Below are positions 1 through 64,000 of a stretch of 64,000 nucleotides of DNA, piece after piece. The position numbers were made by a program, and so were the translations under genes. Under the pieces are notes generated by a model, which was not told the origin of the DNA, made no database searches, and worked only from the letters and a program-made list of their open reading frames with translations. Each line of letters begins with the position of its first letter. Positions within the stretch are counted from its first letter, which is position 1. The stretch lies in contig OZ240248.1 in NCBI GenBank assembly GCA_965198235.1, positions 2,528,001 to 2,592,000 of the forward strand, read 5' to 3'. This DNA comes from Candidatus Poribacteria bacterium (lineage in GTDB: Bacteria; Poribacteria; WGA-4E; WGA-3G).

Positions 1-34
1 TACCTCTTTCTGGGTTTGTTCTGTCGCCATCGGG

Positions 35-775
35 TTACCTCCGGTGGACATCTAAAAACGTGAAGACCTTCTGAATCCGTTGCAACTGCTTTTGAAGTGA
101 AGCAGCCCGCTCAAATTGCAGTGCCTCCGAGGCTCTATCTCGTTTTGCAACCAGACTTGTCTGCACTTTTTCGTACTCGCCGTCCAGCAGATTGACGATA
201 TCCATTATCATTTCTCCATAAAGTTCGCGCGTAATGAGTGCGGCGCAAGGCGCCTCGCAGCGTTTCAGGTGGTACTGGAAACAGGCGCGAAATCCTGGAA
301 TCGGCGTGATTTCCCCTTCACACGTGCGAACTGGGAAGATACGCTGTAAAACATTGATCGCTTCATCCGTCCATCGCCGACTTGACAACGGACCGAAATA
401 CCGCGCACCATCTGGCTGTGTTTCGGATACTCTTTCAAGGCGCGGAAAAGCCTCTCCGATATCTATCCGAATGAACCAAGATGTCCGTCCAAACTTCAGA
501 GCGGTGTTATAGGAAGGTTGATATTCTTGGATGAGTCGCGATTCTAAGAAGAGTGCTTCCTGTTCCGAACGACAGATCTGATACCGAACATCTGTTGTCC
601 ACCGGATAAGCCGTTTGATTTTGTTTGGGCGTCTTTTGGTCTTGTGGAGATAGGAACGGACGCGCTTCCGTAGACATTTCGCCTTGCCGATATAAAGGAT
701 TTTCCCCGAAGCCCCGCGAAAAAAGTAAACGCCCGGGTCCAAAGGGGCATCGGCTACCATTTCTTGAGTTAGCAT
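35..775 (-). CDS. GIY-YIG nuclease with UVR domain (UvrC N-terminal/Cho-like)
   Basis: PGVYFF...ILYIGKAKCLRKRVRSY, ALFLESRLIQEYQPSYN, Cys cluster, C-terminal ASEALQFERAA UVR motif; lacks the UvrC C-terminal half. Confidence 0.85.
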   Translation of the reverse strand: MLTQEMVADAPLDPGVYFFRGASGKILYIGKAKCLRKRVRSYLHKTKRRPNKIKRLIRWTTDVRYQICRSEQEALFLESRLIQEYQPSYNTALKFGRTSWFIRIDIGEAFPRLERVSETQPDGARYFGPLSSRRWTDEAINVLQRIFPVRTCEGEITPIPGFRACFQYHLKRCEAPCAALITRELYGEMIMDIVNLLDGEYEKVQTSLVAKRDRASEALQFERAASLQKQLQRIQKVFTFLDVHRR

Positions 776-910
776 TGTTCAATTCACAGAGTAATGTTTG
801 CTGTTACACTCTATCATATTTTCCAAAATTATTCAACAGCAAAAACGTAGGCAGAACCTTGACACATTTTTCCCTTTCTGCTAAACTCGTATACAAAGGG
901 AGGAAGAAAA

Positions 911-1654
911 ATGAAACAAATATTTTGGTTTGTTATCATTGGTAGTTTGTGTGTGGCAACAAATCCTCTTTCGGCGGAACTGCTAGACGATGCAGTCGGC
1001 ATCTGGCTTTTTGACGAAGGCAAAGGCGGTGTTGCAGCGGATACATCGGGCAATGGGAACGACGGTGCAATTACTGGCGCGAAGTGGGCAGAAGGCAAAT
1101 TCGGCGGCGCATTGGAATTTGAACCACCCCATGTTGTGACCGTTAAACCCTCTGATAGCATCAATTTCAAAGACCAGATGACCATCGCAACTTGGGTCTA
1201 TATGAATAAAGGTGTTTCCGATACCGCTATTCGACGGAACGGTTCCTACTTACTGGAGGTTCAATCAGCAACCGAGCGCGTACCGGGCGGCTATGTCTTC
1301 GGCATCTGGTCGGGGGGTGGGTTTACCGGTGGCGTGTGGGGAAAAACCGTCATCGACCCCGAAAAATGGTATCACATCGTTGGACTCTACGATGGCAATG
1401 AAATGAAACTTTATGTAGATGGCACGCTTGAATCTGCCGTCAAACAGGGCGGTGATGTAAGTCAGGCAGGTGAGCTACTGTTTGGGACTTTTGGGGGTGA
1501 GAAGTTTATCGGCAGATTGGACGAAATAATCTTCTTTGACCGGGGTATCACGGAAGCAGAGATCGCTGAGTTGATGACAGGTGTGGAAGCTGTCCTGCCT
1601 GTCTCTCCAAACGGTTTGCTGACAACCACTTGGGGACGACTCAAGACGAGGTAG
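911..1654 (+). CDS. Secreted LamG/concanavalin A-like domain protein
   Basis: Signal peptide, WLFDEGKG..AADTSGNGNDG, WYHIVG, LDEI; C-terminal VSPNGLLTTTWGRLK tail. Confidence 0.85.
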   Translation: MKQIFWFVIIGSLCVATNPLSAELLDDAVGIWLFDEGKGGVAADTSGNGNDGAITGAKWAEGKFGGALEFEPPHVVTVKPSDSINFKDQMTIATWVYMNKGVSDTAIRRNGSYLLEVQSATERVPGGYVFGIWSGGGFTGGVWGKTVIDPEKWYHIVGLYDGNEMKLYVDGTLESAVKQGGDVSQAGELLFGTFGGEKFIGRLDEIIFFDRGITEAEIAELMTGVEAVLPVSPNGLLTTTWGRLKTR

Positions 1655-1754
1655 TAGAAAACCAGTTTTGCTGTGTGCTTTGTAAGTCTGTCCTTCAGGA
1701 CGCTTTTGCTACTCATGGACGTTTGATTGATAGAAAGGTGAAAAAAGACGCTTT

Positions 1755-2612
1755 ATGCACAATTGGGAACCGACTCCTGACCAAAAAGAGCAATACGAGA
1801 CCGAAGGCTACTTTATCCTCCGGGATGTTATCCCAAAGGACGTGGCGGCGGAACTCCGCGGTGTTATTCGCAACGTTATCATGTTACCCGATCCGGGGAA
1901 ATTCGTCGATTTCGATCCGATGGATCCGATGGACGACTCACCGCAAGGACGCATTGCTCGCTATCGCAAACTCAATAACTTCTGTGTCCAATCCCCGCTG
2001 ATATGGCACAACGTGCATGCTGCTCCGGCAGTACTCAATATCGCACGCTATTTCCTCGGCGACGATATTATCATGAAGTTCAACAGTTGTTTCCTCAAAC
2101 CATCGCACACTGGCAGCGCAACTCCGTGGCACCAAGACAATGGACTCTGGCGCGACGGTGAAACGGAGCCTTTCAACTTCTGGATACCCCTTGAACCCGC
2201 AACCCGGGAAAATGGATGCATGCAATTCATCCCCGGTAGCCACAAAACCGAGATCGTTGAACACGTCTTGTATCCCGATAGCATACACGGTGAACTGCCA
2301 CGGGAAGCCGTTCAGGAGATGATCGAAAAGCACGGTATACATCATATTGAATTGGATCCTGGAGATGTCGTCATTTGGCACAGCAGTATGTGGCACTATA
2401 GTCCGCCGAACAAGAGCGAAAAGAGCCGTATTGCTGTCGCGGGGGTCTATACAAATCTAAAAATTGCCAAGACGAGCAAACGTTTCTGGCACAATTTCCG
2501 ATGGGTGATGAAGAGGGGTGAAGTATGTAAACAATTTCCACCGGAAGCTATTCCAGTGGAAGATGATGCCACTGAAAAACCGAAGCCGTTTCCGCCTGCT
2601 GAGGACTACTAA
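1755..2612 (+). CDS. Phytanoyl-CoA dioxygenase (PhyH) family Fe(II)/2OG oxygenase
   Basis: TPWHQD (HxD), ENGCMQFIPGSH, distal WHYSPPN..SR. Confidence 0.9.
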   Translation: MHNWEPTPDQKEQYETEGYFILRDVIPKDVAAELRGVIRNVIMLPDPGKFVDFDPMDPMDDSPQGRIARYRKLNNFCVQSPLIWHNVHAAPAVLNIARYFLGDDIIMKFNSCFLKPSHTGSATPWHQDNGLWRDGETEPFNFWIPLEPATRENGCMQFIPGSHKTEIVEHVLYPDSIHGELPREAVQEMIEKHGIHHIELDPGDVVIWHSSMWHYSPPNKSEKSRIAVAGVYTNLKIAKTSKRFWHNFRWVMKRGEVCKQFPPEAIPVEDDATEKPKPFPPAEDY

Positions 2613-2615
2613 CCA

Positions 2616-2801
2616 ATGGCATTGAAGAAGCCAAATATCGTTGTCTATCTGTCTGACGATCACGGTTGGGAATACCTCGGTTGTTATGGAAACCCACAGA
2701 TCCAAACCCCACATCTCGATGGTCTCGCTGAGGAGGGAATCCGTTTTACACATGCGTTCACACCGACACCGACATGTGCCCCGTCTCGCTCCACCCTTTA
2801 T
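2616..2801 (+). pseudogene. Sulfatase N-terminal fragment, interrupted by TnpB element
   Basis: KPNIVVYLSDDHG...TPHLD.LA.EG..F...CAPSR formylglycine motif; homology ends at TTTAT (2797-2801). Confidence 0.85.
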
Positions 2802-4184
2802 CAATCTTCCCGCCAAGACCCCATGCTTTAGCTTGCGGGATGTAGGCAGGCATTATGTTTTACAATAAAAAAGGTTGACTTTAAGATATAATTATAGTAT
2901 CACGTTGGCAGACATGACAAGCGTAATCGCAAGGTTACGTGTCTGCCTACCGACTTGTTAGGGGTTAAAGACGTGATACGTGAAACCTTATGCACACTTA
3001 CAAATATCAGTTTGAACACCAATCTAACACGATCCGTCTTGGCAATCTGCTTGACGATATGCACCAAGTGCATGTCTATTTCCACTTGTGGCAACGTCAG
3101 CGATATAAAGACGGATTGCCGCATGCGAACTATCACGCGATGTCTGCTCACTTGACGGTGTTGAAAAAGACGACGCATCGGCATTGGAATGCTTTGCCGA
3201 GTCAAGCAATCCAATGTGAGTTGAAACGTATTGATAGAGCCTATCAACGCTTTTTAAATAAACTTGGGGGTAGACCCCATATCAAGCCGAAGCATAAGTT
3301 TAAATCTATAACCTTCCCAGGGCAGTCTGGCTGGAAGATACAAGATAATCGTATCACAATAACTTTTAGAGAATGGGATCCTGATAGCCGTAAATGGAAC
3401 CCTAAGCGAACCCCTTACTCATTTTACAAACACCGCGATTGGCACGGTAATATCAATCGAATAACAATAAAGCGTGATAACTGTGGTGATTATTGGCTCT
3501 GTATTACCACAGATTTTGTGGATACCGAAATCTTACCGACAACAGGTCAGAGCGTTGGGGCAGACTTCGGTATGGACACTTACTTGACACTCAACACAGG
3601 TGAGAAGATACACCACCCGCAACCTTTGAAACACTCCTTGAACGAACTTCGGAAACTCAATAAGGCACTGAGCCGTAAGGTCAAAGGTTCTGGTAATTGG
3701 TGGCGTGCTGTCAGAGCACTCGCACGGCTCTACCGAAAAATAGCGAATCAACGTAAGGATTGGCATTGGAAACTTGCTACCTATTTCTGTCGGAAGTTTG
3801 ATACCATCGCTACCGAGACGCTGAACCTTGATGGCATGAAACGTCTGTGGGGTCGTAAGGTCTCTGACCTTGCTTTTTACCAGTTTGTTGAGATATTGAA
3901 GTATAAGTGTATCAAACATGGACGTGAGTTCCGTCAAGTCGGGCAATGGACAGCGACAACGAAACCTTGCTCTGATTGTGGCTATCACAACAACAATGTT
4001 TCTCTCTCTGATAGGCAATGGATATGTCCTGAATGTGGTTCTCACCACGACAGAGACATCAACGCTGCGATAAACATTTTGAGGCTTGCTTAGAACGCCT
4101 CTGTGGAGCAGACATAAGCCCTTCCTCGGAAGGCAAACTGCTACGAAGCACAAGTCCCACGCTTTAGCGTGTGGGTGCTATGAC
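2802..4184 (+). mobile_element. IS200/IS605-family (IS1341-like, tnpB-only) element
   Basis: Left-end hairpin CCCATGCTTTAGCTTGCGGG, right-end hairpin CCCACGCTTTAGCGTGTGGG followed by TGAC (alternative end TCAC at 4189); no tnpA. Confidence 0.8.
2990..4093 (+). CDS. tnpB: RNA-guided endonuclease TnpB
   Basis: RuvC-I GADFG, RuvC-II ETLNL, zinc finger CSDC...CPEC, RuvC-III DRDINAAINI. Confidence 0.92.
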   Translation: MHTYKYQFEHQSNTIRLGNLLDDMHQVHVYFHLWQRQRYKDGLPHANYHAMSAHLTVLKKTTHRHWNALPSQAIQCELKRIDRAYQRFLNKLGGRPHIKPKHKFKSITFPGQSGWKIQDNRITITFREWDPDSRKWNPKRTPYSFYKHRDWHGNINRITIKRDNCGDYWLCITTDFVDTEILPTTGQSVGADFGMDTYLTLNTGEKIHHPQPLKHSLNELRKLNKALSRKVKGSGNWWRAVRALARLYRKIANQRKDWHWKLATYFCRKFDTIATETLNLDGMKRLWGRKVSDLAFYQFVEILKYKCIKHGREFRQVGQWTATTKPCSDCGYHNNNVSLSDRQWICPECGSHHDRDINAAINILRLA

Positions 4185-4364
4185 CTCACCCAACATCACC
4201 CTGTAGAGGAATTATATGATGTGACGGCGGATCCGTATGAGTTCAACAATTTGGCTTTCAGTGCGGAAATGCGCCCAATTCTTGAAGAAATGCGCGCCGA
4301 TGTCCGGCACTGGATGCACTCACAAAACGATGAAGGGAGACGTGAAACATGCAATCTAAACTGA
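4185..4364 (+). pseudogene. Sulfatase C-terminal fragment
   Basis: HPVEELYDVTADPYEFNNLA, matching PPEELYDLQADPYEINNLA of the intact sulfatase at 43 kb. Confidence 0.8.
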
Positions 4365-4993
4365 TGAACAATTGGATTGTAAACCTGAGATCGCCATTTT
4401 CGAGTAAGGCTGATTTAGCAGGTTTCTCAGTTCTATGCGCCGTTATTATTTTCTTCTGCCTTGCGTGTGGCAATGCAGAACGAACGACCCACATTGTAAC
4501 AGCACCGGAGGACGCAGCTCAAAAACTCCCTATGGGCGAAGGGTTGGACCTCGGCGCACTCGCCCCCGGATTCTCGCTTCCAGATGGTGATGGGGAATTC
4601 CATAGTCTTTCAGAGTATCGCGGACAGAAACTTGTTATTGTTTTTTACCGCACCGGCACATGAGGCGACTGCCGAACGCAACTCGGTGAGTTGCAGGAAG
4701 GTTATGAAAACATTCAAGCCGAAGGTGCCGAACTGATCGCTATCAGTTCTGATCCGATAGCGACTGTTAATTCAACACAGCAGACGCTTCAAATTGCCTA
4801 TCTCTTGCTCTCGGATGAAAAAACTAAGACAATAGAGGCTTATAATGTTGTTGACCCGAGTGAAATCGAGGTAGCACGTCCAGTGGTCTATATTGTTAAT
4901 CAGGATGGTAACATCGCGTGGAAATACCTTGATGCCAGGAGTGGTAAACGTATCGGTCCTGAACCAATACTTGCACAGTTGAAGAAATTTTAG
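4349..4993 (+). CDS. Peroxiredoxin-like (AhpC/TSA) selenoprotein, probable lipoprotein; UGA at 4661-4663 read as Sec
   Basis: ORFs 4349-4663 and 4691-4993 are in frame; read-through gives FYRTGT-U-GDC-RTQLGELQ, equivalent to FYRGxWCPxC; lipobox-like LAC. Confidence 0.85.
4678..4694 (+). promoter_or_regulatory. Bacterial SECIS-like hairpin
   Basis: GCAACTC-GGT-GAGTTGC perfect 7-bp stem with G-containing loop, starting 15 nt after the in-frame UGA. Confidence 0.7.
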
Positions 4994-5009
4994 GAGGAGT
5001 CTTTTAATA

Positions 5010-5822
5010 ATGATTGACGTTTGCTATTTTGCTGATGAAGTTTCTAAAACCGATTTTGAGGAAGCCATTAAACTCGGTGTTGAAGCCGGGGCAAATACCG
5101 TCGAAATCCGCGGCGGTGTTTGGGGAAAACACGTGACCGAGATTGACGATGACGATGTGAAACGTGTTCAAGATGTGCTTGGTGCTTATAATGTCCGTGT
5201 TGCGAGTGTCGGATCGCCCTTCGGTAAATGCTCTATTGACGATTCTCAGGAGTACGAACAGCATCAACGACACTTTGATCGGATGGTGACCTTGGCACAC
5301 GCATTTGATACCCAAGTCATTCGAGGATTTACGTTTTGGAATCCAAATCGTCGGACGAAAGGCGCGCCGCGCCCGGATATTAACGACTATATGGAACGCA
5401 TCGTCGAGAAACTCTCGCTTGTCGTTCCGGTTGCAGAGCGCGCGAACGTTACGCTGTGCTTTGAAAACGAGAGTGCCTGTCTCGCCGGAACCTGTGAAGA
5501 GACGCGTGCTGTCATCAATGCGCTCGGAAATAGTCCCGCCCTCACCTCGTGCTGGGATGTCAATAACGGTCTACACTGTGGAGAAAATCCCTTGCCGGAT
5601 GGGTACACCCATATTAAGGGGTTGGTGCGGCATGTCCATGTGAAACCGAACAGTGAGAAAAACCTTGATCCGATTGGTGACACGGAATTGCACTATAAAC
5701 AGGTGTTGGAAGTGCTCGTCGCTGATGGATTCACGGGCGCAGCGAGTATTGAACATTGGGGACAACCAGAAGATATGTTGAAGGGTGTGCGGCAACTGCG
5801 TGCCTTAGTTGATGCCATATAA
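5010..5822 (+). CDS. Sugar phosphate isomerase/epimerase (xylose isomerase-like TIM barrel)
   Basis: LCFENE, WDVNN, HVHVK, SIEH metal-ligand pattern. Confidence 0.85.
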   Translation: MIDVCYFADEVSKTDFEEAIKLGVEAGANTVEIRGGVWGKHVTEIDDDDVKRVQDVLGAYNVRVASVGSPFGKCSIDDSQEYEQHQRHFDRMVTLAHAFDTQVIRGFTFWNPNRRTKGAPRPDINDYMERIVEKLSLVVPVAERANVTLCFENESACLAGTCEETRAVINALGNSPALTSCWDVNNGLHCGENPLPDGYTHIKGLVRHVHVKPNSEKNLDPIGDTELHYKQVLEVLVADGFTGAASIEHWGQPEDMLKGVRQLRALVDAI

Positions 5823-5847
5823 CTGCTTATGGATAAAGGAGAACACA

Positions 5848-6834
5848 ATGCAACTGAAGCCGGATGCACCGCAATTAACTTGGCAGGGGGCTGTCTCCCT
5901 ACAGAAAACCGAGGACTGGGTGATGCCGTGGCGCACACCACACCCGATGCATGTCCTATTCCCAGAGCCGTTACTTGAACGCTCAGCGATGCCCGCAGGC
6001 GTTCGCATCAGTTTTCGGAGCAATACGACGCGGATTTCAGGTAATATCGTGCCACAGAACGAAAGCGGGATGCTTGATCTCTGTTGTGATGGTGAAGTCG
6101 TAGTCTCGCTTGACCTGACTCAGAAAGACAGTTTCACTTTTGAAGGGTTGTCCGATGGGGAAAAATTGATTGAGTTGTGGCTGCCGCAATTCGGAATGTT
6201 TCAACTTCGCAGCTTAGAAGTAGATGATGGCGTAACACTGCGACCATTCGCCGACGCTCGACCCCGGTGGGTGACTTATGGGAGCTCTATCACACAGTGC
6301 CGGACAGCGGCATCGCCGACACAAACATGGCCCGCAATTGTCGCACGTGAACATGGGCTAAATTTAACCTGTCTCGGTTACGGTGGACAGTGCCATCTCG
6401 ATGCAATGGTGGCACGGATGATCCGCGATCTGCCGGCTGATTATATCTCGATGTGTCTCGGCATTAACATCCAAGGAGCATCCAGTTTAGGACCGCGAGC
6501 GTTTCGTCCCGCAATTATCGGGGCAGTCCAGGTTGTCCGTGAGAAACATCCGGATATACCACTTGTGCTAATGTCCCCGATCTACTCTCCACCGAGGGAA
6601 GAAAATCCAAACGCCGTAGGGTTTCATCTCAGGGGTATGCGTGAAGAGGTGCAAGCCGCTGCCGAGGCTCTTCAATCACACGGTGATCGGCACATCCATT
6701 ACGTTGACGGGTTGAGTGTGTTTGGGTCTGATTATGAACATCTGCTCCCAGATGCCCTGCATCCGGATGCGGAGGGCTACCGGGTTATGGGCAAGAATTT
6801 CATAACTGAGGTGGCTGAGAAATTTTTTGTATGA
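5848..6834 (+). CDS. SGNH/GDSL hydrolase
   Basis: YGSSITQ, LGYGG, GIN, DALHP; RBS AAGGAG before ATG 5848. Confidence 0.85.
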   Translation: MQLKPDAPQLTWQGAVSLQKTEDWVMPWRTPHPMHVLFPEPLLERSAMPAGVRISFRSNTTRISGNIVPQNESGMLDLCCDGEVVVSLDLTQKDSFTFEGLSDGEKLIELWLPQFGMFQLRSLEVDDGVTLRPFADARPRWVTYGSSITQCRTAASPTQTWPAIVAREHGLNLTCLGYGGQCHLDAMVARMIRDLPADYISMCLGINIQGASSLGPRAFRPAIIGAVQVVREKHPDIPLVLMSPIYSPPREENPNAVGFHLRGMREEVQAAAEALQSHGDRHIHYVDGLSVFGSDYEHLLPDALHPDAEGYRVMGKNFITEVAEKFFV

Positions 6835-6842
6835 ATAAAGAA

Positions 6843-6864
6843 GGGCGGGAACATTTTCCCGCCC
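6843..6864. terminator. Hairpin between convergent genes, probable terminator
   Basis: GGGCGGGAA...TTCCCGCCC. Confidence 0.55.
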
Positions 6865-6896
6865 AGATCTCTTTGTCGTTAAGAACGGACTGGCGT

Positions 6897-7655
6897 CTAT
6901 TGGGCTTTCAATGTCGCCCACGTCGTCGCTAACTTACCTTTCGACGAAACGTCTAACGCAGCCTCCCAGCCTTCCTCGGCGAGGAGTTGAATGTCCTCTT
7001 CTTCTAACGCCACACCTTTTTTGGTGACGAAAACCTCATCTAATCCACCAACGAGATTTTCACTGCCCCAGCCACCGAACTTCAGAATAGCTGGACTGTC
7101 CATAGTCGCGCCGACATTCCGTTCTGTCTCCTTTTTACCGTTCACGTACAACGAGATGACCCCTTTTTTACGAACAGCGACGGTATGATGCCAACCCTTT
7201 CCGACAATATCGGTTTTACCGTCGTCAATGTGTTGTCCGCCTCCCTCGAAAATAAAGAAACCGGTGTCTCTGTCGATACTTGAACTCATCGCCCAGAATC
7301 CGGCACCGCCGTTCCGTTTGATGATGACGTAGGCATCTTTATTGTCCGAGTTCATCCAACATCCGACAGTAAAATCATCATCCTCAAAGTTGAAAAGGTC
7401 GTTATGCTCAATAACGACATATTTCGGGCTTCCATCAAATTCCAATGCTTTGCCGAACTTTCCATTTATCCATTTGGGTCCGTCAAATTCCCCATCGTTC
7501 CCGTTCTCAGTAAAATCTTTAACAGCTTGTCCTTTACCTTCATCAAAAAGCCAGATGCCAGCAAAGTCGTCGATGTTAATTTCGGCAGTGCCAAGCGAGA
7601 TAATGATGAGGCTGAGGCAGATGCTACACAGTATTGTGAGCCCACGAAATTTCAT
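6897..7655 (-). CDS. Secreted LamG-like domain protein
   Basis: Signal peptide, WLFDEGKG, WHHTVAV, LDEV; tail VSSKGKLATTWATLK. Confidence 0.85.
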   Translation of the reverse strand: MKFRGLTILCSICLSLIIISLGTAEINIDDFAGIWLFDEGKGQAVKDFTENGNDGEFDGPKWINGKFGKALEFDGSPKYVVIEHNDLFNFEDDDFTVGCWMNSDNKDAYVIIKRNGGAGFWAMSSSIDRDTGFFIFEGGGQHIDDGKTDIVGKGWHHTVAVRKKGVISLYVNGKKETERNVGATMDSPAILKFGGWGSENLVGGLDEVFVTKKGVALEEEDIQLLAEEGWEAALDVSSKGKLATTWATLKAQ

Positions 7656-7657
7656 GT

Positions 7658-8716
7658 CTATCCTCCTATCTCCACAGCGTTTCCGGTCTCTGCGGAAGCG
7701 TAAATAGCGTCGGTTATTTTCTGAACAACAAGGGCTTTTTCCAAACTCGTTGAAGGCTGTCGGTTTTCTCGGATGGCGGCAGCGAAATCAGACAACGGCG
7801 TGCTGTGTTCTGTTTCAGATATTTCATCTGCTTTTACGAGAGTTGTAGACACCACGCCGTCTTTTGTTGTGGGACGATTATAGATGACGGTTTCCGGTTT
7901 TCCGTCCTGCATATTCAGTTTCAGGGAACCTTCTGTGCCGATAATCTCCCAATCTGCGTGCGAATGCATCGTCATGAATTCACCGCGTTCCACGCTTAGC
8001 ACAATATCGCCCTCACAACGGATAATTGCAGTATAGTGCGTTTCAGCATCGGAGCCAGGGGCGATATGCGATTCAAACACCTCAGGCACGGTCCACGTTT
8101 GCGCAAATACGGTTTGTGGCTTGAGTTGCCACCCTGTAATACCGAGCAGATAGTCGAGGTCATAGCATCCCCAGTTGACAAGGATGCCACCACCGTTGAG
8201 GGCTTTAATCAACCGCCAGGCGGGACGTGGTGTGTCCGGTTCTTTCCTCGCCCCTACGATGGCGCGGCAGTGGACGGTACGGAGCTCTCCCAGACCACCC
8301 ATCGTGATAAGCTCCGTTGCAAGCCGAGCGGATGCCGTGAAACGCTTCCGTGAGGAACAGCATCCTGAGATTAAGTCACCCCGTGCAGCGATGAGTTGTT
8401 CAACCTCAGCGGCGTTCATCGCGATCGGTTTTTCAATCAGCACATGCTTGCCTCTTTCAAATGCGCGCAAGGCGACTGCGGTCCGGTATTGCGTAGGAAA
8501 CGCGAGGACAACTGCTTCGACATCATCATCGTTGAGCATATCAACGTCGTTGCTATACATTTTGGGGGGATTGAAACGTTCAGTCGCACTTGTTCTGTTT
8601 GCTTCGATGAGGTCCGCTGCAGCAACTAACTCAATATGTGATGCCTCTGATGCGATACTGAGGTGCCTGCTTCCGATCACACCGCACCCAATTACGCCTA
8701 CTTTTACGGGTGTCAT
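7658..8716 (-). CDS. Gfo/Idh/MocA oxidoreductase
   Basis: VGVIGCGVIG Rossmann motif, GKHVLIEKP, GGGILVNWGCY. Confidence 0.9.
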   Translation of the reverse strand: MTPVKVGVIGCGVIGSRHLSIASEASHIELVAAADLIEANRTSATERFNPPKMYSNDVDMLNDDDVEAVVLAFPTQYRTAVALRAFERGKHVLIEKPIAMNAAEVEQLIAARGDLISGCCSSRKRFTASARLATELITMGGLGELRTVHCRAIVGARKEPDTPRPAWRLIKALNGGGILVNWGCYDLDYLLGITGWQLKPQTVFAQTWTVPEVFESHIAPGSDAETHYTAIIRCEGDIVLSVERGEFMTMHSHADWEIIGTEGSLKLNMQDGKPETVIYNRPTTKDGVVSTTLVKADEISETEHSTPLSDFAAAIRENRQPSTSLEKALVVQKITDAIYASAETGNAVEIGG

Positions 8717-8961
8717 ACTTTTGGTAGCAAATTTCTGGCTTGCAGAAAAGCCCTTTCTCAAGATGAAGTCTAAGCGACAGGAGCAATTCCTGATCACTAC
8801 CCACAGTTGGAATTAAGCCCAAACTTATTTGTTTAGTATGGCATAGACAGGAATTGATGTCAAAGAAATTGTGGGTAGGTTCACACGGGGCAGCAAAATT
8901 TACGGCGGGGAAAGATGGGCGAATCTACAGAATCCGCCCTATCAAAGGAGAGTGTGTTACT

Positions 8962-9750
8962 TTAGAGTGAAGATTTGATTTGCGCCCAACGGGTCGCGAG
9001 TTTGCCCAGCGGTTGTACGGGAAGACCCTCCGCTTCAAAGATTTGTTCAACTTCGTCTGCTGAAAGAGCTTTACTGTAAATCATGACTTCGTCGATGATA
9101 CCTACAAAGCCGCCATCGCCTGCTTTACCAATTTCGGTTTCTGAACCACCGGTTGTCATAGGTCCGTTGTAGTTTTGTTCTTTCTCTAATTCACCATCAA
9201 CATAGAGTTGCATCTTTTTCTTATTAACAATGCCCACCATGTGGTGCCATTCGCCTTTTTTGAAAGTAGCAGCACCGAACCCGCCATCGCCTTGCCATCC
9301 GGGTGTGACAATGAATTCCATTTCCTGTCCGGCATTTCTACCATCAAAACGTAACGCCCAACCGTTGATATCGCGCTGCGCTACAATCGTCCCGCAACAT
9401 CCAGCGACAACACCTTTGACAGGACTATCGCTGTCAGCATTCACCCAGGCGACAACGCTCATCTCTTCTGCACCGGCGAATTCTAATGAAGCGGTGCCCG
9501 GAATATGGACGAAATTCTCGCCGCTGAATTCAAGTGCCTTTCCGACTTTGCCTGGAACGGGTTTCGGGTTCCCATCGAGTTCGCCATCGTTGTCGCCTAA
9601 AACATCCTCAACGACACCACCAGCAATAGTGCCTTCATCAAAGGGCCAGTAGCTAACTACACCATCTAATGGAAGTTGAGCGGACGTTAAAGGGGCAACT
9701 ACAAAGAGGCTCGCAATGAATAGGATTGACACTGATGTTCTTAGTAACAT
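8962..9750 (-). CDS. Secreted LamG-like domain protein
   Basis: SYWPFDEG, WHHMVG, IDEVMIYSKALS; tail VQPLGKLATRWAQIK. Confidence 0.85.
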   Translation of the reverse strand: MLLRTSVSILFIASLFVVAPLTSAQLPLDGVVSYWPFDEGTIAGGVVEDVLGDNDGELDGNPKPVPGKVGKALEFSGENFVHIPGTASLEFAGAEEMSVVAWVNADSDSPVKGVVAGCCGTIVAQRDINGWALRFDGRNAGQEMEFIVTPGWQGDGGFGAATFKKGEWHHMVGIVNKKKMQLYVDGELEKEQNYNGPMTTGGSETEIGKAGDGGFVGIIDEVMIYSKALSADEVEQIFEAEGLPVQPLGKLATRWAQIKSSL

Positions 9751-9779
9751 GTAATTTCATCTCCTCGTATTTAGGTTCA

Positions 9780-9813
9780 GAAAAAGGCGGGTAAGGGCAA
9801 GCATCACCCGCCT
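9780..9813 (-). terminator. Rho-independent terminator after LamG gene
   Basis: AGGCGGGT...ACCCGCCT stem followed by a T-run on the minus strand. Confidence 0.55.
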
Positions 9814-9823
9814 ATTGATTGGA

Positions 9824-10627
9824 TTAATACTGCTGTTTAACACTCGCCCAGGTTGTGGAGAGTTTATCCTCGGGTTCAACGGGTGTCAGAAGCAACGCCG
9901 AAAGCCCTTTATCCATCATCATTTTGATCTCGCCAGCACTCAGTGCGATGTTGAAAATGGCGACTTCATCAATGACCGCATCGCCGAATCTACCGTCACA
10001 ACAGGTGTCTCTCCCGATAAAAAGTTCTCCATCGTCGGCATCAATCGGATTGGTATTGATTGTCATTGTGCTTTCTACCACACCATCGATATAGATGTTC
10101 CACTCACCCGTTGCGCTGTCAAAGGTGGTGGTATAGAGATGCCAATCGGTGAGGTCACCCGGTCCGACTTCGCCGTCGCGCCAGCCGCCAGGCTTGTTCC
10201 AGCATCCACCGTTACAAATGGGCCACGAAACGTTTTTTGTTCCTTGGTTAGGGTGGATGATATACGCATTCCGTTTTTCAACCATCCAGCCGTGCTGATT
10301 CCAGTTATCTGTCATGCTTTTAACCCAGATTGAGACGGTGATAGCATCAGTCGGATTCACGTGTGCAGGAACTTCAACGTAAGCGTCTGAGCCATTGAGT
10401 TCTAACCCCGAACCAAATACTCCGCTAACCCACGTCGGGTTACCTACCACCGCTGCATCAAGTGCGCTATCTGAGGAATCTGCGGCAACGTCCCCGCTAC
10501 CTTCATCGAACAGCCAGAGGCCTGTCAACGTCCTCATCTCAAGTTGCGCGAGCGCAGGGCTACCCGGTAGACAGACACTCAACATTAGGCTGAGTCCTAC
10601 AAAGGTTAATCGCGTCATAAATTTCAT
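9824..10627 (-). CDS. Secreted LamG-like domain protein
   Basis: WLFDEGSG, WHLYTTTF, IDEVAIFN; tail VEPEDKLSTTWASVK. Confidence 0.85.
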   Translation of the reverse strand: MKFMTRLTFVGLSLMLSVCLPGSPALAQLEMRTLTGLWLFDEGSGDVAADSSDSALDAAVVGNPTWVSGVFGSGLELNGSDAYVEVPAHVNPTDAITVSIWVKSMTDNWNQHGWMVEKRNAYIIHPNQGTKNVSWPICNGGCWNKPGGWRDGEVGPGDLTDWHLYTTTFDSATGEWNIYIDGVVESTMTINTNPIDADDGELFIGRDTCCDGRFGDAVIDEVAIFNIALSAGEIKMMMDKGLSALLLTPVEPEDKLSTTWASVKQQY

Positions 10628-10840
10628 AGAAATCTCCTAATCTATTTAGATGTTTGCGTCTGGACAAATCGTGTTTGATAGGTTTGTGAAACTTTTTCAC
10701 ACTACGTCTAATTATTATGCCATGAATATTGAACGGGTGTCAATCCAAATTTTCAAGGAGTAAGACCACTCGCCACATCGCCGTTTCTTCTATACAAATG
10801 TCAGCAAAACTGGAAACTGAACGTGCCCTATACTTTTCGA

Positions 10841-10870
10841 TTGACACGAATTATTAAGTCGTGGTATTAT
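10841..10870 (+). promoter_or_regulatory. Sigma70-type promoter
   Basis: TTGACA-N18-TATTAT with extended TG, upstream of the 11030 gene. Confidence 0.55.
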
Positions 10871-11029
10871 ATTAGACATAGAATGAAGCGCGTAAGTTTC
10901 AGTTCACGGTTCTTGAACAGTCCATGGGGCACTACCTAAAACGAAGGGCGCTGATTGCAAGCCCATCTCAAGATGTAAGGAGGATGGCGTTCATTCCACT
11001 CAAAAGGGTGGGTTTCGACGCTGTGAAAT

Positions 11030-12922
11030 TTGATGAAACTGAGAAAGCAAATCTTATCTATTCTGGTAGTTATGCTACTGCTTGCCGCAGTGCCGTTCGC
11101 GCTTGCACAAAAAGCATGGGTGACGGTGAGCGAATCCAAGTGGCAAGCTACCTTTTCCGATGTCTTTTTTGTAGACGCACAGCATGGATGGATTGTCGGT
11201 AGCAATTCAACCATTTTGCATACCATCGATGGTGGTGCAACATGGAACAGGCAACCGAGTCAACCGCTACCATTTGATAATCTTGAGTTAAAGAAAGTCC
11301 GCTTTATCGACCCACAGGTTGGCTGGGTCGTCGGTGACAATGGCACAATATTGAAGACGACAGATGGCGGACAGACTTGGATGAAAAAAAATACAGGTAC
11401 CCGCACCGCACTATTGGCTGTTTCTTTTCCTGATGATAAACACGGCTGGGCAAGCGGAGACGGAGGCCTCATCATCGGCACGAAAAACGGTGGCACAACC
11501 TGGACGAAACAGCAACTGGACACCAACAATACGATTGAAGGAATCGACTTTGTGAGTGCAATGGTCGGTTGGGCGGCGGGCGGCGGTGGAACCCTCCTCC
11601 ATACCAAAGATGGGGGGCAGACATGGAAATTCCAGACCAGTGCCACAGTCAACACACTCGATGCTATTTCCATGTTAAATGACAAAGTAGGCTGGGCCGT
11701 TGGTGCCGGGGGTGCTATCGTTGCAACGGTTGACGGTGCCGAGTGGGTCGTTCAAGAGAGTAAAGTCCCCAATTCTAACGGTATGCCTGAGCCTGTTTGG
11801 GATGTCCATTTTGCCGATGGAAAAGTGGGCATTGCTGCCGCCGAATTCGGGGTAATTCTTCGGACAACGGATGGCGGCATGACCTGGGGACCGCTTGAAC
11901 CGCGACCCGTTGCGTCTCGTCTACAAGGTGTCCACATGCTCAGCCCAACCGAAGCATGGATGGTCGGAAACGACGCAACTATCCTGCACACAACCGATGG
12001 CGGAGACACTTGGGATATCGTTTCCAGTTCAAGCCATTTACGCAGTGCTTATTTCCATGACGACAAACTCGGTTGGGCGGTCGGTTTGTCAGGGAGCGTT
12101 TTGCACACCAACGATGGCGGCGAAACGTGGCAACCTCAGCTGAGCGGTAACGTCTTTGAACTCTTCGGAGTCGGGTTTGTGGATGAGAACAGGGGTTATA
12201 TCGTCGGAAGCAACGCCGCTTTAGCCGAAACACTTGATGGTGGGAAAACGTGGCATGGGGTTAGCGATCCAGGCGATGAAGGCCACGGCACTGCCCAGCG
12301 AATCCAATTTGAAGGCATAATGAGTTGGCGGAGTGCTATGGGATCCTATGGCATGAGTTTTGGTACCCCAACACACGCTTGGGCAGTCGGAGAAACCGGA
12401 AGGGTTATGCACACTAACGACGCAGGACAAACATGGTTGGGACAAGACATAGATCCCATGATGACAGGCGCAGGCTTTAACAACCTCTATGGTGTCCACT
12501 TCATAAATGAAAGGGTCGGTTGGATAGTTGGTGATGCTGGAACTATCGCAAAGACGATGGATGCCGGGCTAAGTTGGACACCTATCTTGCAAGGACCGAA
12601 ATTGAATGATGTCTATGCCATCGACGAGCAGACCGCCTGGATCGCTGGCGACCAAGGTGCCATCATGGCAACCACGGATGGTGGCGCAACATGGGTCGAT
12701 CAGACAGTCCCAACGGATGCTAACCTGAATACTATTCTGTTCCGAGATGCCAACGAAGGCTGGGCAGCCGGAAACAATGGAACGATTCTTTACACCTCTG
12801 ATGGCGGTGTTACTTGGTTGATGCAAGAATCACCTACGATGAGCCATCTATGGGATCTCGTCCAAACGCCAAGTGGTCAGATCTGGGCAGTTGGCGATTC
12901 TACAACTATTGTCCGCTATTAG
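11030..12922 (+). CDS. Secreted YCF48-like BNR/Asp-box beta-propeller protein
   Basis: Signal peptide; many GW.VG..G.IL.T.DGG.TW repeats. Confidence 0.85.
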   Translation: MMKLRKQILSILVVMLLLAAVPFALAQKAWVTVSESKWQATFSDVFFVDAQHGWIVGSNSTILHTIDGGATWNRQPSQPLPFDNLELKKVRFIDPQVGWVVGDNGTILKTTDGGQTWMKKNTGTRTALLAVSFPDDKHGWASGDGGLIIGTKNGGTTWTKQQLDTNNTIEGIDFVSAMVGWAAGGGGTLLHTKDGGQTWKFQTSATVNTLDAISMLNDKVGWAVGAGGAIVATVDGAEWVVQESKVPNSNGMPEPVWDVHFADGKVGIAAAEFGVILRTTDGGMTWGPLEPRPVASRLQGVHMLSPTEAWMVGNDATILHTTDGGDTWDIVSSSSHLRSAYFHDDKLGWAVGLSGSVLHTNDGGETWQPQLSGNVFELFGVGFVDENRGYIVGSNAALAETLDGGKTWHGVSDPGDEGHGTAQRIQFEGIMSWRSAMGSYGMSFGTPTHAWAVGETGRVMHTNDAGQTWLGQDIDPMMTGAGFNNLYGVHFINERVGWIVGDAGTIAKTMDAGLSWTPILQGPKLNDVYAIDEQTAWIAGDQGAIMATTDGGATWVDQTVPTDANLNTILFRDANEGWAAGNNGTILYTSDGGVTWLMQESPTMSHLWDLVQTPSGQIWAVGDSTTIVRY

Positions 12923-13022
12923 ATACTGTTTACATAACGTGGTGGGCGGGTCCTATACCCGCCTACTTTCATGATTTCATTAGTAGAGACGTGTTTTCGT
13001 AAATGCCCGTCTTTAACTAATA

Positions 13023-14441
13023 TTGGAGGACGCAACCGCAATGAATACATTACGGTTCTGCCACTTCGTATGTGTTGGAACCTTTCTATTCCTTCTAATT
13101 AATCTCTCTGTTGTAGCACAAGAACCACAGGTTTTGACATTAGAGGAAAGTATTGAGATTGCCGAACAGAGCAATCTTACCCTTCAGACTGCTGAGCAGA
13201 ACCTCAAAACTGCCGAGGCACAAGTTCGCGCAACACGCGCCGGACTCTTGCCAAGAATAACAGCCAGTGGTAATTACACCTATTTTAAAGATATACAAAA
13301 ATCGGTAATTCAAGCCGAGGGCGGGTTTGGGTTTCCAATGCCGGACAGAGAAATGGATGGTCCGGTGCCACCCAGCGCGGATAACGAATCCGACCTGATT
13401 GAGTTGGAATTCGGTGCCCATCACAACGTTCAAGGCACGGTCAGTTTAACACAACCTATCTTCGCCTGGGGACGCTATTATTACGGTTATCAAACCGCAA
13501 CACTCAACTATCAAGCAATACAACGTGATGTTGATGCCGCTTATAATCAACTCCGCTTAGATGTGTCCGAAGCGTTCTATGGTGCGTTGGTCGCGCAAGA
13601 CTTTGTAAGAGTCGCCCAACAAAGTGTTTCCTTGGTTGAAGAGCAACTCACAATCGCAGAGGCATCGCTTAATGCGGGTGCTGCAACCAATTTCGATGTA
13701 CTTCGTGCCAAGGTCCAACTCGCAAATGCCGAATCGCAACTCATTCGCGCCCAGAATGGTGTCCAAACTGCCAAGGATGCCTATAAAACGGTGCTGAACA
13801 TACCCCTCTCTGAAAACATATCAGTTAAAGGAACACTTGAAGTTCCAGAGAACCATAAAATACCGGCGTTAAACCTCGCAGCACTCGTCCAACAGGCACT
13901 TGAAAATCGTCCCGAAATGCATCGCACACAATTTACTGAACATGCTGCCCGTAAACAGATTGATGTCGCCAAGACGCTGAGCCGTCCAGATCTCGGCTTC
14001 TTCAGTAACTATCAAATTTCACAAAATGAAAGACTAACCGAAATGAATAGAATTTGGAGCCTCGGGGTCCAAATCAATATTCCGATTTTCGATGGATTTG
14101 CGACGCGCGCAGCCGTGCAACAAAGCGAGTCTGCTCTAAAGCAGGTCCAGTTGGGCGGGACGCAAATGAAAGTCGGAGTTGAATTTGAGGTGCGTGCTGC
14201 GTATCTCAATCTCCGTGGGGCAGAAGCGATCATTGGGGTCCAGCGCGAGGCAGTCGCCCAAGCGCTCGAGAGTGTACGTATCGCGAATCTCCAATTTCAG
14301 AACGGGATAATTACCACGGTCGCATTGACTGACACACAACTCGCACTGGCACAGGCAGAAGTTAACCGTCTTCAGGCATATCACGATTACATTGTCGGCT
14401 TAGCAAGGCTCGAAAAAGCGATAGGACAAAAACTACAATAA
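13023..14441 (+). CDS. TolC-family outer membrane efflux protein
   Basis: LTLEESIEIA..N, duplicated OEP halves, INIPIFDG, ARLEKAIG. Confidence 0.9.
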   Translation: MEDATAMNTLRFCHFVCVGTFLFLLINLSVVAQEPQVLTLEESIEIAEQSNLTLQTAEQNLKTAEAQVRATRAGLLPRITASGNYTYFKDIQKSVIQAEGGFGFPMPDREMDGPVPPSADNESDLIELEFGAHHNVQGTVSLTQPIFAWGRYYYGYQTATLNYQAIQRDVDAAYNQLRLDVSEAFYGALVAQDFVRVAQQSVSLVEEQLTIAEASLNAGAATNFDVLRAKVQLANAESQLIRAQNGVQTAKDAYKTVLNIPLSENISVKGTLEVPENHKIPALNLAALVQQALENRPEMHRTQFTEHAARKQIDVAKTLSRPDLGFFSNYQISQNERLTEMNRIWSLGVQINIPIFDGFATRAAVQQSESALKQVQLGGTQMKVGVEFEVRAAYLNLRGAEAIIGVQREAVAQALESVRIANLQFQNGIITTVALTDTQLALAQAEVNRLQAYHDYIVGLARLEKAIGQKLQ

Positions 14442-14483
14442 ACAGAAAATTCTTAACGATGTCGGTTAAAAGGAGAAAAAGAA

Positions 14484-16091
14484 TTGAAGAAAGTATTGAT
14501 TGGCATTCTCATAATATTAGCAATAGCCGTGGTTATTAGCCTGCCGCGGTTTCTAAAACCGGAAAAATCCACAATCCAGCAAGCACAAGCCACAGTCCTT
14601 AAGCCGGTGGAAATTGCAAAGGCAACACGCGGAGAGATTCGTTCAGAACTCGAATTATCCGGCACTATTCAAGCGGAATCACAAGTCAGCGTCTTTCCCA
14701 AAGTAGCCGGTCGTCTCGTTATCTTAAACGTAGATGAGGGGCACAGTGTAGAGAAAGAGGCATCTCTTGCTGTTGTGGAGCATGAGGAACTCAAACTCGC
14801 GGTGCAACAGGCAGAAGCGGCGCTGGAAGCGGCGGAAACCGCTTATGCCCAGACAAAACAGCTCGCAAAAGTGCGTGTACACTCGCAGATTGCCCAGGCA
14901 AGGGCGCAGTTCCGCTCCGCAGAGATCGCACGACAACAAGTAGTCGACCTCTCTGAAATCCGAGCAGTCACACAAATAGAGCAGGCACAAGCCGCATTGG
15001 AGTCTCTTGTTGCAAATCTCCAGAAAATTAAAAGCGGTGCTCGCGATGAAGACCGGCGACAAGCGCAGGCAGGACTGAGTCAAGCCGACGCGAACCTTAC
15101 GAATGCCAGAAGCAATCACGAACGCATGGTGGAGCTCTTCCAAAATGGCGCGATTAGCCAGCAATCTCTTGAAGGTGCGAAGACGCAGTTAGATATTGCC
15201 GTTGCCCAACATAGAATAGCTTCTGAACAACTTCAACTTATCAATAACGGCGCGCGTGCTGAGGATATTCAAGCCATGGAGGCACAAGTTGAGCAGGCGG
15301 AAGCCTCCTTACGACTCGCACAGACCCAAGCCGCTACGAGGACATGGGAGAAAGACATTGAACTTGCGGATTTCCAAGTCGAAACTGCACGTGCTGTACT
15401 CACCTCCGCGGAAGCCTTAAAGACTGCCAAAAGTTGGGAAGCCGAAATTACGTCCGCGAAAACCGCACGCACGCAGGCACACATTGCTCTTAAGCTCGCT
15501 CAAAAACGTCTGAACGATGCCACAATTCACGCTCCGATTTCCGGGGTCGTCTCCAGACGCTACTTGGATTTAGGGGGCATGGCACTTCCTGCATCACCGC
15601 TTTTTGAGATCGTTAATATTGATACCGTTAAAGCCACCGTTGAGGTTATTGAAGTCCAGTTGAGCCAATTGGCACTCAATCAACAGGCGTCCATAGAGAT
15701 TGATGGCATAGATGCCCAGATGTCCGGTAGTGTTGCTTTTATTAGTCCAACTTTAATGCCGGCGCGTCGCACAGCTACCGTTGAAGTCCGCATTGACAAC
15801 CCACACGGAACTCTTAAACCGGGGATGTTCGCGAAAGTTACCATTCCTATCGAAGTACATACAGATGCAATTCTCATCTCGCGTGCCTCACTCATTGAGG
15901 GTGCTGACGCAAAGACGCAGAACGTTTTCGTCATTGAGGATGGGGTAAGCCAGCGTCGTGTTGTGGAAATAGGCCTTTTGCGGGGTGGTGAAGCTGAAGT
16001 CCTTAGCGGACTTACCGAAGGCGAAGCAGTTGTCACTGCTGGACAACATTCTCTAAAACAGGGGGAAAGTGTTCGGATCGTTAATCCGTAG
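14484..16091 (+). CDS. Efflux periplasmic adaptor (MFP) with extended coiled coil
   Basis: VFPKVAGR, TIHAPISGVV, LKPGMFA, SGLTEGEAVV. Confidence 0.9.
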   Translation: MKKVLIGILIILAIAVVISLPRFLKPEKSTIQQAQATVLKPVEIAKATRGEIRSELELSGTIQAESQVSVFPKVAGRLVILNVDEGHSVEKEASLAVVEHEELKLAVQQAEAALEAAETAYAQTKQLAKVRVHSQIAQARAQFRSAEIARQQVVDLSEIRAVTQIEQAQAALESLVANLQKIKSGARDEDRRQAQAGLSQADANLTNARSNHERMVELFQNGAISQQSLEGAKTQLDIAVAQHRIASEQLQLINNGARAEDIQAMEAQVEQAEASLRLAQTQAATRTWEKDIELADFQVETARAVLTSAEALKTAKSWEAEITSAKTARTQAHIALKLAQKRLNDATIHAPISGVVSRRYLDLGGMALPASPLFEIVNIDTVKATVEVIEVQLSQLALNQQASIEIDGIDAQMSGSVAFISPTLMPARRTATVEVRIDNPHGTLKPGMFAKVTIPIEVHTDAILISRASLIEGADAKTQNVFVIEDGVSQRRVVEIGLLRGGEAEVLSGLTEGEAVVTAGQHSLKQGESVRIVNP

Positions 16092-16338
16092 ATGTTTTTA
16101 TAGTGCTGCTACGCTATTGATGGAATAGAGAGGTTTTGTAGGTGTTGTTTGAAAAAAGGCTTGATAAATTAAGGGGATAGATGTAACATGGTGTCGCAAC
16201 ACTTATTATCCTCATGAAACTGAGGATGTTTTAGAGCAGTACCGTGTCAAGGAAAATTGGGTGAGACCCGTTTAAGCGCATTTTCCGTTCTGAGTTCGAG
16301 AAAGGGGTTGCCAACGACGTTCATACAATGAAGTCTGG

Positions 16339-17865
16339 TTGGGAAGGCAAATGAAAGTTGAACAACTCCACGGTCCCAGAGTGAAATCCTTTCAGGTCCT
16401 TGAGTTGGAGTATCTTTTGCAGGAGGATTCTCCTGAACTCTTCTTTTCGTTTGGCTTACAAAAGGGTGGACATGTGATTGTCACCCGTGCGCCTGCAAGA
16501 CTTGACATTATGGGCGGTATCGCTGATTACTGCGGCGCGAATGTTTTTGAAATGACCCTCAACCGCACCGCAATCGCCGCGTGCCAAGCGAGGGAAGGTA
16601 GAAACCTCTGTGCCATCACGCTCCACGCGGGAAGTCAATTCAAACCCAACTTTCATCTCTCGCTTGATAGTTTCTATACGAATGGCACTCTCAAAACGTA
16701 TTCACAGATTCGGGAACGTTTCAGCCAAGAAACGGGAGCCGAGTGGACGGGGTATATCCTTGGGGCTTTTTATGTCCTCCTCAAAGAGGGGAAGATCGAT
16801 CAATTTCCGCACGGTGCTACGATAGTTATCAAAAGCGATATTCCGATCGGTGGTGGCGTAGCTTCCTCTGCCGCTATTGAAGTTGCTACACTGATGGCGA
16901 TCAACCGACTCTATGATTTAGAATTAGGCGCGATGGAGATAGCGCGCCTCGCACAAATCGTTGAAAATAGAATCGTTGGTGCCCCTTGTGGGATTATGGA
17001 TCAGGTGACTGCTGCCGCTGGCACGTCAACAAAGATTCTCTCAATTCTTTGTCAACCGGACAAAATTCTCGAATTCGTTTCATGTCCATTAAACGTGAGT
17101 TTTGTCGGTATCTATACGAAGGTCCGCAGAAGCACGACGAGCACTGCCTATATTGACACACGCGCTGGGGCCTTTATGGGATTAACTATCCTCAAAGCGG
17201 CGTTTTCATCAGAAGCGGGTCTCGATTCCGAGGGAAGCGGCATCGCTCGAAAAATATCCGAGGCGTTAGTAGATAACTACCTGTGCAACCTTTCTGTACA
17301 GGATTTTCGCGAGCAGTGTGAACACTTGTTGCCTGAGCAGATGCACGGTGCTGAGTTTCTTGACAAGTACGGCGAAACAGTTGATACCGCTACACAGGTT
17401 GACCCGGAGAAGTTATATTCTATTAGGAGTCGGGTACAACACGCAATTTACGAAAATGCACGTGTCAGACGATTTATTGCTGCTATAAAAAACGCCGATA
17501 AAGATTCTGAGCGTATCCAAGACTACCTTAGCGAAGCAGGTAATCTCATGTACGAATCCAATGCGAGTTACCGCGATCTGGCAGGACTCGGTTCCCGTGA
17601 AGTTGATGGACTTGTGAACATCGCTCGGAAGATTGGAGAACAGGGGGGTATCTACGGTGCCAAAATTACCGGTGGTGGCGGGGGCGGCACTGTTGCCTTG
17701 CTATGCCATGGGAATGTGGAAAATTCGCTGACACAAATTCTCGCGGCTTACAAACTGGCTTGGGGAATCGATGGAGAACTTATCCGAGGGAACGGTGCTG
17801 GTGCGCTTGAATTTGGTCATATCCTTTGGGAGTTGAAAGAACTTGAACCGCCTACACATTTTTAG
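16339..17865 (+). CDS. GHMP sugar kinase (galactokinase/L-arabinokinase-like)
   Basis: RAPARLDIMGGIADY, PIGGGVASSAA, GAPCGIMDQ, GAKITGGGGGG. Confidence 0.85.
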   Translation: MGRQMKVEQLHGPRVKSFQVLELEYLLQEDSPELFFSFGLQKGGHVIVTRAPARLDIMGGIADYCGANVFEMTLNRTAIAACQAREGRNLCAITLHAGSQFKPNFHLSLDSFYTNGTLKTYSQIRERFSQETGAEWTGYILGAFYVLLKEGKIDQFPHGATIVIKSDIPIGGGVASSAAIEVATLMAINRLYDLELGAMEIARLAQIVENRIVGAPCGIMDQVTAAAGTSTKILSILCQPDKILEFVSCPLNVSFVGIYTKVRRSTTSTAYIDTRAGAFMGLTILKAAFSSEAGLDSEGSGIARKISEALVDNYLCNLSVQDFREQCEHLLPEQMHGAEFLDKYGETVDTATQVDPEKLYSIRSRVQHAIYENARVRRFIAAIKNADKDSERIQDYLSEAGNLMYESNASYRDLAGLGSREVDGLVNIARKIGEQGGIYGAKITGGGGGGTVALLCHGNVENSLTQILAAYKLAWGIDGELIRGNGAGALEFGHILWELKELEPPTHF

Positions 17866-18028
17866 CGATTTTTTAACGATTGAAACGGGCGCGGTAACCT
17901 TGGGGAAACGCCCAAGCAAAAACCCCCTACGACAATAAACTTTTCACAACCCAAAGAGGGATAGACTTAACCGGAAACCACCGCGAAACGAAGTAGAGCG
18001 GTGCCCAGAGTTAATAATTTAAAAAACT

Positions 18029-19990
18029 GTGCAAAACCTTGACGAACAAAACCGGCGCCGTGAGCCTGGTGTTACATGGCGTGCCATCCTTATTGCCATC
18101 TTCTTAATTCCCCCTAACGTCTTTTGGGTCATCGAAGTTGAGTGTGTCTGGCACTCTGGGCATCCAACGACCATCTCTCTCTTTTGGAATGTCGTTCTCA
18201 ACATCTTTTTTCTGATCTTGATAAACCTTTTTCTGAAGCGTGTCGCCCCGCGATCCGCGCTAACACAGGGCGAGATGATTACCATTTACGCGATGCTTTC
18301 TATCGCCTCTGGTTTGGCTGGTCATGATACCTTAGCCCTGACAATTCCGGCACTCCCCCATGCATTCTGGTTTGCAACAATTGAGAACGATTGGACGGAT
18401 ATGTTCCACAATTATATTCCGCAACATCTCGTTGTTGCAGATAGGGAAATTATCCGTGGGTTTTATGAGGGCAACACCCCATTTTACAACGCTAAAATTG
18501 GCGGGGCATGGATAAAGCCGACCTTGTGGTGGACATCGTTGGTTATCGCCCTTGGTACCATCATGATCAGCATGAATGTGCTGATTCGGAAGCAGTGGAC
18601 AGAACACGAAAAACTGTCATACCCTATCATCCAACTCCCGATGGCAATTACAGAGGGTGGGGGTGCTGCACAACTTTTCCGAAATCGTGTTCTATGGTAC
18701 GGGTTCATTATCGCTGCACTGCTGAATGTTTGGCACGGCTTGGCGCACTTCTTTCCAGTCCTCCCGGATTTCAGTGTCCGCCATAACGCCCGTAATTGGG
18801 GGACAGTCTTCACCGAAAAACCGTGGAACGCTGTCGGGGGTATCCCTGTACCCTTCTACCCGTTTGTAATCGGCTTGGGATTCCTTTTGCCACTCGATCT
18901 CTCCTTCTCACTTTGGTTTTTCTATCTGTTTGAGAAAGCACAGCGGGTTTTCGGCAGCGCACTCGCAATCCCAGCCCCCTTTCCCTATAATAGCGAACAA
19001 TCGATTGGCGGTTGGATGGCGATCTTTGTCATCGCACTCCTCGTAACCCGAAGGCACATTGCAAACGTTGTACGCACCGTCTTGGGGATGCCAGGCGGTA
19101 TTGACGACTCGCAAGAGCCGATCCGCTACCGGACAGCACTCTTGCTCATTGTTGTTTCCAGTTTCTTTATTGTATGGTTCTGTCTGAAGGCGGGAATGAC
19201 GCTCCCAATTATTCTCCCTTTCTTCGCGTTCTTCTTTGCCATCTCGTTAGCGATTACGCGCGTCCGAGCGGAACTCGGCCCCCCTGCACATGAGATGGCA
19301 GGTATGTGTAACGCGCAACAGTTCTTAGTCAATATTCTGGGAACACGCCGCATTGGACCTAATAACCTGACCGTTTTCCCCTACTTCTGGTTTTTCAGCG
19401 GGCGCGGCTACCGCGAACATATCATGCCCCATCAACTTGAAGCCTTCAAGATGGCGGAACGGACAAATATGAACACGAAAAAGTTGGTTTTGGCGATGAT
19501 TATTGCTGTTGTTTTGGGGTCCCTCGCATCATTTTGGGCAACTCTTAGTGAACTTTATCGTCTCGGTGGTGCGATCACGGGGGCCGGCGGTGGCATTGGT
19601 CCGTCGGTCGGGCATATCGGTCAATTCGGTTGGCTTGCCGGTCTGTTCGCCTTCCCGCGCGACCCTGACATCCCTGCAATAACCTTCATGGCAGGCGGCA
19701 TGGGCTTCACTTTCTTCCTTATGGTCATGCGGATGCGTTTCATTTGGTGGCCCCTCCATCCAGCGGGCTATCCTATCTCCATGACGGGCGGCGTTGGCTA
19801 TTTTTGGAGTTGTCTCGTTATCAGTAGTTTTCTCAAATGGATGGCACTCCGATTCGGGGGACCGGGGACCTATCGAACGATGGTCTTTTTCTTTTTCGGG
19901 GTTATCCTTGGTGAATACTGTGTTGGGGCATTCTGGAGTGTTTTGAGTGTCATTATTCGTGAACCTATCTACGACTTCGCACCGGGTTAG
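18029..19990 (+). CDS. Polytopic membrane protein, DUF6785/DUF6784-type (putative transporter)
   Basis: Many TM helices, RKQW..HEKLSYPI..LP, WWPLHPAGY; paralog at 48997-50943. Confidence 0.7.
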   Translation: MQNLDEQNRRREPGVTWRAILIAIFLIPPNVFWVIEVECVWHSGHPTTISLFWNVVLNIFFLILINLFLKRVAPRSALTQGEMITIYAMLSIASGLAGHDTLALTIPALPHAFWFATIENDWTDMFHNYIPQHLVVADREIIRGFYEGNTPFYNAKIGGAWIKPTLWWTSLVIALGTIMISMNVLIRKQWTEHEKLSYPIIQLPMAITEGGGAAQLFRNRVLWYGFIIAALLNVWHGLAHFFPVLPDFSVRHNARNWGTVFTEKPWNAVGGIPVPFYPFVIGLGFLLPLDLSFSLWFFYLFEKAQRVFGSALAIPAPFPYNSEQSIGGWMAIFVIALLVTRRHIANVVRTVLGMPGGIDDSQEPIRYRTALLLIVVSSFFIVWFCLKAGMTLPIILPFFAFFFAISLAITRVRAELGPPAHEMAGMCNAQQFLVNILGTRRIGPNNLTVFPYFWFFSGRGYREHIMPHQLEAFKMAERTNMNTKKLVLAMIIAVVLGSLASFWATLSELYRLGGAITGAGGGIGPSVGHIGQFGWLAGLFAFPRDPDIPAITFMAGGMGFTFFLMVMRMRFIWWPLHPAGYPISMTGGVGYFWSCLVISSFLKWMALRFGGPGTYRTMVFFFFGVILGEYCVGAFWSVLSVIIREPIYDFAPG

Positions 19991-20178
19991 TTTTTTAATT
20001 TACCTTACGGTTAAACGACGAAGGGTCGAGATTTGACGGTTATCTATTACAAGTCGCCCTCCATTTCATTACGGGATAGGTTTTCGTTACTATCGGGAAT
20101 TGAAGTTCCCTCCTACGAAGTCCATATAGGCTGATCGGAAACCTGCGCGAAACGTAGTGGAGCGCAGTCCAGGATCTC

Positions 20179-21234
20179 ATGGTTAAAAAATTGTTTTACT
20201 TTTATCTTCTAATAGCAATTCTCGTTCCAGCGACAACATGCCTCGCGGCGGACGAAGGTGCACATGCCGCCGAATTTCTCAGCCACGGTGTAGGTGCGCG
20301 TGCCTTGGGAATGGGCGGGGCATTCGTTGCCATTGCCGATGACGCAACCGCGACTTACTGGAATCCCGCTGGACTTACTAAAGTCAAGAAACATAGTTTC
20401 TCGGCGATGTATTCCGATACCTTTAGCACTGGAGACGGGAGTTGGCTCAGCAGAGGCTTAGTTACCTACAACTTCGTCAACTACGTCTATCAAATCGAGG
20501 ATATCGGCAGCATCGGTCTGAGTTGGATCCGACTCGGCGTTGACGATATACCACGCACGACTTTCATTGATGTCAACAATAACGGTTTCCTCGGCGATTT
20601 TCAGGATAAAAATGGCAACGGCATCAAAGAGGACGGCGAACCCTATATCGACAAACCTGAAGTTGCCGAGTATTTCAGTAATACCGATAACGCTCTGCTC
20701 ATCTCTTATGCACGTCAAGTCCACTCTATGGCAGCTGTCGGCGGCAACCTCAAACTCCTCAACCAATCCATTTTTGAGAACAGTGGAAACGGTTTTGGTA
20801 TTGACATTGGTCTGATTGCGGAGCCTTACAAAGGTTTACGAATTGGTGCAATGTTATTAGATGCAACGGGCACCCAAGTCCGTTGGGATACTGCCGACAC
20901 ACCGACGTTCACACGCACGCGCCGACTTCGATTTGGCACAGCTTACCACTTTGCCGTTCCACGTCTCGGTAAAGGGGCTATTGGCGCGGATTTTGAAACC
21001 GACCAAGCCGATCTGGAGGTAGGCGGTGCTGGCGGTGGACTCGTTCTTCGCGTAGGCGCGGAATACTGGCTCTTCAATACCCTCGCACTCCGTGGGGGCT
21101 GGAATGGACATGGGCTCTCTGCAGGTGCCGGACTCCGCTTGCGGATAAACGCTATGTCGTTTTTCGTCAACTACGCCTTCAACACCCACACCCTTGGCGG
21201 TTCACAACGAATCTCTGTCTCCGGCGAATTTTAA
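20179..21234 (+). CDS. PorV/PorQ-like (UPF0164) outer membrane beta-barrel
   Basis: AEFL..GVGARALGMGGAF.A.ADDATA.YWNPAGL; C-terminal Phe; DxNxNG Ca-binding-like insert. Confidence 0.8.
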   Translation: MVKKLFYFYLLIAILVPATTCLAADEGAHAAEFLSHGVGARALGMGGAFVAIADDATATYWNPAGLTKVKKHSFSAMYSDTFSTGDGSWLSRGLVTYNFVNYVYQIEDIGSIGLSWIRLGVDDIPRTTFIDVNNNGFLGDFQDKNGNGIKEDGEPYIDKPEVAEYFSNTDNALLISYARQVHSMAAVGGNLKLLNQSIFENSGNGFGIDIGLIAEPYKGLRIGAMLLDATGTQVRWDTADTPTFTRTRRLRFGTAYHFAVPRLGKGAIGADFETDQADLEVGGAGGGLVLRVGAEYWLFNTLALRGGWNGHGLSAGAGLRLRINAMSFFVNYAFNTHTLGGSQRISVSGEF

Positions 21235-21302
21235 TCGTCCCGTACCTCACAGATACCTCGTAAATCTAATTTTCGCTGTAGTTCCCAAAAGTGCATCCAT
21301 GA

Positions 21303-21470
21303 ATGTGTATGAAGGGATGGCAAAGTCCCCTGGCGAAGCAGTATGGCATTCACGGGGTTCCGTCCGCGTGGCTCGTTGACAGAGAAGGCAAATTAATCTC
21401 GTATGGGGCGAGAGGGACAACGTTATGGCAGCTGGTTGCAGAAGCGATGAAAAATGACTGGCTGATTAAC
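21303..21470 (+). pseudogene. C-terminal remnant of a TlpA/redoxin-family protein
   Basis: WQSPLAKQYGIHGVPSAWLVDREGKL; no N-terminal CxxC half upstream. Confidence 0.6.
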
Positions 21471-21587
21471 TCCCGATTGCCGAAAGCCTTTGCAGAGACC
21501 TTGCAGTTCGTGGGGACGGGTTGTCGGATTCTCCGCGGGTGTTTCCGCGACTTCGCGAATAAAAGGCGTAAGAAACGATGGATCGTC

Positions 21588-24500
21588 CTATCTTTGAGAT
21601 AACTCGTTGTGATATTCTTCCCCAAGGTGTCTGTGAAATATCCCGTGCTGTTGCGTCGCAATATAAAGTCTGTCATTGCTGATAACGAGAGAGAGAACTT
21701 TATCAGGCACACTCGGAGAGATTTGCTCCCAGCGTCCACCCGTATCTAAGCGATAGACACCCATCTCGCCAGCACCATAAACCGTCATGGTGTCCACAGC
21801 AAACCTGTCCATGACGATACGCTCACCCATTCTATCGGTTAGCACGCGCCAGGATTCTCCGTTCTGTGAAGTCAAAACACCTTTGTCGGTGGCGACATAA
21901 ACCATTGAACCCGCAAAGACGATCTCGTTGAAACCAGAAAAGCGGAGTGGAAGACTCGATGTAATATCTCTCCAGCTGTTTCCACTATCAAATGATTGGA
22001 ACAGTCTACCTTCCCGCTTTCCCACGTAGACGGTTTCCGCTGAAACTGCTAACTTGAATCCTTTTCTCGAATCCTCACTCGACTGTTTACCGAGATCTAT
22101 AAGTCCTATGTTTGTCCATTCCGGATCGCCAGGTTTCCATTTGAAAAGCCTTCGTTGATGCTCTATGTAAAAAGTTTCACCACTAACTGCAAACCCACCG
22201 ACTTTTGCAAAGGACGCAATATAGGACAATGCCTTTCTTAACTTAGGATCTTTTTCCATATCATTAGGCAAGTAGATTTCTTCTGCCTCTGCTATAACTG
22301 TTACCAGTTCGTTGGACAGCATTTCTCCTTTGAAAGCGGGTACTTCTTGAATAGGAGCGAGTACATCACCCTCTACAGATAGACGAAAAACACGCAGATT
22401 GTATTTTTCAGGAATAATCCCATAAAGACCTCCATCTGCACTCACTATCTTTGAATTATAAGAGAAATTGATGTGAGAACGCCCCTGTTCGATTGGTTCA
22501 AATGTCTGTTCATTGGTATCAATGCGAACACTTTTCCATGATTCACCACCGTCGGTTGATTGGACAATATCACTACCCGTATGGTACATAGAGCTTATTG
22601 TTGAAAGTTACCAAACCCTGCATCCTCGTTCCCACGATACCATTCGTAAATGGATGCCATGAGGCACCAGCATCGATCGTGCGATGAATTCCAAACTCCC
22701 CGGCTCTGTAGAAAGTATTTTCATCAACCGCTACAACTGGAAAGATATTCTGTTTCACTGAATCTGTGTCTAATCCTAAGTTCGTCCATATCTGTCCCCC
22801 ATCATTTGAACGGAAACTGAGGACGGCATCTAAGACCAAAAGCCTCTTACCAGAAACCAAGATTTTGACACTACGCGGTGCCCGCATGACAGAAGATTCA
22901 TTTTTAGGTGTTATCTCAGCCCATGATTCTCCTAAGTCGGTTGAGTGGAAAATCTTCCATGGGGGTGTCTTGTCTTTACTTACTATTTGTATCGCATACT
23001 TTCCACCTGTTTTGGGTGGTCCTAATACAAAAGGATCGGAGCCCATTCCAACATAGAGATTGTTTCCCATTTTTGCTAAGGAGTGGACTGCATTGGATAC
23101 GTCCACCGGCAATTGCTCCCATACATCCGAATTAAGGCGATAGAGACCTTCATTTGTGCCAGCAAACACTGTATTTCCAACTGTAGTTACTGCATAAATG
23201 CGTTTGCCCGACAATCCTTCGTTTAAAGGTGTCCACTGCTTGCCACCATCTATAGAGTGAAAAATACCATTGTCTCGTAAAGCCAAATACATTGAAACAA
23301 GACCTTGCGAACTGTTCTCTTGTGTTTCACCCCTAATAACGAGTCCAACGGCATGTCCTTTCGGACGGGGAGCTAAAGCGTTCCACGTCTCTCCATTATC
23401 AATTGAAGTAAACACTTGATTAGGATAGACGATATAGAGCACGCCTCTATGCTCAGTCATGGGCATTCCGAATCCTCTGATGGGTGTGTTAACATCGATC
23501 GGTGTCCACGCAGCTGCATCTGCTGTCAATCTGTAGATATTGGTTGACGTAGTGGCATAGACTGTGCCGCCAGATGTAGCAAAGATTTCAAATACAGGGC
23601 TTCCTTGTGGTCCACTTGCCTGCGTCCATTGCGAGGTAGAGGATCTGAACGAATTGTTCTGCGTATTCGGTGCCAAGACCTTCTCAGAAGTCCGCAGACC
23701 GACACCAGTATTTTCGCTCAGGGCAACATCCCTGCCAGTCTGCGTTCGCACCGCCGATTTTGAATCAATAGCAAGGGTAATCGGTGTATCAATGATTTCA
23801 ATCGTGGGTTCAGATAGTGCCTCAAAACTATACGGCTTTTGAAAACGGAGGAGGTATTGATTGCTTATACCCAGCATCAAGAGGAATACTAATACTGTCG
23901 CTGTCCCAAAGGCTACCCACGGGAGCAAGGGTTTCCCAACCGGAGGCGGTATTGGCTTCATCTCAGCGACTTGCCGCATAATGTTCTGCGTCAAACCCGT
24001 GGATATATGCACACCGCCGAGAACTTCCTGAACCAAGAGTTCTTCTTCCTGTTCTAAACGCTTTCTCGCACGCTGAAGTCGACTCGTAACGGTGTGCACT
24101 GACACACCTAAAAATTTGCCTATTTCTTTGGACTTCATTCCACCGAGATAGTAGAGCGTTATCACAGTGCGCTCACTCTCTGGCAGTTTTTCCAGGAGAT
24201 TTTTTACGAGGCGATAGCGACGCTCAGTCGCTTCTGCCTCTCGCTGCTCTAACACATAGTGGTTGTAAGAGGAGTGTTCGATTTCTTCCATTGGGGTGGA
24301 TGCCAGCGATTGCATCTTAGATTTGGTCCGTTGAATCCAATTAATGCAGAGCCGATTCGCAATGACATACAACCATCCGGCAAACTGACTTGGCTCCTTT
24401 AGGGTCGAGAGGTTTTTATAGGCGTTTAGGAAGGTGTCTTGCGTAATCTCTTCAGCATAGTGAAAATCGCCAATCTTTCGCCACACGAGCGCGTGGATAC

Positions 24501-24591
24501 CCTTCTGATACTTTTCAACTAAAGTACTGAATGCCGTGTCATCACCAGCCAAAATTTGGTTGATTAATTGAGCATCATTTTCTTGTTTCAT
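21588..24591 (-). pseudogene. ECF sigma-70 factor fused via a TM helix to an Asp-box beta-propeller; +1 frameshift near 22585
   Basis: AEEITQDTFL..W/IANR and LPESER...SRLQRARKRL sigma regions, TM helix, S.D.G.SW repeats; LYV|HTGSDIVQS continues in ORF 21588-22589 after one extra C. Confidence 0.8.
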
Positions 24592-24618
24592 GGAACGATC
24601 CTAACGAACAGAATAGTT

Positions 24619-24802
24619 AACCTAAGTTGCCACCTTTGTAGCATAATCTTTTAGATTGGGTTTTCCATGTGTGCGCAAACTGAAAGTGGACGCTACAAAC
24701 CTCTACGGATATTGTCCCGCAAGCCTCTATAGGCTTGCGCAGACCTCTTTGATGAAAAACGGCATCTGCATACCTAAAATCTTGTCCGTGGCAACTTGGG
24801 TT
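24619..24802. mobile_element. MITE-like non-autonomous element (184 bp)
   Basis: 15-bp terminal inverted repeats AACCTAAGTTGCCAC / GTGGCAACTTGGGTT (1 mismatch) flanked by 6-bp direct repeat ATAGTT. Confidence 0.75.
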
Positions 24803-24828
24803 ATAGTTATTATATGCATATTATAATG

Positions 24829-24859
24829 TTAAAGACACAATTTTAGTCTAAAAACGTGC
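24829..24859 (-). promoter_or_regulatory. Putative ECF sigma promoter, copy 1
   Basis: GCACGTTTTT-AGACTA-AAATTGTGTCTTTAA on minus strand upstream of the ECF gene; identical to 32854-32884. Confidence 0.55.
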
Positions 24860-24955
24860 CTAACGCCAAAAAAAGAAAAAAGCACTTGAAATTATGGAAA
24901 AACTTTCTGAAGTAGAAACAAACTCCAAACGCCAAATGTCTCAATTACATTGTTT

Positions 24956-25621
24956 CTACTCAGGCTCCCATCGGAACTTCGTTTCCCGTTTTCCGCCGAT
25001 ACTTTCAAGTTCTTCACTAATTTTCATTGTCTTTTCAATGAGAAGGTGCTCATTACTGATAGTCTCAACGTTGAGTCTCAGTAAAGGCTCGGTATTGGAT
25101 TCTCGGAGGTTGAACCGCCAACTGTCATACTCCAGGCTATCAGAATCAGATGGGCAACCATCTGTGAGAAACCTGACCGATAAACCGTCAATTGGTGTTT
25201 CAATGCAAGGATGGTTTCCCAAAGAGCGTACCGTCTGTCGGATCATTTCCATTGCGTCTTGGATATGCTCACAAGTTTCAAGCGAGAAGTCAGTTACGAG
25301 AACATCACCATTCAGCACAAAAAACGGAAAGGTGTGGATATGCTTCATAGCGTTGAAGATCGCACCGCCTGTGCCGAGTTTTTTATTTTCTTTGGCGTAG
25401 CGGATGTGCATACCTTCGCGGTAGACCCCAACGTGTTCACAGAGCAGATTATGCAGATGCCCCGAAGCCAAAATAGTCTCTTTGACACCTACCTCTTTTA
25501 GCAAATTCAGTTGCCAGTCTAAGACAGAACGTCCACCAATTTCCAACAGGATTTTTGGAATTTTTTTGCTGAGGTTTCCGAGTCGCGTCGCTAAACCGCC
25601 ACACAAAATAACTGCTTGCAT
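24956..25621 (-). pseudogene. Deletion chimera: NDP-sugar pyrophosphorylase N-terminus fused to phosphomannomutase C-terminal domain
   Basis: AVILCGGLATRL...PK, LGTGGA, VLNGD, then abruptly DGLSV..WRFNLRESNTEPLLRLNVE. Confidence 0.75.
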
Positions 25622-25955
25622 GGTTTCCTTTTATTTTCCTTTACAAGGAGGAGTGGCAGCAAAAAACCGCCACATCCGTTGGTATTGACGAAAATCCCAG
25701 AGTCTATAAGGCATATCCATTGATAGTTCCCTTTTGGAGAGACTCTCTGGAAGGTTTTCAATTAACTCATGAGAAAGTGAATCTGTGCTTCTTTGGGAAA
25801 TATATCAAAACCTGAACCTATGCAGGAATGAATCCTAACTTAGACAGAATCACTTTTGCTTTCCTCAGCATACTGATTTGCATGTGTTTCTGCATCAAAT
25901 GGCGGCTATGCAATTCAGGTTCTAGGAGTTTCCGTCTTTCTTTTCTCGTCTATGT

Positions 25956-26213
25956 TTAGGATGGCACACATACACTATCTGAGTGTATACAAGTCCCCCC
26001 TGAATTCCACTTTGTACACCAAACTACGCAAACTTCTCCTTCGTCGCAAACCACAGTGCAACCAACACTGGCACTAACCGGTGTAGTAAACATTATTTCG
26101 GTTAACAAGAAACTCCCAATTCCTACAGTTAACACCAGCGGTGCCTTGACACCAGTTTTGCCTTCCTCAGATTGCAAAAATGTATGAATCTTACGACGTA
26201 GATTTTTCTTCAT
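25956..26213 (-). CDS. Small peptide with conserved leader and Cys-rich core (precursor A, 6 Cys)
   Basis: RBS AAGGAGGTG; leader MKKNLRRKIHTFLQSEEGKTGVKAPL shared with two paralogs. Confidence 0.8.
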   Translation of the reverse strand: MKKNLRRKIHTFLQSEEGKTGVKAPLVLTVGIGSFLLTEIMFTTPVSASVGCTVVCDEGEVCVVWCTKWNSGGTCIHSDSVCVPS

Positions 26214-26381
26214 TCGAGTTCACCTCCTTTCTCTTATCAGTACTTTCATTTCCAGAATGAACAACTTCCATAAGAGAACAGACCTTCTGGAAATGCTTGA
26301 AAACAGATACAATCTCAGCAGTTCTAACATTTTGAATAATATCACTGCTAAAGTGTTTTCAAGGTGATTAAATCTAAAACA

Positions 26382-27383
26382 TTATTTCCTTTTCACTTCT
26401 GCCCATTGTGTGGTTAGCAACTGCGGGCGGGGCGATACAGACAATGCATACGCCGGATCAAACCAACTCCCGAGATGGTGCGCGAAGCCGACATGTGTCA
26501 GTTGTATCGGCTCTCCACCATTGAGTGCGATTTTGAATACTTGTAGGCGAATAGGTCGCACAGCATCAACATCATCTGCCTGAACATAAAGCAGCTCTTC
26601 TCCATTCGGAGACCACGTAGGGTTGACAGCTCGTGGACCCGCTTCATCAATAACTTGTTGGAGACCCGTGCCGTCACGGTTTACAACATAAATTGTCTCT
26701 CTCTCAAAATCCTCACGTCGAAGTTCAACTCGATTCACCCACGAAAATGCGACTTTGTCGCCACCTGGAGACCATTCAGGAGACCGGACCCACATTGGGG
26801 TTTTGGGGAAACGGAGGAATGACTGTTTTTTCGTCTGAATGTTGAGCAAACTGATACGTCTCGGTTTGTCAACGGCTCCACTGATATAGGCGATTTCCGT
26901 GCCATTGGGAGACCAGGTAGGTGTGCCACCAATAGCCACCTGCTCCTCCTTTCCTCCATTTATCGCCCCGATGTACAAGAACCACGCGCCACGCTCAAAC
27001 CGAGAATAAGCAATCTGTTTCCCATCTGGAGACCAAGTTGGAGACCCTCTATCCGCTGATTTTTCAAACACCTGTTGGACGTTTTCACCATCTGGATCCA
27101 TCAGATACAGGTCCCAACCCTCGCCCCGATCTCGGTCGGAAGCAAAAAGAATCTGTTCACCAGTGGGAGAAAAAACAGGTCCAACATCATCTGCCTTGTG
27201 CTTTGTGAGATTCACCTGTTGTGTGCCATCTGGATTCATAATGTAGATATCTCGATTACCGTCTCGGTTTGCCGCAAACACAATTTTGGCAGTCGCCGGT
27301 GCTTTCCCTGACACTAAACAAGTATTCGCGCTTAACAATACAAAATTTAAGAAAAACAGTAGGAAAAAATGTTGACGTTTCAA
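26382..27383 (-). CDS. Secreted TolB-like (PD40/WD40) beta-propeller
   Basis: Signal peptide, repeated PTWSPDG; tail WFDPAYALSVSPRPQLLTTQWAEVK. Confidence 0.85.
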   Translation of the reverse strand: MKRQHFFLLFFLNFVLLSANTCLVSGKAPATAKIVFAANRDGNRDIYIMNPDGTQQVNLTKHKADDVGPVFSPTGEQILFASDRDRGEGWDLYLMDPDGENVQQVFEKSADRGSPTWSPDGKQIAYSRFERGAWFLYIGAINGGKEEQVAIGGTPTWSPNGTEIAYISGAVDKPRRISLLNIQTKKQSFLRFPKTPMWVRSPEWSPGGDKVAFSWVNRVELRREDFERETIYVVNRDGTGLQQVIDEAGPRAVNPTWSPNGEELLYVQADDVDAVRPIRLQVFKIALNGGEPIQLTHVGFAHHLGSWFDPAYALSVSPRPQLLTTQWAEVKRK

Positions 27384-27611
27384 GGGAAATCCTCCGAAAG
27401 CGGAAGGGGTTCAATTCCAAACCATATCGTCTGAGTCTATACTCCCCATCGTTCAACTGATGATACAGCCCCTCCTATTAAAAATCGTGGAAACTCCAAT
27501 GATTCTGCCTCCACCTCCAAATCATTTTAAGGTCGTAAAAAAATTGCAGTCTGGAATGCTGGAAATGTTGCTCAATAATATGCCAACACTTCCAGCAAAC
27601 ACTTTAATCAT

Positions 27612-27838
27612 TTAGCCACTTACACAAGTACCTACTGGATCACAGAGATTAGGCGGGTGCTTGCACTGGTTATTATCCATACAAGGTTGTGCCGCCGCCT
27701 CTGGTGCTCCAACAATAACCTGTGCAAGCAGGATACTACCAGTCGCAACGCCGAGGGTCAATGGGGATTTGACTCCCACTTTGCCTTCCTCGGATTGAAC
27801 AAATTCGCGGATTTTACCACGCAAATTTTTTTCTTCAT
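27612..27838 (-). pseudogene. Precursor B (4 Cys), frameshifted in an A7 run right after the ATG
   Basis: RBS AAGGAG then ATG at 27838 is out of frame with NLRGKIREFVQSEEGK...; homopolymer at 27826-27832. Confidence 0.7.
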
Positions 27839-28049
27839 CTTGTTTTTTCTCCTTTCTGCCGGTGCTTCTACTCCAGCAAGATTGGATTCCCAACTCTGAT
27901 TGGGAAATCCATTTCCAAGACGAATACTATCGCTACGGGAGTGAAGCCTTTCCCTTGGAAATGCTTGAAAACAAATATAACTTTAGCAAATCTGAGATCT
28001 TGAATAACATTACTACCAAAGTGCTTTCAAGGCGATTAAATATAAAACG

Positions 28050-29027
28050 CTATTTCTTTTTTACTTTTCCCCATTGTGTGGTTAGCAACTGCGGTTGTGG
28101 TGAAACCGGCAAAGCAAACGCAGGATCGAACCAATCGTCGGGAACATTCCAGATACTAATATCTGTCAATTGCTCAACCTCTCTCCCGTCCAATGTAATT
28201 TTGAAGACGTGTGTCTGTCTTATCTGTTTTAAACGTCCTCTATAAACGAGCGCGTCTCCACGTGGTGACCAAACCGGTGCAGCAGCACCCACACCAGGCT
28301 CACGCACAAGTTCTTGGAGACCCGTTCCATCACGATTCAGCGTATAGATCTCCCCTTCATCTTGAGGTCGCTTTTGATGCCACATAAAGGCGAGCCTGGT
28401 TCCGTCCGGTGACCAAACAGGCTCTCTCGCTGTGCTGATGTCATCGGGTGGGAAAAAATGCTTCTGTTTTCGCGTGCGGACGTTCAGAATATATATGTTC
28501 AGGCGGTCAGGTGCTACCCTGACGACATAGGCGATTTCTGTCCCATCCGGAGACCAATCGGGTGTGCCGCCAATCGCCACGCGTTCCTCGTTTTTCCCAT
28601 CACTTGTGGCGATATAGATGTACCCTACACCAGCATCAAAGCGTTTGTAAGCGATCTGTTTCCCGTCAGGTGCCCAAGTTGGATGTCTTCTATCCGTTGA
28701 TTTTTCAAATACCCGTTGGGTGTTTCTACCATCCGGATCCATCAGATACAGGTCTGAGCTTCCAGGAAACCTATCCCGATTCGAGGCAAAAAGAATTTGC
28801 TCGCCAGTGGGTGAAAATACGCCACTAACATCAGCTGCGCGATGATTGGTTAGATTTGTCGGTTGGCTTCCGTCCGGATTCATTAGATAGACTTCCATAT
28901 TTCCATCACGGTATGTGCTAATGATGATTTTTGCAGTTTCGGGTGCTTTTGCTAAAAGAGGGCAAACACTTGTAACTAACAGTGTGAAGTTAAAAGCGTA
29001 AGAGAGAAGCAATAGCGTTCGTTTCAT
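28050..29027 (-). CDS. Secreted TolB-like (PD40/WD40) beta-propeller
   Basis: Paralog of 26382-27383; tail WFDPAFALPVSPQPQLLTTQWGKVK. Confidence 0.85.
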   Translation of the reverse strand: MKRTLLLLSYAFNFTLLVTSVCPLLAKAPETAKIIISTYRDGNMEVYLMNPDGSQPTNLTNHRAADVSGVFSPTGEQILFASNRDRFPGSSDLYLMDPDGRNTQRVFEKSTDRRHPTWAPDGKQIAYKRFDAGVGYIYIATSDGKNEERVAIGGTPDWSPDGTEIAYVVRVAPDRLNIYILNVRTRKQKHFFPPDDISTAREPVWSPDGTRLAFMWHQKRPQDEGEIYTLNRDGTGLQELVREPGVGAAAPVWSPRGDALVYRGRLKQIRQTHVFKITLDGREVEQLTDISIWNVPDDWFDPAFALPVSPQPQLLTTQWGKVKKK

Positions 29028-29261
29028 GAAAAATCCCTCCTTATTTGAGAGCGTAATTCAGATCTGTTAGAAGAAGTATGCCATGGATCAATCCAAAGAG
29101 CTATGGCTTCGTCAGATTTATCTTGACGATTGGCAGTTTACTACACAAGATGCCCGCATCAAACCTAAACGACTCTATTCGTCAACAGATGGTTGACAAA
29201 GCACTAGCGTGTCGTGGCAAAATGCTATCACGCCCTAGGCTTATCTCTCAGCTTCCCTCAA

Positions 29262-29495
29262 TTAGGGAGTTTCGCAACTGCCGTGGTGTTCTAAGCAGTT
29301 AAAAGGAAAAATATGCTTACAATCCTCATCATCGTCGCACGGTGCTCCCGCCTCAACAGGTGTTGTCCCAACGATTGCGTTTGCTAATAGAACACTACCC
29401 GTCGCTACACCAAGCGTCAGCGGTGCTTTGGCTCCCACCTTGCCTTCCTCAGATGCGAGGAACTCACGGATTTTACCGCGAAGATTATTTTTCAT
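29262..29495 (-). CDS. Small peptide with conserved leader and Cys-rich core (precursor C, 4 Cys)
   Basis: RBS AAGGAG; MKNNLRGKIREFLASEEGKVGAKAPLTLGVATGS leader. Confidence 0.8.
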   Translation of the reverse strand: MKNNLRGKIREFLASEEGKVGAKAPLTLGVATGSVLLANAIVGTTPVEAGAPCDDDEDCKHIFPFNCLEHHGSCETP

Positions 29496-29696
29496 CTTAG
29501 ATTTTCTCCTTTCTGCCGGTGCTTCTACTCCGGCGAGATTGATTTCCCAACTGAAGTTGAGAAACCCATTTCCAGGGCGAATACTATCGCTACGGGAGTG
29601 AAGCCCTCCCCCTGGACATGCTTTCTAATGGCTTTTCAAAAGGCTTATCATCTTTGTTGGTTGTTTGAACGGTGTTATCCAATCCGTGCCTTGTAA

Positions 29697-30230
29697 TTAT
29701 TGGCACGGTGTTCCACTTGCACGCAGGAGTTGATTGGCTTGGAATTGATGTCCATCAACGAAAATCGTCGGAGAGGCACGAACGCCGAGTTCCGCAGCGC
29801 GCTTGATGTTTTCTCGGAAAAGCTGTTCTGCTTCCGAACTGTCAAATAATTCCTGAATCTTCGCCACATCAATGCCGAGTTTCTCTGCACACTTTTCCCA
29901 ACTCTTGTCCAATTTCTTGCCCCGACACAAAATGTAGTCGAGGTACTTCTCAGGATACTCTTGTGCTATCAGGAGTTGTCGGATGTTTTCCGCTACTTCG
30001 GGATAACCGTGAAGGCTCGTAAACGGTGTTATGTCTTGTGCGGAAGGTTCCGCCTTCTCCTGCGCAATAAATTGAAGTTTGAAGTCGATTTTATCACCAA
30101 ATTCCTTCACGATCGGAATAATCTTTTCTTCCGCTTGAACGCCATAAGGACAATAACTCATGACAAAGAGTTCCAGTGTCGGTTTTCCCATACGTGCCGT
30201 GCGAGAGGTCAAGAGTTCCTCCAAGTTCAT
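29697..30230 (-). CDS. DsbA/thioredoxin-fold domain (probably the C-terminal part of the upstream cytochrome gene)
   Basis: LELFVMSYCPYG, LGVRASPTIFVDG; in frame with 30234-31163 across one TAG. Confidence 0.65.
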   Translation of the reverse strand: MNLEELLTSRTARMGKPTLELFVMSYCPYGVQAEEKIIPIVKEFGDKIDFKLQFIAQEKAEPSAQDITPFTSLHGYPEVAENIRQLLIAQEYPEKYLDYILCRGKKLDKSWEKCAEKLGIDVAKIQELFDSSEAEQLFRENIKRAAELGVRASPTIFVDGHQFQANQLLRASGTPCQ

Positions 30231-30233
30231 CGG

Positions 30234-31022
30234 CTATCGGCTATGGTCGACATCCTTGGTATGGAGTGTCACCACCTCTGCGAACCCCGGGGAATGTTTA
30301 GCGTCGTGGCATTGCAAACAGAGACCTGTATCCGCACCGCTACGGATGTTGCTCTTTTTCGGATTGCCCACGTGCTGTTTGCCAGGACCGTGACAGGTCT
30401 CACACTGCACGCCTTTGAGCGTTGAATCCTGATCGCCTATCTGAAAACCCGTTGAATAACCGAGTCCAGTGGCATGGCAGGAGACACACCCTGCATCGAA
30501 ATAGCGTTCTTTTTTTAGAAGGGTTTCATAGGCGAAAGTGTGACGCGTTGCTGACCATTGGAGGTATTCTTGCTGATGACACCGCTGACACGCCGTCGCC
30601 GAGACATACCCGTTTTGTGGGTCTCGTTCCAAATGTTGGTTCGCAAACAGAGGTGTGCGGGTTCTTCGGTCTTGGGAGATCTCTTGGTAAAAGTCAGTTA
30701 GCAATTGACGCACCGATTCGGATTCCTCTACATCGCCTGTTAATGACAATGGGGTCGCGTAATGGCGTGTGAGTTCTCCATCTGAATCTATCCAAAGTGC
30801 TAAAAATCCTAACGTTTTGCCTTCAGGTTTGGAGCCAACGTAAAGCGTTCCACTCTCAGACTTCGTTATTTCAAGTTCGTCGGGCTGGATCACGACATCA
30901 ATGTGCTTCGACACTTCGACATTGCCCAAAGCCACAACAACATCTGCTTGTGATACTGCTTGCTCCTGGACGACATCAGCGACAAAAGCAATTGTCCGCT
31001 GTCCAACTTGTTTGATAAGGTG
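30234..31022 (-). pseudogene. 5'-truncated tetraheme c-type cytochrome (c554-like) with a UshA-like remnant
   Basis: CQRCH, CVSCH, CETCH, CLQCH; plausible sequence begins near HLIKQVGQRTIAFV, upstream belongs to another gene. Confidence 0.7.
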
Positions 31023-31450
31023 AGCGTCTCTAATTCTGCATCCTTTGCCAAGTGTATCAGAAGTTGGTAGCGATTTAGATTTGTTACGTAGTCCAGCGAT
31101 GTTTTCTCTTTCGTAAAGTGAAACGGCACCAATAACTTCGGTTTCCGATTCTCCTGTTTCCAACTGTCGGTGGTTTGCTCCACCGCCCCATCTATTGGAC
31201 TTAAAAGTGAGCCTTGCTGTCCAAGCCGTTCCAAGCGTTCAATCCCGTCAAAGATAGAGGTGATCTTATATTTTTCCTTGAGCCCTTCAACGATCTGGTA
31301 TTCCGTCTGAGTCCCATAGCGATCCAGAATCTCCCATTCCACATCATTAACCTGAATGATGTCGTTCGTCTCAAGGTCTGCGACATATTTGCGACCCCCC
31401 TGTTCAAATTTATGGTGACGGTTCAAGCGGTAGCGCGTGTGAAATGCCAT
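31023..31450 (-). pseudogene. 3'-truncated protein with RRE/PqqD-like N-terminal domain and start of a glycosyltransferase domain
   Basis: HKFEQGGRKYVADLETNDIIQVNDVEWEIL + helices, resembling the N-terminus of peptide-modifying radical SAM maturases; TNLNRYQLLIHLAKDAEL aligns with TNMALSYIFQHLTKYADL of the adjacent GT. Confidence 0.6.
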
Positions 31451-31475
31451 AATTAACTTTGCTCCCTTCTGGTAT

Positions 31476-32819
31476 TTAAGCGGTTGCATGGATTAAGCCG
31501 CGAACCCTTTTGAGAATCGCCTTTGCTTCTGCTTCATCCTCGATTAAATCAGCAAGAAGTGCCTCAACTTCTCTCGCAGTATGGTTTTTCAGGAGAGTCA
31601 TCACGAGTCCTTCTTCAACACGCTGAGAATAGAGTACATCTCCCATCAGAGAGCGTTCATAGTGTTTGTTCATACCCAATAGAATGGACTTATATTTTAG
31701 GTGCCGTTGTTCTGAATCTGATGCTTCAATTTCGGTGGCAAAAACATTCAAAAGCCCATTTGGACTAACGAGCTGTCTTTTTCGATGGAGTTCCTCAAAG
31801 AATTGGATAATGCGGCGTGCGGTTTTGTCCCATGTAAACGACAATGCGCGTTCTCTCGCTTTTTGAGAAAGTGCCTCCCGCATCTCATCATCGTTCAACA
31901 GCAGATTAATCTTCTCTGAGAAGTCTATGGGTGATGGATAACTCACGAGTGTTCCTATATCGCTATTAAAATTATCAGCGTCCGCAACCAAGCCTGCATC
32001 TCCAACGACTGAAGGGACACCATCAAAGTCGGGAACGATAGGCGGAACGCCACACGCCATTGCCTCAAGGACTGTCAAGCCGAAGGTCTCCTCACCTGAC
32101 ATTGAAAGGAAACAGTAAACATCAAAAGCGTTGTAGACGAGAGGCAACTTCTCGCGCGGATGGAATCCTGCGTAGACGAGATTATCAGGGAGCTCCCTTG
32201 ATTGATACCTTCCGAAGTGCGGTCCTGCGATTAAAAATAGTAGGTGTGGATTTAGCTCAGCCAGTTTTAAGTAAACGGACGCACCTTTCTCAGACTGCAC
32301 CCGCGAGAGGTAACCGACCGTCGGGGTTGTCATGATTCGATCGTCTCCAACCTCCTCAGCAAGTTCTTTTTTTGCTGCTTCTCTGTCCATTGGACAGAAC
32401 AACGCCGAATCTACGCCGTTGGGTAGGGTGTTGAAGAAGCTCGTGTCCCAGACGTAATCTGCGTAGAATTCACGAACATAATCCGATGGTGCGGTGAAAG
32501 CATCAAAATCTCGCATCGCCGCGTAATGCCGCAGCATAGAATTGATCGCTTTGCCACCATGCCCGCGCGGAGCATGGCATTGCACAAGCATCGGCGGCAG
32601 TTCCGTATACTGATAAAGCGGTAGAAGCCACGTTTCATGGTCGCGATGTAGCGTGAGAATGCCGAAATAGGTTTCGTTAATACTTCGACTCAGTCTGCCG
32701 AAGTCACCCACGCTTATATCAACTTCATGGACGTTATCGGCTAATTTTCGATTTTGGTTGCCAGCAAAGTGGAGGTCTGCATATTTGGTGAGGTGTTGAA
32801 ATATGTAAGAGAGTGCCAT
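31476..32819 (-). CDS. Glycosyltransferase family 4 (GT-B), possibly N-terminally truncated
   Basis: LPNGVD, SRVQSEKG, EETFGLTVLEAMACGVP, FTWDKTA. Confidence 0.88.
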   Translation of the reverse strand: MALSYIFQHLTKYADLHFAGNQNRKLADNVHEVDISVGDFGRLSRSINETYFGILTLHRDHETWLLPLYQYTELPPMLVQCHAPRGHGGKAINSMLRHYAAMRDFDAFTAPSDYVREFYADYVWDTSFFNTLPNGVDSALFCPMDREAAKKELAEEVGDDRIMTTPTVGYLSRVQSEKGASVYLKLAELNPHLLFLIAGPHFGRYQSRELPDNLVYAGFHPREKLPLVYNAFDVYCFLSMSGEETFGLTVLEAMACGVPPIVPDFDGVPSVVGDAGLVADADNFNSDIGTLVSYPSPIDFSEKINLLLNDDEMREALSQKARERALSFTWDKTARRIIQFFEELHRKRQLVSPNGLLNVFATEIEASDSEQRHLKYKSILLGMNKHYERSLMGDVLYSQRVEEGLVMTLLKNHTAREVEALLADLIEDEAEAKAILKRVRGLIHATA

Positions 32820-32853
32820 GTTCGTATCCGTTGTAATTAAAACTTCTGAACTA

Positions 32854-32884
32854 TTAAAGACACAATTTTAGTCTAAAAACGTGC
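32854..32884 (-). promoter_or_regulatory. Putative ECF sigma promoter, copy 2
   Basis: 31/31 identical to 24829-24859; directly upstream of the GT gene. Confidence 0.55.
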
Positions 32885-32980
32885 ATAATCTGAAAAAAAA
32901 TGAAAATTTTTTCTAAAAATTACCAAAAATTGCTTGTAACTGCCGAAAAAAATAAAAAAATCAAATTTTTCTATGATTAT

Positions 32981-33011
32981 GCACGTTTTTCCTCAGAAAT
33001 TGTGTCTTTAA
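32981..33011 (+). promoter_or_regulatory. Putative ECF sigma promoter, copy 3 (divergent)
   Basis: GCACGTTTTT-CCTCAG-AAATTGTGTCTTTAA; differs from copies 1 and 2 only in the central spacer. Confidence 0.55.
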
Positions 33012-33092
33012 TGGCAAGTAAGCGGATAAAGTATTTTTTATGGTGAATTATTGAGATAAGTAGACGTTTCAATAGAAGCGAAAACCCCACCC

Positions 33093-33118
33093 CCGCTGGC
33101 GAGGTTTGTAACCTCGCC
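33093..33118. repeat. Dispersed REP-like palindrome GCTGGCGAGG-n-CCTCGCC
   Basis: Related copies near 51026-51072, 52032-52058, 53682-53703 and 58841-58860. Confidence 0.65.
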
Positions 33119-33297
33119 TCTTTAGAGTGTCTAAATAATTGTAAAATTTACCATAGTTAATCCAACCGAAAAGGAGACTATGGCTGCTGGGTTTAGGAAA
33201 TGTTTTTCGCAGATGAGGAAGTTGTAAAGTATAGGTTTTCAAACATGAAAAAAACACGGGATTCCTTACATTTATGAAGTAAAAAGGAGTCGGAACT

Positions 33298-33765
33298 ATG
33301 CGGATCATCATAGACTTTGAAGATGAATTCAATACGCTTGTCACGCGAGGCCAAATTCAGATTATAGGTTTAAGAGACATAGTGAATAGCATTAAAAAAT
33401 ACACAGAACATACCCGATCGGAAGAGTTTAGATCGGCAATCCATCAGATTGAAGAGAAAATCGCCCCAATTTTGGAGATGTTCTTTAGTATTCCGAATCC
33501 CAAATCTTTTGAATTTACGCAATTATATTGTTTCCAACTTCGAGAAAAATTCAGATGGAAAACCGTGGAATGGGAATACGGAACAGAGAATCAAGTCACC
33601 ACGCAATCAAAAGAGATGTGTAACTATGCACAAATACTCGCCGACCTATACGGCACCAAAATCAGACTCTTACACATTGCAGGTAAATCAACCAAGGGTG
33701 GATTTAAAACAGATGAAAAATCTTATAACCTACTCGGTGTTTACGCTCCCATTAACAACTTATGA
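33298..33765 (+). CDS. Hypothetical protein (AT-rich)
   Basis: 155-aa ORF with RBS AAGGAG; no recognised motif. Confidence 0.6.
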   Translation: MRIIIDFEDEFNTLVTRGQIQIIGLRDIVNSIKKYTEHTRSEEFRSAIHQIEEKIAPILEMFFSIPNPKSFEFTQLYCFQLREKFRWKTVEWEYGTENQVTTQSKEMCNYAQILADLYGTKIRLLHIAGKSTKGGFKTDEKSYNLLGVYAPINNL

Positions 33766-33852
33766 AAACATAACAGCATGTTGATACGAGTAAGAATTCT
33801 GCTTTTATGAAATCTCAGAGAAATAACTTGCAATAAAGGGAAAGGAATCACT

Positions 33853-33972
33853 GTGGGATGTGTCTATATCTTGAAGAATCCGGCTATGCCTGACTTGATA
33901 AAAATCGGACATACAAAAAGAACGGCTCGTGAGCGTGCAAATGAACTCTACACGACAGGTGTTCCAGAACCA
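33853..33972 (+). pseudogene. T5orf172/GIY-YIG protein N-terminal fragment
   Basis: GCVYILKNPAMPDLIKIGHT.R...RA.EL.TTGVP.P, truncated by a transposase fragment. Confidence 0.75.
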
Positions 33973-34402
33973 ATGGTAAGAGGTTGGCAACTGAGTCAAC
34001 ACTTGACACAATCTCTCACATTGAGACCGTTACAACAAGCATTACGTCAAAGCGTTCCAGAGATTCACCATAGTGACCAGGGCGTTCAGTATCTTTCAAC
34101 CGCCTATATCTCCATTCTCACCTGTCATGGGATTGAGATTTCATTAGCGCATAGGGGGCGTCCTTGGGAGAACGGAAACCATGCGGAAAGGCTTATCCGA
34201 ACTCTCAAGGAGGAAGAGGTTCTCCTCAATGAATATGATGATATAATGCAGGCTAAAGCGCGCATCGGGCATTTTATCGGACACGTGTATAACCAGAAAC
34301 GCCCTCACTCGGCGTTAGGGTATTTGACACCTGTTGAATTTGAGAAACAACGCTTGTCTTAACTTTACTGATTTCTGGTCTAAATTAACGGTGGCACTTC
34401 AG
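33973..34402 (+). mobile_element. Truncated IS3-like DDE transposase with right end
   Basis: HHSDQGVQY, PWENG..ER..RTLKEE, YN.KRPHSALGYLTP; end ...GGTGGCACTTCAG. Confidence 0.8.
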
Positions 34403-34462
34403 CTCTAACATTTTGAATAATATCACTGCTAAAGTATTTTCAAGGTGATTAAATCTGAAACA

Positions 34463-35482
34463 TTATTTCCTTTTCACTTCTGCCCATGTTGTGGTTAGCA
34501 AATGTGGCTGCGGTGAAACCGGCAACGCATACGCCGGGTCAAACCAATCCCCACCAGCATTCGCTTGAAAAACACCTCCAATATGTGTCAACTGTGTCCG
34601 AACCCCGCTGCTTATATCCAGTTTGAAAATCTGTAGAGAACCATCAATTTTTTGTGTATAAAGGATTTCTTTGCCATTCGGTGATAACTCAGGACTCGCT
34701 GCCATCGGACCCGCCTCATCGACAAGTTGTTCGAGACCGGTACCATCGCGATTGGCGATATAGATTGTTCGTTTATCAGTCCATCCCTCTGGTAGCTTAT
34801 CGCCCCGCTTGAAGTCTGGCGGCAATGGGTTGTTATTCCAAGTGAAGGTGATTTTGTCCCCCATAGCAGACCAAGAGGGCCTCATTTGGCCCCCCAATTC
34901 TTTTCTCGGTAGGATCCGTTTTTGCGAACCTGTGTGAACGTTGATGAGTGTTATTCGGCCATCTTCAAGAATCGTACAGGCTATTTCCGCACCGTCGGGC
35001 GACCACGCTGGATGCAAACCATTCGCTAAGAAATTCTCTTCTTGTTCTTCTAAGTTCGTAATGTGGATGGCGTATATATCTTTATCCCAGTTGATGTGCA
35101 TGTAAGCGAACTGTTTAGCATCTGGCGACCATGTTGGATAATCCCGATAAGTGCTGCTTCTCTTGAGTTCTTTCTTGAAGAAGCGTCGGATATTGGATCC
35201 GTCAGGAGCCATCAGATATAGGTCTCGCTTACCGTCGCGATCGGAGATGAACAGAATCTGCTCACCGGTCGGAGACCAAACGGCGTGTAGATCGTTTGCG
35301 GGATGTTGTGTGAGTCTCATCTGTTCGCTACCATCAGGGTTCATGATGTATACTTCGCGATTACCATCTCGTGCGGAGGTGAACAGGATTTTAGGGGTTG
35401 TCGGTGCTTTCGCGAAAACCGGAGAGACGTTCGCGCATAGTAGCATCACACTGATTATGTAAAAGAGGCGTATACGTTTCAT
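34463..35482 (-). CDS. Secreted TolB-like (PD40/WD40) beta-propeller, third paralog
   Basis: AKAPTTPKILFTSARDGNREVY, WSPDG repeats; tail WFDPAYALPVSPQPHLLTTTWAEVK. Confidence 0.85.
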   Translation of the reverse strand: MKRIRLFYIISVMLLCANVSPVFAKAPTTPKILFTSARDGNREVYIMNPDGSEQMRLTQHPANDLHAVWSPTGEQILFISDRDGKRDLYLMAPDGSNIRRFFKKELKRSSTYRDYPTWSPDAKQFAYMHINWDKDIYAIHITNLEEQEENFLANGLHPAWSPDGAEIACTILEDGRITLINVHTGSQKRILPRKELGGQMRPSWSAMGDKITFTWNNNPLPPDFKRGDKLPEGWTDKRTIYIANRDGTGLEQLVDEAGPMAASPELSPNGKEILYTQKIDGSLQIFKLDISSGVRTQLTHIGGVFQANAGGDWFDPAYALPVSPQPHLLTTTWAEVKRK

Positions 35483-35511
35483 CTGTATTCCTCCGATAGT
35501 TCTCCAAGAGA

Positions 35512-35584
35512 CTGAAGTGCCAACGCTTATTAGGGCCAAAATTCCGTAAAGTTAAGACAAGTTTTTTCGCTCAAACTCAATAGG
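35512..35584 (-). mobile_element. Second, inverted right-end remnant of the same IS3-like family
   Basis: CTGAAGTGCCA...GTAAAGTTAAGACAAG matches the reverse complement of 34354-34402. Confidence 0.7.
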
Positions 35585-36483
35585 TTAGGACTTACGCAGT
35601 CTGTATTTTTAGAGTCGGTGATTTCAGTTGTTGACATAAATATTCAGAGAGTAATCCATGCTTGACTTGGTAAAGGGTTTGACGGGTTTCATGTGCTTTA
35701 CGCATCAGGTGAATCCACACCAAAAACGCAGCACTGATGTGATTGCGAACAATACGCGGTAGACGACATTGGCATTTTTCAAGTCCTGTCAACTGTTTGG
35801 TTTCCCGATGAAATTGTTCAATCTTCCAGCGGACGTCGCACACCTGTCGGACGACGGACACATCGGATTGACTCAAGTCGTTGGTCACAACATAATCCGT
35901 GCGTCTTGAAGACGCTACCCGGAAAACTTTCACCTTGTGATTTTTCGGAAACTTGTTGAGTTTGACGCGTTTGCCAGAGGTCTGTTCAGCGGGCGTCCAC
36001 TGGAGAGTGTCAATGCGTTGGTAAGGTTTGCTACCCTGAGAATCATCAACGAGACGATTCGATTTCAATGGACAATAATACGTCTTGTCCAGACTCTCAA
36101 TGTAAAGCAGTAGCGATTTGCTGGCATACCACGAATCCATCAACACTGTCGAAAAAGCAACATCGCGAGAGTCTACCAACACCGAGAGCATCTCTCGAAC
36201 ATGATCCAACTTCGATTTACCGGCGCCTTGTTTATCGTAGATGCGATAATCTATCAACCCATATCGGTCTAACGCAGGATTGACGTAGACACACGTCACA
36301 ATGCCTATACCGTTTATCGTTTTCCCAGCGTTGCCGCTATATTGGTGTTTCGCCAAGGCTATCTCTTTGGCATACCGTTTGTCTAAGACGGTATCATCAA
36401 AGATCAGACACCCATCCGGGGTCTGCTCCAAGTGGGATTTGACATGTTCCCAGACGTGGCGGGGTCTGAGACGGTCATTTCGC
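35585..36483 (-). mobile_element. IS701-family transposase, 5'-truncated
   Basis: IFDDTVLDK, QYSGNA, VLMDSWYA, RWKIEQFHRE.KQLTG...CQCR; end TTAGGACTTACGCA; N-terminus missing. Confidence 0.85.
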
Positions 36484-36955
36484 CATCGGATGCTCCTTTC
36501 AGTGAGAGTGGTATTATACCATAATCTTGGTTTAGACTGTGGCCCTAATTTCCGATGGCAGTACACGTTGCGAGTAGTGTCTATTTCTATACAACGGTAT
36601 CTGCAAGGTTCGTTCATTATCAGTTAGAATCTTCTGTCTCAATTATTGGTTCTTACAAGATCCTTGACGCACAGACTGCCGAACTCGAGCAAGCGGATAA
36701 CTTTACCACAACGCATGAATTCAAAGCGGAGTGGGGACGGTTTACAGAGGACTCAGACGCATTATACAGGAATGACCTTGGCCTCGCATCGCGTGATGAG
36801 GCACATCTCCCTGTTGAAGAGATTATGGTGCTTGAAGCGTCGAACGAACTGGCTCGCGAACTCGCTGGAGCTCTGAAAGCGTACGTGCGATAATCTTAGA
36901 TCCTCCTGCATCCTGCCGGACGTTTCAAAGCAAAACATCTATGGCAGAAAGATCA

Positions 36956-38158
36956 TCATATCCCTGAAAAATCTGCCTGTTCAAAGACGGCATTCGTCCC
37001 TACCTCAATTCTAACCGGCGCAAGATAGGAACGGATGGCTTCCGTATCTACACGGACACCGAGTCCAGGTAATTCCTTTACCTTAACCATTCCATCGGAT
37101 TCAACTTGGAACGGTTCCGCTACTAACCGCCGCGACAATTCCGATCCCGCCGCTGGGTATTCTAATAGATTGAAATCAGGGTTCGTTGCAAAGACGTGAA
37201 GTGCTGCCGCAAGACTCAGGTGGCTCTTAAACGTGTGATTAACGTACTGGATACCGTGCTGTTCCGCGAGTTGGCGTACCTGAAAAGAAGGCATAATCCC
37301 GCCAATGCGTCCCGCGTCAATCTGCACGAACTGGATGCCGCCGTGTACGATAATATCTTCTGCCATCCGGTAGGTATTCGATCCTTCACCTGCTGCAATA
37401 CGAACAGGCGGATTCTGGCGAGTTAGCGCACCGTAAGCATCAATGGCATCGGGAGCGAGCGGTTCCTCCAGCCATGTTGGGGAAAATTGCGAGAATGCCT
37501 CAGCACGCTGGTAAACCGTTTCGTGATCACTCCCCCAGACAACACCGGCATCAATCATAATTTGTGCTTCTGTTCCCATGCCTTCACGCGCTGCACACAC
37601 AAGTGCGATGTCGTTTGCCTCGCCGAATTTTCCCATCGGTCCCCAACCGAACTTCGCCGCACGGTATCCTTGCTCGCGTAGCCTTGTTGCAATGCGATAG
37701 GTCGCCTCGGGAGTATCGCCAAAAAGGACAGACGCATACGGCAGTTTAGGGTAGGCTGTGTCAGATGTTCCTGACATCTCGGAGAGGAGACGGTAGATGG
37801 GTTTATTTAACTTCTGCCCAATGACATCCCACAACGCGATTTCGGCACCACTATAAGCATGCTGTATCTGTTGAATATCCAGTCCGTTCCGGAGTGTCTT
37901 TTCACTCAGTCGAAGTACATCATCGGGACCATCAAGTGTTTCGCCAACGAGTGAAGTGCGAATGTTGATGATATTTCCGTGCGACATCGGACAGCAATAA
38001 ACGGTGAGACTCACTAACGGCGAGGCATCACATTCACCCCATCCTTCAAGTCCTGTATCCGTTTGAATACGGACCAAGAGTGTGTCTTGGGTCCCATCCG
38101 CTGCTGCCGTGATGTTGGGCATCCGTAGATAGAACGGATCAACTGCTGTGATCTTCAT
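36956..38158 (-). CDS. Mandelate racemase/muconate lactonizing enzyme family (enolase superfamily)
   Basis: EIALWDVIG, IMIDAG, WLEEPL, IAAGE, PGLGV. Confidence 0.9.
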   Translation of the reverse strand: MKITAVDPFYLRMPNITAAADGTQDTLLVRIQTDTGLEGWGECDASPLVSLTVYCCPMSHGNIINIRTSLVGETLDGPDDVLRLSEKTLRNGLDIQQIQHAYSGAEIALWDVIGQKLNKPIYRLLSEMSGTSDTAYPKLPYASVLFGDTPEATYRIATRLREQGYRAAKFGWGPMGKFGEANDIALVCAAREGMGTEAQIMIDAGVVWGSDHETVYQRAEAFSQFSPTWLEEPLAPDAIDAYGALTRQNPPVRIAAGEGSNTYRMAEDIIVHGGIQFVQIDAGRIGGIMPSFQVRQLAEQHGIQYVNHTFKSHLSLAAALHVFATNPDFNLLEYPAAGSELSRRLVAEPFQVESDGMVKVKELPGLGVRVDTEAIRSYLAPVRIEVGTNAVFEQADFSGI

Positions 38159-38711
38159 TTGCTTCGGGTGTGTCCTCTTCCGATCGCGCATTATCTTCTC
38201 TGGAAACAATCGGAGAGATTGTAGCGTCTATTTGTTGAACCCGCTGAACTGATAGGGTGCGCGCCACTGAGATAAGAAACCATCCAAACAAACCGGCTCC
38301 CGCGCCGAGGCAAATCGCAAGTGCCGCACCTCTTGGTGTCGCAATCCGATCCACAGTCTCTTGACTGAGTTCGCATGAGAGGTTCTTAATATGTTTGACA
38401 GCCACTGTCCGTTTCTCGCCATCTTGGACATACTCAATAGTTGGTGCTGCGTCACCATCTATTTTAATATCGGTGCTCCCTGAGGGCGTGTTAATCTCCA
38501 TCACGTTTTCCCCTGGGTCGCCTACCCAACGCGCTTTCAAACCCTTTATCCCGTCTGCATCACGGATCGGTTCAACACGTGTCCGATACAGCATGCTCCC
38601 TAAAAGAGTTATGGCGATGTCTTTGGATTTTGCTAAAGCCTTTCCCAACTTTTCTGAAATCACGACTTTCTCCAATCGTTTTGATATCCGTTGCCTACAC
38701 AGGGCATGCAC
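38139..38711 (-). CDS. Hypothetical protein with C-terminal TM helix
   Basis: 190-aa ORF; hydrophobic GAALAICLGAGAGLFGWFLI; start uncertain. Confidence 0.5.
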   Translation of the reverse strand: MHALCRQRISKRLEKVVISEKLGKALAKSKDIAITLLGSMLYRTRVEPIRDADGIKGLKARWVGDPGENVMEINTPSGSTDIKIDGDAAPTIEYVQDGEKRTVAVKHIKNLSCELSQETVDRIATPRGAALAICLGAGAGLFGWFLISVARTLSVQRVQQIDATISPIVSREDNARSEEDTPEANEDHSS

Positions 38712-39412
38712 AAATATCTATTTGAATTAAATCCTCTAATTTACCGCATAAGCGATGATAAAATTGCTTAGATGAATTATAGCCGAAAATCTCCTAAATG
38801 TCAAGACCTCTCAGTAATTGGGCCAGAGCCATTTAGTTTTCCATTTTACCCAATCATTTTTTTATCTTCATACAGTTTGCGGTAGAAGTCCCTTTTATCG
38901 AGTTCACGTTAGTATATACCTAAATATCAATATGTTATATACATTGAAACATATCGATAGTTTCACAGTAAGCTCAAAATGTCTTGACACTCTCGATAGG
39001 CGATAAACCCACACTGTGACTGGGTTTATCAAAGGTTAAGTCAAATCCCTAATTTGGGGATTTCACAGTAAACGCAAAAAAATGAGATGCTCCCCAAGAG
39101 GCTCTCACCCTATACCACAACTGGGTTTGTCAGGGGTTAGAAGGCCCGTTTCTCAACTGCTTACTGTGAAATGTTCATAGGATACCGTTGATTGTGAAAT
39201 CTACTGTAATGTCCCTATACTGCATAAAAAACTGTTGACGAATCGGACATTTTGTGCAAAAATATAAAGAGAGTTGTACCTGAGAACAGATGTCTATTAG
39301 ATACACTATAAACAGAGGTTGGTTCTTTGAAGGCTATCCTTTACAGTGTTCTACGGCACCGAAAGTAAAATCCATCTTGTACATTGAACATCGTGCAAAG
39401 AGGAGTTTTCAC

Positions 39413-40066
39413 ATGCGGACGGATTCACAAATGCCTTATGAACGACAAATTCCGCTTTTTCCCTTACAGACAGTCTTGTTCCCCGGCGGATTTTTACCGC
39501 TACACATCTTTGAACCACGTTACCGAACGCTGGTTAAATTCTGCTTGGAACATCAGTCTGAGTTCGGAGTTGTGCTTATCAAAGAAGGAAAAGAGGTAGA
39601 TGACGTTGCTACACCCTATGAAATTGGTACAGCTGCCCGTATCCTTCAAGTTGAAGATTTAGACGACGGCCGCATGAATATTATCACCGCTGGCGAGTAC
39701 CGCTTTCAGATTCTGGAGGTGCAGGAGCACCTCTCCTATCTTACAGGTCGGGTTCGGATGTTAGATGACTTGGATACAGAAATTGAATCGGTATCGGAGG
39801 GGCTTACGACACAAACTGAAGAATTGTATAAAGCGTACGAGAAGTTATCCAGTCGATTAATTTTCGCTTGGAGTCCGCCTGATGAGCAGCCGGACGATCC
39901 AAGGGAACTTGCCTACCAAGTTGGCATACGGTTACGGATTTCCCTTGAAGAAAAACAAACCTTGTTGGAGACAATTCCCTTAGAACAGCTCCTCACGCGC
40001 GAAGTCGAAATTCTGACCGACCAGAATCGACGGATAGCGTTTCAATTGGCGGCGCAAAACAATTGA
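39413..40066 (+). CDS. LON peptidase substrate-binding domain protein
   Basis: IPLFPL..VLFPG..LPLHIFEPRY, DGR.NI...G..RF; RBS AGGAG. Confidence 0.88.
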   Translation: MRTDSQMPYERQIPLFPLQTVLFPGGFLPLHIFEPRYRTLVKFCLEHQSEFGVVLIKEGKEVDDVATPYEIGTAARILQVEDLDDGRMNIITAGEYRFQILEVQEHLSYLTGRVRMLDDLDTEIESVSEGLTTQTEELYKAYEKLSSRLIFAWSPPDEQPDDPRELAYQVGIRLRISLEEKQTLLETIPLEQLLTREVEILTDQNRRIAFQLAAQNN

Positions 40067-40161
40067 GAAGGTCGCAATCGTGTTCGACGAAGTTGGCAGG
40101 CATTCCATATTGAGGTGTTCACTCCTACAGCACAAAATCTTATCTGCAACGCGATAACATA

Positions 40162-40770
40162 ATGGCACTAAAGGCTCCCATCCATCAATTTACTGAAACT
40201 CGGTCGATCCAGATTACACGCCGGGATTTCTTCTATGTCAGCAATATCTTATCGGCTTTCCGACTCCTCACGGTCCCTTTTATCTTCTACTTCATTTACC
40301 GTGCCCAATGGGTCGTCGCGATTGCTTGTGGCACAGTCGCCGTTATCACGGATCTGTTAGATGGATTCTTCGCTCGGCGTTTAAAGCAACATACTGAACT
40401 CGGTTATATCTTAGACCCAGTTGCGGATAAGCTCGCGCTCTCCGCTGGAATCTTTGCTCTCGCTATATTCCATTCCAGGTTTCCTGTATGGGCATTTCTG
40501 GTGATTGTTGCCCGTGATACCTTAATTGTACTTGGCAATGCGGTCTTGGCATATAAGGCGAAGATGATCACCCGTTCTAACCTTTGGGGAAAATGTACAA
40601 GTTTCTTTTTGTCAATTGTTATACTGCTTTATCTGCTCCGTCCAATAATGCCTCGCTTACCGAAGGATATTGAATTTTACGGTCTTTGTCTCGCTTTGGT
40701 ATTTGTATTTGTCTCAACCGTGAGTTATGCTCGCCACATGTTCCGCGTGTTAGAAACACTGAGCCGTTAA
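40162..40770 (+). CDS. CDP-alcohol phosphatidyltransferase (PgsA-like)
   Basis: TDLLDGFFARRLKQHTELGYILDPVADK. Confidence 0.9.
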   Translation: MALKAPIHQFTETRSIQITRRDFFYVSNILSAFRLLTVPFIFYFIYRAQWVVAIACGTVAVITDLLDGFFARRLKQHTELGYILDPVADKLALSAGIFALAIFHSRFPVWAFLVIVARDTLIVLGNAVLAYKAKMITRSNLWGKCTSFFLSIVILLYLLRPIMPRLPKDIEFYGLCLALVFVFVSTVSYARHMFRVLETLSR

Positions 40771-40859
40771 CAAGTCCCGACCCAGATTGGAAAACTGAAC
40801 AACTGCATCTCAAGACTGTGAAAAGCAGTTTCAGATGCACGTTAAAAGGAAATACCCTG

Positions 40860-41780
40860 ATGGCTTACAAAGAACTCGCAACGAGAAAACCTTTTATTGT
40901 TAACAAAAACTTAGGTAGTGCCGTCGAAGTCGAGCCTGAAGAGCTGACAAGAACCAACGCTGATGGTATACCCGTCATTGTTCCAACCCAGAAGCAAAAA
41001 TACGATTTTGATCGGAATGGCTGGCTCCTGATTCCGAGTATTTTGTCGGACGCTGACATCGCAGAGATGCGTGAATTCTGTCAACGTTTGCACGAGGCAC
41101 CGGAGAGCATCCCGGAACCGGAACGTTCTGCACTCGGTGGTCCACTTCAAAAACTCGCTGACCACCCGGTCGTCGTTGGGTTTCTCAATGAGTTTTTGGC
41201 ATATCCACCCGCTGCAAGTGAGGATTGCTATGGCTTTCGACTCGAGGAAGCAGCAGCGTTCTTCGGGAACACCTCAACACGTCCTGAAGTCCAGTCAGGA
41301 TTTCGCAAAGGAAATGGGTTATTTCGTTTACCGGGGGATTCTCATCTCTATCGGTGCGTGCCAGGACGTGGTTGGAGTGGGCTGACACGTGCTGTATGGG
41401 AACTAACCGAGGTCACTGCCCAAACAAACAGCATTCGGTTTATTACGGGGAGCCACAAAGCCGCATACCCGATACCAGAAGCCTTGCAGAATCCAGATTC
41501 GCCGTTGTGGGAGACGTATGAATGCCCGCCCGGTTCTCTCTTTCTTTTTACAGAATCTATGACGCAGACGCAGGTTCAAGTCGCTGCTACCGAGCGGGGC
41601 TCTATCTTGAATTTGTACAATACAGTGGCGAGTCGCTGGTCGAATTGGCTACCTCATCCGCAGCTCCTCGAAGCGATGCCTCCCAAACGACAGACACTTT
41701 TCCGAGAAGCCTATGCGGGCGGCAACGTCGTGAATGGAGATTTTAACCAGCGGACATCCGCCTATCCCACCGAAGTTTAA
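40860..41780 (+). CDS. PhyH-like protein lacking Fe ligands
   Basis: Close paralog of the next gene; FRKGNG and TESMTQ replace PHNGNG and TEALTH. Confidence 0.75.
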   Translation: MAYKELATRKPFIVNKNLGSAVEVEPEELTRTNADGIPVIVPTQKQKYDFDRNGWLLIPSILSDADIAEMREFCQRLHEAPESIPEPERSALGGPLQKLADHPVVVGFLNEFLAYPPAASEDCYGFRLEEAAAFFGNTSTRPEVQSGFRKGNGLFRLPGDSHLYRCVPGRGWSGLTRAVWELTEVTAQTNSIRFITGSHKAAYPIPEALQNPDSPLWETYECPPGSLFLFTESMTQTQVQVAATERGSILNLYNTVASRWSNWLPHPQLLEAMPPKRQTLFREAYAGGNVVNGDFNQRTSAYPTEV

Positions 41781-41809
41781 CCACCTACAGTCGTAAGGAG
41801 AGAAATCTG

Positions 41810-42679
41810 ATGGAAAAACAGATAGACAAAAATCAGCAACCGTGGCTTGGGGCATTATTGCCACCGGATACATGCGAATTTCCCACCCGAAACGCCGACG
41901 GTTTAGTTATTCCTGAGTTGACTCCGCAACAGCGCTACGCGTTCGATACTCACGGTTGGTTTCTGGTACCGGAGGTGTTTACCGGATCAGAACTCAAAGA
42001 GATGCGCGATTTCGGCTACCGCCTACACCACGACCCGGAATCTATTCCAGAGCATGAACGGAGCCCCGTCGGCGGTCCGCTGCAGAAACTCATCGATCAT
42101 CCCCTTGTTGTTTCACTGCTCAACGAATTCACGGCGCATCCGGCTGTAACACGTCCAGAGTGCTACGGTTTTGCCGTTGAGAGTGCAAGTCTTTTTTATC
42201 GGACTCTCGGCATGGGACGATTTGGACCGCACAACGGCAACGGTTTACTCCGTTTTCCGGGTGATGTCCACTACTACAACGCATTTCCCGGCAAAGGTTA
42301 CAGTCCACACACCCGTATTGTATGGGAATTGAACGAGGTGAAGAAAGGACAGGGGGGTACACTTTTAGTAACCGGTAGTCACAAATCGGTTTACACAGCA
42401 CCGCCTGATATCCAAAACCCTGATTCCGATATTTGGACGACTTACGGCTGTCCAGGGGGCTCACTGCTCTTTTTCACAGAAGCACTCACCCACAGCGCAA
42501 CGGAGTGGACAAATACCGAAAATGACAGGATTGCCGTTTTTAATCTTTATAGTCCTGTCGATAGTGGTTTCGCGAAGGTTTACGAGCCGCATCCAAAACT
42601 CCTCGCTGAAATGCCGTCGCTTCGGCGAACGCTGTTCCGTAATCGTTACGTGGTGGACACTGTTAACGGCACGTTGTAG
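41810..42679 (+). CDS. PhyH-like Fe(II)/2OG enzyme with HxG motif
   Basis: FDTHGW, PHNG, GGT...GSHK, TEALTH, NDRIA. Confidence 0.8.
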   Translation: MEKQIDKNQQPWLGALLPPDTCEFPTRNADGLVIPELTPQQRYAFDTHGWFLVPEVFTGSELKEMRDFGYRLHHDPESIPEHERSPVGGPLQKLIDHPLVVSLLNEFTAHPAVTRPECYGFAVESASLFYRTLGMGRFGPHNGNGLLRFPGDVHYYNAFPGKGYSPHTRIVWELNEVKKGQGGTLLVTGSHKSVYTAPPDIQNPDSDIWTTYGCPGGSLLFFTEALTHSATEWTNTENDRIAVFNLYSPVDSGFAKVYEPHPKLLAEMPSLRRTLFRNRYVVDTVNGTL

Positions 42680-42698
42680 CAATGCAAAGGAAAAACCA

Positions 42699-43019
42699 AT
42701 GCCTGATAACAACAACTTTAATGAGCTCCTCATCCACACCTTAAAACAGATTCACGTCCGCTTGGATCGATTAGATGTGAAGCTTGACGAGAAAGCCGAT
42801 AGGGCAGATGTTAAAGCCCTATCGGCGAAGCTTGACGAGAAAGCGGATAAGGCAGATGTTAAAGCTGTTGAACAACGCCTCGGCGGTGTCGAAAATCGTC
42901 TTGACAGCGTCGAAAGCCGCCTTGATCGGATTGAAAGCGGGATTGGAACGCTCAAATGGGTAATTGGCGTTGGGTTAACCGCCATGAGTGTTCTCATTGC
43001 ACTTTTAAAAATATTTTGA
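42699..43019 (+). CDS. Small coiled-coil repeat protein with C-terminal TM helix
   Basis: Tandem KLDEKAD(R/K)ADVKA and VE.RL heptads, LKWVIG TM end. Confidence 0.7.
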   Translation: MPDNNNFNELLIHTLKQIHVRLDRLDVKLDEKADRADVKALSAKLDEKADKADVKAVEQRLGGVENRLDSVESRLDRIESGIGTLKWVIGVGLTAMSVLIALLKIF

Positions 43020-43055
43020 TGCATGCTTTCTGATAGAAATTACAAGGAAACAGCC

Positions 43056-44435
43056 ATGCCCACAACACAACCTAATGTCCTCTGGATTTACGGTGAAGAT
43101 CTCTCGCCAGACCTCGGCTGTTACGGCACGCCTGCGGTTGCAACACCAAATATTGATCGGCTTGCATCGGAAGGCACCCGTTATACCAATACTTTCGTCA
43201 CATGTCCAGTCTGCTCGCCAAGCCGATCCGCACTGATTACAGGCACCTATCAGACACACTTTGATGCGCACAACCATCGCAGCAATCGTGATAAGCCGTT
43301 ACGGGCGGATATGAGACTTATCACCGATTGCTTCCGGGAAGCAGGCTATTTTACTTGCAACAGCCCAGGACCACCCTACGATCGTCCCGGAAAAACCGAT
43401 TTCAACTTTCAGCGGGAACAACCCTTTGATGGCATCGACTGGAGCGAACGCGCTGAAGGACAACCCTTTTACGCGCAAATCAACATCCCTGATACACATC
43501 GCGTCTTCAAGCCGGATCCAGAACGTCCTATTTCCACTGAAGATGTCGAATTGCCACCTTACTATCCCGACCATCCGCTTGTCCGAAAGGATTGGGCACT
43601 CTACCTTGAGAGCATTCAGATTTTAGATAGAAAGGTCGGACAGATTCTCAAACGATTGGATGATGAAGGGCTTTCGGACAACACTATCATCTTCTTTATG
43701 AGCGATCACGGACGGGCACATATCCGTTGCAAGCAGTTCCTCTATGATGGCGGCATCCATATTCCGCTCATCGTCCGATGGCACCGACACGTTGAACCTA
43801 ACACCGTCGATAACAAACTCATCAGCGGTGTTGATTTCGCACCGACAACGTTATCCCTCGCTGGTATTGACATCCCTGACTATATGCAAGGGCAAGTTTT
43901 CCTCGGAACAGGGGCAACATCGCGCGACGCGATCTTCGCGGCGAGGGATCGGTGTGACGGAACTGATGACAGAATCCGGTGCATACGGACACACCGCTAT
44001 AAACTCATTCGCAATTATCACCCTGAGCGTCCCTATATGCAATTCAACGGCTACAAGAAACAGCAGTATCCACTCTGGACCTTGATGCCACTGTTATCCG
44101 CAAACGGCGAATTATCCCCTGCGCAACAGCATTTCATGAAGCAGACACGTCCGCCTGAAGAGTTGTATGATCTGCAGGCAGATCCGTATGAAATTAACAA
44201 CCTCGCCACCGATCCACGTTTTGATACTGTGCGAAGCGAACTCGCCGCGCAGCTCGACAATTGGATAGCAGAGACCACGGACATGGGGGACACACCTGAA
44301 TCCTCAGAGGTCACCACTTATTGGGACGAGAATATGGCGGAAAGATTCAAGCAGGACATGGAAAAACGAGGGCTTTCGCACGATATAAGCGATGTGGATT
44401 ATGTCGCATGGTGGGAAAACCACCTGTTAGTGTAA
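43056..44435 (+). CDS. Sulfatase
   Basis: PNVLWI..EDL, CSPSRSALITG, SDHG, EELYDL..DPYE..NLA. Confidence 0.92.
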   Translation: MPTTQPNVLWIYGEDLSPDLGCYGTPAVATPNIDRLASEGTRYTNTFVTCPVCSPSRSALITGTYQTHFDAHNHRSNRDKPLRADMRLITDCFREAGYFTCNSPGPPYDRPGKTDFNFQREQPFDGIDWSERAEGQPFYAQINIPDTHRVFKPDPERPISTEDVELPPYYPDHPLVRKDWALYLESIQILDRKVGQILKRLDDEGLSDNTIIFFMSDHGRAHIRCKQFLYDGGIHIPLIVRWHRHVEPNTVDNKLISGVDFAPTTLSLAGIDIPDYMQGQVFLGTGATSRDAIFAARDRCDGTDDRIRCIRTHRYKLIRNYHPERPYMQFNGYKKQQYPLWTLMPLLSANGELSPAQQHFMKQTRPPEELYDLQADPYEINNLATDPRFDTVRSELAAQLDNWIAETTDMGDTPESSEVTTYWDENMAERFKQDMEKRGLSHDISDVDYVAWWENHLLV

Positions 44436-44459
44436 GGGTATACGACACGGAGGTTCCCA

Positions 44460-45695
44460 ATGAACGATATTCTCTATGGACACGGCGACGGGTTTCTCAC
44501 ACAGGATGGACGACGGCTCTTTCCAATCGGGTTTTATGAACACCCTGCTGAAGATGACGCACTCAGAGATATGGCAGAAGCAGGTGTCAATCTCATTCGA
44601 TGTGGTAACACAGATTCACTCGACCGCGCGCAGGCACACGGAATGATGGGATGGGTGCCGCTATCTCTTCAATCCGGTGCGACACCCGAATTTCAGGAGC
44701 ATGTCCGCACCCTTGCAGAGCATCCTGCTCTTGCTGTGTGGGAAGGTCCAGATGAGGTGGTGTGGAACTTCACCGCATATAGCGGTCTCTGGCGACAAGA
44801 TCAGTTGGCAGTGTTCCCGAATAAGGGCGAGTGGTGGATGCAGACCCCGCTCGCTATCCAATATTCTGAGGAACGGGCAGCAGAGATTATGCCCAATATG
44901 CGTAAGGCTGTTGAATTCATCCGCAGTATTGATCCGCAGAATCGGCAGGTTTGGATAAATGAAGCGCGCGATAGCGATCTGAAATTTGTCCGACAGTACA
45001 TTGACTTCGTGGACATCACTGGATGTGACGATTATCCGATTCGGGCGGATGGCCGTCCCGCTATCCGCCTCGCTGATTCCACAGACCGGTGGAGACAGGT
45101 CGGCAAAGACAGACCTGTCTGGATGGTGCTTCAGGGGTTTACTTGGAATGACTTGGACGATGAGCACGGCGATGTTGCTGCTTTTCCAACCTTTGACGAA
45201 TCACGTCTGATGGCGTATGTTTGCATTACGCATGGAGCGAGAGGCATTTTGTATTGGGGTTCCAATTATATCAAGTCCGAGGGGAAAGAGGCTTTTCGGA
45301 AATCGCTTTACGCCTTAACGAGCGAACTCGCCGCACTTCAACCCTTTCTCACAGCACCGATCGAGCGATATGTCACAGTGCAAGTGATTGATGACGGACG
45401 CACCGATGTACCTATCCCCGCTTCGATGCGCGGTGTGAGTATCACGGCTCGTAGGATCGGACGTGACTGGCTCATTGTCCTCGTCAATGAAGATGAACAT
45501 GCCTACATGGGAGTTGAAGTGACTGGACTGCGTGCCCTCAACGGCACCGAGTTTGTGGAACTCTACGGAGACGAGAAAACCGCTGTGTCTGATGGGTCGT
45601 TCGTGACACGAATGCGTCCCTTTGAGGTCAAGCTCTTTGCAACACACCGAAAATGGGAGACTACACAACGGGAGGGCAGAGAATTTGCAGAATAA
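44460..45695 (+). CDS. Putative glycoside hydrolase-like TIM-barrel protein
   Basis: FPIGFY, HPALAVW..PDE, DITGCDDYP, PVWMVLQGF, HGARGILYW. Confidence 0.6.
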   Translation: MNDILYGHGDGFLTQDGRRLFPIGFYEHPAEDDALRDMAEAGVNLIRCGNTDSLDRAQAHGMMGWVPLSLQSGATPEFQEHVRTLAEHPALAVWEGPDEVVWNFTAYSGLWRQDQLAVFPNKGEWWMQTPLAIQYSEERAAEIMPNMRKAVEFIRSIDPQNRQVWINEARDSDLKFVRQYIDFVDITGCDDYPIRADGRPAIRLADSTDRWRQVGKDRPVWMVLQGFTWNDLDDEHGDVAAFPTFDESRLMAYVCITHGARGILYWGSNYIKSEGKEAFRKSLYALTSELAALQPFLTAPIERYVTVQVIDDGRTDVPIPASMRGVSITARRIGRDWLIVLVNEDEHAYMGVEVTGLRALNGTEFVELYGDEKTAVSDGSFVTRMRPFEVKLFATHRKWETTQREGREFAE

Positions 45696-46494
45696 TACAA
45701 GTGAACGTTTTGGTTTTGATGCCCCAAAAAATAAACCAATCGAAGAATCGATCCAATGGGCGGCGGAAAATGGGTTTGGATATATCGACTTCCAAGCCGA
45801 TGTTCCTCCAAATGACATAGCCTCCTTTGACCCGGCGCGTGTTCGCAGGGTCCGAGATCTCTGTGAAACACACGAAATCGCCATCGGTATTCACCCTTCG
45901 TCGGCGATCAACAATGCCGAGTACGTGCCGCTCATGTCTGAGGCGGTCAATGACTATCTCTTTGCGAATTTAGAGCTTGCGCAACGGCTCGGATGTGGCT
46001 GGCTCATCGGACATGGCGGCTATCATTTTGGAGATGTCGCGCAACGTCGTGATGCGGCGATTGAGCGTATCCAGCGATTGGTCGCGCGGGCGGAACAGGC
46101 AGAGATCGTTATCTTTTTTGAGAACCACAACCGGGAACCCGAGCACGCCGAAATCCATTACATCCCTCATAATGTTGAAGAGACACACTGGTTTTTCGAT
46201 GCTCTGCGTTCTCCATATCTCAAGTGGGCGTTTAATGTGGCGCATGGACATCTGGTTCCAGAGGGGTGGGAAGGTTTTTTGGATGCTTTCGGTGTAGAGA
46301 ACATCGGTCAGGTCCGACTCAACGACAATACCGGTGAGTATGAAATCCATCTCATCCCCGGCGAAGGGACGATTGATTTTGCGGATCTATTTGGGCAATT
46401 AAATAGGCGCGGTTATGATGGCTGGTTTAGTCTCGGATTCGGTGGTGATGCGGATAAGGTGCGCGTCCGAGATGAATTCGCGGAGTACTTGTGA
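45685..46494 (+). CDS. Sugar phosphate isomerase/epimerase (TIM barrel)
   Basis: FENH, FNVAH, LNDN.G...HL.PGEGTIDF; start approximate. Confidence 0.8.
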   Translation: MQNNTSERFGFDAPKNKPIEESIQWAAENGFGYIDFQADVPPNDIASFDPARVRRVRDLCETHEIAIGIHPSSAINNAEYVPLMSEAVNDYLFANLELAQRLGCGWLIGHGGYHFGDVAQRRDAAIERIQRLVARAEQAEIVIFFENHNREPEHAEIHYIPHNVEETHWFFDALRSPYLKWAFNVAHGHLVPEGWEGFLDAFGVENIGQVRLNDNTGEYEIHLIPGEGTIDFADLFGQLNRRGYDGWFSLGFGGDADKVRVRDEFAEYL

Positions 46495-46533
46495 GAGCGG
46501 TCTCCTGATCGCGCCTCTGTCTTGTGCGATGGC

Positions 46534-47259
46534 TTAGTGGTTCCCCCGCAAGCGGTCCAGTTCGGCGCGCAGGTGTGCAGCTTCCGCCTCCGCCGCCTCT
46601 GCGCGGGCTTCTGCCTGTTGGCGTGCGATAATCTCCTGGTCTGCAAGGGCCTCTGCTGCTTCCTCCGGGGTCTGAAGCCACTGACTTGTAGCAGGATCAT
46701 AAAACTGTAAGGCATCGGGTTGTAGGTGTAACGCTAAACCGAGCACCGCGGAATGAATACCCCCGTCTGTCTCCTGGGGAACCGGTTGATACCTGCCATC
46801 TACTAAAGTCCACCCCATCAGCGGGGCAGGTAAATATAAACCCTCTATATCACACAAGAAATAGTCAGTAATCCCTAAGCCCGCGTAAATCTGCATCTTC
46901 TCCCCTAAGTCCTTTTGGTAGGTGCTTTCACTCGCCAACTCCATCACGAAATCAGGCGGCTTTCCCTCCTGCCAGACGAGATACGTCCGACGCGCCTTCT
47001 GACCTATCCCAAAAGAGACCAGCACATCCGGGGACACAACTTTCCGCGGATCCCCCTGCACATAGTACATCAGCAGATCCCCAGAGACATACACCTCTGG
47101 GTTATCTTTAAAAAACGCTTCAAGCACCCGGAGGATCCGCATCAGAACACGTCTATGATCATCACTCGCTGCCATGGGTTGACCATCCGTTTCTGGATAA
47201 AGACTGCTTTCTTGGGTCAGGGCATAACCGAGGTGACCACCCTTTTCGGACATCGCCAT
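46534..47259 (-). CDS. Uma2-family (PD-D/ExK) endonuclease-like protein
   Basis: YPETDGQPMA, SPDVLV, PDFVMELAS.ST...D...K...YA; coiled-coil tail. Confidence 0.88.
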   Translation of the reverse strand: MAMSEKGGHLGYALTQESSLYPETDGQPMAASDDHRRVLMRILRVLEAFFKDNPEVYVSGDLLMYYVQGDPRKVVSPDVLVSFGIGQKARRTYLVWQEGKPPDFVMELASESTYQKDLGEKMQIYAGLGITDYFLCDIEGLYLPAPLMGWTLVDGRYQPVPQETDGGIHSAVLGLALHLQPDALQFYDPATSQWLQTPEEAAEALADQEIIARQQAEARAEAAEAEAAHLRAELDRLRGNH

Positions 47260-47312
47260 GCCTGTTCTCCTTGTTGAATGCCTTGTTGGGGATAGGTGTT
47301 CTGCTCTTTTAT

Positions 47313-48843
47313 CTAACCTTCCGAGACTAAAACCCAATGCTTTAGCTTTTGGATACAGTCTGTCCCTTGTGAATTAGACCAGGGGTCTCTGTTAAAAAAA
47401 GACTTGCGGAAAGCACCCCACACAGTGACTGTGTCGGGTGACTTTCCGTGACTTTCAGCTTGAAATGTAGTATAATTAAAGTATCAAGTTGGCAGACATT
47501 CATAGCGTTACCGCAAGGTTACGTGTCTGCCTACCCACTATGAAGGGGTTAAAGACTTGATACTTGATATACCCAATGCGGAACACAAATCACAAACTTT
47601 TTCATGAGAAGACGTTGCGTCACTTGCACGACGAGTTGAATATCTGTGGCGTTGTCAAGAATCACTTCCTTGCGCTGTCTATGCGATATTACCGCAGGTA
47701 TGGTAAAGACCTTTCGTATTCCAAAATGTCTAAGCACTTGACGAAACTCAAGAGGCTTCCGAAATATGCGTATTGGAATATCCCCTACTCGTGGGCGTTA
47801 CAAAATGTGCTGAAGCGTCTGGAAACCCAGAGTTTCAAAGAAATAAAAACGCTCGGTCGTGGACACCCGAAATTTAAGTCCTGTCAGAAACACAAAGGCA
47901 TGACCTTCAGAGGTGAACAGGTCAAAATAGAGAAAGTGTTAGACGCTCAAAAACACGAGAGGAACCACCCGACGTATAAAATCCGACTCAACGGACGTTG
48001 GTATCGGTTCGCGCTGCACCGTGAAATCAAGGGCATCATCGTTGAAGTTCACGTAACGAGGGACGCACTCGGAGATATGTATATTACGCTGACAGAAGAC
48101 TATACCGAAATTAAAATTGAACCCAAGACGGGTCAAGCTGAAGGGTTTGATTTTGGTATCAAAGACTTCTTGACTGGCAGTGAGGGTCATAGATATACGT
48201 CTCCGATGTTCTACAAACACAACGCTGAAACGTTGGCAACTGCACAAAAGGCGTATTCTCGTAAGGTCAAAGGTTCTCATAATCAAGAACGAGAACGTAA
48301 GAACGTTGCACGTATCCATAAGAAAACGGCGAACCAGAGAGCAGACCATCATTGGAAACTCGCGATAGACCTGTGCCGTTCTTTTGATATATTGTTCTTT
48401 GAAGTGTTTTTGCTTGGGTGTTTCGCTTTCGGGTATGAAACGCTTGTGGGGAAAACAAGTCTCCGACCTCGCCTTTGGTGAGTTTCTCCGAAAGCTTAAA
48501 CACCAAAGCCATAAGCGTATCCGCTCTGTGCTGAAAATCAATCGGTGGTCGCCGACCACAAAGTGCTGTTGTGTGTGTGGACATAAAAATCAAAGCCTCA
48601 CGCTATCAGATCGTCACTGGACGTGTCCAAAGTGTGAGACACACCTCGACCGCGACGAGAACGCTGCTATGAACATTCTTAAGGAAGGGGTAGCTTCCTT
48701 TGGGTTAGGAGTCATAAGACCTATTGTTTTGTTTAGCAAGATCGTAGGCACCTCTGTTGAATCGAACCATCCGATTCTGAATTCCACAAATGCTTCTGCT
48801 TAATGATTGCAGAAGCCCAAGTCTTTAGACTTGGGTCTATCAC
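47313..48843 (+). mobile_element. IS200/IS605-family tnpB-only element, second copy
   Basis: Follows TTTAT; left hairpin CCAATGCTTTAGCTTTTGG; right hairpin CCCAAGTCTTTAGACTTGGG then TCAC. Confidence 0.8.
47576..48803 (+). pseudogene. tnpB: tnpB, frameshifted at RuvC-II
   Basis: GFDFG and FFE in one frame, then GMKRLWG...CCVC...CPKC..DRDENAA in another; foreign segment at about 48404-48431. Confidence 0.85.
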
Positions 48844-48996
48844 GAGTGTATGGAAACCTAAATTTGGGTTTTCCAAGACTGTTCCTAATTTTATCACAAA
48901 TTCGTCCCAGATGTCAGCCAATTCTTTGTGTCTTTCCAGTCAAGAATTCTCTTATCCTGGAAATCCTTGAATCTTGAAAATCCTGATTCAGACAAC

Positions 48997-50943
48997 CTAA
49001 CGATAAAATGAATACACCGAAATCCCCCAGATAAGCCGGATCAACACCCAAGTACCACCTACAATGAATTGACCGAGGATGAGTCCCAAAAAGAGCGGTA
49101 ACACGCGGTGATAAAGCCGAATTCCACCAAACCGTAAGATAAGATTTTTGATCGCCCAACTAATCAACACGGAAAACCAAAGCCAGCCGAAGGTCCACAT
49201 ACTACTCGCGACTGCGTAGCCGGTAGGATGAAACGGAAACATCGGAAACCGAGTGCGCATCCACCACAGCAATCCTGTAAATAGAAATCCGACACCCATA
49301 AACGTCACCGCAGGGATGTTCGTTTCTGTTGGATAGTACAGCCATGAGCGGAGCGTATGATAACCCCCGCTTCCCAACCCAGGGTTCGCACCTATCTTGT
49401 AGGAAACCACCAGATATGCCCAAAACGAAGCGAGAATCCCGAAAAAAACACCGCACATCAGTGCCACTACCATTCGTCCTGCGCGCATATTCGCTACTTC
49501 CACCAGTTTAAAACCTTCCAATGTGTGAGGCATCGGATGAGCGCGGTATCCACGATTAAACGCGAAATAGAGCGACATCATCGTTAAACTCGGTGGCGGA
49601 ATCATGCGCGAACCGAGCGAATCTATGATAAATTGTCGGGGGTTTGCTACAAACATCTCATGTGTCGGCGGTCCAACCTCAGCACGAACGCGTGTGATTC
49701 CCAACGCGAGAAGATAGTAGACAGCGAAATACAACGCTATCATCCAGATTGCCATCCCTCCACGGTGTGAAAAGATGAAAAGAAAGAGAACACCACCGAT
49801 TAACCCTGCCAGTGGCCATCGATAGTCCGTTGAATCTTGCATCTCAGGTGGAAGGTTCGGGTCTTTTTGACCCATCAGGTTTCTGAACATCGCGTAAAAA
49901 TGCTTGCGCCCACCATAGAGTCCAAAGCAGGCGATAGCCAGATACGCGCCTACGCCTTGCGGTCCGTCGTAGGGGAAACCGGGCAAAACTTGAAGCCCCA
50001 TCGCCCGCCCCAAAATGCGTTCCCCTTTCCAAAACAGGTAGAAAAACCAGAGCGAAAACGACATCTCCAACGGCATTAAAAAAGCGAGCCCTACACCGAA
50101 TGAGAGGATATAAACAGGAGTCCAGCCCATTGCGTCCCACGGTTTTTCGGTGAAATAGATGCCGAGATCTGCCTTACGAACCGGTATCTCTGGAAATGTT
50201 GGAAAGAAGGCATGGATACCGTTAATTAGGTCGATACTTCCCGCAATCGCGAAGCCTGTCCACAACATCCCGTTTTTAAAGAGCCGTCCATCTGAGTGGG
50301 TCATTTCTATCGGCAGGCGGACGATCGGATAGCTGAGCCGCTCCCGTTCAATCCACTGCTTCCGGAGGAGCAGGTCGATGCAAATCATCACCCAAATCAG
50401 GACAGATAGAAAGATAGTCCACCATAAAATCGGTTTCCACCATGCTACCAGATACCTTTGTGTATAAAAGGTTGTGTCGCCATCGTAGAAATCTTGCAAG
50501 ACGGATAAATCACTGAGTGTCATCCAATTCGGTAGATGCCGCCAGAAGAGTTGTTGCCATTCATTTTCGGGTGTTGCAAACCAAAAACCGTTCGGAATGA
50601 CAGGCACGACGGTCTGCATCATATCATGCCCCGCGATCGCCGATGAGATAGAGAGGATAACGTAGATAGTGAGCAGTTCTCCCTGTCGGAACGCGAAACG
50701 GGGCAACAGCAATTTGAGCAAGAAATTGAGGCACGTTAACACCACCAATGTTACCACGACGTTGTAAATCAGCGACATCGTTGTTGGTAAGGTACTCCAG
50801 TAACGGAGATGGTTCGCCATGATAAAATAAGTGTTTGGCGGTATGAGTATGATGCCGATCAAAATCGCGCGGAAGGTAACACCAGGGTGTGCAGGTTGCG
50901 GTGTTTCTTGAAGGTTTGGTGAATATTGTGATGTATGCGCCAT
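48997..50943 (-). CDS. Polytopic membrane protein, DUF6785/DUF6784-type
   Basis: Paralog of 18029-19990 (RKQW..ERLSYPI..LP, RVRAE.GPP.HEM, PFHPTGY). Confidence 0.7.
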   Translation of the reverse strand: MAHTSQYSPNLQETPQPAHPGVTFRAILIGIILIPPNTYFIMANHLRYWSTLPTTMSLIYNVVVTLVVLTCLNFLLKLLLPRFAFRQGELLTIYVILSISSAIAGHDMMQTVVPVIPNGFWFATPENEWQQLFWRHLPNWMTLSDLSVLQDFYDGDTTFYTQRYLVAWWKPILWWTIFLSVLIWVMICIDLLLRKQWIERERLSYPIVRLPIEMTHSDGRLFKNGMLWTGFAIAGSIDLINGIHAFFPTFPEIPVRKADLGIYFTEKPWDAMGWTPVYILSFGVGLAFLMPLEMSFSLWFFYLFWKGERILGRAMGLQVLPGFPYDGPQGVGAYLAIACFGLYGGRKHFYAMFRNLMGQKDPNLPPEMQDSTDYRWPLAGLIGGVLFLFIFSHRGGMAIWMIALYFAVYYLLALGITRVRAEVGPPTHEMFVANPRQFIIDSLGSRMIPPPSLTMMSLYFAFNRGYRAHPMPHTLEGFKLVEVANMRAGRMVVALMCGVFFGILASFWAYLVVSYKIGANPGLGSGGYHTLRSWLYYPTETNIPAVTFMGVGFLFTGLLWWMRTRFPMFPFHPTGYAVASSMWTFGWLWFSVLISWAIKNLILRFGGIRLYHRVLPLFLGLILGQFIVGGTWVLIRLIWGISVYSFYR

Positions 50944-51233
50944 AAAAATGCTTTATAGGATCGTAAGTTATAGTAAAGCCCGAAAATATGTAGACAGTTG
51001 TTCAGTGAACGAACCCACCACCACCGCTGGCGAGGGTGTTTTTGATAGGGTGTTTCCCCTAGTATCCTCGCCTCCTCGTAATGTCCAAGTAATTGTGGAT
51101 TTTACTATAAAATCGAAGAGAAAAGAGGTACTACTGGAGGATTTACGGCGGGACATGCCTGCCGGAACTGGTTACATATTATCACATTTTCAGGTGAAAA
51201 TCAACCTTTCTGTCGATAAGAGGCACATCCGGT

Positions 51234-51992
51234 TCAGAAACGCATCTGTTTAAGTAGGATAGGGAAAAATAACAAAGATAGTGTGCAAAACAGTCCGATG
51301 TTCCATACCCACAAGTGCGTTGAATCCGCGTTGAGAATTGACAATAGGGCACACAGTGGACTCGTCGCTGCGAACATCGGGCTTACGTTAAATGGCGAAA
51401 CTGGAACCAGTGGAAGAAAAGTGGTAAGTAGCACAAGCCCGTAACTTATACTCTTGGCACGAATCGGAGGATTCCAGAACGCGAAACCGATGCCGATGAG
51501 CGCGTAGAAAATACAACTCACCAGTAGCACCGCGCCGCATCTCACTACTTGTGCTATTGCCAAACCGCCTATGTAGTTTGAGAGTGCCAACAGTGGAATT
51601 GTTAGCCAAATACCCCACAGAGCCCATACCACAATTGCACTGAGTTTACCTGCCAAAATTTTCCAATTTGTCAATGGCGTTAACGCGAGAAGTGCCCCGT
51701 TCTGTCCATACCCTTGTGGACACGCTTGATAAGACCTTCGAGTCCCTTCCGTATGCCACGCCTCAATCGCATGCCGTGGCACCCAAAATTGCCCAATGAA
51801 AAGGGCGATAATAAAAAGCGTATACGTTTGTTTCCCGACATCAATAGGTTTTCCCGTCCGGCTGTCAGCGTAGAATTCAACTGTTGCTATGAACAGGAGC
51901 AACGTGAGTGCACATATCATCAGAAACTGGATACGTCGATATTTGGTAGAATTACAATAGCAATGGAGTTCTTTGAAGATGATGGCTAACAT
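51234..51992 (-). CDS. Membrane protein, ABC-2 permease-like
   Basis: IIFKEL start, LLALTPLTNWKILAGKL, about 6 TM helices. Confidence 0.55.
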   Translation of the reverse strand: MLAIIFKELHCYCNSTKYRRIQFLMICALTLLLFIATVEFYADSRTGKPIDVGKQTYTLFIIALFIGQFWVPRHAIEAWHTEGTRRSYQACPQGYGQNGALLALTPLTNWKILAGKLSAIVVWALWGIWLTIPLLALSNYIGGLAIAQVVRCGAVLLVSCIFYALIGIGFAFWNPPIRAKSISYGLVLLTTFLPLVPVSPFNVSPMFAATSPLCALLSILNADSTHLWVWNIGLFCTLSLLFFPILLKQMRF

Positions 51993-52112
51993 AATATCTT
52001 CTTAGGACTTACGCACTTCACTTCCGTTTCCGCGCTGGCGAGGTTTCCGAACCTCGCCTACCGATACCCTTCCGTTTCCGAACCTCGCCTATCGCTTGTC
52101 GACTGTTATTAC

Positions 52113-52153
52113 AATCCCGCAAATCCTAAAATCCCGCAAATCCTGATTCTGAT
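52113..52153. repeat. 9-bp tandem AATCC-type repeat ending in AATCCTGATTC
   Basis: Same family at about 48954-48995. Confidence 0.6.
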
Positions 52154-52348
52154 AAAGTGTTTTTTATTGACACGTTTCTACATAACTGTTATCTTCATTA
52201 CAAGCGAAACACACGAGACACCATATACTACAACAAGTAAAATAACGGTTAGCAGTCCAGGCTTGAACAAAAAATTTACGACGCGTAAATAAGTATTCTT
52301 GACGAAATGCTGACAGCCGATGGCTGATAGCCAATAAAGGAGGCTTCC

Positions 52349-53539
52349 ATGTCCAAACTCAACATCGCTTTAGTTGGTGCAGGAAGGCGAGGCAGTGCTG
52401 CGCATCTGCCTGTTATTGCGAAACTCAAAGATATTTACAATCTCGTCGCAATTTGCGATATAGACGAGGAAATAGCAACGCACTACGCGAAGCAATATGG
52501 CGCGACCCCGTATACCAATGTCCGAGATCTCGTTGCACATGAAGAACTTGATGTCGTTGATATTACTGTTCCGGGTGTCGCACATCACGCGATTGCATGC
52601 TTTATGGCAGATGCGGGCGTTCATATCCTTTGCGAAACCCCTATTGCTGTTACACTCCCCACAGCAGACCTGATGATTGAACGTGCCAAAGCGAATAATG
52701 TCAAACTTGAGATCGCTGAAAACTATTACCGTGTGCCACGTGAGCGGTTTTTGTCAAAAGTTATTGAAGCAGACGTTATCGGCGAAGTCGCTCGAATCTA
52801 CCGAATTTTCCATGAAGGGGGTCATCATGGCATGAGCATGCTCCGCCTCCGTGCGGGTGGTGAGCCGAAGTCTATACTCGGTATCACACAGACAAGCCCT
52901 GTAATTCCGATTATCGACCGAATGAAGCGGCATCATACCAGTGAAAACTGGAGCCTCGGCTTCATTGAATTCGACAACAACGCGACCGCCCTCATGGTGT
53001 ATTCCAACGTTATCCACGCCCGATCCTTGGGACGCGGGCAAACCGGTATTTCGCAGATCGATGGTAGCAAAGGTGCCATTGTCGGTGAGGATATCTACGT
53101 AACGCCCGCAGACGATCTACAATCTGGTGCGCTCGGCATCGCTTACCGTCCCGAACGAACCACAATTGACGTGGATGGCATTGAAGTAATTGAGAAGATC
53201 GAGTTGCAATTACCTGAACAGACCGTGACGTGGGAAAACCCACTCAAGAACTATGCCATTTCCGAGAGACAAATGGCAGTGGCAGATGAACTGCTCAGCA
53301 TCGCCACGGCTGTGCTTAACGATACGGAACCTGAATACGGCGCAGTGCTCGGCAAGCAAGACCAAGAGATGAACATCGCGATGAACGAATCCGGTAATCG
53401 CAGCAGAGAAGCCATCGCTTTTCCTCTGACCGACCTAACAGCCACAGAGCGCGGCACCCACGAAAGTTATCAGCAGCAACATGGACATCCGATTGAAGAC
53501 ATCGAAGCAGGAATTGATACGTTCTTTCCACGCCGCTAA
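52349..53539 (+). CDS. Gfo/Idh/MocA oxidoreductase
   Basis: IALVGAGRRG, GVHILCETP; RBS AAGGAGG. Confidence 0.88.
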   Translation: MSKLNIALVGAGRRGSAAHLPVIAKLKDIYNLVAICDIDEEIATHYAKQYGATPYTNVRDLVAHEELDVVDITVPGVAHHAIACFMADAGVHILCETPIAVTLPTADLMIERAKANNVKLEIAENYYRVPRERFLSKVIEADVIGEVARIYRIFHEGGHHGMSMLRLRAGGEPKSILGITQTSPVIPIIDRMKRHHTSENWSLGFIEFDNNATALMVYSNVIHARSLGRGQTGISQIDGSKGAIVGEDIYVTPADDLQSGALGIAYRPERTTIDVDGIEVIEKIELQLPEQTVTWENPLKNYAISERQMAVADELLSIATAVLNDTEPEYGAVLGKQDQEMNIAMNESGNRSREAIAFPLTDLTATERGTHESYQQQHGHPIEDIEAGIDTFFPRR

Positions 53540-53807
53540 CATCATAGCATATTGCGCGTGTGAATTCAAACGTTTTTACAGAGGCGTTCAGTTCTCCTGT
53601 AGGAGGGAACTCCGATTCCCGACATACTCCGGTTAGGAGGGGTTTCCCAGTCGCTCTGGATAGCACATATCTTCCTTCGCTCGCGAGGTATTCCAACCTC
53701 GCCTTTTCGTCATTGCTGACTGTCAATCTCGGTAGGTAGTGATGACAATGGGCAAATGTATAAGTGCCTTAGTTTCCCTGCCTCTCAACTCAAGGTGTTT
53801 CACTAAG

Positions 53808-54049
53808 AACCCATAGAAACGAATTCCAAACCTCAAGCAGATAATCAACCAAAAATTATTGATGTTATTATGCTTGAAAAACATCAAGAATTAAAGGAAC
53901 ATTGGGAACGTGTTACGCAAACTCTTAATAACACGTATGAACATCAGGTTGAGGATATAATCGGATCTATTGAGCATATACGCACCTCTGGTGAATATGA
54001 TGTATACAGGGGTGAAGATAGAAATTACGAATGCGTAAGTTCATATTAG
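53808..54049 (+). pseudogene. Gene remnant ending in an FRG-domain-like start
   Basis: Reads ...EDIIGSIEHIRTSGEYDVYRGEDRNYECVSS, cut just before TAGGACTTACACA (IS701-like end). Confidence 0.4.
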
Positions 54050-54258
54050 ATAGGACTTACACATTTCCTCTTTCAGGTTCTCTACCGCCCTGGTAAGGGG
54101 ATATAGGCGATTTCTGAAACTCGCCTGTTTTTTCACATATTCACTGACCACATCCCCAACACATTTCATCTAAAAAAATTGGTTGCGAATAGGTTGATTT
54201 TTTGCTACACTATAGATAGCAGCAAATTGCCACATCTCATCAAAGGAGGAGTGAAGAT

Positions 54259-54474
54259 ATGGGTGGAATAGGCGGAATGGAGATCTTTATAATCCTTGTG
54301 GTCGCACTCGTCATTTTTGGACCGAAGAAGTTGCCCGAGATGGGGCGTTCACTCGGGAAAGCTATCCGAGAATTTAAGAGTGCCGGTAGTGATCTTCAGG
54401 ATGAATTGACAAAAACAGCAAATGAGATTGATAAAGAACCGGACCCGAACATTAAACCTCCAAAACAGTCTTAA
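54259..54474 (+). CDS. tatA: Twin-arginine translocase TatA/E
   Basis: EIFIILVVALVIFGPKKLPEMGRSLGKAIREFK. Confidence 0.93.
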   Translation: MGGIGGMEIFIILVVALVIFGPKKLPEMGRSLGKAIREFKSAGSDLQDELTKTANEIDKEPDPNIKPPKQS

Positions 54475-54638
54475 CTGTCAATTTCGTGTTCGTGGACATC
54501 GGCTGCTGTCACAGGGCGCGATTCTATCATCAAAGACCCGTTTTTTTGACCATCAACTCGTCTTCCACATTTTATTGTAAAGGCACGAGTTGATGATCAA
54601 AACGGAAAAAACAGAGCGAAAACCCGATAGTAAAAAAA

Positions 54639-55460
54639 ATGGAATCTACCGAAGTTGCAATGACTTTCTGGGAACACTTGGAGGAACTCCGGCGCCGAAT
54701 TATTATTTCTGCTATTGCAATCGCCGTTTTTACGGTCTTAAGCTTATCCTTCAGCAAGCCCATTGAAAAGGTAATTAAGTTTCCATTGGGAACTTCGATG
54801 AACACGCTAATTGCGAATGCTATTGATGCCATGGGGGGTTCTGAGGGATCGATACTCGGGTTTTTCGCACTCGCTTTGCGGTCTGGAACTTCCAGTGTCA
54901 ACGCAACACTTATGAAGATAGGTCCCTTGGAAGGTATCATGGCATACCTGAAATTAGGGATAACTACCGGCATTTTGCTGGCACTACCGATAGTCATTTA
55001 TCATATTTGGGCGTTTGTTTTTCCAGCCTTGAATCGCGAGGAGCAGCAATTCGCGATGCCGCTGTTTTTAATTATCGTCGTATTTTTCATCTTCGGTGCT
55101 GCGTTCGCCTACTTTATTGTCACACCGGTGGTCCTGCAATTCTCCGCACAGCTGCTTCCAGAGTTACCCAATATGTGGGACCTGGAAAAATATATTAACT
55201 TTGTAACTCGCTTAATCTTAGGATTCGGTATCGCTTTTGAGTTACCGATAGTGATGGCGTTCCTGTCCCGTATCGGTGTCATTGATGCGCGGGGCTTCCG
55301 TGAAAAGCAAAGTTACGCTTTATTAGGTATCTGTGTCATGTCAGCCCTCTTGACACCTGCCGATCCAGGTTCAATGTTGTTGATGGCAATACCACTCTTT
55401 GTTTTGTATCAACTCGGTATTTTCTTCGCGTATCTCGTCGAAAAGGAGGCAGAAATATAA
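54639..55460 (+). CDS. tatC: Twin-arginine translocase TatC
   Basis: MTFWEHLEELRRR, FGIAFELP, LTPADP. Confidence 0.95.
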   Translation: MESTEVAMTFWEHLEELRRRIIISAIAIAVFTVLSLSFSKPIEKVIKFPLGTSMNTLIANAIDAMGGSEGSILGFFALALRSGTSSVNATLMKIGPLEGIMAYLKLGITTGILLALPIVIYHIWAFVFPALNREEQQFAMPLFLIIVVFFIFGAAFAYFIVTPVVLQFSAQLLPELPNMWDLEKYINFVTRLILGFGIAFELPIVMAFLSRIGVIDARGFREKQSYALLGICVMSALLTPADPGSMLLMAIPLFVLYQLGIFFAYLVEKEAEI

Positions 55461-56233
55461 TGTCTAACGAGCCTTTACAGGAACAACTCGCTTTGTTATA
55501 CCACTTACAAGAGCGTGACCAAGAACTGTTGTCAACCCAGCAAAAACTTCAAGATATCCCGAATCACATTAAGCAATTAGAAGCGACGGTCGTGCAGTGT
55601 GAAGAGGATTTTGCAGCAAAATCGGCGGAACTCGCGGAGGCAGAAAAGGCGCAGCGTTCCAAAAACGCTGAACTTGAAATGAATGCTGTGCAACGCGAAA
55701 AATATCGAAATGAACAACGAGTTGTCACCTCAAACGAAGCTTATACTGCCCTTGAACGTCAAATTGAATTTCTCGACAAAGAAGACGGGGAATCGGAAGA
55801 TACTATCTTAGTTCTTATGGAGAAAAGCGATCAATTAAAAGAGGAATTGGCAACATTGGAAGTTGAAGTCAACCGCGAAAAGCAGAAAACCGCTACTGAA
55901 ACTGCGCAACTCCAACAAGAACTCCAGGACTTAGAGACAGAGAGGGATGAAAAGTTGAAGCAGCGGAAGGCGTTTCTTCCTAAAATTAACAAAGGACTCA
56001 GAGACGAATATCACCGCTGGATGAAGGCGCAGTTTGCAAACCAGTCCCGCGCAGCACGAGCGAAAACTGGTTTCGTCGCCCTAAGCAAAAACGGTATCTG
56101 TACCAGTTGCCGCATCGCTATTCAACCCCAGACCCTCAAGGAGGCTCAAAAGTATCAGAAGCAGGTCTACTGTTCAAGTTGCCAAAGGCTTCTTTACGTC
56201 GAGCCTGCCACACCCGATGTTACATTTCCGTAG
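55460..56233 (+). CDS. Coiled-coil C4 zinc-ribbon protein (CT398/DUF164-like)
   Basis: Long coiled coil, CTSC...CSSCQRLLY. Confidence 0.85.
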   Translation: MSNEPLQEQLALLYHLQERDQELLSTQQKLQDIPNHIKQLEATVVQCEEDFAAKSAELAEAEKAQRSKNAELEMNAVQREKYRNEQRVVTSNEAYTALERQIEFLDKEDGESEDTILVLMEKSDQLKEELATLEVEVNREKQKTATETAQLQQELQDLETERDEKLKQRKAFLPKINKGLRDEYHRWMKAQFANQSRAARAKTGFVALSKNGICTSCRIAIQPQTLKEAQKYQKQVYCSSCQRLLYVEPATPDVTFP

Positions 56234-56304
56234 AAAGGTTATGCATTCACTGACAACTGATAACTGACTGCAACACATATCTAAACAGGAGGCACTCACA
56301 ACCA

Positions 56305-56631
56305 ATGCCCTTTTTTGTCATTGATGAGCAACCGGAAAAGCAGGTGTTTGATGGCGCAAGTATTCGGACACTTCACGGTGAAAAAGTAATGATGTCCTTC
56401 GTCAATCTCCAACCTCATAGTGTCGTTGCTGAGCACAGCCATCCACATGAACAGATGGGAATGGTACTGGAGGGGACATTTGAACTGTCCATTGACGGAG
56501 ATTCTCAGATACTCAAAAAGGGTGATGCTTACCTTATTCCTTCCAACGTGAAGCACAGCGCGAGAGCGTTTGAAGAGCCCGCTGTTGCTCTTGACATTTT
56601 TAGTCCGCCACGAGAAGATTACAAGTTATGA
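56305..56631 (+). CDS. Cupin domain protein
   Basis: HSHPHEQ, IPSNVKHS, DIFSPPREDY. Confidence 0.9.
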   Translation: MPFFVIDEQPEKQVFDGASIRTLHGEKVMMSFVNLQPHSVVAEHSHPHEQMGMVLEGTFELSIDGDSQILKKGDAYLIPSNVKHSARAFEEPAVALDIFSPPREDYKL

Positions 56632-57383
56632 AGACGTATCGCGCGATTCAGGAATTTCAAACAACCCGTATTGTCACTGCCGGTATTAGTCTGCGAACTG
56701 GTGGTGTCAGCCACGCACCTTACGCAGCCTTGAATCTCGCTGAGCATGTCGGTGACGATGCGACTGCAGTCGCGACCAACAAGAGAATCCTTTTTCGGCA
56801 AACCGGCTTAAAGGACCTGCGGTGTTGTCGTCAAGTTCATGGTAATTGTGTTATTGATGTAGATAACACAGCGGGAGCATCTCTTGAAAACCCTCCTGAG
56901 GCGGATGCCCTTGTCGCGGCGTGTCACGGCGTGACATTGGGAATTTTTACGGCGGATTGTGTCCCTATTTTCATTCTTGATATTGAAACGCCAGCAATCG
57001 GTATCGCGCATGCGGGGTGGCGCGGCACCTTCGCTCGAATTGCGGTGAACACGCTTGCACAAATGAAAGCCAGTTTCGGAACCGTTGCTACAAACTGCCG
57101 AATTCATTTGGGGCCCTCTATCCAGAGATGTTGCTATACCGTCAGTACAGAATTGCTCACTCAATTTGCTGAACGTTTCGGCAGCACCGTCCACAATGGA
57201 ACAAACTTGAGTCTACAGGCTGCCAATGTTAACCAATTGGTTGAAGCAGGTTTACCCTCCACTTCCATCTCAATATCCCCACTTTGCACCGCTTGTCGTA
57301 CAGACCTCTTTTATTCGCATCGGGCTGAGAACGGACAAACGGGTAGAATGCTCTCATTTATCCGACTCAATACCGAAAATTAA
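56628..57383 (+). CDS. pgeF: PgeF/YfiH family protein
   Basis: QVHG, TADCVP, AHAGWRG, GPSI..CCY, CT.C...FYSHR...GR. Confidence 0.9.
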   Translation: MKTYRAIQEFQTTRIVTAGISLRTGGVSHAPYAALNLAEHVGDDATAVATNKRILFRQTGLKDLRCCRQVHGNCVIDVDNTAGASLENPPEADALVAACHGVTLGIFTADCVPIFILDIETPAIGIAHAGWRGTFARIAVNTLAQMKASFGTVATNCRIHLGPSIQRCCYTVSTELLTQFAERFGSTVHNGTNLSLQAANVNQLVEAGLPSTSISISPLCTACRTDLFYSHRAENGQTGRMLSFIRLNTEN

Positions 57384-57726
57384 GCCTATCTCACAAATAC
57401 CGATTCGTCAGATTCGGTCCCACCTCTCGGTTCTACAAACTGTTTGTGAGATGATTTATAGAGGTTGTCCAGGGCAATTTCATCTTTGGTTGTAGAAATC
57501 AATCCTTGTGACGAAAAATTTGCTTTTCTTGGAAAAATATAGTATCATTAATAATATATAAATACATATTAAAGGCACGAATAAAGAAGCAACAGTATCA
57601 GCATTGCCCGTAGTCGAAACCTTACTACAATTTGTAACGTTATTTTCCTTAGATGTTCCAGCCTGTTTAGGACGATAATTTCTTAAACTCGTTGTTAGGT
57701 AACAATTTGGCATCCGCCGGAAAGAA

Positions 57727-58011
57727 TTGAAAATGCGCGTGCTCTTTGCAACGTTATCAATCGTTACAGGTTTGGTCGGGCTTGTTTTTATTATACAAGG
57801 TGGCAACCATCCTTCCAAGTATCGGGAGGTTTTGTCCGAAAGCGTGAGTGCCGTCCAAGTCACACAAGTTTATACGGAGGCAACGTATAAGATAGCTGTT
57901 GGTATTGGGATTGTTAGTATTGCTGTCTTAGTCGCCGTTATTGGTATACTCTTTCACGCAGGCAAGCCTTTAAATCCAGATCCGCCATCAACAGACAATC
58001 TTGAAGGTTGA
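57727..58011 (+). CDS. Small two-TM hypothetical protein
   Basis: Two hydrophobic segments in a 94-aa ORF. Confidence 0.55.
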   Translation: MKMRVLFATLSIVTGLVGLVFIIQGGNHPSKYREVLSESVSAVQVTQVYTEATYKIAVGIGIVSIAVLVAVIGILFHAGKPLNPDPPSTDNLEG

Positions 58012-58777
58012 CATACTCTTTAATCGAACCAATTTTGGAATTGAAAAATTGAACTTGATTGTCGATAATCTTTCCAAGATCAATGAACGCATTGCCAGTG
58101 CTGCAGAACGGAGTAAACGCACGCTCGATTCAATAACGCTCGTTGCTGTTACGAAAGGGCGTTCAGTGGCGGAAATTCGGACGGTTCTCGCCGCAGGGGC
58201 ATCGGACATAGGTGAAAACCGGGTACAGGAAGCGCAACAGAAGTACGCTCCGGTCAATTCATTTGTGGATGCTGCAGATACTGATGCCAGTGATAATACA
58301 TGCCGATGGCATCTTATTGGACATTTGCAAAGAAATAAGGTTAAAACCGCATTGGAGATGTTTTCACTGATTCATTCAGTTGACAGTTTGCGGCTTTTAG
58401 CAGAGATAGCACACCGGTCTGAACAACGCTCACAACGAACAGATGTTTTAATTCAGGTAAATACGACTCGCGAGGCAAGTAAACACGGATTGGCAGCCGA
58501 TGATTTGCTTCGGTTCATTGAAGACGCACAGGCATATCCGGCAGTCCACATCGTTGGGTTGATGACAATGGGGCAGTTAACGCCTTCACCGGACGCAAAC
58601 CGTCCCGCGTTCGCTTTGCTAAGATCGCTTGCTGAAAAAATAGAAGCCCAAAAATTCCCTGGAGTTACTATGAAGTATCTTTCTATGGGGATGACAAACG
58701 ACTTTGAGGTCGCCGTTCAGGAAGGCGCGAACCTCGTTAGAATCGGTAGGGCGATCTTCGAGGTTTCAGAGGAATAG
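58001..58777 (+). CDS. yggS: PLP homeostasis protein YggS
   Basis: LVAVTK, GENRVQE, WHLIGHLQRNK, LSMGMTNDF..A..EGA..VRIG; start may be TTG 58049. Confidence 0.93.
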   Translation: MKVDILFNRTNFGIEKLNLIVDNLSKINERIASAAERSKRTLDSITLVAVTKGRSVAEIRTVLAAGASDIGENRVQEAQQKYAPVNSFVDAADTDASDNTCRWHLIGHLQRNKVKTALEMFSLIHSVDSLRLLAEIAHRSEQRSQRTDVLIQVNTTREASKHGLAADDLLRFIEDAQAYPAVHIVGLMTMGQLTPSPDANRPAFALLRSLAEKIEAQKFPGVTMKYLSMGMTNDFEVAVQEGANLVRIGRAIFEVSEE

Positions 58778-59007
58778 CCATCAGTTGTCAGCCTGCCTCG
58801 CAGTGAGAGTTGAAGAGAGTTCTGATAGCTCGAACACCTTGCTGGCGAGGTTTTCAATCCTGTTCTTGTCTGATAACTAAAATACCAACGAAACTGTAGC
58901 CCGAAATGAAATAGAGGGGTTTTTGCTTGGGGTGTTTCTTCAGTTCTACGGAAAGGCACGTCATAAGCGAAACCTACCTGAACGAACCGCAAGGAATAAT
59001 TAAAAAC

Positions 59008-59808
59008 ATGGAGTTAGGTGTAATAGGCGTTGGAAAGATGGGCGGCATTATCGTCCGAAGTATCGCTGACACGGTATTTCCTGCCGAACAGATTTGGGTT
59101 ACCGACCTTGATAACACCCTCGTCGAGCAGCTCTGCGATGAAAAAGGGACTAACAGGGCAAGCGATATTACTACCTTGGTAGAAAATACTCAAGTTATTT
59201 TCTGTGCTGTCACACCTGCGGCAGTCCCACACGTCTTGCCACAGGTAGCACGCGCCTTATCAGCACCACAATGGCTCATTAGCATCGCAGCTGGTGTTAC
59301 GACCACAACGCTTGAATCCTACTTTGACAACGCTCCACCCGTCGTTCGGGTAATGCCAAATATCTCAGCCTCGGTGGGTGCTGCAATCTCGGTATTAACG
59401 GCTGGCAGCGCGGCGAATCAGGAGCATCTTGAAATAGCACAACAAATTTTCAACGCTTGTGGCACCTCTTTAGTGATGGATGAACGTCATCTTGATGCTG
59501 TTACCGGGGTAAGTGGGAGTGGTCCTGCCTATGTTGCACTCTTCATCGAAGCGTTAGCGGATGCAGGTGTTCATGTCGGTTTACCTCGGACGGATGCACA
59601 GAAACTCGCCACCCATACAGTCTTAGGCGCAGCTACGATGTTAATTGAAACGCAGGAACATCCGGCTGTACTCAAGAACCGTGTTACCACACCGGGCGGG
59701 ACAACCGCCGCCGGACTGCACGCTTTAGAACGAGGCGGTTTACGAGCAACTCTTACAGAAGCCATCCTCGCTGCGACGGAGCGAGCAAAGGAACTTGGCA
59801 ATACGTAA
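59008..59808 (+). CDS. proC: Pyrroline-5-carboxylate reductase
   Basis: IGVGKMG, SIAAG, RVMPN, SGSGPAY, VTTPGGTT. Confidence 0.95.
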   Translation: MELGVIGVGKMGGIIVRSIADTVFPAEQIWVTDLDNTLVEQLCDEKGTNRASDITTLVENTQVIFCAVTPAAVPHVLPQVARALSAPQWLISIAAGVTTTTLESYFDNAPPVVRVMPNISASVGAAISVLTAGSAANQEHLEIAQQIFNACGTSLVMDERHLDAVTGVSGSGPAYVALFIEALADAGVHVGLPRTDAQKLATHTVLGAATMLIETQEHPAVLKNRVTTPGGTTAAGLHALERGGLRATLTEAILAATERAKELGNT

Positions 59809-59837
59809 TAAGTTTGTGAGTTAACAGGACCCAAACA

Positions 59838-60101
59838 ATGGATATGCTCGCTTGGTTCATCAGTGAACTGCTTGAAATTTACACAATAATGGTTTTCGCG
59901 AATGCCGTACTCTCTTGGTTTGTTGGTGGCACACAAAACTCAGTCGTTAGGCAGCTCTACTGGTGGACAAGTCGCCTCGTGGATCCAGTTTTAAGTCCGA
60001 TTCGGAATGCACTCGGACCGGTGACTCGGAATTTTGGTATTGACATTTCACCTTTTGTGCTGATTCTTCTGTTACAATTTTTGGCTCATATCCTCTGGTG
60101 A
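59838..60101 (+). CDS. yggT: YggT family membrane protein
   Basis: VLSWF, DPVLSPIR, IDISP; follows proC. Confidence 0.85.
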   Translation: MDMLAWFISELLEIYTIMVFANAVLSWFVGGTQNSVVRQLYWWTSRLVDPVLSPIRNALGPVTRNFGIDISPFVLILLLQFLAHILW

Positions 60102-60231
60102 TAGATAGAAGGATATGCCAATCTGCTTGACACAGTGAAAACTGAGGAGACGGTTCGCACGAAAAAGCATAACCTCCTCAAGAGCCGCTTACCGTGTTGA
60201 CAAGCGGTCTCAGAAATCACAATACGAAAAT

Positions 60232-62967
60232 ATGAGAAAACGAAATTCCACCGCAAAAAGCACAACGCGTAAACGGGGTAAATCCGCGAAGCCGGAAGAG
60301 AAACCTCAATTGACGGACCGCGAAAGAGAAAACGCCGTTCTGGAAATTTGGGGGAACGCTAATGTATACCCACTCGCGAACAAAAAATCTGGCACCCTGG
60401 AGCGCAACACAGTCAAGGCGAACGCTACGCGGTCCCGCCACTCCTCCCAGACGGAAACCTATGTCCTTCGCGAGATGCCCACCTCAGTCGATGCATTCAC
60501 TCTTAACACACTTTGTAGAAAAGTTTGTCAGGACATCTTCCTTAAAGCAGAGTTAATGCAAGGGCATCATGTCACATACATACCCGCGTGGGAAACCTAC
60601 CCCCTTTGGATTGAGGAATACGTTATTGAGGCTGCAAAGTCTAAAACGCCAATCAAGTTATCTGTCCTCCGGAAGCGATGTCGCGCACGACATAAACAGG
60701 AATTAGAAGTCCAAAAACAGAAATTTCATCAACTCGGTATCTTCGCGGATTGGGATACTTCACAGAAAACCCTCGAATCGCGACAGGAAGCAAGGCTTAT
60801 TGCGCTTATTAGTCGACTCCGTGATTCTGACTATCTGCATGACTTGCCGCAGCTGAGTCCATGGTGCCCCAACTGCACTGTCCCGATAAATGAAACGAAC
60901 CTCGTACAAATACCGACACACACCTTGAATGGCTACGTAAAGTTTCCTTTCAATGTCGGGTTAGAGGAATTTGGCATTAATGTTTTCTTCTGTCTCCAAA
61001 TGCCGCACCTTTGGGAAATAGCAGGAATCGTTGAACTCGGAATTACTGACAATACTACCTATTGGCTCACCCAATGGCAAGACGAATACCTACTTTTTGC
61101 GGAACCGCAGCTCAAACACTTTACGAAACACCTTCCAAAAAGGCAACCTAAACCGAAACCCGTCAAAGAAATCAAAGCCTCTGAGCTTGTGCAATGCGCT
61201 GTGGCGCATCCACTATTTCCGTCAAAAGACTTAAAGATTACGCTAATTCCTGAAGCCGTGGCAACAGAGGCTGTCCGCGACAAATCAATATCTTCCTTAG
61301 AATCCGGTGTTATGCCCTTAAATCCTGCACATCATCAGTCCAGTTACGACATCGCTCAAGCGTTAAACATGAATACTATGCCTGTTTTTGATGAAACCGG
61401 AAGGTTCACCGAGGAAGCTGGGCAATTGTGTGGTTTGTATCTGTTTGATGCTGAGAAATTTATTGTTCCACAATTGGAAAAATGTGGCTATCTCCTCAAA
61501 ACACAAAAAGGCGAGATGCATGAGCCCCACTGTCCACGCTGTAGAGAATTGGCTGTGTTTCGTCCCTGTTCAAAATGGGTGTTCTCTATTTCCGAAAACC
61601 ATGCCACTACTCAGTTACTCAACGCCCAAGAATATTGGGATAATTACGGCGACACGAATCATAAAGATATTCGCGATGTACAAAACGCTGTCCTCAATTT
61701 CGGAGATTTGCAGGTTTCAGCACAGCGCCAATGGGGGATGCCGCTTCCAATCCTCCTTTGCGACCATTGCGATGAGCCTCTTACTGATAAAAATACTCTC
61801 AATGCAATCCGGAATTCTATACAACGAGGGTTTGAATTCTGGTTCCGATTGAGCGTTGAGGAACTTTTACCTGTCGATACACGGTGTCTAAACTGTAATT
61901 CAAGTGACTTCCGCAAGGAAGCTACGCTCATTGATAGCCATTTCGCCAATTTACTTCAAATTATTGACAATTCTGACTTCAAGAAACCGCTCGGTGGGCA
62001 TACCAGTGTTATGTTTGTACCCCAAACTGACACAGCCGATTCAAAATGGACAAAATGGTTAGCCGAGATCAGTGTTATCTCCGCCTCACTTAGCAGAAGT
62101 CGTCCAATTAAAGAAAGCCAACCTTTTAAGCAACTAAAGCTTAACACAATGCCGAAAGTTGGTGGGGAAATACAAGTCGAAGACACATTTCTCAACAAAT
62201 ATCCAGCTGACGTGGCACGCCTGGTTGCAATAACTCCTAATGTCGGAACAGAGCAGGTTAACCGCAGGCAGCTTAACAAACTCGCAGAGGACTACCTTGT
62301 TCAATATCAGCAATTGCAGGGACTATTAGAGAGTATCAGTAATTGCCTCTACCATTTTGGGCAGGATTCTCAAAGTAGAAACAAAACAGAATCGAAAGAT
62401 GTATCTCTGGAGGAACGTCCCAACGAAAGACATAGCGGCAAACGGGGGGCTGAGACGGGTATCACTAATACACAGACACTTACTCATCTGAAGGCGCAGC
62501 GGATAGAAGGCGCAAGTGCCGCTACTACTGATAAAATTATGCCGATTGATTCGTTGGCGATAATTGTTACCTCTCAACTGTTACAGGATGTACAGCGGGC
62601 TTACCAAGATGGGAATTTCCATGAAATGTGGACCCTGTTAACCGATTTCTGTGTAGATGATCTTCGTTTTTATCTCCGCGCCATGGAATCGCGTCCTGCT
62701 ACAACCCTACATGTGGCGCAAACCACCTTGTCACAAATCGCGACTGCGCTCCTGCAACAGTTGGCACCCTTGACTCCTTTTTTGGCGGAACATTTCTATC
62801 ATCTCATTTCTGCAGAGGGTATAACTGGTAACCGTAGCATTTTTCAGAATAATTGGCACCGACTCTCACCTATTATCGGGCAAACTTTGCATGTTTCCGA
62901 TATAGAGACGAATGATGCAAAAGCGGAGTGGGAGGTGCTTAAGAATGCCGACAATGCAGGATCCTAA
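60232..62967 (+). CDS. Isoleucyl-tRNA synthetase-like protein with degenerate catalytic motifs
   Basis: LGIFADW, WCPNC, YVKFP, PHCPRC, SAQRQWGMPLP, LAPLTPFLAE; upstream of lspA; no HIGH or KMSKS. Confidence 0.8.
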   Translation: MRKRNSTAKSTTRKRGKSAKPEEKPQLTDRERENAVLEIWGNANVYPLANKKSGTLERNTVKANATRSRHSSQTETYVLREMPTSVDAFTLNTLCRKVCQDIFLKAELMQGHHVTYIPAWETYPLWIEEYVIEAAKSKTPIKLSVLRKRCRARHKQELEVQKQKFHQLGIFADWDTSQKTLESRQEARLIALISRLRDSDYLHDLPQLSPWCPNCTVPINETNLVQIPTHTLNGYVKFPFNVGLEEFGINVFFCLQMPHLWEIAGIVELGITDNTTYWLTQWQDEYLLFAEPQLKHFTKHLPKRQPKPKPVKEIKASELVQCAVAHPLFPSKDLKITLIPEAVATEAVRDKSISSLESGVMPLNPAHHQSSYDIAQALNMNTMPVFDETGRFTEEAGQLCGLYLFDAEKFIVPQLEKCGYLLKTQKGEMHEPHCPRCRELAVFRPCSKWVFSISENHATTQLLNAQEYWDNYGDTNHKDIRDVQNAVLNFGDLQVSAQRQWGMPLPILLCDHCDEPLTDKNTLNAIRNSIQRGFEFWFRLSVEELLPVDTRCLNCNSSDFRKEATLIDSHFANLLQIIDNSDFKKPLGGHTSVMFVPQTDTADSKWTKWLAEISVISASLSRSRPIKESQPFKQLKLNTMPKVGGEIQVEDTFLNKYPADVARLVAITPNVGTEQVNRRQLNKLAEDYLVQYQQLQGLLESISNCLYHFGQDSQSRNKTESKDVSLEERPNERHSGKRGAETGITNTQTLTHLKAQRIEGASAATTDKIMPIDSLAIIVTSQLLQDVQRAYQDGNFHEMWTLLTDFCVDDLRFYLRAMESRPATTLHVAQTTLSQIATALLQQLAPLTPFLAEHFYHLISAEGITGNRSIFQNNWHRLSPIIGQTLHVSDIETNDAKAEWEVLKNADNAGS

Positions 62968-63457
62968 AAAAAATATGTGGCAGACGCTTCTACCCTTAAT
63001 CGGCGTGGCGATTCCAGTGTTGATAGTAGATTGGGGGAGTAAATGGCTGGTGCAGAACCATATCGCTCAGGTTACAGAGGTAATTCCGATTATTCCCGGT
63101 TTTTTTAACCTTCGGCACGATAGGAATACAGGAGCGGCTTTTGGCGTACTTGCTGGACACAGGGTCTTACTTATTCTCATTACTATTATTGCTTTAGCCT
63201 TCATTTTCGCCTATTATCTTCGATTCAGAGAGAGCCGTTGGATGCAAGTCGCTCTCGGTTTTCTACTCGGTGGTGCTGTTGGAAACTTCATTGATCGGCT
63301 CTATTTGGGTGAGGTCGTCGATTTCCTTCAATTCGGCATAGCTGACAAAGGACTCTTTTGGCCGACCTTTAACATTGCGGATATTTCTGTCTGTGTTGGG
63401 GCGGGGATGTTAATTGTTTACCTTTTTCAAAATCGCGATCAAAACCAGGAAACTTAA
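62954..63457 (+). CDS. lspA: Lipoprotein signal peptidase
   Basis: NTGAAFG, GGAVGNFIDR, VVDF, FNIAD. Confidence 0.95.
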   Translation: MQDPKKNMWQTLLPLIGVAIPVLIVDWGSKWLVQNHIAQVTEVIPIIPGFFNLRHDRNTGAAFGVLAGHRVLLILITIIALAFIFAYYLRFRESRWMQVALGFLLGGAVGNFIDRLYLGEVVDFLQFGIADKGLFWPTFNIADISVCVGAGMLIVYLFQNRDQNQET

Positions 63458-63576
63458 CTTCTACCCACTTTTTGTAGGTATTCTTGGCAAGTACACCAGT
63501 CGATGGCGTATCTGTAATTATTGGTTTCACTGTAAATATAAAGATATAAAGCAACTTTTGTCCCGGAAGGTAATCC

Positions 63577-64000
63577 ATGTGTAAATTGGGTGTTCGATTA
63601 TTCTTGCTTAATCTAATCTTTCTTTTCTTAGTAATCCCACATGCAAAAGCGCAATTTCAGACCGAATCTCCCACGACGGAGACGGAACAAACGGAACCAG
63701 TGGGATATAGCGAAAGTGCTTTGCGACGGTTTGAGATCGTTACGTTGAGTTCCATACCGTTTACCGCTATTCACAGTTACGGAATAATGCGCATAGTAAA
63801 AATGTTGAGTGAAAATAAATTCGCGCCTGAATTGTCCCCGTGGGACTATCGCATAATTGGCATCGGTGCTGTTTCATTGTCTGTGTTTATTGGGGTATGG
63901 GATTGGTTGCATACTCGTAATGTTGACCGGTCAGCACCGCGTGTGCCTGAACCAGAAACGCCTCTACCGCCTGAAGGTGAGGAACCCGTGGAGGGGACTC
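63577..64000 (+). CDS. Hypothetical exported/membrane protein (runs off window end)
   Basis: Signal-peptide-like start, ESALRRFEIVTLSSIPFT, open to the end of the window. Confidence 0.6.
   Translation, partial: MCKLGVRLFLLNLIFLFLVIPHAKAQFQTESPTTETEQTEPVGYSESALRRFEIVTLSSIPFTAIHSYGIMRIVKMLSENKFAPELSPWDYRIIGIGAVSLSVFIGVWDWLHTRNVDRSAPRVPEPETPLPPEGEEPVEGT

What the first reader, a model, noticed from the sequence alone, without database searches (positions are those of the whole stretch)
25956..32819. Candidate new RiPP/secreted-peptide system: conserved-leader Cys-rich peptides alternating with TolB-like propellers, beside RRE-like glycosyltransferases
Seen: three small paralogous ORFs share a leader of about 48 aa (MKxNLRxKIxxFxxSEEGKxGxKxPLxLxVxxGSxLL...A) followed by unrelated cores with 4-6 Cys (SVGCTVVCDEGEVCVVWC...; QPCMDNNQCKHPPNLCDPVGTC; GAPCDDDEDCKHIFPFNCLEHHGSC). 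They alternate with paralogous secreted PD40 propellers (C, TolB, B, TolB, A on the minus strand). Upstream on the same strand are a GT4 glycosyltransferase, a truncated paralog with an RRE/PqqD-like N-terminus, a tetraheme cytochrome and a thioredoxin-fold domain. Established: a constant leader with a variable core plus RRE-bearing enzymes is the RiPP signature, and known glycocins use GT2 (SunS-type) enzymes rather than GT4. Inference: a diversified family of glycosylated and/or disulfide-bonded exported peptides with cognate propeller partners (receptor, immunity or chaperone). I do not recognise the leader as any named RiPP class.
Basis: partly seen in the sequence, partly recalled or inferred. 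Interest (0 to 1): 0.9.

Follow-up and report, generated by a model that had tools for sequence, protein, structure and literature searches.

The report
Exported cysteine-knot peptides with propeller partners
A sponge-symbiont (Poribacteria) gene cluster encodes a family of small exported cysteine-knot peptides that share one almost invariant address tag, each paired with its own TolB-like propeller protein; in relatives they sit beside peptide-binding sugar transferases and a membrane protease, but in this genome those enzymes are broken.

Summary
Three small genes (plus a fourth elsewhere in the genome) share a 49-residue leader and alternate with TolB-like PD40 propellers. Two corrections: the cores are not unrelated (shared frame C-x5-C-x5-7-C...G[TS]C), and peptide B is frameshifted in an A7 run.

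The family is confined to Candidatus Poribacteria: 66 of 176 genomes, and 92 representatives among 1.84 billion proteins.

Intact clusters in relatives run: two GT4 glycosyltransferases, each with an N-terminal RRE; then peptide/propeller pairs (1-7); a methyltransferase; an A24-type membrane peptidase; a UshA-like/tetraheme/DsbA-like fusion; more pairs; NDP-sugar genes; and an ECF sigma fusion. The RRE fold is confirmed by modelling and Foldseek.

In this window the cluster is a wreck. Both GT4s, the cytochrome/Dsb protein, the NDP-sugar genes and the sigma factor are truncated, fused or frameshifted, and the peptidase survives only as a fragment at a second locus.

One genus has a minimal peptide-propeller-peptidase-cytochrome/Dsb cluster with no GT at all. 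Glycosylation therefore looks like an accessory layer, not the core of the system.

Best reading: exported disulfide-knotted peptides with a dedicated maturation route, RiPP-like glycosylation in most lineages, and a cognate propeller partner. No chemistry is shown. This scan had already noted the family in another genome (e1-4339556). My literature searches found no description.

The parts
25956..26213 (-). Peptide A: terminal 6-7-Cys subtype, last peptide before the NDP-sugar genes, not followed by a propeller
   Evidence: The same subtype sits at the same position in relatives. An RNA-library contig covers 26078-26269 with 0 differences.
26382..27383 (-). PD40 (TolB-like) propeller 1, with signal peptide and C-terminal TTWG-type tail
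   Evidence: PF07676 E = 4.8e-27. TIGR02800 scores 150.7 bits against a cut-off of 343. Tail.
27612..27838 (-). Peptide B: 4-Cys core. The ATG at 27836-27838 is out of frame because of an A7 run at 27826-27832
   Evidence: DNA contigs of X1 and X4 keep A7. One RNA-library contig of X6 has an extra A that restores the frame.
27839..27953 (-). Conserved structured 5' leader upstream of peptide B
28050..29027 (-). PD40 (TolB-like) propeller 2
   Evidence: The closest solved sequences are TolB, propeller part only.
29262..29495 (-). Peptide C: 77 aa, 4-Cys core
29496..29610 (-). Conserved structured 5' leader upstream of peptide C
29700..30233 (-). DsbA-like C-terminal part (residues 446-623) of the UshA-like/tetraheme/DsbA-like fusion, cut off by a TAG where relatives have Ser
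30237..31028 (-). Tetraheme cytochrome part (residues 179-444) of the same fusion; the first 178 residues are missing
31010..31450 (-). Remnant of GT4-2: an intact RRE domain plus the start of the GT-B fold (residues 10-156 of about 550-575). The deletion/rearrangement junction lies at about 31010-31028.
31479..32837 (-). Remnant of GT4-1: the catalytic GT4 with its EX7E motif, lacking the N-terminal ~126 residues that carry an RRE-like domain in relatives
34463..35539 (-). PD40 propeller 3, separated from the cluster by IS remnants
24956..25621 (-). Chimeric remnant: the N-terminal half of a sugar-1-phosphate nucleotidyltransferase joined to the C-terminal end of a phosphomannomutase/phosphoglucomutase
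   Evidence: These are intact as two genes in relatives.
21588..24591 (-). ECF sigma / TM / BNR-Sortilin propeller fusion, split into two ORFs by a frameshift at 22573-22589
   Evidence: It is intact (~990 aa) in relatives.

Best explanation
The region is a decayed copy of a Poribacteria-specific cluster that makes small exported, disulfide-knotted peptides.

Each precursor has a 49-residue bipartite leader:
- a conserved, positively charged N-region of about 24 residues containing the motif F-x-x-S-E-E-G-K-V-G-x-K;
- a hydrophobic stretch of about 20 residues;
- an AxA-type site just before the first Cys.
A 20-40-residue core follows, with the frame C-x5-C-x5-7-C...G[TS]C.

Inferred pathway in intact clusters:
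1. In the cytoplasm, the RRE domains of two GT4 paralogs bind the N-region. One paralog keeps the EX7E motif. The other has lost it and is probably a substrate-holding partner.
2. The active enzyme glycosylates the peptide, using an NDP-hexose made by the cluster's nucleotidyltransferase and phosphomannomutase. A methyltransferase may add a further mark.
3. The hydrophobic stretch takes the core across the inner membrane.
4. A dedicated archaeal-type A24 (GxGD-like) membrane peptidase and/or signal peptidase I remove the leader.
5. The periplasmic UshA-like/tetraheme/DsbA-like fusion forms the two or three disulfides.
6. The folded core is bound by the TolB-like propeller encoded directly downstream. 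That propeller carries the phylum's TTWG C-terminal tag.
An ECF sigma fusion and a structured 5' leader before each peptide gene control expression.

Shown: the gene content, gene order, domain folds and families, motifs and distribution.
Inferred: every biochemical step.

In this genome only the peptides (A, C, D; B frameshifted), the propellers and the methyltransferase are intact. The glycosylation and dedicated processing steps cannot run here.
For: - Family and leader/core anatomy.
- Purifying selection on the leader: for example, the invariant Gly18 uses four codons and Pro25 uses four.
- Peptide-propeller pairing: 98 of 130 leader ORFs in 42 loci are followed by a propeller within 1.2 kb. 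Six lie at a locus edge. Twenty-six are not followed, most of them the terminal subtype before the sugar genes. Both peptide loci of this genome show the pairing.
- Conserved order across 42 loci. Number of loci holding each member, lower bounds because flanks are 10 kb: propeller 40, GT4-1 27, GT4-2 33, A24 24, methyltransferase 31, cytochrome/Dsb 26, PMM 23, ECF 20.
- RRE: NF040492 N-terminal matches on both GTs. Model and Foldseek agree: CteB 5wgg_A E = 1e-4, 30% identity, rmsd 1.1 over 72 columns, then TbiB1, lasso B1, McbB and PqqD.
- Genome co-occurrence among 176 genomes: both 55, peptide only 11, RRE only 4, neither 106. Related genomes are not independent.
- A second GT pair type sits before a different leader subtype in 2 loci.
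- GT4-1 keeps EX7E in 28 sequences; GT4-2 has lost the first Glu in 25 sequences.
- A24: 12 of 12 members match PF01478 and 11 of 12 match PF06819. The motifs T-D-x-K-x-x-K-I-R-N and S-P-G-D-S-K-L are invariant. The gene is also present in the GT-less minimal clusters.
- An AxA-type site precedes Cys1 even in the most distant members.
- RNA-library contigs cover peptides A, B and C.
Against: - No modification, cleavage site, export or binding has been observed.
- GT-less clusters exist: 4 loci in 3 genomes. Ten peptide-bearing genomes of one genus lack the RRE. Glycosylation is therefore not required for the family.
- In this genome intact peptide genes persist with both GTs, the A24 peptidase and the cytochrome/Dsb gene broken.
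- The A24 assignment rests on sub-threshold Pfam scores (24.8 bits against a cut-off of 26.5). There is no match to solved sequences at E <= 1, and the model was poor (pLDDT 52).
- Many propeller paralogs stand without a peptide: about 10 of 15 close paralogs in this genome, plus tandem arrays of 4-5 in relatives.
- The DsbA-like domain of the window reads C-P-Y-G, not CxxC.
- RNA-library contigs do not prove transcription.
Confidence: 0.5

Rival explanations
1. The peptides are plain secreted or periplasmic cysteine-rich peptides. The leader is only an unusually conserved Sec signal peptide with a long N-region. The peptides are not modified beyond disulfides, and the neighbouring RRE-GT4 enzymes act on something else.
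For: - The leader has n-, h- and c-regions and an AxA site.
- Minimal clusters without GTs exist.
- 11 of 66 peptide-bearing genomes show no RRE.
- This genome keeps its peptides while the GTs are broken.
Against: - Two RRE domains, a hallmark of peptide recognition, sit directly upstream of the first peptide in nearly every GT-bearing locus.
- The GT pair type changes together with the leader subtype.
- The N-region is conserved far beyond what Sec needs.
- A dedicated A24-type peptidase is kept in all cluster forms.
Confidence: 0.25
2. The peptides are pilin-like subunits with a class III (prepilin-type) signal. The A24 peptidase cuts after Gly18 or Gly21, and the peptide stays as a hydrophobic helix with a small cysteine-knot head, either in a filament or anchored in the membrane.
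For: - The A24-type peptidase is the most constant enzyme of the cluster.
- The invariant S-E-E-G-K-V-G-x-K lies exactly at the cytoplasmic edge of the hydrophobic stretch.
- It resembles the Flp prepilin site; that motif is recalled from memory, not taken from any call.
Against: - No Flp_Fap match at E <= 1 anywhere in this genome, and none in Pfam scans of the peptides.
- The peptide has Lys, not Glu, at the position five residues after either Gly.
- No pilus ATPase, platform or secretin gene appears in the cluster maps.
- A conserved AxA site before Cys1 points to release of the core.
Confidence: 0.1
3. The peptides are extracytoplasmic signals or ligands of a regulatory circuit. The secreted peptide and/or its propeller is sensed by the BNR/Sortilin domain of the neighbouring ECF sigma fusion.
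For: - An ECF sigma/TM/BNR fusion ends the cluster in 20 of 42 loci, stands at both loci of this genome, and stands beside all four minimal clusters.
- A TolB-like protein has been reported as the anti-sigma factor of an ECF sigma in Thermoanaerobacter (PMC3397946; only its abstract in a search listing was seen).
Against: - This genome has 8 full-length paralogs of the sigma fusion, most of them away from any peptide.
- Up to 18 hypervariable peptide copies per genome fit poorly with a single signalling ligand.
- Regulation by the sigma factor is just as compatible with the main explanation.
Confidence: 0.1

Closest known systems
Glycocins (sublancin / glycocin F type glycosylated bacteriocins)
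   Same: Both have a ribosomal precursor with a leader and a small core held by two or three disulfides, a glycosyltransferase encoded next to the precursor, and a thiol-disulfide oxidoreductase in the cluster. The general glycocin features are recalled from memory. The abstracts of PMC12457901 and PMC6405829 were seen in a search listing.
   Different: - Here the enzymes are GT4 (PF00534) with fused RRE domains, not SunS-type GT2.
- The leader ends in AxA after a hydrophobic stretch, not in a double glycine.
- No ABC transporter/peptidase was seen.
- An A24-type peptidase, a heme/Dsb fusion and a paired propeller are present.
- Glycosylation is not shown.
Bufferins (Sec-signal-peptide RiPPs; PMC11626156, passages read)
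   Same: Both are Cys-rich precursors with an N-terminal signal-peptide-like leader. Both have an RRE-containing partner protein, an oxidoreductase in the cluster, a periplasmic destination and an ECF-type sigma factor nearby. The paper calls such signal-peptide RiPPs rare.
   Different: - No MNIO/DUF692 or DUF2063 gene appears in the annotated clusters.
- The modifying enzymes here are GT4s.
- The leader has an extra, highly conserved 24-residue N-region.
- There are multiple hypervariable cores per cluster, each with a propeller.
GtfA/GtfB O-glycosylation of serine-rich repeat adhesins (recalled from memory, not tested)
   Same: Both have a tandem pair of GT-B/GT4-like paralogs in which one is catalytic and the other degenerate and substrate-binding. 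In both, glycosylation is cytoplasmic and precedes export of a protein with an extended signal peptide.
   Different: - The substrates here are 70-90-residue peptides, not large adhesins.
- Recognition is via fused RRE domains.
- No accessory Sec genes were seen.
- The similarity is by architecture only.
Type IV / Flp prepilins and archaeal class III signal peptides with A24 peptidases
   Same: Both have a short charged N-terminus followed by a hydrophobic helix. Here an A24-family peptidase with the archaeal C-terminal domain (PF01478 + PF06819) is encoded in the cluster.
   Different: - No Flp_Fap match.
- No Glu at +5.
- No assembly ATPase or secretin in the cluster.
- There is an AxA site and a cysteine-knot core.
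- The peptidase hits are below Pfam's cut-off.
TolB (Tol-Pal system)
   Same: The partner proteins are PD40 beta-propellers. Their nearest solved relatives are TolB propeller domains (E = 1.5e-16).
   Different: - TIGR02800 scores 146-156 bits against a cut-off of 343.
- TolB's N-terminal domain is absent.
- There are about 15 paralogs per genome.
- They carry the TTWG C-terminal tag.

Membership tests
RRE-dependent RiPP | Short precursor with a conserved leader and a variable core | tested here: met
RRE-dependent RiPP | An RRE (PqqD-like) domain on a neighbouring enzyme | tested here: met
   NF040492 N-terminal matches. AF2 model with pLDDT 81.4; Foldseek top hits are CteB, TbiB1, lasso B1, McbB and PqqD.
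RRE-dependent RiPP | The leader is bound by the RRE and the core is modified post-translationally | not testable with these tools
   Needs a binding assay and mass spectrometry. The only indirect support is conserved adjacency and the matching of GT pair type to leader subtype.
RRE-dependent RiPP | Precursor and modifying enzyme always co-occur | tested here: not met
   55 of 66 peptide-bearing genomes have the RRE and 11 do not. Four GT-less clusters were examined. In this genome both GTs are truncated.
Glycocin | SunS-type GT2 glycosyltransferase | tested here: not met
   The enzymes match PF00534/PF13692 (GT4). Their nearest solved relatives are MshA, BshA and PimA.
Glycocin | Double-glycine leader with an ABC transporter/C39 peptidase | tested here: not met
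   The leader ends in AxA. No such gene appears among the cluster ORFs listed and scanned.
Flp / type IVc pilin | Match to Pfam Flp_Fap and the G/XXXXEY processing motif (motif recalled from memory) | tested here: not met
   No PF04964 match at E <= 1 in the genome and none in peptide scans up to E = 10. There is no E-Y after either conserved Gly.
Peptidase A24 (cluster membrane protein of relatives) | Pfam PF01478 above its cut-off, plus two catalytic Asp motifs | tested here: inconclusive
   12 of 12 members match, but the member whose score was printed gives 24.8 bits against the cut-off of 26.5; best E-value among the 12 is 9.4e-6. 11 of 12 also match PF06819. The Asp in T-D-x-K..K-I-R-N and the Asp in S-P-G-D-S-K-L are invariant. 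No PDB sequence match; the model was too poor to search. In this genome only a 28-residue fragment remains.
Bufferin-type RiPP | MNIO (DUF692) enzyme with a DUF2063 partner | not tested
   I ran no search for these families. None of the cluster genes I scanned belongs to them.
TolB | TIGR02800 above its cut-off, and an N-terminal alpha/beta domain | tested here: not met
   145.5-155.6 bits against 343.15. Only the propeller part of TolB aligns.

The most novel reading that the evidence does not exclude
This is a new RiPP-like class in which one leader is read twice. First, the fused RRE domains of a catalytic/degenerate GT4 pair read it in the cytoplasm. Then an archaeal-type A24 peptidase reads it in the membrane. 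The resulting glycosylated cysteine-knot peptides each pair with a cognate TolB-like propeller. The tandem, hypervariable peptide/propeller cassettes and the orphan propeller arrays would then work like polymorphic toxin/immunity (or ligand/receptor) sets among sponge symbionts.
Probability: 0.2. Interest if true: 0.85.

Novelty: new variant of a known kind. Interest (0 to 1): 0.68.

Why it matters
If the inferred pathway holds, four things follow.
- It would add a peptide class defined by RRE-fused GT4 glycosyltransferases. Mining papers mention RRE-glycosyltransferase fusions only in passing: PMC7470986 and PMC12710340, which names only PF00535, i.e. GT2.
- It would be the first case I could find of a prepilin-type peptidase in a RiPP-like cluster. 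The review PMC10885120 has 0 occurrences of 'prepilin peptidase' in the listing.
- It would give uncultivated sponge symbionts a large, diversifying repertoire of secreted knotted peptides, up to 18 copies per genome.
- The one-peptide-one-propeller pairing would offer a testable recognition system.

The window itself shows how such a cluster decays: the enzymes go first, while the peptides and propellers persist.

Tried and rejected
- Complex prediction of the RRE domain (alignment A2, residues 1-90) with the leader (A1, residues 1-50) gave no verdict: score 0.01 against a mark of 0.32, and the controls were not run. It says nothing for or against binding.
- The AF2 model of the A24-like protein was poor (pLDDT 52), so I ran no fold search on it. 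A profile search against PDB sequences found nothing at E <= 1.
- Pfam and NCBIfam give no family for the peptides.
- At E <= 10, 19 of 26 peptides touch DUF4342 (best E = 0.014). A few touch Dickkopf_N, Nodulin_late, EB, a conotoxin family or WAP, at E = 0.002-0.16. I treat all of these as composition-level resemblance.
- The ESM Atlas returned only unnamed Poribacteria clusters.
- Rfam finds nothing in the window.
- I considered a quinohemoprotein amine dehydrogenase-like enzyme (small crosslinked peptide + propeller + cytochrome; recalled from memory) and rejected it. The cores are hypervariable and no radical SAM gene is present.
- I considered gene conversion as the cause of leader identity and rejected it, because synonymous codons vary.
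- Parts of the laid stretch without RNA-contig cover are not interpreted.
- Three literature searches found no description of this family. The library lacks most subscription journals, and no supplements were read.

Full report
**What is in the window.**
Three small minus-strand ORFs share an N-terminal region of about 49 residues: A (25956-26213), B (27612-27893) and C (29262-29495). An HMM of that region, run without filters over all 98,636 six-frame ORFs of 30 residues or more in the 5.17-Mb genome, finds only four hits with E <= 1.2e-26. These are the three plus a fourth copy (D) at C1:960777-961259. The next hit has E = 0.65.

On the coding strand the order is C, propeller, B, propeller, A. 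Copy D is flanked by two further propellers.

B's real start is an ATG at 27836-27838, preceded by AAGGAG. It is out of frame because of a run of seven A.

The cores are not unrelated. An alignment of 26 members has four invariant Cys. Of 117 members, 99 have four Cys, 102 have G[TS]C, and the spacing C-x5-C-x5/6-C dominates.

**How wide the family is.**
- A word-indexed search found 250 proteins. Every source name is 'hypothetical protein' of Candidatus Poribacteria.
- A profile search that read all 1.84 billion representatives found 92 at E <= 0.001. Almost all are small proteins, so the leader is not a module of larger proteins. The most distant members keep the F-x-x-S-E-x-G-x-V/I-G motif, a hydrophobic stretch and an AxA-type site before a Cys-rich end.
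- Among 176 genomes of the phylum, 66 carry the family, with 1 to 18 matches each, mostly in the window's own genus.
- Pfam, NCBIfam and the ESM Atlas give it no name.

**The leader is kept by selection on the protein.**
Invariant residues such as Ser15, Glu16, Gly18, Pro25, Leu26 and Leu36 use two to four synonymous codons across 102 distinct genes. Gene conversion therefore does not explain the identity.

The anatomy is that of an extended signal peptide:
- a positively charged 24-residue N-region;
- a hydrophobic stretch of about 20 residues ending in Gly-Thr-Pro;
- small residues at -3/-1 just before Cys1.
I could not run a signal-peptide predictor, so this reading rests on the sequence alone.

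**The intact cluster, seen in relatives.**
The search for related loci returned 42 loci. Forty-one are titled Poribacteria MAGs and one 'uncultured bacterium'. They hold 131 leader ORFs.

Annotation with HMMER against the window's proteins and against intact homologues gives one recurrent same-strand order:
1. GT4-1 (about 575 aa).
2. GT4-2 (about 550 aa).
3. Peptide and propeller, repeated one to seven times.
4. A class I SAM methyltransferase.
5. A 378-aa membrane protein.
6. A 620-650-aa protein with a UshA-like metallophosphatase part, four CxxCH hemes and a DsbA-like end.
7. More peptide/propeller pairs.
8. A terminal 6-Cys peptide of the A type.
9. A sugar-1-phosphate nucleotidyltransferase.
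10. A phosphomannomutase/phosphoglucomutase.
11. An ECF sigma / TM / BNR-Sortilin fusion of about 990 aa.

Of 130 plus-strand leader ORFs, 98 are followed by a propeller within 1.2 kb. Six lie at a locus edge. Twenty-six are not followed, most of them the terminal subtype.

**The RRE claim.**
- Both GT4s carry an N-terminal domain that matches the N-terminal part of ScfB/SCIFF-type radical SAM maturases (E = 8.7e-6 to 3.6e-4).
- An AF2 model of the window's own domain, built with 20 aligned relatives, has pLDDT 81.4 and shows strands followed by three helices.
- Foldseek against the PDB ranks CteB first (E = 1e-4, 30% identity, rmsd 1.1 A over 72 columns). TbiB1 and a lasso B1 protein, both solved with their leader peptides, follow, then McbB, cyanobactin heterocyclases and PqqD.
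The fold test is met.

GT4-1 keeps the EX7E motif in 28 sequences. GT4-2 has lost its first Glu in 25 sequences. This suggests one catalytic and one substrate-holding paralog.

A second, distinguishable GT pair (633 + about 565 aa) is followed in two loci by peptides with a different N-region. That is what specific recognition would predict.

**How tight the link to the GTs is.**
Over the same 176 genomes:
| | RRE present | RRE absent |
|---|---|---|
| Peptide present | 55 | 11 |
| Peptide absent | 4 | 106 |
. Related genomes are not independent.

Ten of the eleven peptide-only genomes belong to one genus. In four loci of three of them the cluster is ECF sigma, then divergently peptide, propeller, A24-like protein and UshA/cytochrome/Dsb protein. 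No GT, methyltransferase or sugar gene lies within 20 kb.

So the core of the system is peptide + propeller + membrane peptidase + heme/Dsb protein + sigma factor. The glycosylation set is an added layer.

**The membrane protein.**
- All 12 aligned members match Pfam Peptidase_A24; the one member whose score was printed is just below the cut-off (24.8 against 26.5 bits), and the best E-value among the 12 is 9.4e-6.
- 11 of 12 also match the archaeal A24 C-terminal domain PF06819 (best E = 6.6e-8).
- Two Asp-containing motifs are invariant in 25 sequences.
- A profile search of PDB sequences found nothing, and the AF2 model was too poor to use.
Membership is therefore likely but not settled.

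The invariant S-E-E-G-K-V-G-x-K lies at the cytoplasmic edge of the hydrophobic stretch. That is where a prepilin-type peptidase would cut. However, the peptides do not match Flp_Fap, and the cluster has no pilus assembly genes.

**This genome's copy is a wreck.**
- GT4-1 lacks its first ~126 residues. A fragment of residues 4-44 lies at the second locus.
- GT4-2 stops at about residue 156. At window ~31010-31028 it is joined to residue 179 of the cytochrome/Dsb gene.
- The cytochrome/Dsb gene also carries a TAG where relatives have Ser.
- The A24 gene survives as a 28-residue fragment beside the intact methyltransferase at the second locus.
- The nucleotidyltransferase and PMM are fused into one chimeric remnant.
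- The sigma fusion is split by a frameshift.
- IS remnants lie at 33853-34362 and 35592-36617.
- Peptides A, C and D and all the propellers are intact.

**Reads.**
Contigs of two DNA runs keep the A7 run in B. One contig of a sponge metatranscriptome library (depth about 4), otherwise identical over 362 bases, has one more A, which restores the frame. RNA-library contigs also cover peptide A (0 differences) and peptide C. This is compatible with expression, and with either a strain variant or transcriptional slippage. Assembled contigs cannot decide between them.

**Regulatory RNA.**
The ~115 bases before each peptide ATG (except the A type) are conserved. The region derives in part from the 3' end of GT4-2. 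On 35 sequences, a five-helix structure has 93.6% of cells paired, against 29-53% when partners are slid. Eight pairs show changes on both sides, and 0 of 500 shuffles reach the observed number of such cells. Rfam has no match.

**Comparison with known systems.**
- The nearest kinds are glycocins (disulfide peptides with a neighbouring glycosyltransferase and oxidoreductase) and bufferins. PMC11626156 describes bufferins as rare RiPPs with a Sec signal peptide, an RRE partner and sigma-factor control (passages read).
- The defining enzymes of both are absent here.
- RRE-glycosyltransferase fusions are mentioned only generically in PMC7470986 and PMC12710340 (passages read).
- The propellers are TolB-like only in their propeller domain. 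They carry the phylum's C-terminal TTWG-type tail, present on 128 of 5,028 ORFs of 150 residues or more in this genome.

**Earlier notes of this scan.**
One note describes the same peptide/propeller/GT/peptidase combination in another genome (e1-4339556). Others describe the TTWG tag.

**Verdict.**
The RiPP/glycosylation reading is partly supported for the family, but it is not operative in this genome. The function of the peptide-propeller pairs remains open.

Noticed in passing
window 26382-27383, 28050-29027, 34463-35539 and genome-wide: The propellers end in the tail ...L-x-T-T-x-W-G/A-x-V/I-K. The same C-terminal motif ends 128 of 5,028 ORFs of 150 aa or more in this genome, against 3 with the motif elsewhere in the protein. 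Earlier notes of this scan describe it as a Poribacteria-wide tag.
   Followed up: partly
window 29496-29610 and 27839-27953 (minus strand); same position in L001-L042: A conserved ~115-nt 5' leader precedes each non-terminal peptide gene, with five helices and compensatory changes: 93.6% of cells paired, 8 pairs changed on both sides. No Rfam family matches. It is a candidate cis-regulatory or processing RNA.
   Followed up: partly
window 27826-27832: An A7 run puts peptide B out of frame. DNA contigs of two runs agree with A7. One RNA-library contig has A8, which restores the frame. This could be a strain variant or transcriptional slippage; it is undecided.
   Followed up: partly
window 21588-24591; C1:962928-965900 and six other places: A family of ECF sigma factors is fused through one TM helix to a BNR/Sortilin-like propeller (~990 aa). 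The genome has about 8 full-length paralogs. The window's copy is split by a frameshift at 22573-22589.
   Followed up: partly
window 33853-34362 (+) and 35592-36617 (-): Mobile-element remnants lie between the cluster and propeller 3. One is a T5orf172 N-terminus joined to an rve integrase core; the other is a DDE transposase. They fit the rearranged state of the cluster.
   Followed up: no
window 29697-30230: The DsbA-like domain reads C-P-Y-G where a thioredoxin-fold oxidase would have CxxC. In relatives the domain is fused to a UshA-like phosphatase part and four hemes, an unusual combination whose chemistry is unknown.
   Followed up: no
L008, L024, L034, L036 (relatives); C1:2067815-2069801 in this genome: Tandem arrays of two to five propeller paralogs occur with no peptide gene between them, some next to an ECF sigma fusion.
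   Followed up: no

What the first reader, a model, noticed from the sequence alone, without database searches (positions are those of the whole stretch)
60232..62967. Full-length but apparently catalytically dead IleRS paralog at the canonical ileS-lspA position
Seen: a 911-aa uninterrupted ORF collinear with IleRS. The GPPYANG..HIGH region reads EMPTSVDAFTLNT, GWDCHGLPIE reads AWETYPLWIE, the editing WTTTPWT reads CLQMPHLWE, GTG.VH.AP.HG.DD reads ESGVMPLNPAHHQSS, and KMSKS reads TMPKV. Zn-binding CxxC pairs, SxQRxWG and the anticodon-domain APxxPFxAE are kept, and there is a basic N-terminal extension. Established: HIGH and KMSKS are required for class I adenylation. Inference: the real IleRS is elsewhere (for example an acquired IleRS2) and this copy is retained for a non-catalytic role such as tRNA/RNA binding. 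An intact frame despite loss of all catalytic motifs argues for selection rather than decay.
Basis: partly seen in the sequence, partly recalled or inferred. Interest (0 to 1): 0.78.

Follow-up and report, generated by a model that had tools for sequence, protein, structure and literature searches.

The report
Dead IleRS1 relic kept by selection
This gene is a full-length copy of isoleucyl-tRNA synthetase that has lost its catalytic motifs yet has been kept intact across a whole bacterial phylum (Poribacteria), while a second, drug-resistant-type enzyme does the real work, so it is a rare example of a translation enzyme recycled for an unknown non-catalytic job.

Summary
Window 60232-62967 (+) is an intact 911-aa ORF with the IleRS type 1 fold (Foldseek TM 0.69-0.70). 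It scores 209.6 bits against the ileS model, whose cut-off is 621.4. HIGH, GWDxHG, the editing motifs, EGxDQxRGWF and KMSKS are all replaced. All four CxxC pairs, SxQRxWG and the anticodon-domain motif remain.

The genome has one canonical IleRS elsewhere. It is a 1063-aa type 2 enzyme with KMSKS and the non-canonical GVHH signature.

The dead copy lies between yggT and lspA. It was found without internal stops in 107 of 121 sampled genomes of the phylum, plus one copy cut by a contig end. It forms one clade inside or beside IleRS1, and none of 11 deep lineages keeps HIGH or KMSKS. Four checked genomes have it cleanly deleted.

Within the genus dN/dS is 0.15, against 0.057 for IleRS2 and 0.096 for lspA. 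It falls to 0.03-0.09 in the Rossmann/Zn-knuckle core. The conserved basic residues of true IleRS1, including those I take from recall to contact tRNA, are mostly lost, as is the C-terminal Zn domain. I read it as a selected pseudo-synthetase. Its function is unknown; partner or ligand binding looks more likely than classical tRNA(Ile) binding.

The parts
60232..62967 (+). Pseudo-IleRS1 CDS: 911 aa, intact, catalytically degenerate
   Evidence: ORF list and translation. Pfam tRNA-synt_1 plus Anticodon_1. TIGR00392 209.6 bits, below the 621.4 cut-off. AF2 model pLDDT 81.2, pTM 0.79. Foldseek top hits are IleRS1 8c9f (E 3.6e-40, TM 0.69) and 1qu2_A (TM 0.70).
60232..60318 (+). Basic, disordered N-terminal tail (aa 1-29)
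   Evidence: Net charge +7 (10 K+R, 3 D+E). pLDDT is under 50 for residues 1-27. dN/dS is 0.395 for aa 1-40. Similar K/R/S/T-rich tails occur in the other genera of family f1 but not in the deeper lineages.
60448..60951 (+). First Rossmann half plus CP base (aa 73-240), the most constrained part
   Evidence: dN/dS is 0.027-0.087 in 40-aa windows, with normal pS of 0.49-0.63.
60499..60510 (+). HIGH-equivalent positions, now T-L-N-T
   Evidence: Alignments to 1ffy and to 44 true IleRS1. Among 11 deep lineages, the first His is kept in 0, the Gly in 0 and the last His in 1.
60586..60603 (+). GWDxHG-equivalent, now A-W-E-T-Y-P
   Evidence: W120 is kept in 11/11 lineages, D in 6/11, H in 1/11 and G in 0/11.
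60865..60876 (+). CxxC (C212, C215), first half of Zn knuckle 1
   Evidence: Kept in 11/11 and 10/11 deep lineages, against 0.70 and 0.64 of true IleRS1. Zinc binding itself is inferred from IleRS structures (recalled).
60952..61521 (+). CP1 (editing-domain) homologue, aa 241-430, with the family-specific GLEEFG motif at 243-248
   Evidence: dN/dS is 0.15-0.24 for aa 241-360. G243, E245 and G248 are each kept in 11/11 lineages, where true IleRS1 mostly has a gap.
60994..61014 (+). WTTTPWT-equivalent, now L-Q-M-P-H-L-W
   Evidence: The three Thr are kept in 0/11, 0/11 and 2/11 lineages.
61300..61347 (+). Editing GTGxVHxAPxHGxDDY-equivalent, now ESGVMPLNPAHHQSSY
   Evidence: His is replaced by P362 and Asp by S371 in this genus. 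Other lineages keep different subsets.
61531..61542 (+). CxxC (C434, C437), second half of Zn knuckle 1
   Evidence: Kept in 11/11 and 10/11 lineages. Both halves are lost together in lineage f4 g10.
61717..61737 (+). SxQRxWG motif (S496-G502), retained
   Evidence: S is kept in 11/11 lineages; R, W and G in 9/11 each.
61759..61896 (+). Second Zn knuckle (C510, C513 ... C552, C555) with family-specific R527 and F560 (FRKE)
   Evidence: All four Cys are kept in 11/11 lineages, against 0.55-0.59 of true IleRS1. R527 and F560 are kept in 11/11. dN/dS is 0.041-0.077.
62146..62172 (+). KMSKS-equivalent loop, now TMPKVGGEI
   Evidence: The K, S, K and S columns are each kept in 0-1 of 11 lineages.
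62398..62529 (+). Disordered, fast-evolving linker (aa 723-766)
   Evidence: pLDDT is under 50 for residues 723-766. dN/dS is 0.586 for aa 721-760. Its length varies between genomes.
62530..62871 (+). Helical anticodon-binding-domain homologue (aa 767-880); the C-terminal Zn-finger domain of IleRS1 is absent after it
   Evidence: Pfam Anticodon_1, 53.7 bits. dN/dS is 0.24-0.28. The C-terminal Cys columns are kept in only 2/11 lineages, those of G002/P0162 and P0131.
62912..63457 (+). lspA (signal peptidase II), immediately downstream and overlapping
   Evidence: Peptidase_A8, 5.6e-40. The same neighbour is seen in 19 of 20 deep loci.
59838..60101 (+). yggT, immediately upstream; part of the conserved yggS-proC-yggT-X-lspA block
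   Evidence: YGGT, 8.7e-17. Synteny.

Best explanation
This is the phylum's resident type 1 isoleucyl-tRNA synthetase gene, still at the ancestral ileS-lspA position. It stopped being an enzyme before the sampled Poribacteria lineages diverged. A type 2 IleRS carrying the non-canonical GVHH signature charges tRNA(Ile).

It is kept as a full-length, probably zinc-stabilised protein with the IleRS fold. Purifying selection acts hardest on the Rossmann halves and the two CxxC knuckles. It is weaker on the former editing and anticodon domains and nearly absent on a disordered linker.

Shown here:
- loss of every synthetic and editing signature;
- a canonical IleRS2 in the same genomes;
- a single clade with conserved synteny;
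- an intact frame and low dN/dS.

Inferred: it works as a non-catalytic binding module (a pseudo-enzyme) through its conserved core, holding a protein partner or a small ligand. Acting as a classical tRNA(Ile) binder is less likely, because the C-terminal zinc domain and most conserved basic residues of true IleRS1 are gone. That those residues contact tRNA is my recollection, not something a call showed.

My odds: about 0.9 that it is a selected, catalytically dead IleRS1 derivative, and about 0.45 that, given this, the role is partner or ligand binding by the core. The confidence figure is for the first claim weighted by the uncertainty of the second.
For: Catalytic death.
- TIGR00392 scores 209.6 bits against a cut-off of 621.4.
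- Copies from other lineages score 269.9, 306.3 and 445.8 bits, all below the cut-off.
- HIGH, GWDxHG, EGxDQxRGWF and KMSKS columns that are 100% conserved in 44 true IleRS1 are mostly kept in 0-1 of 11 deep pseudo lineages. The exceptions are W (11/11) and D (6/11) of GWDxHG, and E (6/11) and W (9/11) of EGxDQxRGWF.
- Brkic et al. 2023 (PMC10485003, passages read) found HXGH in all 158 IleRS1 they sampled. A mere GXHH swap gave IleRS1 with no detectable product.

A working enzyme elsewhere.
- One place passes the cut-off in the own genome.
- 119 of 121 phylum genomes have a match over the cut-off. Every one of them has a single IleRS2-like place there; the only second match listed is G002's dead copy, below the cut-off.
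- The own copy matches IleRS2 structures best.
- It carries GVHH plus KMSKS, as do all 21 genus copies fetched.

IleRS1 ancestry and single origin.
- Best PDB sequence matches are IleRS1, 136.7 and 129.4 bits, against 70.9 for IleRS2.
- Best fold matches are also IleRS1.
- The pseudo rows form one clade: support 100 in FastTree (38 rows), and SH-aLRT 99 and 100 in IQ-TREE quick (16 and 13 rows).
- The block yggS-proC-(yggT)-X-lspA is seen in 19 of 20 deep loci.
- 87 columns are shared by at least 9 of 11 deep lineages, including family-specific G243, E245, G248, R527 and F560.

Selection.
- No match has an internal stop.
- NG86 dN/dS has a median of 0.153 (411 of 435 pairs usable). The same calculation gives 0.057 for IleRS2, 0.096 for lspA and 0.280 for yggT.
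- dN/dS is 0.027-0.087 for aa 81-240 and 0.041-0.129 for aa 361-640, with normal synonymous divergence.
- Fisher p is 3e-17 to 7e-46 for the four pairs tested, which include three of the closest.

Against classical tRNA binding.
- Of 29 columns with at least 80% K/R in true IleRS1, 22 are kept as K/R in under 60% of pseudo sequences.
- Four of them at 693-700, which I take from recall to be stem-contact-fold residues, are kept at only 0.11-0.35.
- The net charge of the KMSKS-loop/SC region goes from +2 to -4.
- The C-terminal Zn-finger Cys are kept in 2 of 11 lineages.

Presence in RNA libraries. Contigs from one sponge metatranscriptome study cover the whole gene; in run X1, 58800-62117 and 62088-63449.
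Against: - There is no biochemical evidence of any kind. 'Dead' rests on motif loss plus published IleRS1 mutagenesis.
- No partner or ligand was identified. The neighbours are the ancestral dcw-end genes and say nothing about function.
- The gene was cleanly deleted in four checked genomes of two lineages (f2, and f3 g7). It was not found in 13 of 121 genomes once G004's truncated copy is counted, so it is dispensable in some backgrounds.
- The RNA-library contigs could come from carried-over DNA, and all come from one study.
- Median dS in the genus set is 1.19, near saturation. The closer pairs (dS 0.2-0.45) give a higher dN/dS of 0.16-0.32.
- The trees used fast methods, and long branches can attract each other (warnings).
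- The anticodon-domain homologue is still under constraint (dN/dS 0.24-0.28). f1 genera also carry a basic tail. Some RNA contact is therefore not excluded.
- That the lost K/R columns contact tRNA is recalled, not shown by any search.
Confidence: 0.7

Rival explanations
1. The protein is a non-catalytic tRNA- or RNA-binding factor. The retained IleRS fold and helical anticodon-binding domain, helped in family f1 by the basic N-terminal tail, would hold tRNA(Ile) or another RNA. It would act as a chaperone, sequestering factor or sensor.
For: - The Anticodon_1 domain is still recognised at 53.7 bits and is constrained, with dN/dS 0.24-0.28.
- The SxQRxWG motif and the Zn knuckles are retained.
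- The N-terminal tail has net charge +7 over 29 residues and is conserved in composition across f1 genera.
- By recall, GCN2's HisRS-like domain is a precedent for a dead synthetase that binds uncharged tRNA.
Against: - The C-terminal Zn-finger domain of IleRS1 is absent here and in 9 of 11 deep lineages.
- Of 29 conserved K/R columns of true IleRS1, 22 are kept in under 60% of pseudo sequences. Four at 693-700 are kept at only 0.11-0.35.
- Overall pI does not differ from true IleRS1: median 6.39 against 6.55.
- The basic tail is missing in the deeper lineages, so it cannot carry the family's common function.
Confidence: 0.2
2. The protein is an enzyme with new chemistry. The remodelled Rossmann/CP core would no longer need ATP and would act on another substrate, for example an aminoacyl-tRNA or a metabolite. 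Cyclodipeptide synthases are a precedent: they are class I synthetase-like proteins without HIGH or KMSKS.
For: - The strongest constraint lies in the former catalytic core, with dN/dS 0.03-0.09, as low as in the working IleRS2 at 0.057.
- New polar residues are invariant across deep lineages: E245 and R527 in 11/11, R184 in 9/11.
- Cyclodipeptide synthases are described as class I aaRS-like enzymes that use aminoacyl-tRNAs. I saw this only as the listed abstract of PMC3105412.
Against: - No candidate catalytic constellation could be identified.
- No biosynthetic genes lie nearby.
- The Ile-pocket residues are mostly lost: the Q column in 0/11, the W570 column kept in 1/11.
- Pfam reports only synthetase domains.
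Confidence: 0.08
3. The ORF is kept open only because translation through it drives expression of the overlapping lspA. Under this reading the protein itself has no function.
For: - The ORF overlaps lspA by up to 56 nt.
- The two genes are adjacent in 19 of 20 deep loci.
- One RNA-library contig bridges the junction, 62088-63449.
Against: - Translational coupling would not hold amino-acid change to dN/dS 0.03-0.09 over hundreds of codons.
- It would not keep 87 columns shared across deep lineages.
- Four genomes keep lspA directly after yggT with the gene deleted.
Confidence: 0.02
4. The gene is a decaying pseudogene that happens still to be open.
For: - It has lost all catalytic motifs.
- It was deleted in some lineages.
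- Its dN/dS is 2.7 times that of IleRS2.
Against: - It has no internal stop in any of the 107 genomes with a match, and those genomes span identities from 91% down to about 25%.
- dN/dS of 0.15 is far below 1, with Fisher p down to 7e-46.
- AF2 folds it confidently, pLDDT 81.2.
Confidence: 0.01
5. The protein is still a working IleRS that uses unconventional active-site residues.
For: It has the complete IleRS architecture. P83, W120, W609 and R663 are retained.
Against: - HIGH, KMSKS, the GWDxHG His/Gly and the EGxDQxRGWF Gln/Arg are all gone.
- IleRS1 does not tolerate even a GXHH swap (PMC10485003, passages read).
- A canonical IleRS2 was found in 119 of 121 sampled genomes.
Confidence: 0.02

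Closest known systems
Bacterial type 1 isoleucyl-tRNA synthetase (S. aureus 1ffy/1qu2; P. megaterium 8c9e/8c9f)
   Same: - Same overall fold and domain order: Foldseek TM 0.68-0.70 over about 915 columns.
- Best sequence relatives in PDB.
- Same gene position upstream of lspA.
- CxxC knuckles, SxQRxWG and the anticodon-domain motif are retained.
   Different: - Only 17-18% identity in the fold alignment.
- No HIGH, KMSKS, GWDxHG or EGxDQxRGWF, and no editing Thr-rich or Asp motifs.
- No C-terminal Zn-finger domain.
- It adds a basic N-terminal tail and a disordered 44-residue linker.
- It scores below the ileS model cut-off.
ileS1 plus ileS2 pairs of Bacillaceae (Zanki et al., bioRxiv 10.1101/2022.02.09.479832; passages read)
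   Same: One genome carries both a type 1 and a type 2 IleRS gene. The type 1 gene sits at a conserved position.
   Different: In Priestia megaterium both enzymes are active, IleRS1 being the fast housekeeping enzyme and IleRS2 stress-induced. Here the roles are reversed and IleRS1 is dead. That paper reports species with both genes only in Bacillaceae, in a sample of 278 sequences.
Non-catalytic synthetase homologues: HisZ, the HisRS-like domain of GCN2, and the second LeuRS of Sulfolobus islandicus (all recalled; none read here)
   Same: Synthetase-derived proteins that no longer aminoacylate but are retained for another role, such as regulatory subunit or uncharged-tRNA sensor.
   Different: Those derive from other synthetases and have known partners or are fused to an effector domain. 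This one is a free-standing, full-length class Ia protein with no known partner. My searches found no report of a dead IleRS.
Other degenerate IleRS1-like proteins seen here in public metagenome proteins (P0150, P0151, P0165, P0196, P0206, P0215 and others; P0169, P0212 and P0191 are fused to Glu/Leu/Phe/Val dehydrogenase domains)
   Same: IleRS1-derived, full length, with HIGH and KMSKS degenerate.
   Different: - They form a separate clade, support 90, apart from the Poribacteria clade.
- Most keep GWDCHG and EGxDQxRGW, and therefore probably the amino-acid pocket.
- Some carry a C-terminal amino-acid dehydrogenase.
- Their organisms are unknown.

Membership tests
Functional isoleucyl-tRNA synthetase (NCBIfam TIGR00392 equivalog) | Whole-protein score at or above the curated cut-off of 621.4 bits | tested here: not met
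   209.6 bits. Copies from other lineages score 269.9, 306.3 and 445.8 bits.
Functional isoleucyl-tRNA synthetase (NCBIfam TIGR00392 equivalog) | Class I HIGH (HXGH) signature | tested here: not met
   The aligned positions read T-L-N-T. The three His/Gly columns are kept in 0, 0 and 1 of 11 deep lineages.
Functional isoleucyl-tRNA synthetase (NCBIfam TIGR00392 equivalog) | KMSKS loop | tested here: not met
   The aligned positions read TMPKV or VGGEI. The K, S, K and S columns are each kept in 0-1 of 11 lineages.
Functional isoleucyl-tRNA synthetase (NCBIfam TIGR00392 equivalog) | CP1 editing site (Thr-rich WTTTPWT, and His/Asp of GTGxVHxAPxHGxDDY) | tested here: not met
   The aligned positions read LQMPHLW and ESGVMPLNPAHHQSSY. 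No lineage keeps both halves of the site.
Functional isoleucyl-tRNA synthetase (NCBIfam TIGR00392 equivalog) | Ile activation and tRNA(Ile) charging | not testable with these tools
   Needs ATP-PPi exchange and aminoacylation assays.
IleRS type 1 lineage (descent, not function) | Closer in sequence and fold to IleRS1 than to IleRS2 | tested here: met
   PDB phmmer gives 136.7 and 129.4 bits for IleRS1 against 70.9 for IleRS2. Foldseek gives TM 0.69-0.70 against 0.63. The clade sits on the IleRS1 side of the IleRS2 outgroup.
IleRS type 1 lineage (descent, not function) | Gene directly upstream of lspA | tested here: met
   19 of 20 deep loci. That ileS-lspA adjacency is typical of bacteria is recalled.
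IleRS type 1 lineage (descent, not function) | C-terminal Zn-finger domain (CxxC...CxxC) | tested here: not met
   Absent in the window protein. The Cys columns are kept only in the G002/P0162 and P0131 lineages, 2 of 11. This fits secondary loss.
Pseudo-enzyme (non-catalytic homologue kept by selection) | Enzyme fold with catalytic residues lost | tested here: met
Pseudo-enzyme (non-catalytic homologue kept by selection) | Purifying selection on the protein sequence | tested here: met
   Median dN/dS 0.153, and 0.03-0.09 in the core. The frame is intact in the 107 genomes with a match.
Pseudo-enzyme (non-catalytic homologue kept by selection) | A demonstrated non-catalytic function or partner | not testable with these tools
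   No partner was found. No fused forms longer than 1596 aa were found.
Unitary pseudogene | Frame disruptions or dN/dS near 1 | tested here: not met
   No match has an internal stop. dN/dS is 0.15.
Cyclodipeptide synthase-like aaRS-derived enzymes | Membership of the CDPS family by sequence | tested here: not met
   Pfam reports only tRNA-synt_1, Anticodon_1 and a weak tRNA-synt_1g match. The resemblance is one of principle only: a class I fold without ATP motifs.

The most novel reading that the evidence does not exclude
The dead IleRS1 is the founding member of an undescribed class of full-length pseudo-synthetases. After a hyper-resistant-type (GVHH) IleRS2 took over charging, the drug-sensitive IleRS1 scaffold was re-used through its Zn-knuckled Rossmann/CP core. 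It would act as a sensor or regulatory partner, for example of branched-chain amino-acid status or of the translation apparatus.

Such re-use would have happened at least twice. The second case is a separate clade that includes IleRS1-like domains fused to Glu/Leu/Phe/Val dehydrogenases.
Probability: 0.25. Interest if true: 0.85.

Novelty: new variant of a known kind. Interest (0 to 1): 0.66.

Why it matters
IleRS is counted among the most evolutionarily stable synthetases (abstract of PMC5388404). Coexistence of ileS1 and ileS2 has been described as a peculiarity of Bacillaceae, with both enzymes active.

Here the resident IleRS1 has been catalytically dead since before the sampled lineages of a phylum diverged. 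Its core is nonetheless conserved about as tightly as a housekeeping enzyme. That points to a second, non-translational use of the IleRS scaffold that nobody has assayed.

It also gives a natural experiment on what happens to a drug-sensitive synthetase once a resistant-type enzyme replaces it. The order of decay is visible: the synthetic site went first, and the editing site and C-terminal domain followed, lineage by lineage.

On the practical side, annotation pipelines call these proteins 'class I tRNA ligase family protein' or 'hypothetical protein'. They should not be counted as a second IleRS.

Tried and rejected
- Regulatory RNA. An Rfam scan of 56000-64000 at E up to 0.1 found nothing, so no T-box or other leader was seen.
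- Promoters and terminators. The scan of 58800-64000 gave chance-level counts: 6 promoter-like sites against 6.9 expected, and 5 terminator-like sites against 4.7.
- Isoelectric point. Overall pI does not separate the pseudo family (median 6.39, n=136) from true IleRS1 (6.55, n=44).
- Fused forms. A search for fused forms of 1596-4555 aa with the core (residues 73-640) found none at E up to 1e-30. The tool itself calls this weak evidence. I did not search for shorter or split forms.
- Organisms of the second dead-IleRS1 clade.
  - A scan of genome contigs with alignment A2 failed for lack of a conserved stretch.
  - The scan with P0151 alone returned only 35-36% relatives, from a Paenibacillaceae MAG and an Omnitrophica MAG, which I did not examine further.
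- Complex prediction. I did not send a complex-prediction job. No specific partner is claimed, and the pseudo-IleRS plus IleRS2 exceed the size limit.
- RNA runs. Parts of the gene without cover in X2-X4 are not evidence of anything.
- Mixture-model tree. It did not return. I fell back on LG+G4 quick trees with fewer rows.
  - Rows left out of those trees: most near-identical f1 sequences, f4g12_G081, f6g14_G046 and P0148, and all representatives under 720 aa or over 1150 aa, except the three fusion proteins, which I cut at residue 1000.
- dN/dS sample. It used only the 30 genus genomes for which one search returned loci (of 45 in the genus, G000 included), and 21 of them for IleRS2.
- Supplementary files of the papers were not available. 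They may hold IleRS lists that include Poribacteria or Planctomycetota sequences.

Full report
**What is there.** Window 60232-62967 (+) is an uninterrupted 911-codon ORF.
- Pfam finds the class Ia catalytic domain (tRNA-synt_1, 78.2 bits, residues 75-667) and the anticodon-binding domain (Anticodon_1, 53.7 bits, 780-879).
- The best NCBIfam model is ileS (TIGR00392), at 209.6 bits against a curated cut-off of 621.4.
- The neighbours on the same strand are pgeF-like (56628-57383), yggS-like (58001-58777), proC (58927-59808), yggT (59838-60101), then this ORF, then lspA (62912-63457). lspA overlaps the ORF's 3' end by up to 56 nt.
- Source names for close relatives say Candidatus Poribacteria, annotated as 'class I tRNA ligase family protein' or 'hypothetical protein'.

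**Checking the motifs.**
- HIGH is T-L-N-T.
- GWDxHG is AWETYP.
- WTTTPWT is LQMPHLW.
- The editing GTGxVHxAPxHGxDDY is ESGVMPLNPAHHQSSY.
- EGxDQxRGWF is unrecognisable.
- KMSKS is TMPKV or VGGEI, depending on the aligner.

Retained are four CxxC pairs (C212/215, C434/437, C510/513, C552/555), SxQRxWG and APxxPFLAE.

**Structure.** The AlphaFold2 model was built on 80 aligned sequences and has mean pLDDT 81.2 and pTM 0.79. Disorder is predicted at residues 1-27, 57-71, 723-766 and 881-888. Foldseek's best matches are IleRS1 structures: 8c9f at E 3.6e-40 and TM 0.69, and 1qu2_A at TM 0.70. IleRS2 follows at 0.63 and ValRS at 0.58. The architecture is therefore that of a complete IleRS minus the C-terminal Zn-finger domain.

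**Where the real enzyme is.**
- In the window's own genome (5.17 Mb, 2 contigs, 96.3% complete) only one place passes the ileS cut-off: G000:C1:1239359-1241872 at 965.5 bits.
- Its ORF is 1063 aa with KMSKS, WTTTPWT and GWDTHG.
- It matches P. megaterium IleRS2 structures at about 1020-1030 bits, against 357 for IleRS1.
- In place of HXGH it has GVHH, as do all 21 IleRS2 genes I fetched from the genus.
- Brkic et al. 2023 (PMC10485003; passages read) show that this G/AXHH variant occurs only in IleRS2 and gives mupirocin hyper-resistance.
- The same paper reports that all 158 IleRS1 they sampled keep HXGH. Swapping the motif in IleRS1 gave no detectable product. This is the best available experimental support for calling an IleRS1 scaffold without HXGH inactive.

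**Distribution.** I searched 121 genomes drawn from the phylum.
- The protein matched at E up to 1e-20 in 107, never with an internal stop. By group: genus g1 44/44, family f1 81/81, f2 0/9, f3 15/19, f4 3/3, f5 4/4, f6 1/1, f7 2/2, f8 0/1.
- In the same 121 genomes the ileS model passes its cut-off in 119, always at one IleRS2-like place of 1045-1194 aa. The only other match listed is the dead copy of G002, at 445.5 bits.
- Of five non-matching genomes that I inspected at the lspA locus, G004 (f8) does hold a copy, cut by a contig end. G001, G010, G020 (f2) and G003 (f3 g7) have yggT followed directly by lspA, with gaps of 108-538 nt. Those four are clean deletions.
- In 19 of 20 loci from deep lineages the order yggS-proC-(yggT)-X-lspA-next is the same as in the window. 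In L058 I did not see lspA.

**One origin, early loss of catalysis.**
- I aligned copies from 11 deep lineages with 44 true IleRS1 taken from the whole-library HMMER search. That search gave 2579 hits at E up to 1e-3 and 94 at E up to 1e-30.
- No lineage keeps HIGH or KMSKS. The columns that are 100% conserved in true IleRS1 for these motifs are kept in 0-1 of 11 lineages. Most GWDxHG and EGxDQxRGWF columns are lost too, though W (11/11) and D (6/11) of the first, and E (6/11) and W (9/11) of the second, are kept.
- The editing site and the C-terminal Zn finger decayed differently in different lineages. G002 keeps TPWT and the C-terminal Cys. The f5 lineages keep PGHNQDDY. The window's genus keeps neither.
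- 87 columns are shared by at least 9 of 11 lineages. Among them are residues that true IleRS1 does not conserve: G243, E245 and G248 in a GLEEFG motif, R527, F560 and P849. All eight knuckle cysteines are kept in 10-11 of 11 lineages, against 48-70% of true IleRS1.
- The pseudo sequences form one clade in FastTree (38 rows, support 100). They also do so in two IQ-TREE quick LG+G4 trees (16 and 13 rows, SH-aLRT 99 and 100), on the IleRS1 side of the IleRS2 outgroup.
- These are fast methods and long branches are present, so I regard monophyly as well supported but not proven. The shared synteny and shared derived residues are independent support.

**Selection.** I used the 30 genomes of the genus for which loci were returned.
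- Pairwise Nei-Gojobori dN/dS has a median of 0.153 (411 of 435 pairs usable; IQR 0.135-0.177). For comparison, IleRS2 gives 0.057 (21 genomes), lspA 0.096 and yggT 0.280.
- Pairs with G000 that have dS of 0.2-0.45 give 0.16-0.32.
- For the four pairs tested, which include three of the closest, nonsynonymous differences are fewer than synonymous ones at Fisher p 3e-17 to 7e-46.
- Along the protein the constraint is uneven:

| Residues | dN/dS |
|---|---|
| 1-80 | 0.31-0.40 |
| 81-240 | 0.03-0.09 |
| 241-360 | 0.15-0.24 |
| 361-640 | 0.04-0.13 |
| 641-720 | 0.24-0.32 |
| 721-760 (linker) | 0.59 |
| 761-880 (anticodon-domain homologue) | 0.24-0.28 |

- Synonymous divergence is normal in the constrained parts. 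The former catalytic core is thus held about as tightly as the working enzyme, although its catalytic residues are gone.

**Expression.** Contigs from four RNA libraries of one sponge metatranscriptome study match the region at 95% or more. In run X1 a 3358-nt contig covers 58800-62117 with 2 differing letters, and a 1362-nt contig covers 62088-63449. This shows the sequence is present in RNA libraries. It does not exclude carried-over DNA, and it shows neither level nor transcript ends.

**What it might do.**
- Classical tRNA(Ile) binding looks unlikely. The C-terminal Zn domain is absent.
- Of 29 columns where true IleRS1 has K/R in at least 80% of sequences, 22 are kept in under 60% of pseudo sequences. 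Four at 693-700 are kept at only 0.11-0.35.
- The KMSKS-loop/SC region shifts from net +2 to -4. That these columns contact tRNA is my recollection of IleRS structures, not a result of any call.
- Overall pI is uninformative.
- The basic tail is confined to family f1, so it cannot be the common functional element.
- No Rfam element, convincing promoter or terminator lies nearby. No fused forms of the family were found.
- I therefore commit to a pseudo-enzyme acting by binding through its conserved Rossmann/CP Zn-knuckle core, with about 0.45 odds given that it is dead. RNA binding gets about 0.2 and new chemistry about 0.1. Its loss in two lineages shows that the role is not universally essential.

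**Comparison with what is known.**
- Coexisting ileS1 and ileS2 have been reported only in Bacillaceae, with both enzymes active (Zanki et al., passages read).
- A survey of more than 2500 prokaryotic genomes lists IleRS among the most stable synthetases (PMC5388404, abstract and passages).
- A study of Planctomycetes notes both IleS types and loss of the polyproline motif next to HIGH in some species (PMC11388002, passages). It says nothing of dead copies.
- My four searches found no description of a catalytically dead IleRS.
- Non-catalytic synthetase homologues are a known kind: HisZ, the GCN2 HisRS-like domain and a second LeuRS in Sulfolobus, all recalled and not read. I therefore class this as a new variant of a known kind.

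**Seen in passing.** The whole-library search also ranked other IleRS1-like proteins with degenerate HIGH and KMSKS, from unknown organisms.
- They form a clade separate from the Poribacteria one, with support 90.
- That clade includes three proteins of 1266-1469 aa that keep GWDCHG. Two of them also keep EGxDQxRGWF intact; the third, P0191, has it altered to ESVEQSRGWI. All three are fused to Glu/Leu/Phe/Val dehydrogenase domains.
- If confirmed, loss of catalysis in IleRS1 with retention of the scaffold has happened more than once. At least once it is physically linked to amino-acid metabolism.

Noticed in passing
outside the window: G000:C1:1239299-1242490 (L001 1441-4632): The genome's working IleRS is a type 2 enzyme. 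Its class I signature reads GVHH instead of HXGH, and KMSKS is intact. All 21 IleRS2 genes fetched from the genus are the same. Brkic et al. 2023 link this G/AXHH variant to mupirocin hyper-resistance.
   Followed up: partly
proteins P0150, P0151, P0158, P0165, P0173, P0178, P0180, P0196, P0198, P0206, P0215, P0233, P0246 (representative library): A second set of full-length IleRS1-like proteins has degenerate HIGH and KMSKS but mostly intact GWDCHG and EGxDQxRGW. They form a clade apart from the Poribacteria family. Their organisms could not be determined.
   Followed up: partly
proteins P0169 (1441 aa), P0212 (1469 aa), P0191 (1266 aa): These IleRS1-like proteins have degenerate signatures: HIGH reads HVGI or ASAT, and KMSKS reads RMARA, TMSKL or is absent. 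They are fused at the C-terminus to ELFV_dehydrog_N and, in P0169 and P0212, ELFV_dehydrog (Glu/Leu/Phe/Val dehydrogenase) domains. They sit inside the second degenerate clade.
   Followed up: partly
genomes G001, G010, G020 (family f2) and G003 (f3 g7); loci L079-L082: The pseudo-IleRS gene is cleanly deleted. yggT is followed by lspA after 108-538 nt, and the rest of the block is unchanged. In G003 a 122-aa ORF of unknown nature lies in the gap.
   Followed up: partly
IleRS2 of families f2 and f3 (for example G020:C1:6496228-6498432): The IleRS2 of these lineages is 1120-1194 aa. It matches the ileS model only from position about 130 in one piece and reaches the cut-off only with neighbouring pieces in the frame. 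This suggests an insertion near the N-terminus.
   Followed up: no
window 63577-64000 and beyond (L009 4846-5412): A 188-aa ORF with a hydrophobic N-terminus follows lspA. It was not scanned against any family library. It is conserved at that position across the phylum at 37-67% identity.
   Followed up: no
window 60226: RNA-library contigs of runs X1 and X2 carry one extra A after 60226, six bases upstream of the start codon. Contigs also differ from the window by small indels at 58877-59012. These are probably strain differences.
   Followed up: no
L058 (G005, genus g2): This is the only one of 20 deep loci in which lspA was not detected downstream of the pseudo-IleRS gene. It could be a rearrangement or a divergent lspA.
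   Followed up: no
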